The position numbers and the translations under genes were made by a program. A stretch of DNA of 64,000 nucleotides from positions 744,001-808,000 of the forward strand of contig OZ025782.1 of assembly GCA_964019425.1 (NCBI GenBank), given 5' to 3'. This DNA comes from Flectonema sp. DT1601. Its lineage: Eukaryota. This document shows, piece by piece, positions 1 through 64,000 of the stretch (position 1 is its first letter; each line of letters opens with the position of its first letter). The notes beneath the pieces are model-generated. The model searched no databases and was not told where the DNA came from. It was given only the letters and a program-made list of their open reading frames with translations.

Positions 1-2103
1 ACAGCCTGTCATCAGTGTGGTTGTACAGATACCACGAAGATATATTCATTCCCTGCAGTGACCTGTTTATCTTCTTCTGGTTCATGTACAGATCCAACAG
101 GTGTTGCTACTTGTTCTGGATTATCAACATGTTCTAAAGTATCAACGCCTCCTCCAGGACAGTATTGTGGTTGTCGTAGATATATTCATCCTCTTACTAG
201 TAATATGGGAAACTCTTTGTTGTGTATTAGTCAAGCAGGGGATTGCTATGTCTCTACATCTGGTAGGTGTGCTGCTGGTCTGAGTCTCTGCCACCAATGT
301 GGATGTGGAACACTGCAAGGGAATAATGAAGAAACTGAAGGAGCAACGTTCTGCATTAGTAAAGTGACAAACCAATGCACTTTATCACCTTCGAGAACAT
401 GCGACTTATCAGAACAACGTTGTCAAACAACTGCTTTGAGTAACTCGAGTGATGTCACTCCACAACAAGCATGTGGATGTGGAGATACTTCATTACGAGG
501 AATAGTATGTGTTCACGGTAATCCTGTTAATGGAATAAAATGCAGTGATCCAATTGAAGTAGGAGAGCTTCTAACTTGTCCAGATGGCGCTTTTATCTGC
601 GCAGCAACATCAGCAAATCAACTGGAACGTCTTACTTTTAGTACCTCTGTCAGTTCAGTTGTTGACAAGACTGTCTTCGATTCCTTAGTGACTGAGATGG
701 CTAAGCACAGTGTTACCCTAAAGCTGGACATATCATGTCCCGCAACTGCTTTTCAGTGTACAGAGTTACCTTGTTCGTTCGCACGTCCTGATATGGTGAA
801 TAGAGGTTGTACTGATTACAGACCACTCAATGGTATTCCTTTACAGAGAAGTATTGAAGTTCAACAACAATCACCATCGCCTACAACTAAAATATTAGAC
901 TTTTACTTAACATCAACATCAGGTGACAGTGTTCAAAATATAAGAAACGCGAGAAGCGCGGTGGCCACACAATTATCAGCATTTGGTGCTTCTGGGTACC
1001 TAGTCTTAGCTCCTGGTGGTATTATTGTGAGAGCTGTGACACCAACACCTACTATTGCTGTGTTTACTTCAAGTAGTAGTTCAAAATCGTGTGAAACTGC
1101 TTGTATTGTAGTTATTATCTTCATAGTGTTGTTTGCAATAGCCATTGCTGCTATCTTATATTGGAAATGTATTCTTAAGAAACCTTTTTGTTTTGGAGAT
1201 GATGAATCAAACGACAAGGCTGAAGAAGGAATGATCCCCGTAGCAGGAATAGTAACAACTCGTAATCTTGGAGTAGAGGCAGCTGGAATGGCTTTTCCTC
1301 AACGATCAAACCCAATGGATCGATTACATGAAATGTCAATAAATAATACTCGAAATGCTGGTAATACACCTGCTGTGATAGATGTCCCTGAAAACGGTTG
1401 GCAGATTGGAGCTGCCTGTGAAGCTGAATACCACGGCTCTTGGCATCCAGCAACCATCACTGACTTCGATGGAGAACTTTATGAAGTTAAATGGACTGAA
1501 GATGACACTTTATCAAAAGTTCTACCAGCAGAACTCCGTGCTCACACCTCAATAATTGACACCGCTATTGCTGCTGGAGCAGTGCCGGTACCGTCGGGTG
1601 CAACTCCAGTCGTTGAGGCGACGGAATCTGGTGTTGCTATTCCGATATCAGAGGTAGTCGGTGATCCAGTTGATACTCCACAGAAATCTGAGAATGATCA
1701 AATAAACAAGGGACTGGAAAGTATAACTAGCGGTAACGGCTTTGCGCAACCCATTTCAAGTGCAGCAGAGGGTACAGCCCCTGATGGTTTTGCACAACCC
1801 GTTTCGAGTGTAGTGGAGGGCGCAGCACAACCCGTTTCGAGTGCAGTAGAGGGAGGTCTTGCGCAACCCGTTTCGAGTGTAGTGGAGGGAGGCTTTGCAC
1901 AACCCGTTTCGAGTGTAGTGGAGGGAGGCTTTGCACAACCCGTTTCAAGCACATTAGGAGGAGCGATACCTGATGGTGCGCAATCCGTATCGGCACCGCA
2001 AGCCGCGGTGCCTATTCCAAGCGAAGTGGCAGAATCCATTGTTGCTTCACCTGACGTCGTCGTTCCCAATGCAGCAAGCGGACTCGATGACGAGTGGGAT
2101 TAG
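1..2103 (+). CDS. Cys-rich type I membrane protein with cytoplasmic Tudor/Agenet-like domain and C-terminal 12-aa repeats (5'-truncated)
   Basis: Frame is open from base 1 (TACHQCGCTDTT...), so the start lies upstream of the window. Repeated CGC/CxxC modules; hydrophobic helix IVVIIFIVLFAIAIAAILYW (~1105-1165) followed by KCILKK; WQIGAACEAEYHGSWHPATITDFDGELYEVKW resembles Tudor/Agenet; stop TAG ends at 2103. Confidence 0.8.
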   Translation, partial: TACHQCGCTDTTKIYSFPAVTCLSSSGSCTDPTGVATCSGLSTCSKVSTPPPGQYCGCRRYIHPLTSNMGNSLLCISQAGDCYVSTSGRCAAGLSLCHQCGCGTLQGNNEETEGATFCISKVTNQCTLSPSRTCDLSEQRCQTTALSNSSDVTPQQACGCGDTSLRGIVCVHGNPVNGIKCSDPIEVGELLTCPDGAFICAATSANQLERLTFSTSVSSVVDKTVFDSLVTEMAKHSVTLKLDISCPATAFQCTELPCSFARPDMVNRGCTDYRPLNGIPLQRSIEVQQQSPSPTTKILDFYLTSTSGDSVQNIRNARSAVATQLSAFGASGYLVLAPGGIIVRAVTPTPTIAVFTSSSSSKSCETACIVVIIFIVLFAIAIAAILYWKCILKKPFCFGDDESNDKAEEGMIPVAGIVTTRNLGVEAAGMAFPQRSNPMDRLHEMSINNTRNAGNTPAVIDVPENGWQIGAACEAEYHGSWHPATITDFDGELYEVKWTEDDTLSKVLPAELRAHTSIIDTAIAAGAVPVPSGATPVVEATESGVAIPISEVVGDPVDTPQKSENDQINKGLESITSGNGFAQPISSAAEGTAPDGFAQPVSSVVEGAAQPVSSAVEGGLAQPVSSVVEGGFAQPVSSVVEGGFAQPVSSTLGGAIPDGAQSVSAPQAAVPIPSEVAESIVASPDVVVPNAASGLDDEWD
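1738..1960 (+). repeat. Intragenic ~36-nt tandem repeat encoding FAQPVSSVVEGG, about 6 degenerate copies
   Basis: gcacaacccgtttcgagtgtagtggagggaggcttt recurs directly in the sequence. Confidence 0.9.
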
Positions 2104-2197
2104 GCGATGGTTCTAAAATTATTTTATACATAATTATTAATATTATTGAATTGTATTCGGTTCAATTATATTTGGGTTTCTTTTTTTTCAAACCAAC

Positions 2198-2228
<31 letters not shown>

Positions 2229-3169
2229 AGAAGAAAAAAAACCTGTCCACCGTCTTCCTTAGCCGTAGCTTGAAGTTTTGTTTTTGTGTTGGTTTGTAAG
2301 ATTAAGAGGATTTTTGTTTAAAAAAGAGAAAAATAATAAATCCTTGTTGTGAACAAACAACGGAATCGACTGAACTTTACCAGCTCTGTGGTAGTCCGTT
2401 ATTCCCCCGTATTAGTATTAGGTAGCATGAATAATTTATTATTATTTATTATTCTTCCCATCGGTCTTGATCCTTGTTTTTTTTTTTTTTTTTTAAATTA
2501 TTTTCGTATTTGGTTTCTTCACGTAGTTAGTTAGTTAGCTTTTTTTTTTTTTTTTTTTTACATATCCAGTCTTAGTGTTGTGTTAACATGACTTGGTTGA
2601 TCCAACTCCCTCCTGCGAAGGAAATAGTTCCTTCCCATTCATTTTTCCTATTTATCGATACTGAGATCTTTAATGCATGCTGTCTCCAGAATAATAAAAT
2701 AACAGGCGTGGAACTCTCTTCTTCCTTATGATGAAGAATATATGCCCGCTGATGTTTTCGGATAAAAAAAAAAAAAAAAAAAAAACTTCCGAGTCATCTG
2801 TAGTACGAAAACCCCTGTACCAGCCTGGGAATTCGTCCTTATAAAAAGACTTATGAAAAAAATATATAAAAAATAGAATGATCTCTATTTTAATGCTGTT
2901 GTTAAGTTTTTTTTTTTTTTTTTTTTTTTTTTGATTTCTCCTGTTCTCTACCAAGCTTAGCAATGGTGGTTTCTTCTCTATTCGAGTACAAGGAAGAAAG
3001 TTTTTTTTTATACTTTTTAATGAAAAGGTTTATTAATTTATATCTAAAGAGCAACAAAAAAACAATGAGGTCACTTCTTTAAAAAGAGTAAAAAAGATAC
3101 CTTTTGGTTTTTTTGTAAAATAAAATAAATAATATTTTCCAATCTTCTTCTCAGGAGGAAACCGTTCCA

Positions 3170-4477
<1,308 letters not shown>

Positions 4478-6261
4478 CTATTGAAGCTTTTCTCTGGACC
4501 TACGATCATGTACCAGTGCTAGCAGATCACATTGAGCTAGACGCGCACACGTTCTACGTGAAGCAGCAACTAAACCAAGGGGTTTTATTTAAATCGAAGT
4601 AGTTCCTTCTTTGATTTTCTTTCCACCCAGAGCAATGTCCTCTCGGAATATACATCGTAGTCACTTTATTATGCGACTTTTCTATTTTTTTTTTCTCTTT
4701 CTCTTTCGCTTTGTTTGTGTGATTTTATTTTTTATTTTTTATTATTTTTCCCTCTTTTTTTTCGTTCACTCATATATCTTACTTTTCACATATTAAAAAA
4801 AAATATAATTATTTAAAAAAAAAACAAAATATATATCCCATTTTGTGAAGAAGAGCTCTCCTCCAGTTTTCTTCTACAATCAAGCAACAACCAGGGAAAA
4901 AGAAATGTTCTGCCATTCTGCGCTCAATTCACTTGTTAAAAAGTTCAATGTGATAATAATAAGTTTGGTGGTATGCAAGCGGAAGTTCTTCTTTTAAGAC
5001 TGTATTTCCCTGACATCAGTTGAACTACCAAATGAATTATTGTGAGCAGAATCATGCCACAACGACTCGTTGCTGCTGATACGTTTATATCATGTCTTAA
5101 ATTCGTAATAATAGCGGATATTCGAGTTTTTATTTTTTTTTTTTTAAACCCTATGTTTCGCTGAAGCCCTTCAGGTGAGCGAACGAAAAGAAAAGGGTCT
5201 ACAACGCAGTTTGTTATAAAACAGTATTGTCTGATTTTAGGAATTACAAGTATTCTCCATATCCGACTTTGTGCCATTTCACCTTAGCACGATTTGACTT
5301 CATGTGTACATGTTGTGTGTTTTTGTTTTTGTTTTAATTCTCTCATCGTAAATAAAAAGTAGAAAAAAAGAAAAAAAAAAAAGAAGAAAGAATGAAAAAA
5401 AAAAAAAAAAAAAAAAAAGGGTCGATGTGTCGAGCTTGTATTGTGATCATAAAAGAATGATTATTTACCGTGAGGTGTGAAAGAACCCCCAACAAACGAG
5501 TGTGTTTCACAACCGAACGTCGTTGGCTGCCAAGATTAATTAAATTTAAGTAAAAAACTTGTTTTTACTGATAAAGCTCTCGGCATCCCTTTTAATATTA
5601 TTCTGTCTTGGTTTGGTATAGGCTGCTTGCTAAGTACGTAAATCTGTTGCTTTCCATTATTTAAGTGGCATCTTCCTTAGTAAAGATGTCAGCTTGTTGA
5701 CTGAAACAGATTTCATACTACGGTTCTCCCCCTTCGTGCTATCTACCTCCTCACTGTGGTCCAATTGTTAGGAAAATACTTTTGAGAGTATTTTCTTTTT
5801 ACCTTTATTAAGGTTTGTTGCGCAACAGATGCCTGTGTACCTCCTAAACAGGTCACCACGCTACAGAAAATTGTCCAACATTGGCAATAATGATAAGTAG
5901 GTGGGTGTCCTTGTGGTCTTTTTATTTACCACGATATTTTATTTTGCAATCGTGTACTACGCTGCCGCTGTTTCAGTGTGTAAGACCAAAAAAAAAAAAA
6001 AAAAAAAAAGTATCAATTACCAACCCTGCTATTAATACGAAAAAAAAAAAAAAAAAAAAAAAGTAAGTATTCAAAGATACTGAAAACAATAAACAGAACA
6101 GCAAAACCTGCTTTCAATGAGTATAAGCATATCCTCCAAAAAAAAAAAAAAAAATGAAAGCTGCATTAGCAAGGTGCGTTAATACAGGCATTCTGTTTTT
6201 AATCATTTTAATGAACTACAGTTAATCTGGTATTGCTTTATCACACAGGTAAGGATACACA

Positions 6262-7791
6262 ATGCCAGAGAATACACGTGACCTCGCCGTGTCAATCGCT
6301 TCTGAAGCTGTTGAGCTTGACAGAAATGGAAATTACGAAGAAGCGATGCATAAATACATTAGAGCACTTGAATACTTTAATGTGAGTATTAAACATGAAA
6401 GAAGTGAACAGATCAAATCGATACTAAGAGCAAAGGCTATTGAATACATGGATCGCGCAGAGGCGATAAAAAATAGTTTGGGATCAGCACCTGCAAAGCA
6501 ACCAGCAGACAATGGAAGCAAGAACACAACCGACACATCCCCTGAAAACGATCTTCCTGTTTCACTCACAGCTGATGAACTATCTGCCGCAACTGAAGAG
6601 ATGGAAAGAGACTTAGCAAAACTTATTGGTATGGAGTCTGTTAAAAATGAAATGAGAAATCTCTGTAAGACACTTCAACTTGACATTATTCGTAAGAACA
6701 ACGGACAAGACGTTCTCATGCCAATCAGACACATGACATTCACTGGAAACCCTGGTACTGGAAAGACCACTATCGCAAGAATTGTAGGCAAACTATTTAA
6801 GAGTCTAGGAATATCAAGAAATGACCGCGTTGTTGAAGTACAGAAATCAGACTTAGTAAGTGGATTCGTTAACCAGACTGGTGCAAAGACTCGGGAAAAG
6901 ATCAGAGAAGCAGCTGGAGGAGTTCTCTTCGTTGATGAAGCTTATCAGTTGACTGATGCATTATCAAGAGGTCAATCAGACATGGGAGGAGAAGCAGTCG
7001 ATGAAATGATGCGAGTCATGAATGACTCTGGACCAGATGCTGTCACCTTCGTCTTTGCCGGCTACAGAGATTCCATTGAACGTTTTATTGATTACAATGC
7101 TGGTCTACAATCTAGAATTCGTTATACGTTTCACTTCGATGATTACTTACCCTGTGAAATAGTTCAAATCCTTCAGGTAAAACTTCAGACCAAAGGTTGG
7201 AAGCTCTCCCCCGCAGTCAATCAAAACTTAGCCGGCATCATAGAAAGCGGAACTACGGGTGCTCTCCGTTCAAAATATAATGGAAGGCTTGTAGATAATG
7301 TTGTTCAGTGGGCTGCTGATTCTCTGAATGGCAGGTTGTCGATAACAGCAACTGCAGAAGATTTAATTACACTCGACATTATGGACTTTCAGTATGCCTT
7401 TTCACGTTTTGAAAAGCCCAGCAATCCCGCCAGCAACATTACCAGTCGAAAACCTGCTTCCCGCAACACTGTTGAAGGATTTCTCGAAGCAGCTGCCTGC
7501 AGTGAATATATCAGTTTTTTTATTTCTCACAAAGTTGACTTTGCCACACTTATTCAACTCACTTATGATGATTTAAAAGAGATTGGAATGGCTGAGGTTG
7601 GACCTCGTCGTCGCCTTTACAACACAATTGAATGCAAACGTGAGGAGACCAACGTCTTAATGGCACTGAACAGAGCCCCATCAGTCAGCTCTCCTTCCAC
7701 TGATGAGGACCTAACTAGTCGACTACTTGGGAGACTTGATAAGCTCAAAGGGGACTCTGATAGCAACTACAACAGTCCTCAGTATATGTAG
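6262..7791 (+). CDS. MIT domain - CbbX/SpoVK-type AAA+ ATPase - SAM domain protein
   Basis: N-terminal Vps4-like MIT (AVELDRNGNYEEAMHKYIRALEYF...EYMDRAEAIK). Walker A GNPGTGKT, Walker B GGVLFVDEAY, and LIGMESVK, FAGY, NAGLQSRI, NGR motifs of the CbbX/SpoVK clade. C-terminal LTYDDLKEIGMAEVGPRRRL is a SAM signature. Confidence 0.85.
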   Translation: MPENTRDLAVSIASEAVELDRNGNYEEAMHKYIRALEYFNVSIKHERSEQIKSILRAKAIEYMDRAEAIKNSLGSAPAKQPADNGSKNTTDTSPENDLPVSLTADELSAATEEMERDLAKLIGMESVKNEMRNLCKTLQLDIIRKNNGQDVLMPIRHMTFTGNPGTGKTTIARIVGKLFKSLGISRNDRVVEVQKSDLVSGFVNQTGAKTREKIREAAGGVLFVDEAYQLTDALSRGQSDMGGEAVDEMMRVMNDSGPDAVTFVFAGYRDSIERFIDYNAGLQSRIRYTFHFDDYLPCEIVQILQVKLQTKGWKLSPAVNQNLAGIIESGTTGALRSKYNGRLVDNVVQWAADSLNGRLSITATAEDLITLDIMDFQYAFSRFEKPSNPASNITSRKPASRNTVEGFLEAAACSEYISFFISHKVDFATLIQLTYDDLKEIGMAEVGPRRRLYNTIECKREETNVLMALNRAPSVSSPSTDEDLTSRLLGRLDKLKGDSDSNYNSPQYM

Positions 7792-8499
7792 CGTTGTTAG
7801 TACTTTGTAAAATAGAAGTAAGTTTTCCGAGACATGTTACGAAAACCTCTTCGAGTTGCTCTGTTGTTTGTGTTGGTATTAATCTTAGCTATGAAAAAAA
7901 TAATGAAATAAAAAAAGGGAAAAAATCAGACAATTCCGACAGAGAGAGAAAGAGGAGTTTTGTTCTGGTTCGATATGGGAGGATACATACAAATACACAA
8001 AGAAACGAAAAAAAAAAAAAGAAACACAAAGAAAAGAAAGAAAGATATATCGTTATTTTCAAAATTCCGGACTGTTATGTCGCAGATGTTTTAAAAGAAT
8101 CCTTTTTCTACTTCGACTCAATGTAACTGTTTCCCTCATTCTTTTCTTCTTATGTTTTTTGGAAGTGAGTTGTCCGTACCTACCGTTCGGGTTTGAATTT
8201 TATTTTTAGTATTAAAAAACATTTTATGTGATTTGTGTGATAGTTTGTTAACCTTACTCTTTATCTACTTTAAGCGTTTACCCAATTTGCTAGCCTCGGG
8301 AAACCTATGGAAGGATTTGGTATTTATTAACCAGAAGTTATGAATAATTATTAGTATTATTATCCAACTGCAGGATAACACATCATGAAATAAACAAGAT
8401 TCGTCACGGTGGTCTACTTATCGTCGTCGCGTTGCTAGTCTCGGAAAACCTTTGAAATTATCACATTACTATCACTCTTTATCAGAGCATAAAAATGAG

Positions 8500-10650
8500 A
8501 TGTACGAAACCTGCAATACTCCAACATGCCAGGCTAAACTGACGGATGTGACTATGAGATTTCACGAGTTGGCTACAGAGAACTCGAGACTGCGAAGTGA
8601 GATTCCGAGGCTGCGTGAGAAAGATGAAAAGATTCATTATTTGAACGCACAACTTGAAAAATCGAATGAAATAACAAAGCAACTCCAAGAAACAGAACTC
8701 AAATACAACACCGGAAAGAGAGAATTTGAAAAACTTCGAGTCCAAATGAGAGAACTCACATTCATAGCAGCCAGCGCACAAGAAATCCAATCACAATATG
8801 AAATAGCCAACAGGAGCGCGAAGACTTATAAAGTTCAAAATGAAGCTCTACATGGTGAAGTGAAGAACCTACAAGACATCATTCTTCGTAAAACACAAGA
8901 AAGTGATGACACATTCACTGAGAACACACAACAGGCAAAGTTATTATGTAAAACAACAACTGAAGGAGAAAGATTATCAACAGAAAACGCTGCACTACAA
9001 AATGATGTTTGCGACCTTCGTGAAGTCATCCATCACAAGAACAAGGAACAAGACGCTATGACGATACGAACTGAAAGTGAAATAACACACTTAGAAACTG
9101 AAATTAACAACTTACGAACTGAGTTAGAACTATATCAAAACAGTGATGTGGAACAATTGATATCAAATCTTAAAAATGAGTGTTCAGATTTACGACAACA
9201 GTTGGTCATCACAACCACATCATTACACCAATTACGAAATGATATCTTTAAGAAGGAGGAACTATCCACTCAATTGGTCGCAAAATTAGAAGCTTCTCAA
9301 TTCATCTTGGAGGCCCGTAATGAAGAAATTGGATCTCTTCGAGACGAAATAAACCCATTGGGAGAAATGCTTGGGACAAAAACACAACAATTAGCACAAG
9401 CAAGTGAGGAATTAAAACAATTACGCAATCAGAAGTGTAGTCCGTCATCAACTGAAAGATCAGAGATTGCTGAACTAGAACGTGAGAATCGAATACTTCT
9501 TGAGAGGCTTAATTCACAACCTGCTGTCTCAAATAGATCGACTGAACTCTTGTTGGGTAATATGACTCACGATAACGAGAGTCTAAAAAACTTAATTCAC
9601 GATCATATGAAAAAGATTACTTCACTGGAAGAAGAAAACCAACAAACAAAACAACAACTAAATAACAATTCTCAAAAAACTTTGATACTCGAATCAAAGT
9701 ATCAGGAAGCATCAAGGGAATGTATTTACTTAAAAGACATGTTGGTGGTGATGAATACTCGAAATTGTCAACCGATTGGTAAACAAGAATCCGAACACAT
9801 TGAAATTGAAAATGAAGTTCTAAAATTAGAACTACAAGAAATCCAATCCGTTGCTACTAATTCCCAACATAGGATTCGAGAATTACAAAAAGAGTTATCA
9901 AATCTAAAGGAACAGCTCTCATGTAATGATGACTTCCAACCGTCAGAAGGCGATATTAACGATGATGGGTTTCAGCTACCAGTTGACTCTGCAGCCAGCA
10001 GTAATATTCAACCTCTGCAAACAACAGAAAGTACCTATTGCGATCCTTCAGAAGATGGTACTCCATTAGATGACCCAACAATAGTTACCAAACACACAGA
10101 TCTGTTCCAAACAACAGAAAGTACTCATTGTGATCCTTCAGAAGATGGTACTCCATTAGATGATAAAAAGACCACAACAATAACTAATTCCTCTCCGATC
10201 TCAGTCGATTTCGGACTCAAAGAAATGGACTCGACATCGAATCCAAATATATCACCGCTACATGTAACTCCAGTCAGTTCAGTTCGATCCTCGACGGAAG
10301 ATTATCCTGAGTCTCAAAACGACCATGAAATTGGGAGAGAGATAAATCGTATATTGGAAAACAGCAGAAGAAATGAGTCAGAACCTGATGTCAGTGAACA
10401 ATGTGTTATAGAGAAAAAGCAGGACTATGTTAAGGTTGATGCTTTGGAAGCTGAACACAGAAAGTTACAACATGCGATTCAGGAATTACAACCCTACTCC
10501 GTACCAGAGATTGACAGTTCTGAATCACAATCCCTACTGACACCTCGAAATAATAATACCAAAGAGTTACCTGATGAGCAGGTACCTAACAAAGATTGGG
10601 ATCAGCAAATAAGAAGAGTTGCTATGATGCAACATGTTGTTATTTCATAA
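8500..10650 (+). CDS. Coiled-coil protein of unknown function with acidic disordered tail
   Basis: Long heptad-rich ORF; first in-frame ATG at 8500 follows tttatcag; internal duplication at 10018-10073 and 10108-10163. Confidence 0.75.
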   Translation: MYETCNTPTCQAKLTDVTMRFHELATENSRLRSEIPRLREKDEKIHYLNAQLEKSNEITKQLQETELKYNTGKREFEKLRVQMRELTFIAASAQEIQSQYEIANRSAKTYKVQNEALHGEVKNLQDIILRKTQESDDTFTENTQQAKLLCKTTTEGERLSTENAALQNDVCDLREVIHHKNKEQDAMTIRTESEITHLETEINNLRTELELYQNSDVEQLISNLKNECSDLRQQLVITTTSLHQLRNDIFKKEELSTQLVAKLEASQFILEARNEEIGSLRDEINPLGEMLGTKTQQLAQASEELKQLRNQKCSPSSTERSEIAELERENRILLERLNSQPAVSNRSTELLLGNMTHDNESLKNLIHDHMKKITSLEEENQQTKQQLNNNSQKTLILESKYQEASRECIYLKDMLVVMNTRNCQPIGKQESEHIEIENEVLKLELQEIQSVATNSQHRIRELQKELSNLKEQLSCNDDFQPSEGDINDDGFQLPVDSAASSNIQPLQTTESTYCDPSEDGTPLDDPTIVTKHTDLFQTTESTHCDPSEDGTPLDDKKTTTITNSSPISVDFGLKEMDSTSNPNISPLHVTPVSSVRSSTEDYPESQNDHEIGREINRILENSRRNESEPDVSEQCVIEKKQDYVKVDALEAEHRKLQHAIQELQPYSVPEIDSSESQSLLTPRNNNTKELPDEQVPNKDWDQQIRRVAMMQHVVIS
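10018..10163 (+). repeat. Intragenic ~56-nt duplication (QTTEST[YH]CDPSEDGTPLDD) with 90-nt period
   Basis: Two near-identical copies visible at 10018-10073 and 10108-10163. Confidence 0.9.
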
Positions 10651-10876
10651 AAAAAATATTACTGCAGTCTATCTCTCAATAGACTTTTTGTTTTTTTAGT
10701 TAAGTTGAGAAATTTTCTTCTTTTTTTCGATGTGTTTTTTTTTAAATTCATATTGCGAAAGCAATTGCATCGCTACATAGATTGTATTAACTGGTAATAG
10801 TGTTTTTGGGTTTTGGTTATTTTTTTAAAAAAGTATATTCTAAGCAGGTGTACCCCTGAGCAGAGCACGAAGTGAG

Positions 10877-11620
10877 ATGCCGGTAGTTCGGAAAGTTCAT
10901 CGTAGCTTTACAGTGGGATCGGTGACAATTCGAATTGTTGAGGGAGACATCACTTCAGCCACAACTGAAGTGATAGTCAACGCCGCTAATATGTTGAGTT
11001 TCACTCCAATGGATTGTGGCGTGTCAGGTGCCCTTCGAAACGCTTGCAAACCAGACAACGTAACTGGAAAAGAGAAGCGCTGGTGGAATGACGAAGGAAC
11101 CGAACACAACACTAAAAAGGTTCCAACAACATATGTTGGACTACAAGAAGCAGCGGGGGGATTAAAAGAAAATGGAGTAAAGTTTATAGGTCACGCTGTT
11201 GGTCCTATTTGGAGTGACTACCCACTCAATGATAAAGTTTTTAAAGTTGTGATGCCGAAGATAAAAGTTACGATCCGTCGTGCTCTTGACCTAACTAAAA
11301 GAGTAGGCGCATCATCGTGTACATTACCTGCTGTGAGTGGAGGGATCTTCACTCACTGGAGTCTAACTTCTGATATCAAATCTCGGGAGCAACGTGCAGC
11401 TCGTTATGCAGCCTGTCAAGCTGTCTTCACGTGGGCAACCAAGAATCAGAATACTTCTGTTACAGATATTGAACTAATAGATTTATCTCGTAGACAGAAA
11501 GGATGCATTCACTTCTTTGCCGATGCATTTGATGCTTCTGTTACTCAATATAACGAAGAGAATGAAGAAACACTTCCTACTTCAAAAGATGAAAAAGACA
11601 CCAGCAGTCTAACGACATGA
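10877..11620 (+). CDS. Macro domain (ADP-ribose binding/hydrolase-like) protein
   Basis: IVEGDIT, VIVNAAN, CGVSGAL, IGHAVGP and LPAVSGGIF macrodomain motifs. Confidence 0.88.
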   Translation: MPVVRKVHRSFTVGSVTIRIVEGDITSATTEVIVNAANMLSFTPMDCGVSGALRNACKPDNVTGKEKRWWNDEGTEHNTKKVPTTYVGLQEAAGGLKENGVKFIGHAVGPIWSDYPLNDKVFKVVMPKIKVTIRRALDLTKRVGASSCTLPAVSGGIFTHWSLTSDIKSREQRAARYAACQAVFTWATKNQNTSVTDIELIDLSRRQKGCIHFFADAFDASVTQYNEENEETLPTSKDEKDTSSLTT

Positions 11621-11964
11621 GCAGATTTACTTTGAACCAATAGATGATCCTATTTGTGCTCTCAATACTTGCCCGGGTGCACACTGTTTTCGATTATCGA
11701 GGGGGGAGTTAATCCCCACGCGGTAAATACAAATATTTAGAATCTAAATAAAGGCTTTCCGGAAGATACCAATTTTCCAAACGGCCTACTCAGTTTTGAT
11801 TAGTTCAGATTGTATGATAACAGAGATTGACGTAGTGCATACAGAACACTGCAGTCTTATCTTTTATTATGAACTTGTTCTCGTAATTAATAATTATACT
11901 ATTTCTACACTCAGGGTCATCCCCTCCCCATTCCTTTTTCTCAATAACAAAAGTAAATGACCTA

Positions 11965-13197
11965 ATGAGTGACAGTGATTGTAATAATGATGTAGGACAA
12001 GAAACATTGGAACGAAGTGTAGCAGAAGAAGAAGCTGAAGGACTGTTTGATGAGCTCAAAGAAGATGTCGCACAAGAAGCATGGAGAATCATGGTTAGAG
12101 AACGAGTAGAAGTTCAAACAGCTAAAAAACATCAAAGACGATTTCTGTGGTTGGGTGGAGGAGCCCTAGTAATCGGAATCATATTAGCGATCATTGGATT
12201 CTACTTGGGATGGGAAGAAGGATCGAAATTTCCAGTTATAATTGGAGGATATTGCGCTGTGTTAGCAACCCTTTTATCACTCTTACAAATTATGGAACAC
12301 TTATCAGCTTTTAGTGACCCTGACATTCAGTCTCGAATAGTTAGAATACTTGTAATGGTTCCTATCTATGCTATTACATCATGGCTTGCTATTGTTTATA
12401 CTGATCAAGCTGTTTATTTAGATCTCGTTAGAGATATGTATGAGTCGTATGCGGTTTATACATTCTTCTCATTGATGCTGGGACTGTTAGGAGGTCTAGA
12501 TGAATGTGTTAGACTGTTTATGGTTGAAGGTCATTCTGGTGATGGTTTCAAGCATCCGTTTCCACTTTGCAAAGTACGACGTTGGTATATGCTACCACAA
12601 GTTTTATATAGAATAACTGTTTGTATCATTCAGTTTATGATCCTAAAACCGCTCTGTACTGTTGTTGTTATTGTTCTCACAGCAACGGGTCACTATGGAT
12701 CTGATTTTTCAGATTTCAAGGGAGGATTTGTTTACATTACAATGATATACAATGTGTCGATAACATTCGCATTCACTGCGTTGCTATATTTTTATATTGC
12801 GACGAAAGACTTGTTGAAAGATCACAATCCGTTGTTGAAGTTTGCTTGTATCAAGGGTGTTATTTTTCTTTCATACTGGCAATCTTTATGTATAGCAGTG
12901 CTTGACGCATTAGACCTCCTCCCACAGATTTCATTTTGGGAACCAGGGGTCGAAACTCGTACTGGTCTTCAGGACTTTTTAATATGCTGTGAAATGCTAT
13001 TATTCGCCATCGCTCATAAGTATGTCTTCGAAGCAAAAACTTACTCACGAGGACTTCAGGTGGGTGCTAGGATAGTTAGAGGAGCAGTCTTACCTACAGC
13101 TCGTCAGGGGATGTGTAATAATCTCAAAAAAACTCTTCAGCATGAAGACGTTAAATCTGATATTATTGCGATTTGGCATTTTATCAGGGCTTTTTAA
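11965..13197 (+). CDS. TMEM184 / organic solute transporter alpha family membrane protein
   Basis: IVRILVMVPIYAITSW, RDMYESYAVYTFFSL, QFMILKP, KFACIKGVIFLSYWQ, QDFLICCEML; multiple TM helices. Confidence 0.9.
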   Translation: MSDSDCNNDVGQETLERSVAEEEAEGLFDELKEDVAQEAWRIMVRERVEVQTAKKHQRRFLWLGGGALVIGIILAIIGFYLGWEEGSKFPVIIGGYCAVLATLLSLLQIMEHLSAFSDPDIQSRIVRILVMVPIYAITSWLAIVYTDQAVYLDLVRDMYESYAVYTFFSLMLGLLGGLDECVRLFMVEGHSGDGFKHPFPLCKVRRWYMLPQVLYRITVCIIQFMILKPLCTVVVIVLTATGHYGSDFSDFKGGFVYITMIYNVSITFAFTALLYFYIATKDLLKDHNPLLKFACIKGVIFLSYWQSLCIAVLDALDLLPQISFWEPGVETRTGLQDFLICCEMLLFAIAHKYVFEAKTYSRGLQVGARIVRGAVLPTARQGMCNNLKKTLQHEDVKSDIIAIWHFIRAF

Positions 13198-14154
13198 AAC
13201 ATTAAGTTGATCCTCCTACTCTCCGAAAACAACTTTTGAAATCTGAAAACTTGCAAACACCGGGGTAGTCGAGGGACATTATTCCCAAAATATAATTGAA
13301 TGTCGGATTTGTAAACAGTTGATTTTCTTTCGTTTCTCTTCGTCCTTTAAATAAATTTATAAACTAATTATTATTATTAAAAAAATTCTCCCTGTGCAAC
13401 ACCCCCTTCCCTTTGTTTATATTTCCTTTTTAATATCTATTTCTTTTTCGCAAATAGATGATCATAACTAAAGATCTGGAACTACCTCACAAGAATAAAT
13501 GTGGTTTCCGAATCCCTAACTGTTGGTTTTTCTTTTTTTACATGGCAGCCAGGATTGGCCGAACTATTTTAGTTTTTAGCCGAGTTCAGGTTGCCTTTTT
13601 ATGTTGTTTCGCACAAATAATTTAGTTGTATTTTATTACAAATTGTCCGTAGTAGTAGTAACGGCCATCGGATTGGGTCTTCTGTTGCAGTGAGTTGCCC
13701 TGCAGTACTCATAATGCTGACATACTAATCTAAAATCATTAACACATAAAAAAAAAATTTTTTTTTTTCTTATTTGAATGGATAAGTCTTTTCTGACCTC
13801 CCTCACTCTACTCAACTAGACGATTTGAATTATAACACATGGTCGATCTTGATGGTAGCTAATTTATTTATTTTATTTTTATTTTTATCTGGTTACGTTT
13901 CGTTTGATGAGGATTAAGAATTTTGTATATTTTTTTTTTTTTAAAAATAAATAAAATAATTTTTTTATTTCAGGGAAAAAGTGAAAAAAAAAAAAAAAAA
14001 CAAGAAAATCTGATTTACTCCAACCCCACCTGATGTGATACAATAAAATTAATAAACACCGAAGAGCTACCCAGTTCTCTTTGATATTCCTTCAACTAAT
14101 ACTCTGCAGTATCTTACAAACTAATAATTAAAATCAACAGACAGGTATTCCAAC

Positions 14155-16215
14155 ATGAACTCTGTGAATGACGACACAGAAACCACACAAAACGGTGTTG
14201 TTAAATACACTATTTATCCCATATCAGAAGATACAGATTTGAAATCTGTCAAACTCACAACAGAGAGAATAATAAACACGACACTAAAGAACTACATTTG
14301 GAATGCTGATTTAAAACCATCACTTAAAGAAGATGAAAACAAACTATTCGGAGAATACGAATATGGAGATGCCGTTGATGACGAATGGGCAACTGTACTA
14401 GCGTTGTTGCAATTAAGTAAAGAGTGTGTAGATGTTGTGATTCACGTAGTGGATCAAGATGGTCAGTTTTTATTAATAGAAGCAGCAGAGTATTTACCAG
14501 AATGGATGGACCCTGACGGGATGCAGAATAGAGTTTTTATTAGAAGTGGAGGATTGCAATGTATTCCTCCAGTACCAGAACATCCTTCACAAGTACTTCC
14601 TCTTTCAAAGTGTTCTGGTCATAAGTCTGTTGATGATTGCCCGCCATTATTATTATCTGATGCGTTGAGTATATTGTCAACTAGTTCTAAGTCAGATTTC
14701 GAAGCTGATTTAGATATTACAAAAACAATCCTCAGTCGTCTTCCTGTTCTAAGTGACGACGTTCTACTTCAAAAGACAAAACTGACACTTCCAACTCCAA
14801 TTGCCGCATCTCTTTCTGAAAATCCACAACTAATCAGTAAGATAGCCAGTTCTGTAGATTCGTCATCATCTTCTCATTTAACTTTATTTAATCCATCAAA
14901 GGTTGGTCGTAGTACCTCAATGGTAACCGCTAGTCGATACATATTTGCGAAACTATCTCTGGAGGTTGATAAATTACAACGATCCAACCCCACGAATGAT
15001 AAAAACCAAACTGACAGTGAAAAGCGAGACCTCTACTTAGCTTCGTTAATCTCAAATTCCTTCGAGAATGTGTTTCTTAAAGACCAGAAAACTCTCTCTG
15101 AAGCACAGAAAGCTGCGCAAAAGAAAACAACAATTGAAAAAGCAACTCAGCCAACAACAACACATCCTAAATGCGGAGTGTTCTCAGAGGGTCTTCAGCA
15201 TGCGCGAGAAATAAACGATAAGAATAAATCAAAGATAGCTGCGAAAAATAACAAACTACCGGGATTCACAACATACCTTCAACGGTTAGAAAAGATGGGC
15301 TACTTTGGAGATGAAATAAAAGGCAGCAAACTATATAATGAGAAGTTGGAAGCAGCGAAGAAAAACTTTGGAATAGGTGCGAATGAAAATAATGAAATCA
15401 GTTCTGAAGGATGTTCTAAACAAGATGATAATTGTGTTGTAAATAAAACATCGAAGTATCCCTGGGATCTACCAACTGAATCTACGGACGGTAATAAACT
15501 AAACTTTGCTACCAGAGTATTACATTCTATTGAGTTATGGAAACAACATAATGAATGTTCTGGTAACCTTCCGTTGAGTATCGAATTTAAAACAAACCCT
15601 TCAGACTCAACTGATTGGTTAACAGTTACTCCCCAATCAGTCGATGCTTTGCTTTCTCATAAATTCGATCCAAATCTTTCTCAAAATCTCGAAGATGATG
15701 AAAAGAAAAAAACAGACGCAGCTGCCTACGAATCAGCTCAACAACGACTAAAGGAAACAGTCGAAAAGATGGATTCATTCATGAAATCAGAAAGTGACTA
15801 CAAAGGTGTAGAGACCACAGACAGTAAGATCGTAGAAGAAAAAGAATCCCCAGCTAACACTAAGAACGACGGGGAATACCAGTTTAATCGAAAAGAATAC
15901 GAGAAAAGACGTAAAGAACTATTAGGTATTATTGACTTGGAATCAGATGATGAAGAACCACAGAAACCAACTTCAAAAGATCCCCTCGATTGTGATTCCA
16001 ATAACAGTGAGGACTCAGATGATGATATCGACCCTGAAGAACTCTCTAGATACATAAATGAGTTATCATCAGAGTTGAGATCTCATTCATCTCTCAGCAG
16101 GACATCAGACGATAATCAAATTGATAACGCTCTCAATTCAATTACTGAAAGTATTAAAGCTCAAGGTGGTGGAACAGGACCTGCTCTTAATATTCTAAAT
16201 CAATTAGGTCTTTGA
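14155..16215 (+). CDS. ECD: Ecdysoneless (ECD) / SGT1-family protein
   Basis: YGDAVDDEW, DQDGQFLLIEAAEYLPEWMDP, NRVFIRSG, YLQRLEKMGYFGDEIKGSKLY and C-terminal SIKAQGGGTGPALNIL motifs. Confidence 0.88.
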   Translation: MNSVNDDTETTQNGVVKYTIYPISEDTDLKSVKLTTERIINTTLKNYIWNADLKPSLKEDENKLFGEYEYGDAVDDEWATVLALLQLSKECVDVVIHVVDQDGQFLLIEAAEYLPEWMDPDGMQNRVFIRSGGLQCIPPVPEHPSQVLPLSKCSGHKSVDDCPPLLLSDALSILSTSSKSDFEADLDITKTILSRLPVLSDDVLLQKTKLTLPTPIAASLSENPQLISKIASSVDSSSSSHLTLFNPSKVGRSTSMVTASRYIFAKLSLEVDKLQRSNPTNDKNQTDSEKRDLYLASLISNSFENVFLKDQKTLSEAQKAAQKKTTIEKATQPTTTHPKCGVFSEGLQHAREINDKNKSKIAAKNNKLPGFTTYLQRLEKMGYFGDEIKGSKLYNEKLEAAKKNFGIGANENNEISSEGCSKQDDNCVVNKTSKYPWDLPTESTDGNKLNFATRVLHSIELWKQHNECSGNLPLSIEFKTNPSDSTDWLTVTPQSVDALLSHKFDPNLSQNLEDDEKKKTDAAAYESAQQRLKETVEKMDSFMKSESDYKGVETTDSKIVEEKESPANTKNDGEYQFNRKEYEKRRKELLGIIDLESDDEEPQKPTSKDPLDCDSNNSEDSDDDIDPEELSRYINELSSELRSHSSLSRTSDDNQIDNALNSITESIKAQGGGTGPALNILNQLGL

Positions 16216-16511
16216 GATCCTTTGACCGGTGTTGCTCGTTTTCTTCAAACGAACAACCATTTCTGGCAACCGCCATCAAACATTACCTACTTACCTAACA
16301 TTACCAACCTGTATTTATCTATTTATTATCAATTTTTAGCGTTCTAATGAAAATCCAATGCGTGTTTCGCAAATTTCTTTTGTGAAAACCGTTCCTATTT
16401 TTTACTTACGTTTTTTCACACTCGTCTCAAACAGGGTGTAATAATAAAATTTATTTTTGTGTGGGGTGTGTACTTTATTATTTATTCTTTCAAGGGGGAG
16501 GTGTTCACAAA

Positions 16512-18473
16512 ATGACATACCTCAGCAAGATGTGTATTGCTACCACCAGAGGGATGTACAGCAGACAGATGCTACTACCTCGTCGTTGTAATTTGAGATC
16601 TCAAATGAGATTTTGTGTTAACAATTGGAAACCCCCAGCAGAAGTGAAGAAAGCGAAGGAAAAAAGAACACCTGCTGACATTACAATGGGTGTAATTAGA
16701 ACGATTTGGCCAACAAAGGGACAATGGAGATTAAAATTTCAAATTATGACGGCTTTTGGTTGTGTATTTGGTACGAAGTTATTTGGTATCGCAGTACCGT
16801 ATTGGTTTAAAGGGATAATTGATTCTCTTTCTGTTGATCCGACAATTGTACTTCAGGCTTTCAATCCAATTGGAGTATCTGCGCTAGGTCTTGTAGTCTG
16901 TTACACTCTTTGTAAAGTATTACAAGCAGCAACTCAAGAAGCAAGAGGAGCTCTCTTCGCAACAGTCGTACAAGACGCAATTCGAAGGTTATCTGTTCAG
17001 ACAGCTACTCATTTGCATCAGTTGAATTTAGACTTTCACATTAATCGTCAAACTGGAGCTCTCGCTAAGTCAATCGATAGAGGAACCAAAGCAGTTGACA
17101 GACTCTTAAACTTCGCTTTATTTCACATTATACCTACTGCTTTAGAATTGATTTTAGTGTCTGCTGTTTTGTACAGAGAAGCAGGTTTACCTTTTGTACT
17201 AACGGCATGCACTGCTGTAACAGCCTATACTGTCTTTACTATTATTGTGAGTACTTGGAGAATAGAAGTTAGAAAGACGATGAACAAACACGACACGGAA
17301 TCGAGTGGTTTGATTATTGACGGTCTCTTAAACTATGAAACTGTGAAGTATTTTCAAAATGAAAAATATGAAGTCGATCGATACGATGAAATCCTACGAA
17401 AGTATTCAAAAGACGCAGCAAAGACAACGCAATCACTCTCTTTCTTAAACTTAGGACAGCAACTAATATTTACGTCAGCATTAGCAGTTGCAATGGGAAT
17501 GTCTGTAACTCGTGTTGCTGCGGGGACGATGACGTTGGGTGATCTGATATTAGTGAATACGTTGCTTATGCAATTATCAATGCCGTTAAACTTCTTAGGA
17601 ACGGTATTCAGAGAGTTACAAACAGCTGTGACTGATATGGATAATTTGTTTACTTTGTTATCAAGTAATCAACCACCACCAGAACCAGAGACGAAATTCG
17701 TTTTTAAATCGGGTGAAATTGAGTTTCGTGATGTGTTCTTCAGCTACCGCACGGATCAAGCAGTTCTCAAGGGACTTTCATTTAAGGTTCCAGCTGGTCA
17801 TTCTGTTGGTGTTGTCGGACCATCAGGTTGTGGTAAATCAACAATCCACCGACTGCTATTTAAATTCCATTTCCCATCATCTGGTACCATTCTTGTTGAC
17901 GGACAAGATATTACTGAAATTAGTTCTGAGTCTTTGCGTTCTCATTTCGGAGTCATTCCACAAGACACTGTTTTATTTAATGACACGATCCTTCATAATA
18001 TTCGTTATGGTAAAATAGGAGCTACTGATGAAGAGTGTTATGAAGCAAGTAAGAAAGCAGGTCTTCATGAGACTGTTATGGGATTCCCAGATGGATACAG
18101 CACAAAAGTTGGTGAGAGAGGACTGAAACTCTCCGGAGGAGAAAAACAGAGAGTTTCAATCGCCCGTTGTCTACTTCGCAATGCTCCTATCTTATTAGCA
18201 GATGAAGCGACCTCAGCATTAGACACTCGTACTGAAGCACTCACAATGGATAGTTTACGTGATACTCATAATGAACAACCTTTAACTTCAATTATCATCG
18301 CTCATCGTCTATCAACAATTAGAGATTGTAATGCTGTTCTTGTTCTTAAAGAAGGATTACAACATGAATATGGTTCTCATTCAGAACTAATGGAAAAGAA
18401 AGGATTGTATTACGACATGTGGATGAGACAACAAACAGACACCGAAGAAAAAGAGAAACCAGAAAGTAAGTAA
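16512..18473 (+). CDS. ATM1: Mitochondrial ABC half-transporter ABCB7/Atm1
   Basis: Arg-rich presequence-like N-terminus from ATG 16512; FHINRQTGAL, DGLLNYETVKYF, QLSMPLNFLG, Walker A GPSGCGKST, signature LSGGEKQR, DEATSALD, IAHRLST. Confidence 0.93.
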   Translation: MTYLSKMCIATTRGMYSRQMLLPRRCNLRSQMRFCVNNWKPPAEVKKAKEKRTPADITMGVIRTIWPTKGQWRLKFQIMTAFGCVFGTKLFGIAVPYWFKGIIDSLSVDPTIVLQAFNPIGVSALGLVVCYTLCKVLQAATQEARGALFATVVQDAIRRLSVQTATHLHQLNLDFHINRQTGALAKSIDRGTKAVDRLLNFALFHIIPTALELILVSAVLYREAGLPFVLTACTAVTAYTVFTIIVSTWRIEVRKTMNKHDTESSGLIIDGLLNYETVKYFQNEKYEVDRYDEILRKYSKDAAKTTQSLSFLNLGQQLIFTSALAVAMGMSVTRVAAGTMTLGDLILVNTLLMQLSMPLNFLGTVFRELQTAVTDMDNLFTLLSSNQPPPEPETKFVFKSGEIEFRDVFFSYRTDQAVLKGLSFKVPAGHSVGVVGPSGCGKSTIHRLLFKFHFPSSGTILVDGQDITEISSESLRSHFGVIPQDTVLFNDTILHNIRYGKIGATDEECYEASKKAGLHETVMGFPDGYSTKVGERGLKLSGGEKQRVSIARCLLRNAPILLADEATSALDTRTEALTMDSLRDTHNEQPLTSIIIAHRLSTIRDCNAVLVLKEGLQHEYGSHSELMEKKGLYYDMWMRQQTDTEEKEKPESK

Positions 18474-19069
18474 AGCGTCTTAAATAAATAAGACAGCAAC
18501 TTCTTTAACACAAATGGTACGCATATTTCCATTTCAGATACGACTGAGATGGATTGTAAAATGAAAGCGGACATCAATTCCGAAAGAGAGGGGTTAAAAG
18601 ATATAAAAAATCTTCTGGAGACACTTCGTGCTTAACGTACATTCTGCTTCCGATTTTCTATTAGTTATTTACGTAAGAAAACATCATTCCTGTGCATTAT
18701 TCGTGTTGCTTATTCAGACAACACTATTCGTTGCTTTTGGTATTTCGAAGGCGCAGTAGAGTGTACTGGGGAAAGAAAAAAAAAAAAAAAAAAAAATTAA
18801 TAAAAAAGGAGAGTTTTGCTTTTTTTATTGCAATCTTCTCTACTGAAATTACTGTCCTCGTCTCCCTTGCGGTTATAACGTTTTTTTTTCCTTTTTTTTT
18901 TTTTCACCCCCCGTCTCATAGGTCGTCATGTGTTGTTTTTGAAAGTACCTATATGGCCTCAATTATCATATTAGAATTCCTTTAATGAGACACTTTCGGT
19001 TATCCTTAACAAAAAAAAAAAATAAGAATTACATCACAATCTCACATCAGATAAAGTCACCCACATAGT

Positions 19070-20472
19070 ATGGTGTTTGGAAGGCTCAAGGGAGTCTTTT
19101 GGGGTGAAGAACTTAAAGAAATACCTGCAAAATTACAAAGGAAACTTCCTACAGAAGGAGACTGGGAGGTAACTGACAGCGACAATGAAGCTTTGGCTAG
19201 AGACGAGGATGAGGTTAGGTTACCAGTTAGGTCGAGATCATTGAAAGGAGTGGGTGAAATGGGATTACCGTATGAAGACCCATTGTTATGTGATAGAGAT
19301 GATGGACGCTTAGCAAGTCCTGTTTTTATTGGAGCATTGGATGAGATATCAAAAAGTGATGGAGATCCTAACCTTCTACGAGATCTCTGTTGGAAAGGTA
19401 TCCCTTGGGAATCTCGCAGTGACTGCTGGAGTCTTTTATCAGGCTACCTCCCATCACAACCAGATAGGCGTCTTGAACATCTTCAAAATAAGAGGACAAC
19501 TTACAGAAAATATAAAACACAATACTGCGCTCACAGTACAACTGGTGAAGGTAATAAAATAATGAACATGTTGAAAAAAGATATTCCTCGAACTAGTCCT
19601 TCGTATCCTATATTTGCACTCCCTGTAATTCAAAAAGCCTTAGAGAAATTATTATTTGTGTGGTCGTTGCAACATCCTGCAACAGGTTACGTCCAGGGGA
19701 TGAATGATTTAGTGACTCCGTTTTTCGTGGCATTTTTGGCGCCGCATCTTCCGGAAAGAGTTTTGTTGTCGGGAGATGTCTCAAGCCCAAGTCTCATAGA
19801 AAAACTAAATGAAATAATTAATGATGTAGAAGCTGATTGCTACTGGTGTTTTCACGCGTTACTACACAGCATACAAAACCATTATACGGAGGGACAAACA
19901 GGTATGTATTTTAGTTTTTGTATACAAACCCATTGTGCGATAGAAAAGAGAATTGTGAGCGTAACTAACCTATTCCTTTATTAGGATTTCGTTCCGGTTG
20001 TGCGCACTAAAAGTAAAAAAAAATGAAGTTTGCCGATTCTTTTTTTTTTTTTTTTTCAACAACAAAAAACCCAACAACAGGTATTCAAGAAAAACTTGGC
20101 GTACTGGACGAGCTCTTAAAAAAAGCCGAACCCAGATTGTATGCACATTTTCAAGTAGAAGAAGTAACAATGATGCAATTCGCTTACAAGTGGGTTAATT
20201 GCTTACTGCTAAGAGAATTACCATTCCCAGCTTCACTCCGATTGTGGGATGCTTATCTCAGTGAGATAGATGATTACGCGAACACTCATATTTATGTTTG
20301 TCTTGCTTTGATTTCAAAATACTCTTCGACTCTTATGAAGTTAGAATTTTCTGAATTGCTACCATTTCTACTGTCACCTCCAACAAAAGAATTTACAGAA
20401 GAAGACGTTGGAGAACTTTTATCACAAGCGTATCTTTATCAGCAACTATACCCAGATGCTTTTAAGACATAG
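19070..20472 (+). CDS. TBC-domain Rab GAP, Gyp1/TBC1D22-like; exons 19070-19901 and 20081-20472
   Basis: KDIPRT (R-finger), GYVQGMNDLVTPF (Q-finger), EADCYWC. Intron 19902-20080 (GTATGT...CAG) joins to GIQEKL...WVNCLLLRE...RLWDAYL. Confidence 0.92.
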
Positions 20473-21407
20473 TTCGTATATCATCTGTGGTGTATTGTAA
20501 TATTTAATATCTCGCACATCGAAATTATCCGACAAGTTTCGTTGAATTTCGTAAATTATAAGTAATAGTTGCCTTTGTATTTGTGTTTCGCTCTACTTAT
20601 TTATTACTTACGGATTTGTTCTTTTAATAGACTTTGCTGCGTTTACTAATTTTTTAAATAGACCTATTTTTGAATTCGTCTAAAGTGTCGTTTTCAATGT
20701 TTTTTTTTTGTCTATTTTTGGTTTAGTAATCCATGATGTTATTTTTTTAATATATATACCTGCGAACTAATTGTTTGAAAAAATTGTGATAAAACGTAAC
20801 TTAGCTTTGTTCCTCTAGTGGGAGTCTTGTACCACAAAAAAAATAAAATAAAATAAAATAAAATTGCCCACCATCGATAGTCCTCAATGACTCTTAAGTA
20901 AATTAAATAATAAAAATCTTCATCCTATCAATTTGCTAACTTCTTAAGTGATAGTGAGTTCTGTTGAATAAGAAGACATAAACACATCAACGTATTTTGT
21001 TCAATATCTCTTTTGATGCATTATTTTTACTTCTTTCGATGAATCGCTTTTTTTTTTTTTTTTTTTTTTTTTTGTACGTCGTTAGGTACTTTGTCCGCTT
21101 TGTTTCTTATACCAACTGACGCTTGCCGATGTTGGTTTTCTTTGTTTCTAAGCAAAAGAGAAAATGGATAAAAGTTTCGTTTTTTTTTTATTTTTATTTT
21201 ATTTTTTATTCTTCCAAAAAGCACGAATCACCTCGTGAATGACAAGTTCAGATTTCCAGCATCGGTTATCTTTTACACTCATAAATCCGAACAATACAAA
21301 AGATTATTTAATGTGTGTCCATGTCTTTAATTCGTATCACATGCTGTGGAGATATCATCGAATTGATTGACAGTTTTCATATTTATATCTTCGAATAGTT
21401 AAAACAA

Positions 21408-22136
21408 ATGCCGTCATCGGGAGTACAATCCTTAGTAAAGTATGATAACGCTGTCTTACTTGCTGAGATTCGTGAAGTAAAGAAGAAGGGAGGTGGTACA
21501 GTCAGAGGTAGACTACCACCAGTCGATAAATTAACATCTCAAACGGAAGATATTTTAAACACAATTATACCTCCTCAAGAATGGGAAGAAGGTAATCAAG
21601 TTTGGGTTCAATACGTTAGCAGCACACCTGCTACTCGTTTAGATGTAATTAACCTTCAAGAACAGTTAGATAGTCAACTTGAACGAAGACAAGCTCGTGA
21701 GACAGGAATCTGTACAACACGAGAACTTCTTTACTCACAATGTTTTGATGAACTTATTAGACAAGTTACTGTTTCTTGTGCTGAGAGAGGACTTCTACTC
21801 CTCAGAGTTAGAGATGAAGCTAGAATGACAATCAGAGCTTACAAAATACTTTACGAAAGTAGTATCGCTTTTGGTATGAGAAAAGCTCTACAAGCAGAAC
21901 AAGGAAAAGCTGACATGCAATCAAAAATAAGAGCTCAAGAACGACAAATCGATGAGTTAGAACGCGCCAATGCAGAACTACAAGCAAAGTGCGAAGCCAT
22001 TCACCAACAAGAAGTAGAACAGAGAAAGGAAGCAGAAAGAAAACATCAGGAAGATGTTACATATCTGCGAAAGGCGAATCACCAACTGACGACACAGCTA
22101 CAGACATTTCTAGGAGCACAGGGTGGGAAGAAATAA
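21408..22136 (+). CDS. DNALI1: Axonemal inner-arm dynein light intermediate chain p28
   Basis: SLVKYD, EDILNTIIPP, VSSTPATRLDVINLQEQLD, RQARETGIC, CAERGLLLLRVRDE, YESSIAFGMRKALQAEQ. Confidence 0.95.
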   Translation: MPSSGVQSLVKYDNAVLLAEIREVKKKGGGTVRGRLPPVDKLTSQTEDILNTIIPPQEWEEGNQVWVQYVSSTPATRLDVINLQEQLDSQLERRQARETGICTTRELLYSQCFDELIRQVTVSCAERGLLLLRVRDEARMTIRAYKILYESSIAFGMRKALQAEQGKADMQSKIRAQERQIDELERANAELQAKCEAIHQQEVEQRKEAERKHQEDVTYLRKANHQLTTQLQTFLGAQGGKK

Positions 22137-22575
22137 TTTGAAGTCTTTTAAAAAGCACAAAAGACATTCGACTGCTACTGAACTTGTTAATAAAATAAGT
22201 TTAGTAATCTCGCGTAGGAAACAAAATGTTTACTACCCATCAATAGCTTCTGCTGTTTGATTACTAAAATTGTCCCTCAAAGACAATATAGCTTTTGTAG
22301 TCAGCTCGAAAGAGCTGTCAATCTGAAATAAAATAATAGTTTCGTATGAGTTTTGTTATAAGGCTCCTGCCTTGTTGTTAATATGTCTGTTGAAAAAATG
22401 GTAAACTGTGATTGTTTGTGGTGAATATTTTTACTTATCAGGTGTTTTACAATAATGTCAGAAAGGAATCAACAGATAGAAACCGATGGGCTTGCTGTTT
22501 TATTATTATTATCTATTTGAGTGTTTACTTTATTTTATTTATGATGTGCCTCAGGAAGGGGTGTGGGTTGTCAAA

Positions 22576-25500
22576 ATGACCGACACTCGCGTTGCTTTCA
22601 GCGTCGCTGCCGAGTGGAGTGGTCGTAAATTTAAAATAATGCTTGAAGAGAAAGACATCAACGGTATGAAGGCTGAGAAGATAATAAAAACACTTTCTAA
22701 GTTTACGAACCTTCCAAGTGACGAATTCGATATTAGAACACAACAAGGATTAGTATTAGTACCTGGAATGAAAGGTTTTGATTTCGGTCTACGAGCGAAT
22801 ATGGTTCTGTTAATGTACAAGAAAACTCCTCCTCCTGCAGCACCTATTCAACCACAAGTAACAAATGCTGGTAGACTGACTCCTCCACCTCCAACTGTTG
22901 TTGCAGAAGCTACACTTCCATCACAAGTGTCTGTACCTCCGCCGAGTGTTAGTGAAATGCGATCGTTGTCAGCATCTCATGTTATTCAACCGCCGCTATC
23001 TTCACTCAGTCATGATAGAGTTCCTTCTTTAGGAATAGGAGTGCCAGTAATTAACAATTCAATAAGTGCTGCGAGTAACATTAGTGCTTCTGCTGGTCTG
23101 TTAGCAGCCGGAGGCATCTCGAGTGGAGTCGCTGGCATCTCGCAGGTGGTTTCGATGCCTCTTCCACAACCAACAACACCAATAACACAGTATTCAATAC
23201 CTCAACAACCATCTCGACCACCACCACCACAACAACAACAACAACAACAACAGTCTCAGTCAGGTAGAGACTCACGTGAGATCTCTCCGATGAGATCTAA
23301 TTCTAAGTCTCCTACTCCTCTCCGTCTTGGGCTAAATCAAGAGCAGGTCATACTGCAGGAACGCTTAATAGCTGAGGCACAAACTAAAGCACCAGTACCT
23401 TCCATTCATGATGTTCTTGGACAGAGTGCTCACAATATATCAGCACTTCCATCAGTTCTTCATACTCCGAAGGGGGCATCTCCGTCTCTCGAGAGCATCA
23501 GTCGTGTCGGACGAAGTGCAAGTAGACAACCTTCTACTAGCAGGCAGCCTTCTGCCAGCAGGCAACCTTCTGCGAGTCCATTACATTTAACAGGACCAGC
23601 GACCCCAGCACTACTAGAGGCGAAGATAAAGGAACTTAGGGCTGAGAATGAAGCACTGCGGGTGGAGAATAAGGCCGCCATGCAGATGCAGATTCGGCGG
23701 AGGAGTCGTTCAAGTAGTCCAGGATGGGCACACCAACACGGTGGGGAAAGCATAAGCAGAAGTATGGGAGGGGAATCAGAAATGAGAACGTTGTTGAGGA
23801 AGTGCAACGAGTTGGCAACCGCACGACACCAACTGGAAAATGATCTCGAAAGTATGAAACAAGAGTGGAGTGATGAACGAAGACAGCGAATGACAGAATG
23901 GGAAGCAGATCACTTGGAATGGACAAAAAGACAACACAACCTCGTCATGGGGTGGGAACACGATAAGAAGTTACTCCTCGGACCAACTTTATCAAAGGAA
24001 GACATCATTCGAATTCATTCAAAGTGGGAATGTATCGACCAAAAGTGGGAAGAAGAACGCACGGCACTTCAAAACAACCTCAACTACCTAACCCAACGTC
24101 GCGATGAAGAAGAGCGCAACCGACTTACAGAACAAGAAGCGTTACTACAACAGCTGACAGACAAGAGGAATGAACTTTTAGTCGGAACGAGGGGGTTAAA
24201 AACTGAACTGGCTAAGTCGCGTCATTCAACTGAAGAAAACAAGAAAAATGTTGTCGCAGCCACTAAACACCTCGACTCACTACAACAAGAGATGTGTTCT
24301 GCTGGTCTAACGGCTGAAGTAGCGAAGGGATTAATACAACAAAGTACTGAGAAGGCTATGCATTTAGAAATGGCAGCAACTCTACGAGCGGAGAACCAAC
24401 AACTAACTCGTCAGCTAGAACGTGAGACTCACACAAGAAAACATCTTCACAATACTTTAGAAGATATGAAAGGATCAATAAGAGCAATTATTAGAATGAG
24501 ACCACTCTTATCACATGAACAACATGGTGTTAATGATGAATATGGTGAACATGGTTATACCACTATAACTGATTCTTCTGTTGTAACTGTTTCAACTCCA
24601 ACAACTGGTGTTAAAGAATATTCTTTTTATAAAGCTTTAGGACCTGAAATACAACAACAAGAAGTATTCGCAGAAGTGAGACCTCTTCTCCAATCAACAC
24701 TTGATGGTTACAATGTATCAGTAATGGCTTATGGTCAGACTGGTTCTGGTAAAACTTTTACAATTATGGGAGGACAGACACCACAAACAAGAGGAGTTCT
24801 CCCGAGAACTATTCAGGAATTATTTAGACTGCTATCAACACTTGATGGTACTGCAGAGTTAAGATGTTCAATGGTAGAGTTATACCTCGATACTCCTCGT
24901 GATCTTCTTGACCCTGATCAAAAGAAATGTGAACTTCACCAACTACCCAGCGGTCTGAAAGTATCTGCATCAGAGCACACGGTAACATCAGCTAATGAAG
25001 CTCTCGGTTTACTAAAAAGAGGAGGTTCTCACAGACAAGTTCACAGTACCTTAGTTAACCCTCAGTCTTCAAGATCTCATGCTGTCTTTACTTTAGAAAT
25101 GAAAATAAAGACTGGAAATGTATGTATTTTTCTATTGTACCTACTTTTTTACTTGTGTAGTAATTGTAACCGAAAAAACTAATATAAAAACAGTCGATGA
25201 CTACTTCGAAGTTATCATTTGTTGACTTAGCCGGAAGTGAGAGAGTTAAGATTTCACACTCAAGAGGGGATCGTCTGAAGGAAGCTCAAACAATTAATAA
25301 ATCACTTTCAGCTTTGGGTGATGTCGTTGCTGCTCTGTCGCAATCATCGAAACCAAATCAGACAACAAGACCATTCATACCTTACAGAAATTCAAAGATA
25401 ACAATGATACTACAGGAAGCTCTTGGTGGTAATTCTAAGACAGTTCTATTTGCTTGTATCTGTCCTGGAGTTCCTGGCTCTTCCACAAACATTTCAGAAA

Positions 25501-25735
25501 CAGTTTCTACTTTAGTGTTTGCTTCTCGGATTAAACATGTTAGAAATCCTTTTGTAAGAAGCATCACAAAGATTCAGGTTTGTTGTTTTTTTATTTTTTT
25601 ATTTTCTACACGACTGTCTTAGTTTGATTATTGGATGAAAAATAATTACAAAAAAAAAATCAGAATCAAGCTCTCCCCGAATCAGAGCTCGATAAAGAGG
25701 CAGAACAGTTAGCACCACAAGCAAGACTCTACTAA
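22576..25735 (+). CDS. Kinesin-14 (C-terminal motor); exons 22576-25119, 25194-25577, 25664-25735
   Basis: Neck RKHLHNTLEDMKGSIR, AYGQTGSGKT, NPQSSRSH, FVDLAGSE, INKSLSALGDV, IPYRNSK. Introns 25120-25193 and 25578-25663 are GT-AG and keep frame; the last exon is inferred. Confidence 0.9.
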
Positions 25736-26380
25736 ATAACACGATGTGACATACTACTTGTGAAGTATTTACAGGCATCTCTCATGAAAATAGAGTTTCT
25801 TTTCCCCTTTTTTTTCTTTTTCACGTTTTTATACCTCCACATTTTATTATTTAAATTACCATAGCAAGACGATAGATATATTTTTGTGTGATAGAAATGA
25901 ATGCTTACTCAAGAAGTAGTTCGCAACTATTTGCATACCACCCACTGTTGGTTTATTGAAAATAGTGACTCAGTCTCAGTAGTAGATGTAAGACTCTCTA
26001 AGTCTGATATAATACGACGAAGTTTGTATTTTTTACTAAATCAAACAATTAGCACTCCAGCCGTTAGTTTAATAGGAATCAACTAACTAACCTCCTCTGT
26101 ATAAATTTCTGTAACTCTCTTGTTAGTAGTCTTTCCCTAGCTGCATTGCTTATTGTTGGATGAAATCTTCTTGAGAGAAATTTTATAGAAATTAAAAAAT
26201 AACAAAAAAAAAAAAAAAGAAAGGTAGAACAAAACAACGGAGTTTAGATTTTATTATATAAAGCCACAGTAGATTGCGGCCTAGAAATATTTACTGAATG
26301 AAATTGTTATTTTGTGTCAGCGTTTTTTTTTAAATTGTTATTTTCTAGTTGCTCGACACACCGCTCAAATACTAACCAAC

Positions 26381-26620
26381 ATGTCGTCTGTTAACTACCC
26401 AGTCAATTACGGAGCAGGTCTTACTGCGTTGGATGCAACGAAGGCACAGGCGATGGATGCCGCCAACAGGGCTGGTGCTGCTGCTATTGATCGCGCTGAG
26501 TACGAGTCGACTGCTTACAACACGACAGCACATGCGAGAGCGATGAACATCGACAGAGAGAGACTCGCTGACGTGAGAGGAGCTCCTTCATACCCAGTGA
26601 GCTACCACTACTGCACATGA
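26381..26620 (+). CDS. 79-aa Ala/Tyr-rich protein of unknown function, copy 1
   Basis: ATG 26381 to TGA; identical protein in three tandem copies (MSSVNYPVNYGAG...PSYPVSYHYCT). Confidence 0.85.
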   Translation: MSSVNYPVNYGAGLTALDATKAQAMDAANRAGAAAIDRAEYESTAYNTTAHARAMNIDRERLADVRGAPSYPVSYHYCT

Positions 26621-26868
26621 GTAATGCCGTCAATACTACTCGTTGTGATGACTGCAATGAAGATGTACTTCACACCTGATAGACCGACTTTGAACTCTAA
26701 AAAACAACGAACTCAAATATAAAGTTCAGTCTGTTGGTAGTATTGTTGTGGCCTCCCCTTCCTCACTTGTACTGTGTATTCTGTAATTATTATTCTGATG
26801 GGTTTTCTCAGTACACTTTAAAATTATTTTACAGTTTCACTGCTCACTACTCACTCACTCTCATAACA

Positions 26869-27108
26869 ATGTCGTCTGTTAACTACCCAGTCAACTACGG
26901 AGCAGGTCTTACTGCGTTGGATGCAACGAAGGCACAGGCGATGGATGCCGCCAACAGGGCTGGTGCTGCTGCTATTGATCGTGCTGAGTACGAGTCGACT
27001 GCTTACAACACGACAGCACATGCGAGAGCGATGAACATCGACAGAGAGAGACTCGCTGACGTGAGAGGAGCCCCTTCATACCCAGTGAGCTACCACTACT
27101 GCACATGA
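26869..27108 (+). CDS. 79-aa Ala/Tyr-rich protein, copy 2
   Basis: Same protein; three synonymous differences from copies 1 and 3 (aat>aac, cgc>cgt, gct>gcc). Confidence 0.85.
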   Translation: MSSVNYPVNYGAGLTALDATKAQAMDAANRAGAAAIDRAEYESTAYNTTAHARAMNIDRERLADVRGAPSYPVSYHYCT

Positions 27109-27371
27109 GTGATGCCGTTTCCTTGGATGCTGCAGTCAAGCGGGAGGTTTTCATGTGAAACTCTCCATAATCTAGTTGTGCAATATGCTCGAATGAAACT
27201 TAGCAGCAGCTTATCTTCACAGAGCACACGTATCGTTGTAAGATAGTATTTACCTGTCGTCTTCCCTATTTAATGTATTGTACTACTTGTGTTCAAATAA
27301 TCTTTAGGTTTTAGGCGGAGTTGATTATTATTATTTACTCGCAGTTTTACTACTCACTCACTCTCATAACA

Positions 27372-27611
27372 ATGTCGTCTGTTAACTACCCAGTCAATTA
27401 CGGAGCAGGTCTTACTGCGTTGGATGCAACGAAGGCACAGGCGATGGATGCCGCCAACAGGGCTGGTGCTGCTGCTATTGATCGCGCTGAGTACGAGTCG
27501 ACTGCTTACAACACGACAGCACATGCGAGAGCGATGAACATCGACAGAGAGAGACTCGCTGACGTGAGAGGAGCTCCTTCATACCCAGTGAGCTACCACT
27601 ACTGCACATGA
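27372..27611 (+). CDS. 79-aa Ala/Tyr-rich protein, copy 3
   Basis: Same protein; CDS matches copy 1 at the three variable sites. Confidence 0.85.
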   Translation: MSSVNYPVNYGAGLTALDATKAQAMDAANRAGAAAIDRAEYESTAYNTTAHARAMNIDRERLADVRGAPSYPVSYHYCT

Positions 27612-27848
27612 GTGATGTACTCATCGTAATGAATGCCATAGGTCCGCTAAGACTATAGCTCGACTGTTTTAGTTATTGTATTATTCTATTATCGTTCTCT
27701 TACCTTTCAATTCCCCTCTCAACTTGTTGTTGACTTGTAACTCATGTTTAATTATTATTCTTACTGTAGTTATTTTAATTGTGTCAAACTCACACAAGAT
27801 TCTAATTTCCCCCATCAGGTGTCTTCTTGAAAGGCGGGCTTCTCCAAC

Positions 27849-30800
27849 ATGGCGGAGCCTCCAATACCAGTACTGACTGCTCATAAAACAACAGCACCTC
27901 CATTTGATATCGCGTCTCGTATTAATATAGAAGATATTTATGATAACCCAGAGTTGATCGGAGATGTTATCGATGAGGACTTTGTTTCTAATCTCAAGTT
28001 GGCGAAGTTTACTCCGGAAATCGTAACAAAAACAGATCCTGATAAAGTCTGTCGAATGCTACAAGTCTTTCAACTGATGTTTGAATGCGTTGAGTCTGAT
28101 CAAAATTGGTACATGGACACTCTGAAGAATGAAGCAAGTGGTCACCGTCGCGTTACAGAAGACACACAAGTCCTTCAAGCTCTTAATGATGACCTTCAGG
28201 TTCGATTACAAGAGAGAAGTGACAGGATTGCTGAACTACAAAGAGAATTAGATAAGAAAAAAGATCTGCAAAAGAACTTTGAAGTATGCAGTCAGAGAGT
28301 TTTTCAACTCCAAGCAGACCTTGAACGACACAAGTCACAAAACGAAGAATACAGAAAGTCAGTAGAACAAAAGCTTAAGAGAGCTGCAGAAGTTGAAGCT
28401 CGTACTCGTAAAGATACCCGCGAAGGTGAGCGTGATGTCCGTGCACTCCAACAGATGATTCAGCAAACTGAAGATGAACTTAGAAAATCTGATCGACTTC
28501 TTCGATCTTCAAAAGCATCAGAACAAACTTTATTATTCAGATTAGAAGAAATGGAGAATAAAGAACGAGCTCTTCGTGTGATGCTCGATGACTTGAACGA
28601 CTCTAATGAGAACCTTCGCTTTCGACTCGAAGAAAAGGAAGACCAGTGTCTGTCACTTGAAAAACACGCTGTTGAAGATCTTCAAGCCATCCGCGATAAG
28701 ACATCAAAGTCAGCTGTTGATAATGAACGAGTCACTCATAAACACAAACAAGAATTACAACAAATCACAGCTTCGTTAGCACTTCAAAAGGAAGAGAATT
28801 TCAATTTACAAAAGAAAGTATCCGAAACTCATCAAATAATGGACGACATGGCTGAGAAGGCTGCTTCTAAAGACACGGAGTGTAAACATCTTCGTCATCA
28901 GTTAGACAAACTTGAAAAGGTTCGTGTCAGTCAGCAATCATTTCCTCTTCCATTAACAACTCCAGACTTATCAGGTATAAAGGGAAGTTCTGAAGAGTTT
29001 TATCAACTAGCTGAGTTACTAAAACAAAGAACCAGAGACCTAGCACTCGAACAGGCTCGAAGACAAGACGACGAACGAGAAAGGAATCGACTTGATCGTG
29101 ATGTTGTTGAACTTCGAAAGCAACTTGACATCTATGAGCGTTCAGGAGTTGAAGGTGCAGTCGCAGAAAAACGTGCTCGGATTGCAGAAATGCAACAATG
29201 CTTAGACGAGCGAGACAATGCTCTTATTGAAATGAGAGACAAACTAAACCAGGCAGATGAAGATCTCGATAATCTGTTGGAATTCACAGAAGCATTAAAA
29301 CAACTCGCACTCGAGTGTGGACTAACAAGGGAACAGATTATGAGTTTATCAACAATGAAGGTCCCACACACAGAGAGAAAGTCAACAGAAGTTGAAGAAC
29401 TACGAGAGAAACTCTACGTCAGAGACAGAGAGATTGAAATATTAGAACGAGAGAGGCTTCACTGGAAGAAACAAGTCCGACTACAAGCTCTACCTAGATT
29501 CGAACAGGCTCAGAAGATGGGAATCACACCTGAGCAATTATCAATGCTTGCTGATATTAGAGATAGAATGAGGGAATCGGATTCTACTGATATTCAAGCT
29601 CTTGTTGGTGAAGGAGAGGATTATAATCTCATAGTCGGAACTTCCCGCGCTGCTTTAGAGCGCCAGAATAAGTCTCTCTCTGATAAGGTTACCTCTCTCA
29701 GGGCTGAACTCGCCAAATTCGAGGGAAAATATGAAGTTCTTAAAGAACACTACCACAGACTACATCTCAATCAGGATAAGTTTCAACAGCAGATTAATAT
29801 TTCAAAAGATCCAGCAGGAAGTATTTGGCACACGAGTGGCATGTTGACGGACAAGAAGAGTTCCTCTGCATCCGGAAACACAAGTGAAAGTGGTGATGAG
29901 AATAGTAAAGAAAAGAAGAAGAAAACATCAATTGCACCAGACAGTAGTCCAATGTTTCCTCCACTTCCACAGAATCTGATGCAGCAATTAGCAAACGCGC
30001 AGCTAAATGACGGTCGAGTTCAACAGATGTTGGGAGACTACAATAAAACAAATACTGTTTTGGGTGAACTTCGTAAGGAACTTCAACGAACAAACGACTC
30101 CCTTGAGAATGCTGAACGACGTGCTAAAGGATACCTCGAAGAGAGAGATGCATTCAGACGAACACTCGCTTACAGAGATGGGTTCAAACAAAAGACACCA
30201 ACAGAATCAGATCAAATGCTACCCGCAACTAGTGAACCAGAAAAGTCTGAACCTCAAGCTGAAGGTCACAATGAACTTTGGGATACTGATCCTGAGCAGG
30301 CAGCAGCACTTTCTCCAAAAGCTGCTGCAACTGAAATTGAAGCAGCTCTTCATCAGGAGATCGCAAATAAAGAAAATGCTCTTCGTACTCTGATGGTCGC
30401 ATACGATAAGAAGGAATCTGATATCGTTGAAGGTGAGAAGATAAAGAATGAAGCAATAGATCGAATGGCTGATATGAAAGACAAGTTTGAGAATGAACAG
30501 TTTGAAGGAGTTCGTTTAAAAGCTGACTTAGAATATCTGAGAGAATGCCTATCCGATACAGAATCACTACTACAAGAAGAAAGAACTAAACTTGAAGAGC
30601 ATCAGGAATACATTGCAGGCTTACAAGGGAAATCTGATGACCCCACACTCAGAGAAGCCGGCACTGAAGTAATGAGAAAGGTAACTGCTCTTCGTGTAAA
30701 CGAAATCAGACTAATAAAACGTTACAAAATGTCAATGGCTGAGTCTGACACTTCTCGTGAACGACTCCGAGAGAGTGAAAAATCCCTCATAGCACTTCAA

Positions 30801-33800
30801 AAGGAAACAGGCGAACAGATTGCTTCCTTATTAGGACAACTAAAGGAATCAGAAGGCGTCCAGAAAGTACTCCACGACCGATTAGAGTTTACTGAGAAGA
30901 CTCGGAACTTTGAATCTTTAAGAATTCAGTTGGGAACTGCTAAACAGGAACTTCAAACTTATCTTTCAATTGAGAGGGATGACAATAATGCGAAGCATCA
31001 ATACGCGGAGCTAAAAAAAGAGGCCGAGGCCTTGAAACGTGATATCGGGGAAATCACAATTGAGCGAACCAGCGTCAAGGAAGAACTGCAACGAACAAAA
31101 AGACTCCTTGAGCAAGGAGCAACAGATGGAAATAGTTTAAGAGAAAGAGAAAAGATTGTAGAACTCGATATGGAGGTCAAGACTGCCAACCAAAAAGTTG
31201 ACTTGAACAGGAATCGAGCTCAAGCGGCTGTTCGAGAAGCTGGTGTTTTAGAAAGTGAGAAATTAGAGATGTCGGGGGAGATTGTATCCCTTCGACAGAA
31301 GCAAGCCAAGCTACTGAGTGAACTACGAGAAGCACAAGAATCTCTTCAGGACAGTGTCGCCTTGTCAGAAATGCAACAGCTTCAATCAAAAATAAACGAT
31401 CTCGAAACAGTTAAAAACAAAGCCGAAGCCAGATCAATTCGCGCAATTGAAACCAGCCAAGCAACAGTAGAATACAGCCTCACAATAGAACAAGTTCACA
31501 ATCAATATAAAGAAGAACTTGAAACACTACGTCGTGTTATTGCTGGACTCGAACCTGCGAATGACGAGGGATACGTTCTTGGTGAAATGCAGTATCGCAC
31601 ATTTCAACAACAAATTCAAAATATTGCTTTAAAGAAAGAGAAAGAACAAGCCGAACTCTCTCTAGTTTCTAAGAAGGCTCGCACACAAGCTATTCATGTG
31701 CAGAACACTCAACTTCTAAACGAACTTGCGAAGGTTTACGATGAATACATTCAAAAGAGTCATGAGCTCCACCAATCAAACGTGACTCTAAAAGGAGAAC
31801 TAGACGGCAGGCTATCCCCTGAAGATTCTTCTAAACTTAATAAACAATTAGAAACAGAACGTCGTAACGTTGAAGACTCAAACAAGTCTCTTAGGGATGC
31901 GAAAAAAAAAATCAGCGAGTTGGAATTCCGCGAAGACGAATCACAAAAGATTCAAGACGCTATTCGATTACTGGATACGAGAGATATGTCAAAAATAGAA
32001 ATTGAATACAAGAAAACTGTTCAAGACTTATCAGCGACGAAATTGCAATCTCTGAAAACGGAATGGCAGGGAAGAGAACTATCAGAGGAAGTAGTCATGT
32101 TGAGAAAACTAAAAACAGCTTCTCAAGAACAAATGGAATTCCTTCAAAAAGAAACCGTCGAACTACAACAACAACGAGATGCTTCTAATAACGAGTTCAC
32201 TCGTAAAGTTGAAGAACTTTATCAAAAGTTAAAAGAGTCTAAAGTTAGAGAAGCAGCAACTATGAAACAAAGCATCCGAGACAGAGAATCAAACAATAGT
32301 TCCATAATGGCACCACAAGTTAAAGATAATGAAGAACACATATCTATTCTTAATAATAAAATAAAAGAAATGAGATCTTCTGAAACAGCTCAAAACAACA
32401 ACAATTCAGAATTGAGGAATAAAGTTGGGAAACTGACAGCTGACATTCACAATTTAAAGTCTGATTTAGAAAAGAGAAATGTCATCAACGCTGCGCTACA
32501 AAAGGAAGTAATGGATGAGCGTTTGAAGTCTCGGCAGACGGTTGACAGAATACGTGAAGTTGAAACTTCTCGCGGAGAAGCACTACAAGAAGTTGCCAGA
32601 CGTAACACAGCTACCTTACAGGAGCTTCTTCGCAAGAAAGACGACGCCTTGAAACGCGTCACTGATCAACTTAACAACGATCGCCAAGTCTACGCTGCTG
32701 AAAAGCAAATTTCAAATATAAAAATATCCGACCTTCACAAACAGCTTCACAAAGAAAACAGCGACACCATTCGGAAATTTAGCGACAGACTGAATAGTAT
32801 TTCTTCAGCACCACCAATGAGAGCAGAAGATAATGAACCTGTTCCTGGATCCTTAATTGATATTAAAATGGCACAAATGACTGCTGAGTTATCTCGCCAA
32901 CAGGGAAAACTCGACTTAGCAGAAGCAGAGATAAGAAAACTCACCCGAGAGCTAAGTGAACGAGACCTGGCTGATAAAACAAAAGAACAGGTTGTGATCA
33001 CATCCCCTGAGAAACAAATAGGAGCGCAGTGGAGTGTTGATGAAGTACAAAAACTTCAGCAGCAAATCCAAACATTGACGGAACAATTACAAAAGGAACG
33101 CGACATGCACCGCGAGAAGGAACTTGAACAGTCTGCTATTGACGAAGCAGAAAAGTATCAAAAAGTAAATCAATCTGATCAAATACAACAAACTGAATTA
33201 TTTCAAGCAACTATTGTGAAAGCAAAGAAGAAAGGTGTTCGCGTGTTATGTACTCGTGAAATAACATTTCGCAGTGGTAAGAAACTTCAAGTTGGTGACG
33301 CTGGTGTCATATCTCGAGAGGTGTCAGATGAAGACTCGTCTAAAATGGAAATAATTTGGGATAACGGAATTGTATTCGATGCCACTGATGCCGACATTGA
33401 AGTAGCACCACAACCAGCTTTCACCGTTCATAGTGAGACACCAATTGATACAATTAATTTAATTATACTTGAGAGAGAAACTCTTATCCGACAACAAGCT
33501 CTTCAGATTGACGACTTCGAACGCCAACTTCTAAAGTGTTCCAGAGATCGTTCAGAAGCCGTTGACTCCGAACGCCTCGCTCACAAGAAAAGACGGGAAG
33601 CTGAAGAGATCAACGAACGCCTCCAACTAGAACTTGGCGACAAGGCATCTGCGGCTCTGCAATCTCAAATAACAAAATTGGAAGGCCATGTTCGAAATTT
33701 AGAAGCCGACAAAAAAAGTCTTGAAGGCGAGGTTCGAACTACACATGAAGCACTAAAGTCAACAAAATCAGAGCTGGCAATTCGCTACAAAATAGAATCC

Positions 33801-36455
33801 CAAAACAGCAGACGTGACAAAGTAGATGAAGAGCTACGCACACGTTTTGAAGAAGTTCAAAAAGAGTCAGACAAGAACATTCAATCTCTGCAGTACCGCA
33901 TCAAAGCAATTAAATCAGACTTTGAAGGAGTTCTCTCTCGTGAAGAAACTCTTCTGAAGGAAGTTGAAAATGAGAAAAAGCGAACTGCAGCCTTAGAGTC
34001 CTCCCTCTCAGTTGCTGAAAAACTAAACGAATCGACGCAAAAACAATCAAAAGAAGCATGGGTTGGTGCCAACAGTAGTTTTGAAGCAAAGGGTTTTGAG
34101 CAACAAGCATCTATTCCTACTTTGAATGAGGAGTTATTAAAGAGAGAGAATGATAAATTGAATAGGACAGTCGATGAGCTTGAAATACAAAACCGAGTTC
34201 ACCGACTGAAAGAGAAGAGCAACCTGTCAAGACCACAACAACAACAAACTTCACCTTTAAGAACTTCTTTAGATAATAAATCTGAATTATATGAACTTAG
34301 ACAAGAACGAGCTGAGTGGACAGCAATCAAATCAGCTCTTATCCACAAACTACGAGAAGCACAGGAAGACACGGAAAAAAGAGAGCGTTCAATCAAACGA
34401 CAGCTCGACAACTGCCGCTTTGCAACTGAAAGAAGGATTTCTGATATTAAAAAGGAAGCAGAAATAGCAATGGCAGACACGGAAACATCAAATGGAAGAG
34501 TCGAATCACTCAAAAGAGAATTAGAAAATGTGAGATCAGAACTACTGCAGTCGACGAATGCTGTTGGGAATTTGCAAACTGATTTGACGAAGGCTGAAAG
34601 TTTGTTGCAGTCTCTCAGACAAAAACAGTCTGCGACTTCGTCTGAAGCTCCACAGCGACGAGTAGTTCAGAGGACTAAGAAACCTCCAAGAGAAGCACTT
34701 TGTCATATCGGAGTGAATACGATGCCTGTGCCATTAACTTCATCATCACCACAAGATGATGCACCAGACAAGGAACTAATGTCTTACAGAGGAATCTCAC
34801 CCAAGAAAAGAACTACCGCAACCATACCAAAACCAGGTTCTAGCAACGAGGTAATGAAGTATTGGGAAGAGAATAAAAAGTTGAAAAGGATTATAAATAA
34901 CCTGAAGCAAACCCAGAGACAAAAAAGTACCATGATCCCCTTAGCAGAACACGACAAGGTTAAAGGTGAACTTATAAAGGTTCAAGAGGAACTTCGCTTT
35001 ACAAGAGAAAAACTTGCTGTGAAACAAGAAGAACTCCACCAGAGAGCTGTAGACATGCATACTTTTGAGAAAGTAAATTCATTTAAGAATGAAATAATGA
35101 GACTTGAAGATGAAAACATGCGTCTAAAGAGAAGCATCGAAATTGAAAGTGAAATTGAGATAAGAAACCTGCAGCATGCGTTGCGAAGAAAAGATGAGCA
35201 AATCCAACAAATGGAAGCCTTGTACACAAAGAATGATGAAATAAGGATAGATGTCCAATTAACAGAACACGTACCATCAGTACCTCACTCAGTTATAAAT
35301 CAATTGATAATTGATAACCCAACCATCACTGACAGATTAGAATCATTAAGACAGATGTTCAAATCAACAGAAGACCGACTGTTGGAATCAACAAATGAAA
35401 TCCTTCAACTTCGATTCGCAAAAGAAGCCGCTATCGCACAGCAACAACGAGCAGAACGTCATCTCAAAGACTTACAGTCTATAGTCCCAACTAACATGGA
35501 GAGTACTGGTGCTGCAATTATGGGAAATTTAAAGCTCAGTAAAGACAGGCAGATTCATGACTTTCAGCAAGTCATCGCTGGAATGAAGACTGTTATTGAA
35601 CGATTAAAAACTGACAAAGAAACCCTCGAGAGAAACGGAATCAGCAACATGAAATATGTTGAGATCATGAAGGAAAATAAAAATCTAAAAGCAAAGTTGT
35701 CGGCGACTAAAACAGCTGAAAAGGAAGTAAAACAACAACAAGAAACACATCAACCTCAGAGTACGACGGAATCAACTTTACTAAAGAAGAAGTTAAAAAG
35801 AGAACAAGAGATCTCATCAAAACTACGAGATGATCTTTCTTTATTAACAGCTGCATTTCAAGAAGAACAAACTAAAAGATTACAACCGTCAGAGTCAACT
35901 CAAGCAATGCAACGTCTCGAAGAAGCAAACAATCAAATGGCTGAAGATGCTCTCCTCGGTGAGAAACTACGAAGTGAAGTTACAATTCTAAGAAATGACA
36001 TCGAAGGGTGGCGTCAAAGATGTGAATCTGCTCAGCTTGAGAATCAAATTCTAACAAAACGGAACACAAAATTAGAAGCTGACCTCTCACTGTTTGATGT
36101 TGAGTTCCTTGAGGAAGTTGCGAATCTTCAAAAACAAAATGCGGATCTTCAAAAAGTAAATAAACAACTCGAAGAGAAACTTGTCGTTCAATCTGTTTTT
36201 GATCCTCTTTCTGAAGAACCATCTCGAGGACTTGCTGGTATTAGAAAACGACAATCAACACTTCGAGACAGCATCGATTCAACTTCCAGTTCGATAAACG
36301 ACAGTAGGATAGCTGCAGCAATACGAAGCTTACAACAGCCAGTATCGACGTCATTAGACACTGATGGTGTTCCTGCAACTTCTTCTGCTTCAACTTCACT
36401 CGACTTGTCTAACTACACCAGATCTAGATTAACAGGTGGTAGGTACTCAAGTTGA
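27849..36455 (+). CDS. CEP290: CEP290-like ciliary transition-zone coiled-coil protein (2868 aa, no intron needed)
   Basis: Giant coiled coil with motifs I recognise from CEP290, in the expected order: IEILERERLHWKKQVR, RKVTALRVNEIRLIKRY, YWEENKKL, FDVEFLEEVANL. Orthology is from recalled motifs only. Confidence 0.72.
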   Translation: MAEPPIPVLTAHKTTAPPFDIASRINIEDIYDNPELIGDVIDEDFVSNLKLAKFTPEIVTKTDPDKVCRMLQVFQLMFECVESDQNWYMDTLKNEASGHRRVTEDTQVLQALNDDLQVRLQERSDRIAELQRELDKKKDLQKNFEVCSQRVFQLQADLERHKSQNEEYRKSVEQKLKRAAEVEARTRKDTREGERDVRALQQMIQQTEDELRKSDRLLRSSKASEQTLLFRLEEMENKERALRVMLDDLNDSNENLRFRLEEKEDQCLSLEKHAVEDLQAIRDKTSKSAVDNERVTHKHKQELQQITASLALQKEENFNLQKKVSETHQIMDDMAEKAASKDTECKHLRHQLDKLEKVRVSQQSFPLPLTTPDLSGIKGSSEEFYQLAELLKQRTRDLALEQARRQDDERERNRLDRDVVELRKQLDIYERSGVEGAVAEKRARIAEMQQCLDERDNALIEMRDKLNQADEDLDNLLEFTEALKQLALECGLTREQIMSLSTMKVPHTERKSTEVEELREKLYVRDREIEILERERLHWKKQVRLQALPRFEQAQKMGITPEQLSMLADIRDRMRESDSTDIQALVGEGEDYNLIVGTSRAALERQNKSLSDKVTSLRAELAKFEGKYEVLKEHYHRLHLNQDKFQQQINISKDPAGSIWHTSGMLTDKKSSSASGNTSESGDENSKEKKKKTSIAPDSSPMFPPLPQNLMQQLANAQLNDGRVQQMLGDYNKTNTVLGELRKELQRTNDSLENAERRAKGYLEERDAFRRTLAYRDGFKQKTPTESDQMLPATSEPEKSEPQAEGHNELWDTDPEQAAALSPKAAATEIEAALHQEIANKENALRTLMVAYDKKESDIVEGEKIKNEAIDRMADMKDKFENEQFEGVRLKADLEYLRECLSDTESLLQEERTKLEEHQEYIAGLQGKSDDPTLREAGTEVMRKVTALRVNEIRLIKRYKMSMAESDTSRERLRESEKSLIALQKETGEQIASLLGQLKESEGVQKVLHDRLEFTEKTRNFESLRIQLGTAKQELQTYLSIERDDNNAKHQYAELKKEAEALKRDIGEITIERTSVKEELQRTKRLLEQGATDGNSLREREKIVELDMEVKTANQKVDLNRNRAQAAVREAGVLESEKLEMSGEIVSLRQKQAKLLSELREAQESLQDSVALSEMQQLQSKINDLETVKNKAEARSIRAIETSQATVEYSLTIEQVHNQYKEELETLRRVIAGLEPANDEGYVLGEMQYRTFQQQIQNIALKKEKEQAELSLVSKKARTQAIHVQNTQLLNELAKVYDEYIQKSHELHQSNVTLKGELDGRLSPEDSSKLNKQLETERRNVEDSNKSLRDAKKKISELEFREDESQKIQDAIRLLDTRDMSKIEIEYKKTVQDLSATKLQSLKTEWQGRELSEEVVMLRKLKTASQEQMEFLQKETVELQQQRDASNNEFTRKVEELYQKLKESKVREAATMKQSIRDRESNNSSIMAPQVKDNEEHISILNNKIKEMRSSETAQNNNNSELRNKVGKLTADIHNLKSDLEKRNVINAALQKEVMDERLKSRQTVDRIREVETSRGEALQEVARRNTATLQELLRKKDDALKRVTDQLNNDRQVYAAEKQISNIKISDLHKQLHKENSDTIRKFSDRLNSISSAPPMRAEDNEPVPGSLIDIKMAQMTAELSRQQGKLDLAEAEIRKLTRELSERDLADKTKEQVVITSPEKQIGAQWSVDEVQKLQQQIQTLTEQLQKERDMHREKELEQSAIDEAEKYQKVNQSDQIQQTELFQATIVKAKKKGVRVLCTREITFRSGKKLQVGDAGVISREVSDEDSSKMEIIWDNGIVFDATDADIEVAPQPAFTVHSETPIDTINLIILERETLIRQQALQIDDFERQLLKCSRDRSEAVDSERLAHKKRREAEEINERLQLELGDKASAALQSQITKLEGHVRNLEADKKSLEGEVRTTHEALKSTKSELAIRYKIESQNSRRDKVDEELRTRFEEVQKESDKNIQSLQYRIKAIKSDFEGVLSREETLLKEVENEKKRTAALESSLSVAEKLNESTQKQSKEAWVGANSSFEAKGFEQQASIPTLNEELLKRENDKLNRTVDELEIQNRVHRLKEKSNLSRPQQQQTSPLRTSLDNKSELYELRQERAEWTAIKSALIHKLREAQEDTEKRERSIKRQLDNCRFATERRISDIKKEAEIAMADTETSNGRVESLKRELENVRSELLQSTNAVGNLQTDLTKAESLLQSLRQKQSATSSEAPQRRVVQRTKKPPREALCHIGVNTMPVPLTSSSPQDDAPDKELMSYRGISPKKRTTATIPKPGSSNEVMKYWEENKKLKRIINNLKQTQRQKSTMIPLAEHDKVKGELIKVQEELRFTREKLAVKQEELHQRAVDMHTFEKVNSFKNEIMRLEDENMRLKRSIEIESEIEIRNLQHALRRKDEQIQQMEALYTKNDEIRIDVQLTEHVPSVPHSVINQLIIDNPTITDRLESLRQMFKSTEDRLLESTNEILQLRFAKEAAIAQQQRAERHLKDLQSIVPTNMESTGAAIMGNLKLSKDRQIHDFQQVIAGMKTVIERLKTDKETLERNGISNMKYVEIMKENKNLKAKLSATKTAEKEVKQQQETHQPQSTTESTLLKKKLKREQEISSKLRDDLSLLTAAFQEEQTKRLQPSESTQAMQRLEEANNQMAEDALLGEKLRSEVTILRNDIEGWRQRCESAQLENQILTKRNTKLEADLSLFDVEFLEEVANLQKQNADLQKVNKQLEEKLVVQSVFDPLSEEPSRGLAGIRKRQSTLRDSIDSTSSSINDSRIAAAIRSLQQPVSTSLDTDGVPATSSASTSLDLSNYTRSRLTGGRYSS

Positions 36456-37038
36456 AAACATAGTTACCTTTTTTTGACCATCTTTTTAAGAATATAGTAA
36501 TCTATTACGGCTTGCCCTCAATTTTTTTTTTCTTTTTTTCTCGGCGCCCTTTGGTGCCTTTTTTGTTAAAAAAAACAACAAGTCCAATAGATATGGGTAT
36601 TTTTTTTTTTCATTCACCAACCATTCCTCACTCTCACCCTCTGATAGATAGTGTGTAGAGATTATTGCCTTCACCAATGTGGTGGAGGTCAATAGCAGTT
36701 TCAGGGAGTAGACTTTTTTATCTCACATCAAACAAATTGGTTTTAGTTTGTGACTGACGGGAAGAGGTCTTTTATATTTATAAAAAAAAAAAAAAAAAAA
36801 GAAAAATAGTTCTGAAATAGAGTTGAGTATATCCTTTAGATTTTCTGTTAGTTATGTGCCTCGTTGGTTGAATTTAGAGGGTTGTGAACAACTAACGTCA
36901 TCATTTTTATGTATTTCTTATCAGTAATCAGCAACCCAAAGAAATGTTAGTTATAAATAAAAGTTGACCCTCCGTTGTTAATCATTTTTTTTTCATTTCA
37001 CCTTCAGGTAACTTTGACACCGCTAACCACACAAAAAG

Positions 37039-38589
37039 ATGTTCAGCCGAACTGCTTTTCGCTTCTGCGCTGCAGCAAAAGAAAATGTTTTGATTCTGTG
37101 CACTGGAAACAGCTGCAGAAGTCACATGGCTGAAGGAATAATTAATAAGTTCGCAGGAGAGAAGTATCAAGCAGTATCAGCAGGAACAAAGCCAACAGGA
37201 TACGTTCATCCTTTAGCAATTAAGGCTTTGAATGAGATTGGTGCGGATATTTCACACAACACATCAAAGCACACAGATGATGTAAAGTTAGAAGACGGAT
37301 ATGATATTGCTATTACTGTTTGTGACAATGCTTTAAGAGATAAACCAGAATGGTTGAAAGACTCTATTCACATCGGTTTTGAAGATCCAGCTGATGCCAA
37401 AGGAAGTGAAGAAGAACAACTCGAAGTCTTTCGTAACATCAGAGATGAGATTCAACAAAAGATCGTCAGCTATCTAACTCTCAGACAACAGCGTAGATCA
37501 GCTCACACGTCAGCAGATGCGGATTACGATCCAACATTCGATTCTGTGAAGGATTATTACGGAAAGGTATTGTCCACTAACAAGGACTTAAAAACAACTG
37601 CGTGCACAGCATTTGACAGACCTCACCCGATTATTATCGATGCTATTAAAAAGATTCCTGATGCCGTCACAGAGAAGTTTTACGGATGTGGAACACCTCT
37701 ACCTCTTGGTATTAAAGACCTTACTATCTTAGACCTTGGATCTGGTAGTGGAAGAGATGCGTACGTTGCATCTCAACTTGTTGGTGAGAACGGAAAGGTA
37801 ATTGGAATTGATATGACTGACGAACAATTAGAAGTAGCTCGTGCTTCAGCTGAACCATTCACCAAGTCATTAGGATACAAGTCTTGTAACATGGAATTCC
37901 GTAGTGGGTACATTGAATACCTTGACAGAGCTGGTATCGAATCAGAGACTGTTGACTTAGTTATTAGTAACTGCGTTCAGAACCTTTCACCTGACAAACC
38001 AAGAGTAATCAGTGAAGCATTTAGAGTACTAAAACAAGGAGGAGAGTTTCACTTCTCTGATGTCTACAGTGACAGACGTCTACCTGAGAAGGTAACTTCT
38101 AATGAAGTTCTTTGGGGTGAATGTATTGCTGGAGCTATGTACACTGAGGACTTCATTCGTGAGGCTCAGAAGGCAGGTTTTGATGATCCTCGTGTGTTAG
38201 CTGCTACAGAGATAATAGTTCAAGACCCAGAGCTTAAGGAGATCTGTGGAGAAGCCAAGTTCTACTCGATTACCTACAGATTGTTTAAGCTCCCAGAGAT
38301 GCTTGAAACCAAGTGTGAAGACTACGGTCAGTTCGCAACTTACAAGGGAACTATTCCTGGGCATCCAAACAGTTTTACTCTTGATGACCATCACAAGTTA
38401 GAAACTAACAAACCATTTCTAGTCTGCGGTAACACCGCTGCAATGTTAGGTGAGAATGGCGTCAGTTGGTTGTCACCACATTTTGACATCCACGGTGACC
38501 GTAGTGCTCACTTTGGTTTGTTTGATTGTGGACCATCACCAGTCACGACACCAGCTGCATCCGCCCCTGCGGGAGGTGCCTGCTGCTAA
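37039..38589 (+). CDS. Fusion of LMW-PTP-fold arsenate reductase (ArsC-like) and arsenite S-adenosylmethionine methyltransferase (ArsM/AS3MT), with mitochondrial-type presequence
   Basis: ArsC part: VLILCTGNSCRSHMAEG, SAGT, HPLAIKALNEIGADIS, ITVCDNA, GFEDPA. ArsM part: VKDYYGKVL, KTTAC, FYGCG, LDLGSGSGRD, GIDMT, ISNCV, LWGECIAGA, CEDYGQ, VCGNTA, C-terminal GGACC. One uninterrupted ORF. Confidence 0.93.
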   Translation: MFSRTAFRFCAAAKENVLILCTGNSCRSHMAEGIINKFAGEKYQAVSAGTKPTGYVHPLAIKALNEIGADISHNTSKHTDDVKLEDGYDIAITVCDNALRDKPEWLKDSIHIGFEDPADAKGSEEEQLEVFRNIRDEIQQKIVSYLTLRQQRRSAHTSADADYDPTFDSVKDYYGKVLSTNKDLKTTACTAFDRPHPIIIDAIKKIPDAVTEKFYGCGTPLPLGIKDLTILDLGSGSGRDAYVASQLVGENGKVIGIDMTDEQLEVARASAEPFTKSLGYKSCNMEFRSGYIEYLDRAGIESETVDLVISNCVQNLSPDKPRVISEAFRVLKQGGEFHFSDVYSDRRLPEKVTSNEVLWGECIAGAMYTEDFIREAQKAGFDDPRVLAATEIIVQDPELKEICGEAKFYSITYRLFKLPEMLETKCEDYGQFATYKGTIPGHPNSFTLDDHHKLETNKPFLVCGNTAAMLGENGVSWLSPHFDIHGDRSAHFGLFDCGPSPVTTPAASAPAGGACC

Positions 38590-40906
38590 GTTGGTATTCC
38601 TTTCGTGACGTTTATCTGCATCACATGTATGACTAGTAGTCTGCTGTTGCAATTCGGGGGTACTGCTGGAATGTATCTGTGTCTTTTTTTATTCTTTCAA
38701 GAAAAAATCCCTCAACACAACCTGTTTGTTATCTACTTTCAGAACACACAGCTGCTGTGAATCGTTAAGATTTACGAGTTTTGTTTGTATTTGATAATAG
38801 TTTCATTATGGGCACTTGGAGGCAGAAAATGTACCGCAAGACTGTGCTGGTTTAGATTTCCCCCGAAATTACTCAAGTGAAAGGTGCTCGTCGTCCTAGT
38901 TCTTGGTCGAATTTTGTATCGATGAAATTCAGCTATGAACTAATGTTGACAAAAAAAATAAATATTCTCTCTAAATGAAAACCCACCCAGAGGAAGTCAC
39001 AAGTGTTTCAGTGTGTTTCATGGTACAAAAAAAGGAATGAAAAAAAAAAAAAAAAAAAAAAAAGTGTCACGTGTAAACCTTGTAAACTTCCTCTGGGGCT
39101 ATATAGGTCTGGTGGTTGGGAGGAAGCCAGATCCGTCTTTCTTGTTTTTTTTCTTTTTTTCTTCCAACTAATTTTGTCATTGATGGTCCCCATTTTATTA
39201 GGGGATTTCTTCTGTGTGGATCAGCACTGCCTGCCTGCTCCGAGTAACGAGAAAAGTAATTCAAAAAGTAGGTATTCTGAATCCGGCAAAATCACTACGT
39301 CGCTTTATGTGTTTTTAGCGAGAAACAAGAAATATACGTATTCCGTGTGTAGTGTTGCTTACTTTATTGCTGAAATAATTTAAAAAAAAAAAAAATATTA
39401 ACATAAAAAAAAATGCTGTTTCTGAATGGCATTTTGCACGACGCTTTTAAAAATAAGCGTTGGAGAACTCAATTGTTTGTTTCTTTTTTTGTCCCCTTCC
39501 TTTGAGCTTGATAACGGTATCAATTTCCCCTCTCGTTTTCCTAGTTCTGATTGCCAGCAACTTGCGTTCTGGCATTTCATTAAGGGAATTTGCAATACAG
39601 TTTTATTTTTATTTTTATTTTTTTCAACAAAAAAAAAAAAAAAAAAGAAAAGGGAAGGCACCCTCCTTAAAGTAAAAGCATTTAAATGGTTGTTATGTTT
39701 CTTTTTGGTTTATATTTTGTGCTCCGATCCAACAAAGCTCTACCAATACAACTGGTAAAGCAGTACTTCTTAATACTGTTAGCATTTTGAATCCCCCGTG
39801 TGCAACTACTGACTACTTATTTAGTGTTAGGGAATCAGTTCTATTGGCTTCCTGCAGAAAGCAGAGTTATTTCTCTTTAGTAGTTTTTGTGGGGATAGAT
39901 CAGTGCTTGTCCTGATTTTGTGTTGAAAAAAAGAGATTTATCTTTCACCGTGTGACTACCCGTGTATGACTACAGTTTAGTATTTATTCGTTTCTGGTGG
40001 TTAGACTGCATATGGGAAGATGTCTCCCCGTCATAGTCAGGCCTTAGGAAGGAGATATTACAGTTTTTTTTTTTTTTTTTTTAAAGCTTTTGTGTTTTTG
40101 TGTTGTTGTTTTTTTTTTATTTATTTTTATTATTTGTTTTTTTGTCATGCTGCCTCATACTACTACTTGAGGTGGGACACTACGGAGAGTGATGGTGCCT
40201 TCTTCTTTGCTCCCCCCTCTTCTCCCTATCGTCGCCCTTCACAAGAAAGACCTTTTTTAGGACGATACGTTCCTTCCTTCCCCGGCATCCCTCAGACTTT
40301 AAAGCTGAAACTTATAAGGGGAATAACGAATATCAAAAAGCTACAGCGTTAGTTCCCACTTTTTTTTTTTCCCCCTCATTTCTCAGGTGATACCTTCGGA
40401 GGGGAATATTTTCTTATAAAAGTTTTTCCAGATCGTTTCTCCTCTCCCAACCACTTTGAAAAAGAAGAACTTTTATCCACGCAAATGCACAGCAAAAAAA
40501 AAAAAAAAAAAAAAACTAGTTGAAACATTTCTTATTACTTTAAGTATTCTGTAATCGGTAATGATGCAGTAAGAGATGCGAACCCGTGTCGGTATTATTA
40601 TTTACAATATTATTATTTACAGTACTCTACAAAATGTTTAAACTTCTTCGTTGAGGACCACCTCATTAGTTGGTTTGTTCAGTCAGACTTGATGTCCTAC
40701 GATTTGTTTATTTATTTAATTAACTTAGTTTCCCTCTTTTTTTCTTCTTTCCCCTGTTTGTTTTTTCTTCTTCCTTTACTCTGCTTATAATAATGATTGA
40801 GCTGAATTTGATAGGAGCCGATAGTAGTTGAAATTCCTGTCACTATTGTCGTCTCACCGTCACTGATACTTTTTCACAGGCCTTGCGGCCAAGCTGCCAC
40901 CACAAC

Positions 40907-43900
40907 ATGAATCAGTCTTCCGGGTGGTTCGCCGGTGTGGAGGCTCGGAATTATTTGGTAGAGAAGAATGTGATGGGCGTTATTGAAGAAGGATTAGCTG
41001 TATTGTTGCAAGAAAGACCAAAGGATCCAGTTGCGAAGTTAGCAGAAGTCCTACGGGATAGAAATCCCACAAGAAAGACTACTGACATCATTGTTGATGG
41101 TGTTCCCCTTCGAAGTATCTGTCCTTCGATTGTTCTTCGAAATACACCTCTTCAAACTGTTCCGAATTGGAGGAGGAGTGGTCAGATGAATATCTGGGCA
41201 ATGTCAAGTGTTGGATTTGATGGTTGGAAGCGAGTCATTGATTACATTAAAACAACTCAAAAGGGAATAACAAAAATTATAACTATTGAAACAAACTCTG
41301 AACAAGTTACTTACATTCGAGGTACTCCTCACATAGTAACCAATCCTGAGGATATTTCGAAGCTATCATCACCCAACGTATCAACATTACAGCATGTCGT
41401 TAGAGAAGCAGCACGTAGTCGAGATAGCCGTAAAATAGATTTTGACGTATTGAAAATCGGAATGCCGCAGACATTTATGTCACCAGACACTTCGAAGTAC
41501 ACTCAAATACAAGACATGATATTCAAATATAGAAAAGGAATTATTGAAGAAGAGAACACAGCTATTATTATTCATTCAATTACTGGTAAAGATGACGCCT
41601 CTATTGGTTTGATGATCGTCTCGTCAGTTGTGCATGCGATTCAAAAAGTTCGAACCCAAAGTAGAAAGAAGGCTGAGTGGAAGGAAAAGCTTCGGGACAG
41701 AGTTGTGAAAAAACGCGAAGCCGCGGCCCTCGTCGCAATGAAGTATCAATTACTTATCACAAAGGACAAGGAACAAGTTGAATTAGCTGAAAAGGAAGCG
41801 AAGTCAAAAGTAATCGAAGAAACACAATCAGAATATGAAGAAAGATTACAAAGCGCTCAAACAATTTCCGACCACCGAACTGCTCAGTGGCTTCGATACA
41901 ATGAGTTGATTCGCAGCACAGCCTCCACCAAAATATCTTCTGCTTTTAGAGGTTACTCTGGTCGAAAGTTAGCAGCAACTAAAAAGAAAAATCCACAACT
42001 TCTTGATGCTCCACGAAGGGTAGACAGTGGTCTGTACGCTACTGTTAGGGGTGTTCAAAGTAAAGATCAACAAACAACTAATTATTCGATTATAAAACAC
42101 ACAATCGAATCACTATTATCAATATACGGGAGTTGGGAATTATTAACAAGCAGACAACAACCTCGCAACAGGTTAGTAGTTGAACGTGAGATGATTGTAG
42201 TAAATGATGGAGAGATTGAAAATCCTGAATGTGATATTTTTAAAGTAACAACATACCATGATACTGATGATGAACGAAATGATGATTTTGCTATTCCAAT
42301 GTCTTCATTCATAAACGTTGTGAGAAGTTGTTCTCATCTTCGTTCATACATATCTGACTCACAATCAATGTCTATGCGATTTGGTACTGTGGGCGCTGTT
42401 CAAGCTCGGATACTCAAGGCATTCGATTTTATGTCAGTCGGAATTGCCTTCTACACTCACACTGTTCTGAGAACAGTTAGTGATTCTCGTGACCTTATTA
42501 AACTATTCGGGTGTCCCGATAAAATACCCTTAATGAATCAAAAGTTTACTTATTGGTTGTCTGATCAACCTAATATAACTGAGGCTTTACGAGAACAACA
42601 TTTGTTCTGTTTGTCTGAAGGTATAAAAAATAATAACCATGGTATAATGAAAGATAGAATCTTATTACACCATCCGAGTATTCGTCAGAAAAGATCATCT
42701 CCATCACAGAGAAGGAAGTCTCGTCTTTCTCTAGATAATAGTATTATGGGATTACCAGATAGGATGAGACGAAGTCAAGTTGGAATGTCTCAAACTTGGG
42801 GTGACTTTGATCATCATCGTGCTTTTAAAAGAGTTCATAAAAAATTAAATTTATTTTCAATAATTGATCCCGCAGCTGGAAATGATTTTATTGACGTAAT
42901 GAATCACTTGAGTGAGTCATCATCAAAAGTACTTTGGTTATCTCTGGGAATGTCACCTACTGTCGCTGTTGGTGAAGAAGTATACTCCGCAAGATTACGA
43001 GTTCCAACTTTGTGTCCTTCAAATGGAACAATGGAACCTGTTAAGGATTGCGTTACAAAAGATTCATTAACTCCTGAGATCAAACATCAAACACATAATG
43101 GGACATCATCAAAAATGAATAAACTATCTCACATCGATCCTGTTGATGCCAACGTCGATACCGACAGTGAAACTCCTTTCGAAGGTGATTTTGAGATACC
43201 TGTCTTCGGTCTTCTCTGGAGTGACTTAGAGTCTCGTCTCATAAAAGAAATATCAACACTCGCCTCACGAGATGGTACTGTTGGATATCTTGAATTTGAT
43301 AATAGTACTGAGAACAAGAGAACAGTTATTCAAAAGAGAGTTTCAGTATTTGGTCAACAACCAGCAGCTCCGGAAACAGCTCGCGCAAGTGAGGAAGTAG
43401 AAGCACAAATAACTAGACGATTATCACCAACACCATCTGTTACACGATACCCAAGTAGAAATACATCAACTAGGAATGATGGAATGCGTTTATTAAGTTC
43501 GGGAATTGGATTCAGTATGACACCAAGAAGAGAGAATAGTATGATGAATTCAATAATTGATCCTTCAAGTATTCCTCCATTAGCTGGTCAGGACTCACAA
43601 GAGATTGATGATAACCCAGCCACAGGTAGAAAGTCACACAACTCATCTGTTGCTCTTCCTGATCTTAATATTCAACAGCCTTGCAAATTATATCAAACAT
43701 TACTCGAGTCTTGGAACAAGTCTCGTATTACTGATGAGCAAACAACTGATAGAAGAGAAGTTCAACTACAGTTCATTAGGCAACCTGTCACACCAGGTGC
43801 TACTAGTTTAATGTTGAAAGCGATCAACAGATTGAGCTTTGCTGTCGATGAATTTATAAATCAAAATGGAAGTGAAGGATGTGTTGTAATTGCTCACACT

Positions 43901-44988
43901 GAAGAACTAAATCCAATATTGTTAGTTGCGTTTACTATAACGTATTCAATGGCTTGGAAGAAGTACGTTGACGAAGATCCAATTATAGCTTTAGGCAAGG
44001 CAAGAAAACTTATAGAACTTAATGCTCAAAAGAGAGAGAATATGATAGCTGCTGACTGCTCAGCTGTAAGTGGAAGTAGTGTTGCTAGTGTCGGTTCAAC
44101 AACAACAGCATCAGATTCTGATGTCTCAGATTCACTTAATGTGACACATCAATTACTTGGAACTGTTAGTAAGTTACGTCTCGCAGATGATAAGACTGAT
44201 GAGACTAAATCAGAACCTCTCTCACCATTCACACCAATTGATATCTTAGTTAAAAGTGAACTTGGTATTACTTTACGACTATCAGACTCACTTGATTATG
44301 TTGGTGAGATATTCTCACACTCGAACAGACATGTTGAAGATTCCGTTGCAACTAAATTGGCAGTTCTCTATCTCGAATGTGATCAGCCATTACCAACTGA
44401 AACACTTCGATCTCACTCTATGAGTTTAGCTCGTATTATCGAGTCTTATGGGTTGCTTTTATTTTATTACTCTTGGCTTCAATCAGAATTTAGTTCACCA
44501 TTCAACACTTTTATTATTGAAACACATCCTGATGCTTATTGCTGGTTACTTTCTGTTAATCCTTTTGAAGGAATGGTGTGTGCTTTTATATATTTATTTT
44601 TTATCTTAAAAGATTCTTTAGTAAAATTACTTTTTAAAAAGAAAATTCATAAACTATTTGTTAATGATGATAAAAAAAACAACCAACCGCAGGAATCAAT
44701 TCCATCAAATTATAATCCCGAATGGGTAGCGATGAAGAATAGATGGGCGGGAGAGGTATGTATTGAAAAAAAGATGCCCCACCTACCCCCCCCCGAGCTT
44801 ATTTATTATAATGTAAAGTATTTACGTCAATCGCGGAGTGTATACCTACACTAACATTACCTTTAGTCAACTGTATCTCAGAACTGATGTTAAATTATCG
44901 TTATGTTGTTTTACATTTGTATTTTACGTACAAACACGAACAGTTAACCCCCCGAGCTTGTTTTCGTCAGCATCGTGCCTGCAACTAA
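40907..44988 (+). CDS. Large protein with N-terminal Dpy-30/RIIa-type docking domain, IQ motif and degenerate paladin/PTP-like regions; probable exons 40907-44575, 44693-44755, 44944-44988
   Basis: ARNYLVEKNVMGVIEEGLAVLLQERPKDPVAKLAEVL (docking domain); ISSAFRGYSGRK (IQ-like); VPNWRR...GWKRVIDYI loosely resembles paladin. The 3' introns are inferred from GTGTGT/GTATGT donors and A-rich CAG acceptors. Confidence 0.65.
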
Positions 44989-45244
44989 TAAAATAGTCGA
45001 TTGACTCACAAAAACACAGCAAACCCTCCCTACACGCGTAAGCTGACGACCTTACAACAAGTTAGGTATTTCTTTTTGTAAATAATAACCTTGATTAGCA
45101 GTAGTGTATTGTACACGATGAATATTCTCTTCTCAGTAGACATGACATTCAACGATGTGGTTTGTTGGAGTGAAATTATCCGTCCGTTGAATATTGGTAA
45201 TTAAAGCTGTCGAATTACTATTTTCTTTACAGGAAGGAAAAACG

Positions 45245-48200
45245 ATGGTTTCCTTTAAGAGTGCGGCTGTTGCGCGACTCTTTGCAGTTGCGATTGTGGG
45301 GTGCGTAGCACAGCAAACACCAGTTCCGCTGACTCCTTCACCACCACAGCAGACATCAGTCCCTAACACACCTGCTCCACCTCGTCAGACACCAATTCCT
45401 CTTACGGGCATGCCAACGGGTGTTCCAAATACAAATGCTCCACCACGACAGACTTCAGTTCCTGATACTGTGTCGCCATTCGCATTTCCACCCACTTCAG
45501 TTCCAAATACAAATTCACCGACCTTTATATCTCATGTCCCTCAAACGCCATCACCGGCAGCACAGACACCTGTTCCTCTAACAGTAAGTCCTTCTTACAC
45601 GCAGGGTCCTAATTCATTCGGGACTCCTACTCCAGGTGGTACCTTAGCTCCACTACCAGTTACGACTCCTGTTCCGGATACGTCATCACCAGCTATTCAG
45701 ACTTCTGTTCCTATTACAAGTGTTCCATTACCGCAGTCACCTGTTCCTGTAACTACTTCACCTGCTTTGACACCTGTTCCTATTACGGGATCTCCTCCAT
45801 TTCAAACACCCGTTCCTATAACAGAAGTACCTACACTTGTACCAGTGACACCTTCACCACCTATGCAGTCTCCTACTCCAATGACACCTTCACCACCTCG
45901 TCAGACTCCTGTTCCAAATACGCCTTCACCAGTATGTATTATTGTTTTACTTTATGTGAGTAGTTGAGATAATGCTTAGAGTCATGTTGATGTTAAATAA
46001 CAATCATTTTACTAAATCAAACAGACTTTAATCCCTACGGCCGTGCCAACAGCAGCACCAACTTCAGTTCCTACCACGGTGCCAACTGTTGTTCCAACAG
46101 TTGCGCCAACAGCTGTGCCAACAGTAGTACCGACTAACACTCCGGGTGCTCCACCTACTGCCGTACCAACGAGTGTTCCGATTCCGCCAACTGTCGTTCC
46201 GACAGCTGCGCCAACAGCTGTGCCAACAGTAGTACCGACTAACACTCCGGGTGCTCCACCTACCGCCGTACCAACGAGCGTTCCGATTCCACCAACTGCC
46301 GTGCCGACAATGGCGCCAATGCTGACGCCTGTTCCTGTCGTTCCAACAGCTGTACCAACAGCTGCGCCAACAGCTGTGCCAACAGTAGTACCGACTAACA
46401 CTCCGGGGGCTCCACCTACCGCCGTACCAACGAGTGTTCCGATTCCGCCAACTGTCGTTCCAACAGCTGCGCCAACAGCTGTGCCAACAGTAGTACCGAC
46501 TAACACTCCGGGGGCTCCACCTACCGCCGTACCAACGAGTGTTCCGATTCCGCCAACTGTCGTTCCAACAGCTGCGCCAACAGCTGTGCCAACAGTAGTA
46601 CCGACTAACACTCCGGGTGTTCCACCTACCGCCGTACCAACAAGTGTTCCGATTCCACCTACTGCCGTGCCGACAATGGCGCCAATGCTGACGCCTGTTC
46701 CTGTTGTTTCAACAGCTGTTCCAACAGTAGTACCGACTAACACTCCGGGTGTTCCACCTACCGCCGTACCAACGAGTGTTCCGATTCCACCAACTGCAGT
46801 GCCAACAATAGCACCAATAACGCCTCTTCCGACCTCCGTACCAACAACCGTCCCAACGTCGGTGCCAACTAATACCCCGGGTGTCCCACCCACCGCCGTG
46901 CCGACATGGGTTCCAACGTCGGTGCCAACTAATACCCCGGGTGTTCCACCAACCGCCGTGCCAACAACCGTCCCAACGTCGGTGCCAACTAATACCCCGG
47001 GTGTCCCACCCACCGCCGTGCCGACATGGGTTCCAACGTCGGTTCCAACTAATACCCCGGGTGTTCCGCCTACTGCCGTGCCAACAACCGTCCCAACATC
47101 GGTGCCAACTAATACCCCGGGTGTTCCGCCTACTGCTGTGCCGACATGGACTCCAACGTCAGTGCCAACTAACACCCCGGGTGTTCCGCCTACTGCCGTG
47201 CCAACAACCGTCCCAACATCGGTGCCAACTAACACCCCGGGTGTTCCGCCTACTGCTGTGCCGACATGGACTCCAACGTCGGTGCCAACTAACACTCCGG
47301 GTGTTCCGCCTACTGCCGTGCCAACAACCGTCCCAACATCGGTGCCAACTAATACCCCGGGTGTTCCGCCTACTGCTGTGCCGACATGGACTCCAACGTC
47401 AGTGCCAACTAACACTCCGGGTGTTCCGCCCACTGCCGTGCCAACAACTGCCCCAACATCGGTGCCAACTAACACCCCGGGTGTTCCGCCTACTGCCGTG
47501 CCGACATGGACTCCAACGTCAGTACCAACTAACACTCCGGGTGTTCCGCCTACTGCCGTGCCAACAACTGTCCCAACGTCTGTGCCAACTAACACCCCGG
47601 GTGTTCCGCCTACTGCCGTACCAACGTGGACTCCAACGTCAGTGCCAACTAACACTCCAGGTGTTCCGCCCACTGCCGTGCCAACAACTGTCCCAACGTC
47701 TGTGCCAACTAACACCCCAGGGGTTCCGCCTACTGCTGTGCCAACATGGATTCCAACGGTTGTGCCAACAACGGCAGTACCAACTAACACCCCGGGTGTT
47801 CCTCCTACTGCCGTGCCAACACGAGCTCCAACAGCAGCTCCAAGTACTCCAACGCCAACCTCACCCCCAGTTCAGGAAAAGATCTGTCTTGTCCCTACGC
47901 CTGACCGTGACTGCACAAATAAGAGCGCCGTTCCATGCGTCCTACAAGACGCTTATGTTGATATGGTAGTAGACGGCTTGAGAGAAGACTTGCAGATTAC
48001 TGTCAACGAAACGGCAACTGTTAACAACAACTGCGACACAAGTTCGGCGTGTGATGCGGCGGGAAGTTGTGAGGTTGAGGTTTCAATTCCAAGCAGATCA
48101 TTATCTAAGTATGTATTACTAATTTATTTTATTGTACTTATCAGTAATTTGTTTATTAATCACGATGAGACTCTGCTCTGTACCTACTCACAATAAACAG

Positions 48201-48588
48201 ATTACAATCATGTTCACTCGGTCAAGGATCGTGCATCCAACTAGCTCAGGTCGGAATGGTTCAAAGTGCTGCTGTTACGACACCAAAAGATGATTCGAGT
48301 GATGATGGATTCCCGCTAATTGGGATTATATTAATTATTGCTGGTGTTTGTGTATTAGCTGGTGGTATTGCATTCATGGCACACTCGAAGCTGAATAGCA
48401 GTGGAAGCCTTACTTACCAAGACTTCACACAACACAGTCAAGTCTTAAGCAGAATTGAAGCAGCTGACAAGGATTTACATTCATATTACGATAACTATGA
48501 TACCTATGCTGGAAATGTTGATAATATGGGCAATCAGGGAGGATCAAACGAAATGCGTTCTATAAGCAGCCCAGGCAATTACCAATAA
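45245..48588 (+). CDS. Mucin-like Pro/Thr/Val-repeat type I membrane protein; exons 45245-45931, 46025-48108, 48201-48588
   Basis: Signal peptide MVSFKSAAVARLFAVAIVGCVA; long P/T/V repeats; Cys-rich juxtamembrane domain; TM LIGIILIIAGVCVLAGGIAFMA. Introns 45932-46024 and 48109-48200 join the three ORF-track pieces in frame. Confidence 0.88.
46030..47830 (+). repeat. Coding tandem repeat array; 60-nt (20-aa) unit alternating W/T variants from ~46835, longer composite units upstream
   Basis: Successive 60-nt lines 46861-47760 align in register (gtgccaactaaYacYccgggtgttccgcctactgccgtgccRaca...). Confidence 0.95.
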
Positions 48589-50835
48589 GGGTGCACAATT
48601 GTTACTTATGATAAAGTTTAAAAAGCCTCATCCTGAGGGGCTGTCAGTGATGCAGTACTCTTGCAGGACTAGTTTTATGTCCTCTTAATAATTATTTTAT
48701 TTGTAATGAAGGTCACAAATATGAAAGAAACGTACCTCATATATCTCAGCGTGTTTCTAGACTGGTATCGACAAAGACTAAAACATATGATTTTAGTGAT
48801 AGAATCGTTGAACAACATCGGGGTTGTTTTTAGACTTGTTTCACGATATTAAAAAAAAAAAAAAGTAGCTATCTTTCATATTTCCCTGTTATATGTCATC
48901 GTGGTAAATACTTAGACTAAGAAAAATTACCTATTTTTTCTTTTTTTTTTTCACTGGCATCTTTCCTCAATTGTTGGTTTGTACTATTTGTTACTTTCAT
49001 GCTGTATCGGTTATGGCCGTCTTTATATTACTTTTGGTTTGTTATTCCTCAACTGAAATACAACATTAAGAACAACCCTTTTCCCTTTCTTTAATCCCCA
49101 TTAGTTTTTACAGTTTTGGTTTTTTTTTTATTGTTTTTTTTTGGTTGAAGACCCCCACCATGTGTATGTTTGCGACTGTTTGTTGACGGGGTTGATTTCC
49201 CAAGCGTTCTGTCGGTAGGGTCTTTATTGATGAAATTAGTTTATTTATTTTTTTTTTTTAAATCTTGAAGTTAAGCATAAGAGAGTCTAAGGGGAAGAAA
49301 ACATATGAATTGGGGATCGGGGTGTTTATTAATTTTTTTTTTATATTTTAATTTTATTACTGTAGTGTACTTTGTGTGTTTTTTGTCTGCGATTGTGACT
49401 ATTCGATTATCTGATACCGGTTGGGTATTATGGTGATTTATACTTTCTTATTTTAATCATCATCTTATGGTTACAACTGACTTCCCAATGCCGCAAGTTT
49501 GTTGTTGTCATGACCGATGGTTGCATTCCCCCTTTTCTTATTTTTAAATTCCTTTTAATAACTGTTAGTTCTCTTACTGTTTGCGTCAAGGGGAGAAAAG
49601 ATAATGATCATACCGTTGAGAATAGTACATCTATTGTTAATCTTGCGGTTAAGCTTCTGAAACATAAAAAAAAAACTATAATTATCAGAAAACACTTTTT
49701 TTTTCAATAATTCGATGCAATTGTTTATTAAACCAGCACTTTTCCCCTCCCTCCCATTTATCGATTTATTTATCCAAGTCCCTCCCATTGTTATTTCCCT
49801 ATTTCTCCTAATTTAAAAAGGATTTGTTGTAGAAATTTACCAACTTTTTTTTTATATTTTTTTTTTCGTGTGTATTGTTGTGTTTCCCCGTTCCCCAGAT
49901 CATTGCTGTTGACCTAAACTCACAGTATTCTTATGGCTTCAAAGAAGCCTCCCATTGTAGATGCACTGTTCTACGAAAAAAAAGAAAAAAAATCAAGCAA
50001 GAACTATCTATTTGCACTAAGATCGCATTCACAAGAAACCTGTGTATCAATTAAAATAAAGATTACTGTGTTTTTTAATTTATTTTTTTTTTTCTTTTCC
50101 CGTCCTCAACAAATTATTTGTAGGAGAGAAAACGAATGTTTGCACGGTCGGTGCAAAAAAAAAAAAAAGAAAAGAGGAGAATATTACTCACCGAAAACGA
50201 GAGAAAAAATCAAGGGAATTTTATTTTGTGTGATTTTCCGTAAAACTTATGCTAAAAGGGAAAAAGGAGAAAAAGAAATCGGCTTTCACTTTTTACTTTT
50301 TTTACTCAATTTTTTAATGTTTTTGTTTGTGCAATAGGTACAAAAAATCCAATACAGGTAAGTGAAGGTCAATATTCTTTTTCTACCGAACGACAGGTTC
50401 GTAGGGTACAAAAAAAAAGAACAATAATTGAAAAACCAATATAAAAGCAAAGTAAGACCTTGAACAACCATTTATGATAACTACTGTCGCTCTATTATTT
50501 GTGTGCTGCGACCTTTGAACTCTCCCAGCTGTGGGTTCTTACTAGTAACAGCGATAGTTTGCTCTGCTGTTGATTTTTTTTCAAAAAAATAACTTTAATT
50601 CTTTTTCCCCCCTTTCTTTATATTTGCTACGCTAACTATTTAGAGTACCATTCCAAAAAGTCGATAGAGATGAAGCACGCAGTGAAACTAAAAGCAACAC
50701 CTGAGGGCTGTCAGTAACGTGCAGCACACTCGCCTCCTCCTCTCTTCGACTACAAAGATGCACAGCACGTCATTGTGACCTCCTGTCCATGGTATTTGTG
50801 CCCCCGCTGGTACTACAGTTTTTTCCTTGCGAATG

Positions 50836-50867
<32 letters not shown>

Positions 50868-53800
50868 CGAACATTTTAGTCATCGTAGGGTTCGACTGCT
50901 GTCAGTTATTTTCTTCACTATTCTGCGCTGTGTTAATTTAAATCATTTTTTTTATTCAACTTGTTTATGTAAGTAAACAAGTGTTTACTCTGTTTTTCAT
51001 TATAAATTGTCGATAACGATTACCCACTTTTTTTTTGTAACCTATAACAGATTTACTGAAGTGGAGGTCCGACGCAGTTACGACCATAAACTAACTGTCA
51101 TCTTACCTGATCCTTTTGTTTTCATTTCTGAGTGACATAGCTATGTGCTGCCCAACTTTTGTGATACTTTTATAAAGCTTTCGGTAAGCCCACAGTACAA
51201 TTATAATGCTTTGGACAACTGGGGGGTAAACGATCCTCAGTACTGTTCCGGGGGTTTCTATTTTTCTTTCGTGGTATGTGGGAGCATATGGCGTATTATA
51301 GAGAACGATTTTTTTAATTTACTCAGCCCGAAAACCAACCATTATATGCTTGTTGTCCTACGAATTTTTGCATTTGGTTTTTTTGATTTGACCGATACTA
51401 ATACCGACTTAAAGTGAGGAATGAGTGATTTAACTATTTATTGCAGAAGATATTTATTTTTCTTTAAATGGGCTTTTGTTACTAAGACATGTTGAAATCG
51501 TTTCTTCATTTTGTTATTTATTTGCGCATCCGTAACAGCTCGCAATCAGTTTTTCTACAACTCTCCTGATACGTGATTCCATTCCCAATTTACAAACAGT
51601 TCTTTTGTTGTTGTTGCTGCTTCAGTGCGGCAATGAGGTATAGGATTTTTTTTTTTTTTTTTTTTTTTCTTTTTTTGGTTTAACAACTCTTTGGAGAGAA
51701 TCTCGTTGACTTTCAAGAAAAAAAAAAGAACATAGTAGATACCAACGCAACACCAACTCTCTTGGGTACAAACAGAACGAAAATTAGCATAATTTGCATG
51801 CGTTGAACGATTTCATTGATGCTCGACCTGCCATCGCAATGATCGCACGACATACATCGATGTATGCATTTTGAACAGCAAGGAGAGACCAGTAACAAAT
51901 TGAGGTACCCCCCGATCTCCCCATTATCGCGAGTAAGGGTATTCCTCCACGCGGTCTCTTATTGATCAAAAATAAATAGAAAAAAGAACAGCACCAGGTT
52001 AGTCAAACAACAATCTCGTGCTTAATCTTGTTTCCTCCCTTTTCCTTCTTTTTACACACAACCTTTCATTGACGACAGAGATTCTTCCCGAAATGTCTCT
52101 CATTTTTGTTTATTCTTTTTAAAAAAAAAATAGTAGCCCATTATGAAAAAAAGAGATAAAGACCATCAACGTCTTCTCAAAGTAGCTTTTTATTAATAGT
52201 TCGTCTGTTTCTTGTTTCGTGCATTAGTCGTTTAACTTCGAATGTATACTTAGTGCGATATTGATAATTAATCTGATGAGGAAAAAAAAAAAAAAAAAAA
52301 AAAAAAGATTTTCCAGTATTTTTTTTGTTGCTTGAAGTATTGAGAGGCGGCAAAAAAGAAAGAAAAAAACACAATTCCCCCCAAAAGTTATAGATATTGC
52401 TTAATAAGCTTTTCTTTTTTCAGTTTAGCCTTAATACTTATTTTTAGTATTATAAGTTTAATACTGTTTCTACATTATCAACCAAAAAAAGTTATATAGG
52501 ATTTTGCTTGATGTAGTTGCAGGTAAAGCACTTTACGATGTGTCTGCCTTCTCACAATTAAAGATGTTAAGAAGAAAACTATTGAACAGAATTATAGTGA
52601 ACTTCTAGTACTAAAGAGTGGCTTGACCGTTTCCTTAGAACATGGATATCGGCTTTCGATTATTAGGTTTATCGTATCACACTAACCCACCCCCCGCAAG
52701 CCGAATGATCAATTTTGTGAAATGTAAAAGAACGAAGTAAATACGAAGTAGTTGGAAAAACGAATGTACGCATTTTGCTTCACTGCCTGCGTTGAATTTT
52801 ATTTTACAAAAAAAAGAAACAGGCGAGAAGGGGTTCTGTTTTTCTGCTCTCTCTCTCTCTCTATGTTTTAAAAAAACAAATAGAATAAAAAAAAAAAAAA
52901 AAAAAAGGAGATAATTCTCCCAATTGCTGCTAGTTTACGAAATCTCCCGATGGGATGATAAAAATCTTGGGGTGACAATAAAAAAAAAAGGTACCCCCTT
53001 AGTCACTAGTGAAAGCAATTACTCAACGTACAAGATCCGCGTACTTGTAAATTTGTCTGGTCATTTACGTCAGAAGCATTCACCTGCTCGGATAAAAGAC
53101 ACCTTTCCCGTGTCTTGCAAATAGCGGAATTATATTTCGACGCTCTAAACTGCAAGGGTTCAAGGCGCACAGACGAATTTCTTTCTTTTTTTGTTTTTTT
53201 TTTGGTTTTGTAAAATTTTTTTTTTTCGCTGCCAATATTATTGTGTATTAGTATAAAACAAAAATAAAATAAAATAAAATAAAAAGAAAAGTGTGTTGTA
53301 TTTTTAGCGTATTTGTTTTTTAAGTAGCTTGGTAAAAAAAAAACCTGAATGGTCTTATTCTTCTTTTTTTTACCTCTTATAAAAGCTGCCGGTACTGAGA
53401 CTGAAACAGAGCGAATCAATTTGTCGTTCTGAAGAATTTGTCTTGTGGCTCGAGGGCATCTTGAAGCCGTTGATGTTTTTTTTCTCCCTTAATGTCTTTC
53501 CAAATGTGAAGCTTATTTGTGTTAGATGATTTGTAAGGGGAAAGCGGAATAATTCAGACAAAGTCTTACACTTGTTGATAGCAGGCGGCAACACTGGATT
53601 CCTGACAGGTAACGACTTCTTTAATCTGAATGTTTCTCCCGACATCGTCGGTGCAAAAAAAAAAAAAAATAAGAAAAAAAAAAAAAGTAATAGAAAAACA
53701 TAGAGAATTAACCACAAAGTGAACTCAATTAGGAAGAACGGAACTTTAAAAAAAAAAAAAAAAAAAAAACAGAAAAGAATTATTACTTAGAATTCTTTTC

Positions 53801-53890
53801 ACCAGTCGGTTTAGTTGATAACAAGCTAATTAACGTGAATTCCAATATAAATATAAATCTTCAAAAGGGTTTTAACACAGTACACTAATT

Positions 53891-56149
53891 ATGTTATCTA
53901 GAAACACTAGAGAAGAAAGAGATCGCGAACTTGAAAACATCGGTCGGAGAATAGATGAATGGTCAAGTAGTGAATTAGATAATTACGCGATAAGATATTT
54001 TGATTCTGAAAAGAAGAATAGAAAGAAGAAAAGGAGAGAAAAGGAAGAACATCATGAAAAGGATCAAACTAGTCGACACCAACGAGGAAGACCACTTCCA
54101 ACACCTCCGGTTCTTGGATCAGATTTATGTACAGGAACGTTAACAGAAACAGATATTTCTGTTGTGAAAACATTTCCTGCAGTTATTCGAGCAGGTGAAG
54201 ACATTCTTGTCGAGAGACTAAAGTTTTCTGAAGAGAAGATGTCAGCTGCTGAACAAAAAGCAACTGCTTTAGCCATCGACTGTGAGAGTTATAAAATTAA
54301 GAACAAGAACCTCCAAGACAAGTTAACAAGAGCTGTCAATCAAATTACGACGATTTCTTCAGAATCTGAAATAAAAGAACAATCTCTCAATACTAAACTA
54401 GAACAGTTATCCTTACAACATTGTGAAATATCAAAACAATCTGCCAAGTGGAAATCAAAACATAATAAAGTAGTTGTTGAGAACGAGTCTTTAAAACAGG
54501 AACTCGTAAGAATATCAGCTACCAAAGACAAAGAATCTATTGAATTAAAGAACAACAACCGACTACATGCTGCAAGAAGTATTTCATTAAAAAACGAGGT
54601 TGATTCCCTTCGATCCCAATTGAACTCCGCAGAGTCGAACATTTCAACGAAGACGATGGAGCTAACGCAATCAAACGAAACTGTTAAACAATTAAATAAT
54701 CAGATATCACATAACTTAGATCCGCTTATAGAAAAACTTCAAAGAGAAAAAACTGACGTCATAGCGCAGTCTCACAGCATAAAACTAACTCAAGCAGAAT
54801 CAGTAAAGAATCAGGCCAGCTCTGCGAATATCATATCATCTCTAAAGGCTGCTAATGAGAGATTGAAGAATGATGTAAAACGCAAAGAGGAAGAAACACA
54901 GACGGCGTTTTCGCAATTATCGAAATGCAAGGCAAAGGCGAATGACGCGATTCAGGCTGCTGCTGAAGCAGAGATCCAAGTTGATGAATTAAGAAGACAT
55001 CTTGAACTGAGAAAGAAAGACATAACTAAACTACGAGTTCAGGAATCAACATCACGTGTTGAGAATATGAGTATTCAGTCTTCTTTGGCTGATGTTGATA
55101 AGCAGGTTTCTGATGCACAAATTCAACTGAGTACACACGAACAGACAATAAAGAAATTAAGATCAGAACTAGCTGATGCACAAGAAACCATAGACAACTC
55201 TGAACGTACAACAAAAAGACTTCGATCACAACTATTAAGAAGTACTGATGATAATAAATCCATGGAGTCTCAGATTCAATCAATGGAAAGATCTGTTCAG
55301 AACTCAAGAACTGAAACAGACAGACTTACCAAACAGTTGGGACAAACAACATCTGGATGGGAAGACACTCGTATTAAAATGCAAACAAAAATCCAAGAAC
55401 TGGAAGGACTTGCTGCCTCGTCAGAAACTGAAAAGCAAAAAGGCCAACTGGAAGTAGACTCAGCGAACATAAAACTTCAAGCGATGAAAGAATCAAACAC
55501 AAGATTACATCAACAGTTAGATGATGCTTCAGAAACCATATCAAAACTGAAGGAGGAGGATGAGTTAAAGTCTCTCGCAGCAGACAAAAAATTACAGCAG
55601 ACGTTAAAACTTTTAAATGATAAAAACCAACAGCATTACGACAATAAAGTTATTACACAAGTTGAGAATAACTTAACTGGTACAGCTTTATATCCAAGTG
55701 GGGCATTCACTCAGGCAATAACAACAGCAACAACAATACCTGCAGTAGAGAGAGAGGAAGTAAGACACAGTGATCCAAGTCCTTCTTCACCGAATGTCTC
55801 TGATATCGAAGGAGGAGGAGGAAATCATTTTGATCAAGAAACTGGGTCGTCTTCTTCTAACTTCGATGTTGATGAAGATGATGAAGAAGAGGAGGATGAA
55901 TCCGCATCTTATGCGAGTAGGAAAATTATCGACTCGCTCATCAAGCAAACCACTCTTCAATACGGAGCTTCTACTGAGAACCTTCGAGATATTCAGGCAC
56001 AGATTGCTGCAACTAATAAATCAATGAGCATTAATACTGATAAGGGTATCAAAGATATAAAACGAGCTCTTTCGACTAATCCTCCCAGAGTTAGAAAAAG
56101 AGTCGGCGGAAGTAGGAAACAAGAGATGTTGGATATGTTGAAAAAATAA
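53891..56149 (+). CDS. Coiled-coil protein of unknown function with acidic C-terminal region
   Basis: 752-aa ORF, heptad-rich core, acag upstream of the ATG. Confidence 0.78.
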   Translation: MLSRNTREERDRELENIGRRIDEWSSSELDNYAIRYFDSEKKNRKKKRREKEEHHEKDQTSRHQRGRPLPTPPVLGSDLCTGTLTETDISVVKTFPAVIRAGEDILVERLKFSEEKMSAAEQKATALAIDCESYKIKNKNLQDKLTRAVNQITTISSESEIKEQSLNTKLEQLSLQHCEISKQSAKWKSKHNKVVVENESLKQELVRISATKDKESIELKNNNRLHAARSISLKNEVDSLRSQLNSAESNISTKTMELTQSNETVKQLNNQISHNLDPLIEKLQREKTDVIAQSHSIKLTQAESVKNQASSANIISSLKAANERLKNDVKRKEEETQTAFSQLSKCKAKANDAIQAAAEAEIQVDELRRHLELRKKDITKLRVQESTSRVENMSIQSSLADVDKQVSDAQIQLSTHEQTIKKLRSELADAQETIDNSERTTKRLRSQLLRSTDDNKSMESQIQSMERSVQNSRTETDRLTKQLGQTTSGWEDTRIKMQTKIQELEGLAASSETEKQKGQLEVDSANIKLQAMKESNTRLHQQLDDASETISKLKEEDELKSLAADKKLQQTLKLLNDKNQQHYDNKVITQVENNLTGTALYPSGAFTQAITTATTIPAVEREEVRHSDPSPSSPNVSDIEGGGGNHFDQETGSSSSNFDVDEDDEEEEDESASYASRKIIDSLIKQTTLQYGASTENLRDIQAQIAATNKSMSINTDKGIKDIKRALSTNPPRVRKRVGGSRKQEMLDMLKK

Positions 56150-56455
56150 TACGTCGCGACTTCCTTCAGTAGCAGCTTCGTATAAAACATTCGACGCTTT
56201 TTTTAGATTATTAGTAGATATTTTTATTCTATTCCCTTCACATACTTACTTACCTACTTTTAGATTTCGTGTAGTACTTTTGGCATTTGGTCTTGCAGTC
56301 GTTATTTTATTGTCCTTCGAATACAACACGGCAGTTAGTAATGGTATTTATTCTTTCAGTCATTTATGTGGTGTGTGACCTCAGAGAACAGTATTTGATG
56401 TGTTTGTTTGACTTTCATATTCTTTCAGAACAAATAACAACACATCTCATCAACA

Positions 56456-57343
56456 ATGGTTGGCGTCGATGTCTGGATGCAACACCCAACTGAGAAATTT
56501 ATTACTCAGCCATTCTTTGCTTCACTGAACAGATGGAATAGAAATCAAGACATTTCAGTTCAGAAGGCGATGATGAAGATGGCTATTGATGTTAAGACAA
56601 CTGTAAAGATGCTTGACGCGGCTGACTTAGAACTCGGTATTATCAGCGCTTGGCACGGTGCTTGTGGAGAACTCATTAGCAACGATGAAGTAGCAGAGTT
56701 TGTAAAGCAGAGTAATGGTCGATTTGTAGGTACTGGAACAGTTGATATTACAAAACCAGTTGAAGCAGTTCAAGAAATCCGTCGCTGTATTAATGTATTG
56801 GACTTTCACGCCATCAGAGTTCTTCCATGGTTGTGGGAGAAACCACCGACTGACAGACTATTCTATCCAGTCTATGCAGCATGTGCTGAATTAGGTGTTC
56901 CTCTTTGTCTTCAAGTTGGTCACACAGGACCATTAAAGCCATCAGAGGTTGGACGTCCTATTCCTTACATTGATCAGGTTGCAATTGATTTCCCAACTTT
57001 GACTATCGTTGGTGGTCATATTGGATATCCATGGACTGATGAGATGATTGCTGTTTGTACTAAACATGAGAATGTTTATATCGATACTTCTGCTTACACT
57101 GTTAAGAGATATCCTCAAGTACTGGTAGACTACATGGTGACTAAGTCTGGAAGACATAAAGTGTTGTTTGGATCAAACTACCCAATGATATTTCCTGATA
57201 GGTGTCTTAAGAACTTAGATGAAAGAATCTATTCAAAACTTGACAAGAAAGATGCCGCAGAATGTAAAGAGCTTTTCCTCAAAGGAAACGCCACTCGTAT
57301 TTTCAAGCTGATGCGTAAGTTCAAGACTGCTGGAAAATTATAG
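56456..57343 (+). CDS. Amidohydrolase_2 family metal-dependent TIM-barrel hydrolase
   Basis: VDVWMQHP, YPVYAACAELGVPLCLQVGH, VAIDFPTLTIVGGHIGYPW, NVYIDTSA, KVLFGSNYP, GNATRIF. Confidence 0.9.
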   Translation: MVGVDVWMQHPTEKFITQPFFASLNRWNRNQDISVQKAMMKMAIDVKTTVKMLDAADLELGIISAWHGACGELISNDEVAEFVKQSNGRFVGTGTVDITKPVEAVQEIRRCINVLDFHAIRVLPWLWEKPPTDRLFYPVYAACAELGVPLCLQVGHTGPLKPSEVGRPIPYIDQVAIDFPTLTIVGGHIGYPWTDEMIAVCTKHENVYIDTSAYTVKRYPQVLVDYMVTKSGRHKVLFGSNYPMIFPDRCLKNLDERIYSKLDKKDAAECKELFLKGNATRIFKLMRKFKTAGKL

Positions 57344-58541
57344 TTTTTTTTATTTTTTTTATACCAATTTTAGTTTTCTTTTTTTTAACATACTTTCCTC
57401 TTCTTTTCTTCTGAGGAACAAAAAACAAAACAAAAAAAAAATTTTTATATCGCGCTTTTTTTTTTAAAAAATATTTTTATTCTTTTTTTTTCCATTCTTT
57501 TTAAAAGATTGTTGGAGTAGGAAAACCACCTCTCACAGCAGTCCAAAATATGTATTCAGTTCTCCTTAGTTTCGATTTGGGAGCAAATTATTGTTTACTT
57601 TCTTATGCGATTAACGTTTAACTTTCTTTTTGTATAAAATAATCCCATGTGCTCTCTCTGACTGTCAAAGCTTCGAGGATGAACACCTCCTTAGAGCCTC
57701 CGTTTTCTATTCCTTCCTCTGTCCAATTCGCTGTTTGCTTAAAAGATGACATAGCTGTGCAATTGTCTGAAATTTTGGCCCTACCAGTCGATACGTCGAT
57801 CGTTTTTGAGTTTGGCCCAGCTCAGTAGTAGTTGTGCAATATAATTGAGAACTTCCTTACAGTCGTATCGTTTTCTTAAAGAATCATCCCGTCAGTAATG
57901 TAGTGAAGGTGAAAAAGCTGCCCTTCACAGTCAATGATGTGTTGTTGTATTATCCGGCACTGGTACACCCACTTATCGTCTTCTAACTCTTAATCTACCC
58001 TCCCATGCGTGAAATTTTCCCCTTTTCTTAAAATATTTGCCTCTCACGTCTAAATATGAGAAGCGACTCAAATCTTTTTTTTTTTTTTTGGAACATTTTT
58101 ATTCTATAAACAAAAAAAAAAAAAAAAGACAAGGTGGGTTCAGTTTATTTTGATATACAAAAAGCACAAAAAAAAGAAAGGGAAGAAAACTACCCACGCG
58201 ATTTTTTTTTTTTTTTTTTTTTTCATTTTCCCCCGAAGTATTAATTGTGAGAGAAGAAAATTTATTTCTGAATTTCAAGTAAAGTGAGCAAATATATAAT
58301 CACCTTCAGGGTGACTGGTAAACATTATATTATGCTATTCGATTCGAGATTCAATTTGTGTTCACAACTATAATTTTTTTTTTTTTTTTTCGTTATTTTT
58401 TTTCCAAATAGTCCATCATTGGTCATTAATTGGTATTTGGATTTTGGTAGCTAATTAATTATTTTATTTTTGATATCTTAAAATTATTAATTAAAGCAGG
58501 ACTGCAACACCCCCCCCCTCCCTCTCTCCCTCCCTATCAAA

Positions 58542-59694
58542 ATGGTTGTTGCATCTGTCCCATCAAGAATGTTGGATGGAATTGATAAGCCGTCATCTAG
58601 GATTGTATTTGGCTGTCTGTTTCTACACACAACAGAGAATCCCTACGAACTTCTAGACGAAGCCTGGAAAAGAGGAGTCAACACATATGACTGCGCTGCG
58701 ATATACGGAGGAGGACAGTGTGAAGTAATTCTAGGAAAATGGATCTCTGAAAGAGGCTACCAAGACAAAGCTGTTGTAATCACAAAAGGTGGTTGTGGAG
58801 GACAAGACACTCTCTGGGCTCCAAAATTAGATGAAAATTCAATCAGAAAAGATCTAACAGAATCATTAAAAAGACTCAGACTATCATCAGTTGACATGTA
58901 TATGTTACACCGTGATGATCCAACAGTTCCTGCTGGTTCAATTGTTAAGATGATGAATAATATTATGTCTGAGGGATCATTTAAGTCTTGGGCTGTTTCT
59001 AACTGGACTCCAACACGAATTCAACAGGCCATCGAATTCTCAGATGAACACAACTTGTCCGCACCCAACTGCAGTAGTATTCAACTTTCACTAGCCCAAC
59101 CCTCCCACGAAGTCTGGCCAGGCACTGAATACATGCGAGACTACGCCTGTACTAAATTCTATAAAAAATACAAAGTACCAGTTCTCGCATGGGAGTGCCT
59201 CGCAAAGGGATTTCTTGTTAAAGATCCATCAATTCATGATAAAGAACTACTCAGAACGAGGACTGAATCACACAAAGAATTATCACCTGAGAATGGCCCT
59301 GAATGGAGAGAATTCAAACTCCGCTCTGCTTACGTTACGACTGAAAATATTGAACGATGCCGTAGAGCCCGCCAACTGGCTGATCAACTTGGAGTATCTA
59401 CTGCTGTTGTTGCTCTCGCTTGGATACTTTGTCAGGTATGTTATCGAAATAAGGTTTATTCAGAATAGGATGAGGGGAAAGAAGGACAAAAAAAAAAAAA
59501 AAAAAAAACAGTCTTACACAACCTTCGCACTTGTAGGAACTACAAAACGCAATCACTTGCTGCAAGCATTAGAAGCTGCCTCAGTAAGTCTGACACCAAG
59601 TCAATGTAGTTGGCTTTCTTCAGGAGTACTTGAGGAGGGTTCAACAGAAGAAAGTGAAGAGTTTCATGAAGAGGAGTGCCATTCAAGCTCTTGA
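58542..59694 (+). CDS. Aldo/keto reductase; exons 58542-59435 and 59512-59694
   Basis: Catalytic D/Y/K/H pattern (YDCAAIYG, ITKG, SLKRL...DMYMLHRDD), VSNW. Intron 59436-59511 joins ALAWILCQ to SYTTFALVGT. Confidence 0.92.
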
Positions 59695-59989
59695 AGTCTT
59701 TTTAAATGGCGACTCCTATTTCTGAGTACTCTTACTAAGTAAATAAGGAAAGCCTACCTGGGTAATAACAACGTAAGGAAAAAGAAACGTTCACAAAAAT
59801 TCTTCATTAAGTCATTTGGTTATATATATTTTTTTTAGATCTGTATCTCTCCCAACCCTCGCACCGATCGAAAAAAGTTTTAAAAAAAAAATAAATAAAA
59901 TGAAAAATCAGCAATCTCTCTTTTACTTGTGTTTGTTATATTTGATTAAAGGCGGATTAATAACCGTCTGATATGTCATTTGTGTACCA

Positions 59990-60180
59990 ACACGATTAGG
60001 ACATCGTTATGATATTTATATCCCTTCCTTACACAGGATGAGGAGTTGGAGGTTACTTTCCTTTTTTTGAATATCACACGACTGGAGTTGGCGGACATTT
60101 TTTATTTTTTCGTTGCGCGAGCACACGATTAGGATTTCGTGTCGATTTTCTTATCCCTTCCTTTCTCGGATGTGGAGTTT
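59990..60180 (+). repeat. Diverged intergenic direct repeat, two ~60-nt copies 133 nt apart
   Basis: acacgattagga...tatcccttcctt...ggatgNggagtt at 59990 and 60123. Confidence 0.75.
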
Positions 60181-61942
60181 GCTACCATCTATTTGGTCCT
60201 TTTTGTTATCAAATATCCTGAAATGAGTTCTATCCGAAGGAGGGAAAACATCATCTCAATGTGATGAAAAAACCTTATGGTTCAATTGAGATGCGAGATA
60301 AGTTTAAACGAAATAAATAATAGCAAGTCTGCAATTATGTGAGCACTAAGATTCTTACCTGTACCTGCATTAGTTACCTTTTAGTTTTGAATTCCTTATA
60401 GATTGCAAACTTTTGCGCCCTGCCTACCTTATAGTTTGTCACCAAATCAAACTTCATAAAAACGGTTTATTATTGTCAAATAAAGTTACCAATAAAATGT
60501 GAACCATGTCTGCCCTTCTGTTTCGCCTGAGTATTCCCTAACAATGTGTTGGAGACCGTTCTGTTGTAACAGTGAGAGGCCATTGGTTGTTATTTCTCTT
60601 TTTCTGGTTATGAACGTCGGTGAGTAACTTAAACTCACTTTTAAGTTTCTAACACGTGAGAAGTGTTCGCACCGATTGGACTGATCAGAGACAACGACAG
60701 TCACTAATCTGACAGTCTTTTGTGAGAAAGAACAAAAAAAAAAAAAAAAATAAAAAGAAACGAAACGAAACGAAACGAAAAGAAGAAAATTCTGCACTTT
60801 AAAAAAAAAAAAAAATTTGTTATCTTTTGTTTCTTTTCGACTGACACACCCGCCATTTTTTTTTTTTTTCTTTCCTTTTCTTTTTTTTTTCCTTTTCTTC
60901 GATAGACGATATGACGAGTAAAAGTAATCAATCAGAACCCATAACTTCATTGAAAGAGGTAGTAGCACCCTCCTTGGGTACCGCCATATTGGATATTTAT
61001 TTGTTGTTTGTTTTTGAAGATATTGTAGATGACGTTGACCTAGAACCCGATAAAATTCTACTTCTTCAAAACGTGCACAAACACATCTGATAGTTTCCAT
61101 TAAGTAGGTTGCCTATTACCTACCTTCAGTGAATGTCCAAACCCCACATAAAAAAAATTATTAAAAAAAAAGAAAACAAAAGAACAAAGTTGCTTTGTTC
61201 TCTTAGTTATCCGTAACGATCGATCTTACTCTTTTTCTAATCCGTTCGAATCTTCTTCAGGTTCTGACAATTTAATTGTCTGTTTTATTTTATTTTTTGA
61301 AAGGGAGGGGGAAAAAAAAAAAAAAAAAAAAAAAATCGACGTTTATTTTGTGTGTATTTTTGCAATGTGAGAATAATAAGCGAAAGAATAACAATTGCAG
61401 GAAAAAGTTGGGTGAGGGTGCTCTTTTTCGGGTTTTTGGAAATCTAACCAGCCAAGGCCACATCGGATCGCTTTTAAGGTGTTGAATTTGGAAACATCGA
61501 ACATCATCTTTAAGTGATTAATAAAAACTACTTTGACTTTTATTTATCCTAACACACTTCTTTTAAGCACTCAAACCCAGGTACGGCTTTTTTTTTCTTA
61601 AAAAAAAAAGTAACTGCAGTTGCTCTTATGAGCTTATTTATTCATAATGCCCTTTTTTTCTTTTTCTTCCCCTTTATTTGTTGGTTCTTTGTGTATCGAA
61701 TTGTCATTACAAAAAAAAAAAAAAAAAAAACGAAATAATTTGAAAAAGAACACTGCAAACCCGGTATTCCTATTTGCCAATTTGCCCTACGATAAGTCGA
61801 ACAAAGAAGACTAGTGTGCAATTGCAAGGATATTACAAAGTTTCATTTTTACTCTCGGGATACTTTTTATCATTATCAGTTATGTTGATCTAAGGGGTGG
61901 TTTATCGTGGCTTTTTTCTTCTTCTCCCAATAAACTTTACGT

Positions 61943-61982
<40 letters not shown>

Positions 61983-62413
61983 TAAAAGCATTTTTTTTCC
62001 GGAACCTACTGCATCTTATGTGACGGCGACACGGTGAACTTTTTACGTTTTTCTCGCAGAAGATCGCAACTACGTTAATCATAAGTGCATCGGATCCTGG
62101 TTAGCCGTTATGGTTGAGGGTTCTTCTCTCTGCTCTCACAAGTTGAAAGAGCAAAGGAGAGGATTAGAAGTAAGTGATTATCCCTGCCGTGCGAGTACGT
62201 TACCCAACTTGAGACACTCAGTAGTCTTCTTTGTTTAAGGTAACACAATTCAAAGCGTTTTTAACACGTTGTTAAGTTGCTTTGTCAACTTTATAACATG
62301 ACAGATTGCAACTATGTTGGGTGTCACTGTTGTCTTGCGATAAGTTTTTTTTAGTGATTTCTAAACCGTAATTATCTATTTTTTACAGTAATAGATCATC
62401 AGAGGAATTAAAT

Positions 62414-64000
62414 ATGTGGCGGTCGGCATACCTGCTGATGTGCACAGCCACCGCCTCTGCTGCTGACTTCCGATTGTATGGAGCCAACACCGACGCAGGT
62501 CGTGTAGAAGTCCTTTATAACGAAACCTGGGGGAATATATGTTATGGAGAACACTGGGGTATGAGTCAGGCTAATGCTATTTGCAGGAATATTGGTTTTG
62601 CAAAGGCCATGGCTGCTGGGAAATGGGTTGCTGGTGGGATCAAGGAACAATTATTTTGGGTTGGTGAGAATGAAAAGGAGTGTGAGGATGTCAACTGTCT
62701 TACTGAGAATTGGCCACCACCAGAAGAAGGTTACAATTGTGATCACGCTGCGTTCGTTGCGTGTGTCAGCACAGGATCAGAACCACCAGCGGTATCGGGA
62801 GAGATTAGTATAAAGTATGGACAAAATGCGAGAGCTTCAAGAAATGAAACTCTTACAAAAAGATCTCAATGCACAAAACAATCAGAAGTATCATCTTGTT
62901 GGTATTCTGACATCCCAAACCCATTCGAGGACATGCACTCTGCCTTCGTCTACGACATCTCCGCAGACGCTAATGTAGTCATGCAGAATGTTTATAAAGA
63001 AATTTGTACGAATGAAACTGCTCGAGAAGTTCTCTACGAACTGTTCAAAAACAAACAACTAACTGCTAACGCCGTTGGTATCAACTTGAACAGAAGTCTG
63101 TTGGAAGGTTCTGACAGATGGGCTCGTCAGAGTACGATGGATATCACAAAACTATTTGTAGAAACAAATGAACATCACGACTTGCATTGGGACATTGACG
63201 AGTCTCAAAGACATAGTGAGCCTCCTCAAGACACTCTCAGTAAGGATTTACGTGATAATGGAATAGCGATGGTTGAAGACTACGGTATCCCAGATACTGA
63301 TATTGATAAAATCATGAATCTCGCGAATGAATTAATGTCTCCTCCGATCGATGAAAACCTCACCTCATCCGTGAGTGGCGGTGCTATAATGACTTCTCGA
63401 GTTCAGTTGCCTGCTATTGAGAAGTTGCTTCAGAACTCTTCAATCATTGACGCCGTCAGCAGCTATCTTGGTGATGATGTCACACTAAATGGTTATAAGA
63501 TTACTCGCCTTTCTAATAATCTTCAAGAAGGAAATCAATACATTGCAGGTAAGTGGCATCATGACCGTGTAGGACGTCGTATAAAAATGTTTATATTTCT
63601 TCATGACATCGACTGTGAAGAAGGTCGTCCAACATTAGTTGCTCAGAATACCAACAATATTTTATTTTATAAAACTGAATCATTCCCTCACTCGAGGTTT
63701 AACGATGATTGGGTTAGATCTAATTATAACATAACTAAGGCATGTGGTAAGAAGGGAGGTGGGTTCTTATTCGATACTCACACCATCCATAAAGGAACAG
63801 AGTTTGGAGCATTAGAAAGAACGACTGTGATTATTGAGTTCCATAACACAGTGAAATGTCCTTTCGTAACAGAAAACAACTTTGGATTACCATGTCCATC
63901 AGGGGATTCATTTATGGTAAGTAAAAGATTACAAGAGAGATTCTTACTACCGGATGGTACTTATGAAACAGCAACGAGACATTCTATTGCTGCGGAACCA
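62414..64000 (+). CDS. Secreted SRCR-domain + PhyH-like Fe(II)/2-oxoglutarate dioxygenase (3'-truncated; absent from ORF track)
   Basis: Manual translation from ATG 62414 is open to the window end. Signal peptide MWRSAYLLMCTATASA; SRCR-like AGRVEVLYNETWGNICYGEHWGMSQANAICRNIGF; later GKWHHDRVGRRIKMFIFLHDID...GGGFLFDTHTIHKG...ERTTVIIEF (HxD...H...R). Confidence 0.82.
   Translation, partial: MWRSAYLLMCTATASAADFRLYGANTDAGRVEVLYNETWGNICYGEHWGMSQANAICRNIGFAKAMAAGKWVAGGIKEQLFWVGENEKECEDVNCLTENWPPPEEGYNCDHAAFVACVSTGSEPPAVSGEISIKYGQNARASRNETLTKRSQCTKQSEVSSCWYSDIPNPFEDMHSAFVYDISADANVVMQNVYKEICTNETAREVLYELFKNKQLTANAVGINLNRSLLEGSDRWARQSTMDITKLFVETNEHHDLHWDIDESQRHSEPPQDTLSKDLRDNGIAMVEDYGIPDTDIDKIMNLANELMSPPIDENLTSSVSGGAIMTSRVQLPAIEKLLQNSSIIDAVSSYLGDDVTLNGYKITRLSNNLQEGNQYIAGKWHHDRVGRRIKMFIFLHDIDCEEGRPTLVAQNTNNILFYKTESFPHSRFNDDWVRSNYNITKACGKKGGGFLFDTHTIHKGTEFGALERTTVIIEFHNTVKCPFVTENNFGLPCPSGDSFMVSKRLQERFLLPDGTYETATRHSIAAEP

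Follow-up and report, generated by a model that had tools for sequence, protein, structure and literature searches.

A predicted mitochondrial ArsC-ArsM fusion gene in the diplonemid Flectonema sp. DT1601

A single gene of Flectonema sp. DT1601 joins an ArsC-like domain of the LMW-PTP fold to a complete ArsM. With a little under an even chance of being right, we tentatively read its product as a mitochondrially imported two-domain arsenic precursor, in which the ArsC-like half would reduce arsenate with glutathione/glutaredoxin and the ArsM half would methylate the resulting arsenite with SAM. Both halves are known enzyme types, and bacteria have the architecture too, in unstudied proteins; the apparent novelty is a eukaryotic, independently built, probably mitochondrial fusion with a two-cysteine reductase. 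The gene lies within a 64,000-nucleotide stretch of contig OZ025782.1, the whole of which was analysed and is referred to below as the window. Its features are as follows, in window coordinates.

36981..37007, + strand: candidate spliced-leader trans-splice acceptor, a polypyrimidine tract (21/25 C/T) ending in AG
37039..38589, + strand: intronless ArsC-ArsM fusion ORF of 516 aa (ORF call, Pfam, solved-structure matches)
37039..37077, + strand: predicted mitochondrial presequence MFSRTAFRFCAAA, ending in an R-F-C-A motif (composition; likeness to curated D. papillatum leaders)
37078..37482, + strand: LMW-PTP-fold ArsC-like domain, aa 14-148 (Pfam, alignment, structure match), with residues C21 (37099), N24, R27, C95 (37321) and D116-P117, and K102 (37342-37344) at the Cys89 position
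37450..37530, + strand: end of the last ArsC helix and linker, aa 138-164; possible internal processing site (composition; reduced pLDDT nearby)
37531..38529, + strand: ArsM/AS3MT domain, aa 165-497, with C189, C217, C312, C362 and the SAM-binding motif LDLGSGSG (Pfam, structure matches)
38530..38589, + strand: flexible, low-confidence tail ending in Cys-Cys (C515-C516), then the stop (model pLDDT, alignment)

The fusion gene and its predicted fold

The reading frame contains neither an internal stop nor an intron, and two Pfam families were matched within it: LMWPc at aa 17-142 (E 1.7e-13) and Methyltransf_31 at aa 226-368 (E 3.9e-31). The sequence-only reading had proposed one ORF composed of an LMW-PTP ArsC-like domain and an ArsM, and this was borne out by the ORF call, the Pfam and solved-structure matches, and the presence of both domains in one transcript-derived ORF in relatives. 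Upstream, the AG of the pyrimidine tract occupies positions 37006-37007, 31 nt before the fusion ATG, and the tract ranks first in pyrimidine richness among 15 AG sites between 36801 and 37045. Spliced-leader trans-splicing has been reported for euglenozoans (PMC10161547), and by analogy the tract is likely to be a spliced-leader acceptor. The + strand holds 19 of the 20 window ORFs of at least 200 aa, and the Pfam matches of window ORFs are mostly to eukaryotic housekeeping families; this strand bias and gene content fit the unidirectional clusters of diplonemids (PMC10161547). The GC3 of the fusion ORF is 0.346, the other window ORFs spanning 0.23-0.46. Contamination or misassembly as the source of the fusion was considered and rejected, given the eukaryotic housekeeping neighbours, the similar GC3 and the recurrence of the fusion in independent transcript data.

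Both domains were well folded in an AlphaFold2 model based on a 60-row alignment (mean pLDDT 89; pTM 0.72, a value that does not establish a fixed arrangement of the ArsC and ArsM domains), with pLDDT dropping at the junction (about aa 151-190) and in the C-terminal tail. The best solved relative of the N-terminal half was B. subtilis ArsC 1JL3 (aa 17-144, E 3.2e-24), and the model matched the ArsC structures 1LK0, 8P6M and 1JL3 at target TM 0.85-0.90. The CX5R P-loop, reported earlier as CTGNSCRS at 37099, is at that place (C21), together with equivalents of Asn13, Arg16 and Asp105-Pro.

For the C-terminal half, the best solved relative was Chlamydomonas CrArsM 5EVJ (aa 161-514, E 2.9e-135), with which the model aligned in Foldseek at E 1e-44, target TM 0.95 and 60% structural identity. 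This whole-fold match, with every motif where it had been placed, upheld the description of a complete ArsM with four cysteine motifs and a terminal Cys-Cys. C189 (TTAC), C217 (YGCG), C312 (SNCV) and C362 (GECI) align with the cysteine motifs of CmArsM, C44 among them, and are invariant, as are C515-C516, in 7/7 aligned diplonemid fusion sequences; the CmArsM counterparts of C217, C312 and C362 are C72, C174 and C224. The Cys-Cys end is also found on stand-alone diplonemid and algal ArsMs and is not specific to the fusion. Against the PRK11873 arsenite methyltransferase model, which was built for the short prokaryotic form, the fusion scored 181 bits (cut-off 263).

Distribution and origin of fused and separate forms

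When the ArsC part was searched among proteins of 283-903 aa, 24 of the 100 matches combined ArsC with ArsM motifs, without exception in one and the same order. Four of these are diplonemid: those of Flectonema neradi and Diplonema japonicum, an 'Hpha' sequence (probably Hemistasia phaeocysticola) and its environmental sister sequence. Diplonemid fusions therefore total five sequences with the window gene, the proteins of the relatives being transcript-derived or metagenomic; that from the F. neradi transcriptome is 89% identical to the window protein. A metagenome scan (39 of 64 parts) gave one fusion among 80 kept loci, a contig (L081) that encodes the whole environmental fusion in one frame. 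The 5' end of this contig may be the 3' end of a euglenozoan spliced leader; the end had no Rfam match, and its motif was not found in the text searched of two papers (one being PMC10161547). The other 20 fusion clusters among the 100 matches are of a bacterial type with a short ArsM, which in four tested cases showed 38-44% identity over part of the domain. The only organism named among them is Limisphaera (WP_423441438, filed as 'arsenite methyltransferase').

The two halves also occur apart. Among the best 120-150 matches listed per search, stand-alone ArsCs were found in Rhynchopus euleeides (P0246), in two ENA records (P0247 and P0249) and in D. papillatum (DIPPA_70145, P0380), and leader-bearing ArsMs that stand alone in two ENA records as well as in R. 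euleeides (P0135) and F. neradi (P0132). A second ArsM group (support 92), whose members have no leader, was found in F. neradi as well as in D. papillatum, D. japonicum and D. ambulator. The sequence-only reading had noted that eukaryotes usually use Acr2/HAC1 rhodanese-type reductases; bacterial-type ArsC is nevertheless already known in other eukaryotes, namely green algae, where algal arsBHC clusters have been reported (PMC7826186), and Symbiodinium database entries are named arsC.

Phylogenies of the ArsC part, which rest on a short domain, grouped it with Chloroflexota proteins and so agree with the bacterial origin suggested for this half; the donor was likely a Chloroflexota-like bacterium. 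In a quick 60-row tree the eight diplonemid ArsC domains formed one clade (SH-aLRT 99) adjoining a Chloroflexota clade (95), and in a 42-row tree that included DIPPA_70145 nine diplonemid ArsCs fell on one side of a 76/94 branch, within an 88/90 Chloroflexota-like group. The ArsC halves of the bacterial fusions group elsewhere, with Verrucomicrobiota, Bacteroidota and Planctomycetota sequences, which argues that the eukaryotic fusion arose independently. Separate trees of the halves, the check proposed for their origins, thus place ArsC beside Chloroflexota and ArsM among eukaryotic ArsMs, next to a group with Alexandrium (96). Support for the leader-bearing ArsM group was 0.88 in FastTree and only 56 in IQ-TREE. 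A two-cysteine bacterial protein, P0377, was rejected as a representative of the donor lineage because it is nested within three-cysteine Chloroflexota proteins (98/89). Fourteen loci with Chloroflexota-titled ArsCs were drawn from 80 genome loci (2 of 64 parts scanned; 74/129 extracted ORFs scanned): PhoU and ABC transporter genes adjoin five of the 14, ABC transporter genes without PhoU three, and ars-type genes four.

Proposed reduction chemistry, import and processing

Thioredoxin-coupled ArsC uses three redox-active cysteines, Cys10, Cys82 and Cys89 (PMC2714181, PMC9807832). The fusion domain has two of the three (C21 and C95), the Cys89 equivalent being replaced by K102. C21, N24, R27, C95, D116 and P117 are all kept in 8/8 diplonemid ArsC domains; DIPPA_70145 also keeps the C21, R27 and C95 equivalents, so that the Cys82 equivalent is present in 9/9. 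The Cys89 equivalent is missing from the same nine, whereas 209 of 212 other domains have it (the remainder being two gaps and one Thr; five proteins without a parsable P-loop were left out). It was found in 78 of the 80 genome loci, the other two being unparsed, and among 150 cluster representatives (7 unparsed; 20 proteins without a matching P-loop pattern) 123 domains had both cysteines and three lacked the third, one of them DIPPA_70145. Since all four stand-alone diplonemid ArsCs lack it as well, the loss is a common diplonemid trait independent of the fusion. The fusion scored 105 bits against a cut-off of 174.3 for TIGR02691 (arsC_pI258_fam) and 78.8 bits against 157.6 for TIGR02689 (Synechocystis glutaredoxin type), below the cut-off in each case, and its Cys82 site is a single Cys (VCDNA) with no CGC pair. 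With 58-90% identity among diplonemid fusions, the ArsC half is not decaying.

Without a Cys89 equivalent, the thioredoxin cascade cannot run as known in the diplonemid ArsC. The title of PDB entry 1LK0 describes a disulfide intermediate of C89L pI258 ArsC, which suggests that a two-cysteine domain could manage one round and would then need an outside thiol. Glutathione and thioredoxin reductases and systems are reported from diplonemids, and trypanothione is reported absent (PMC7052976); trypanothione was rejected as the ArsC reductant on this ground. Same-fold ArsCs that depend on low-molecular-weight thiols exist, such as the mycothiol type (PMC4360819). From the diplonemid glutathione system, the absent trypanothione and these small-thiol relatives, our best guess is that glutathione/glutaredoxin recycles the diplonemid ArsC. 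Of the claim that the ArsC half reduces As(V), the fold and the retained C21 and C95 stood; the resolving cysteine is absent, and reduction is what we infer and would need another thiol. Overall, the N-terminal half probably works like an ArsC, though outside the thioredoxin-coupled family.

The leader MFSRTAFRFCAAA is about 13 residues long, with two Arg and no acidic residue before residue 15, in the style of curated D. papillatum mitochondrial leaders such as that of malate dehydrogenase DIPPA_02342 (PMC12699882). A crude leader test (two or more Arg, with neither Asp nor Glu, among the first 12 residues), whose threshold was set after seeing the data, was passed by 4/5 diplonemid fusions, 2/3 stand-alone diplonemid ArsCs and 3/4 stand-alone ArsMs of the fusion's group. 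It was also passed by 0/8 of the other, leaderless diplonemid ArsM paralog, 2/19 window ORFs, 3/117 bacterial-type ArsCs and 15/107 other eukaryotic ArsMs, and the window's ABC transporter failed it despite a long leader.

For the D. papillatum orthologue DIPPA_70145, the published scores are 0.81 (MitoFates), 0.70 (TargetP2) and 0.97 (MitoProtII), and MULocDeep and WoLF PSORT also call the mitochondrion, so that five of six published predictors agree (PMC12699882). DeepLoc2, the best tool of those authors, calls plastid, and for this reason the combined score is 0.145, which they class as 'low probability' (about 1:3) (PMC12699882). The protein lies outside their reference set and is not among the spatial proteomics rows listed, and no word beginning 'arsen' was found in the main text and supplements of this D. 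papillatum mitochondrial proteome paper as searched (PMC12699882). Two D. papillatum ArsMs, DIPPA_00216 and DIPPA_00202, were assigned to the cytosol by spatial proteomics (PMC12697944), and the ArsMs of this species among the best 120 matches are leaderless only. With a leader-bearing ArsC and only leaderless ArsMs among those matches, the two steps may sit in different compartments in D. papillatum, which argues that tight coupling is not essential. For the mitochondrial-type presequence proposed earlier, the pattern of Arg-rich, acid-free leaders among orthologues is favourable, while for the D. papillatum ArsC the published predictors disagree; we consider it quite likely that the fusion is targeted to the mitochondrial matrix.

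Two alternatives concern where the chain goes and whether it stays whole. The fusion could be a co-import device, cut at its linker by the matrix processing peptidase (MPP) into separate ArsC and ArsM, like yeast Arg5,6. This would fit the chemistry of the preferred explanation but would mean that the enzyme of Flectonema and D. japonicum is not a single chain. The Flectonema and D. japonicum junctions carry acid-free, Arg-containing stretches of 20-23 residues, that of the window gene (within 37450..37530) having 22 residues with three Arg and ending in QQRRSAHTSA. By thresholds chosen after seeing the data (at least 18 aa acid-free, at least two Arg), such a stretch is present in 3/5 diplonemid fusions vs 0/19 bacterial-type fusions. 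In D. japonicum, the linker sequence QKRFTST is matched by QKRFCSS at the end of the leader of the stand-alone ArsM P0131, at a similar distance from the domain, and the split ArsC and ArsM forms have leaders of their own. Internal cleavage by MPP at presequence-like linkers is documented, Arg5,6 being an example (PMC8734313), and both MPP subunits are present in D. papillatum (PMC12699882). The linkers of the two Hemistasia-type fusions, however, are acidic and Gly-rich; the linker is the least conserved part of the diplonemid fusions (0-62% identity) and may be a mere leftover of an ArsM leader; part of the acid-free stretch was modelled as the last ArsC-domain helix; and internal cleavage is reported to require a strong N-terminal presequence as well (PMC8734313), whereas the leader of the fusion is short. 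The Flectonema and D. japonicum linker may thus be either such a vestige or an internal processing site; we doubt that the chain is cleaved there, and the co-import device is, as a whole, equally doubtful. The single-chain enzyme of the sequence-only reading keeps the support of one ORF in several diplonemids, weakened by the separate genes of Rhynchopus and D. papillatum and by the presequence-like linkers. That the leader is so short in Flectonema and D. japonicum (10-13 aa) also bears on the second alternative, in which it is ineffective and the protein is cytosolic or dual-located, a reduce-and-methylate enzyme of the cytosol. The low combined score of DIPPA_70145 (PMC12699882) and the cytosolic D. 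papillatum ArsMs (PMC12697944) point the same way, yet both halves keep leaders after the gene split, F. neradi and D. japonicum already own a separate leaderless ArsM (P0151, P0146), and the leader pattern agrees with curated mitochondrial leaders (PMC12699882), making this quite improbable.

The other two alternatives concern the N-terminal domain, which could act as a phosphatase, bind oxyanions or trap arsenate in a single turnover, so that only the ArsM half is an enzyme of arsenic. The missing resolving cysteine in 9/9 domains would fit this, as would the weak phosphatase activity that same-fold ArsCs can show (PMC9807832), the many Chloroflexota relatives adjoining phosphate-uptake-type rather than ars genes, and the different role of the trypanosome mitochondrial LMWPc protein mt-SAF26 (6SGA). 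We nevertheless regard it as unlikely: the Cys82 equivalent is never lost, LMW phosphatases and mt-SAF26 match far worse (E about 2e-6 or weaker) than ArsCs do (E 2e-25), the partner is an arsenic enzyme, and P0377, a bacterial ArsR-ArsC fusion known from a single unverified sequence, also lacks the third cysteine and, judged from that sequence, lost it independently of diplonemids. Kinship of the domain with mt-SAF26 itself was rejected, the two being too distant. If the domain does reduce arsenate, its disulfide might instead be resolved in cis, the C-terminal Cys-Cys arm or the ArsM cysteines replacing the missing residue and carrying arsenite between the sites. The flexible tail with its invariant Cys-Cys end (7/7) is compatible with such a role, but 4/4 stand-alone diplonemid ArsCs have neither the cysteine nor a Cys-Cys tail and unfused ArsMs carry Cys-Cys too, so that cis replacement seems very improbable.

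Under the preferred reading, an imported arsenic precursor recycled by glutathione, the Arg-rich leader would drive matrix import and be cut after R-F. As family chemistry suggests, arsenate would mimic phosphate and be taken into the matrix by the mitochondrial phosphate carrier. C21 would attack arsenate in the CX5R loop and C95 would attack C21, releasing arsenite and leaving a C21-C95 disulfide; in the weakest step of the scheme, glutathione would resolve it via glutaredoxin, there being no Cys89 to present the disulfide to thioredoxin. ArsM, by its structural identity to CrArsM, would bind As(III) on the conserved cysteines and methylate it with SAM supplied through mitochondrial SAM carriers, thereby clearing arsenite from a compartment in which it would harm lipoate enzymes. 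Glutaredoxin, thioredoxin, SAM carriers and a phosphate carrier are all part of the predicted mitochondrial proteome of D. papillatum. An early diplonemid would have gained the ArsC, likely from the Chloroflexota-like donor, and joined it to a resident leader-bearing ArsM paralog; the fusion would give both enzymes one address, the join not being obligatory. A stronger version, in which diplonemids have a dedicated matrix arsenate-to-methylarsenic pathway, with a Chloroflexota-derived two-cysteine ArsC recycled by chemistry undescribed for the lineage, a resident ArsM, and a Flectonema and D. japonicum precursor split after import by the processing peptidase, appears rather unlikely.

Comparison with known systems

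Textbooks place arsenate reduction and methylation in the cytosol. Arsenate uncouples ATP synthesis, and trivalent arsenic (arsenite) poisons lipoate enzymes. A matrix-targeted pair, if true, would mean that in diplonemids, which are abundant marine protists, an organelle protects its phosphate chemistry from arsenate, and it would make these grazers candidate contributors of methylated arsenic to seawater. The sequence-only reading knew of no description of the architecture; in the full-text literature searched, a scope that excludes most subscription journals, neither an ArsC-ArsM fusion nor any diplonemid arsenic enzyme was found described, and no paper on the bacterial fusions was found. 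The architecture is not unique, given the 20 bacterial-type clusters of the same order among the 100 matches. Those fusions (Limisphaera; Bacteroidota-like and Planctomycetota-like clusters) differ from the diplonemid ones in their short ArsM, three-cysteine ArsC, lack of a leader and separate ArsC tree position.

The thioredoxin-coupled ArsCs (S. aureus pI258, B. subtilis 1JL3, D. indicus ArsC2 8P5N; TIGR02691) share with the diplonemid domain the LMW-PTP fold, CX5R, Asn13, Arg16, Cys82 and Asp105-Pro, whereas the diplonemid domain has no Cys89, falls below the family cut-off, and is eukaryotic, leader-bearing and ArsM-fused. The fold is also that of the low-molecular-weight-thiol ArsCs. Synechocystis ArsC (2L17, glutaredoxin type) works with a small thiol and a redoxin, without a thioredoxin cascade; its Cys82 site carries a CGC pair, whereas the diplonemid ArsC has one cysteine there and a three-cysteine ancestry. 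Corynebacterium ArsC1/C2 (mycothiol type) likewise use a small thiol and a redoxin and no thioredoxin cascade (PMC4360819), a likeness that we propose for the diplonemid ArsC. This natural two-cysteine ArsC, kept across the sampled diplonemids, offers a direct test of glutathione replacing the resolving cysteine.

Mitochondrial tandem precursors (yeast Arg5,6, Atp25, S. pombe Rsm22-Cox11; PMC8734313) resemble the fusion in having two enzymes of consecutive steps, one presequence and a presequence-like junction, but cleavage in the diplonemid fusions is suggested by sequence alone, in three of the five. The fused, split and possibly cleaved forms of close relatives make a series for testing the need for covalent ArsC-to-ArsM handover. 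Reported joins of an ArsM-type domain to a second protein, ArsR-methyltransferase (PMC10190100) and Naegleria ArsM-SelD (PMC5552862), differ in that the second protein is no reductase but a regulator or a selenophosphate synthetase, and what PMC6043643 and bioRxiv 10.1101/2020.10.18.342550 give, in the text consulted, is operon shorthand rather than fusions. Eukaryotic ArsM/AS3MT enzymes (CrArsM 5EVJ, CmArsM 4FR0, human AS3MT 8XT7) share the four cysteines and the SAM motif with the window ArsM, which differs in having an ArsC domain and a predicted mitochondrial leader ahead of it. In the Flectonema group, the residue following SNCV is Gln instead of Ile.

Arginine-rich starts in the window and in other ArsMs

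Besides the ArsC-ArsM fusion, two ORFs of the window begin with Arg-rich, acid-free sequence:

16512-18473, + strand: ABC half-transporter with a 43-residue acid-free, Arg-rich leader that includes R-F-C
10877-11620, + strand: ORF with a weak Macro domain match (E 2e-4) and an Arg-rich, acid-free start

The half-transporter is likely a mitochondrial exporter of the ATM1 type; R-F-C is also the motif that ends the leader of the fusion. The Macro-match ORF was the only other ORF in the window to pass the leader test (at least two Arg and no Asp or Glu in the first 12 residues), a crude test with thresholds set after the data were seen. Arg-rich, acid-free starts were also found in 15 of the 107 non-diplonemid eukaryotic ArsMs (P0172, P0175, P0187, P0189 and P0203 among them), and organelle-targeted ArsM may therefore extend beyond the diplonemids.

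Other ORFs of the window

27849-36455, + strand: ORF of 2868 aa, directly upstream of the fusion ORF
45245-48196, + strand: a pair of ORFs with Pro/Thr-rich repeats, where the DNA is GC-rich and C-skewed

The 2868-aa ORF, for which a Pfam search returned zero matches, looks like a long coiled coil, with a start that may resemble CEP290. The repeat ORFs probably encode mucin-like proteins, surface or secreted.

Relatives of the fusion and its ArsC domain

In trees of the separate halves (diplonemid fusions P0003, P0005 and P0008), the D. japonicum fusion grouped with the Hemistasia-type fusions and not with Flectonema (support 95 for ArsM, 80-83 for ArsC). This placement, at odds with the family split of diplonemids, possibly reflects hidden paralogy or transfer.

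The Cys89 equivalent is also missing from one bacterial ArsR-ArsC fusion (P0377, a JGI record; n = 1 sequence), a loss independent of that in diplonemids, and this protein is similar to the diplonemid sequence immediately past Cys82. Proteins in the Symbiodiniaceae cluster of P0375 carry as many as three ArsC domains in tandem, all of glutaredoxin (CCGCG) type, and represent another eukaryotic ArsC with the LMW-PTP fold of the diplonemid domain.

Quinolinate phosphoribosyltransferase domains (PF02749/PF01729), a link to NadC, were joined to the ArsC-like domain in 29 of the 100 matches listed (e.g. P0018, P0027, P0033 and P0060); further partners among these matches were PhoU, Acr3, ArsA, aquaporin and acetyltransferase. 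ABC transporter and PhoU genes surround Chloroflexota ArsC genes at five loci, apparently in phosphate-uptake operons:

L001, 912-3000: Chloroflexota ArsC with ABC transporter/PhoU neighbours
L002, 1317-3560: the same
L003, 4204-6108: the same
L005, 4195-6162: the same
L080, 3293-5399: the same
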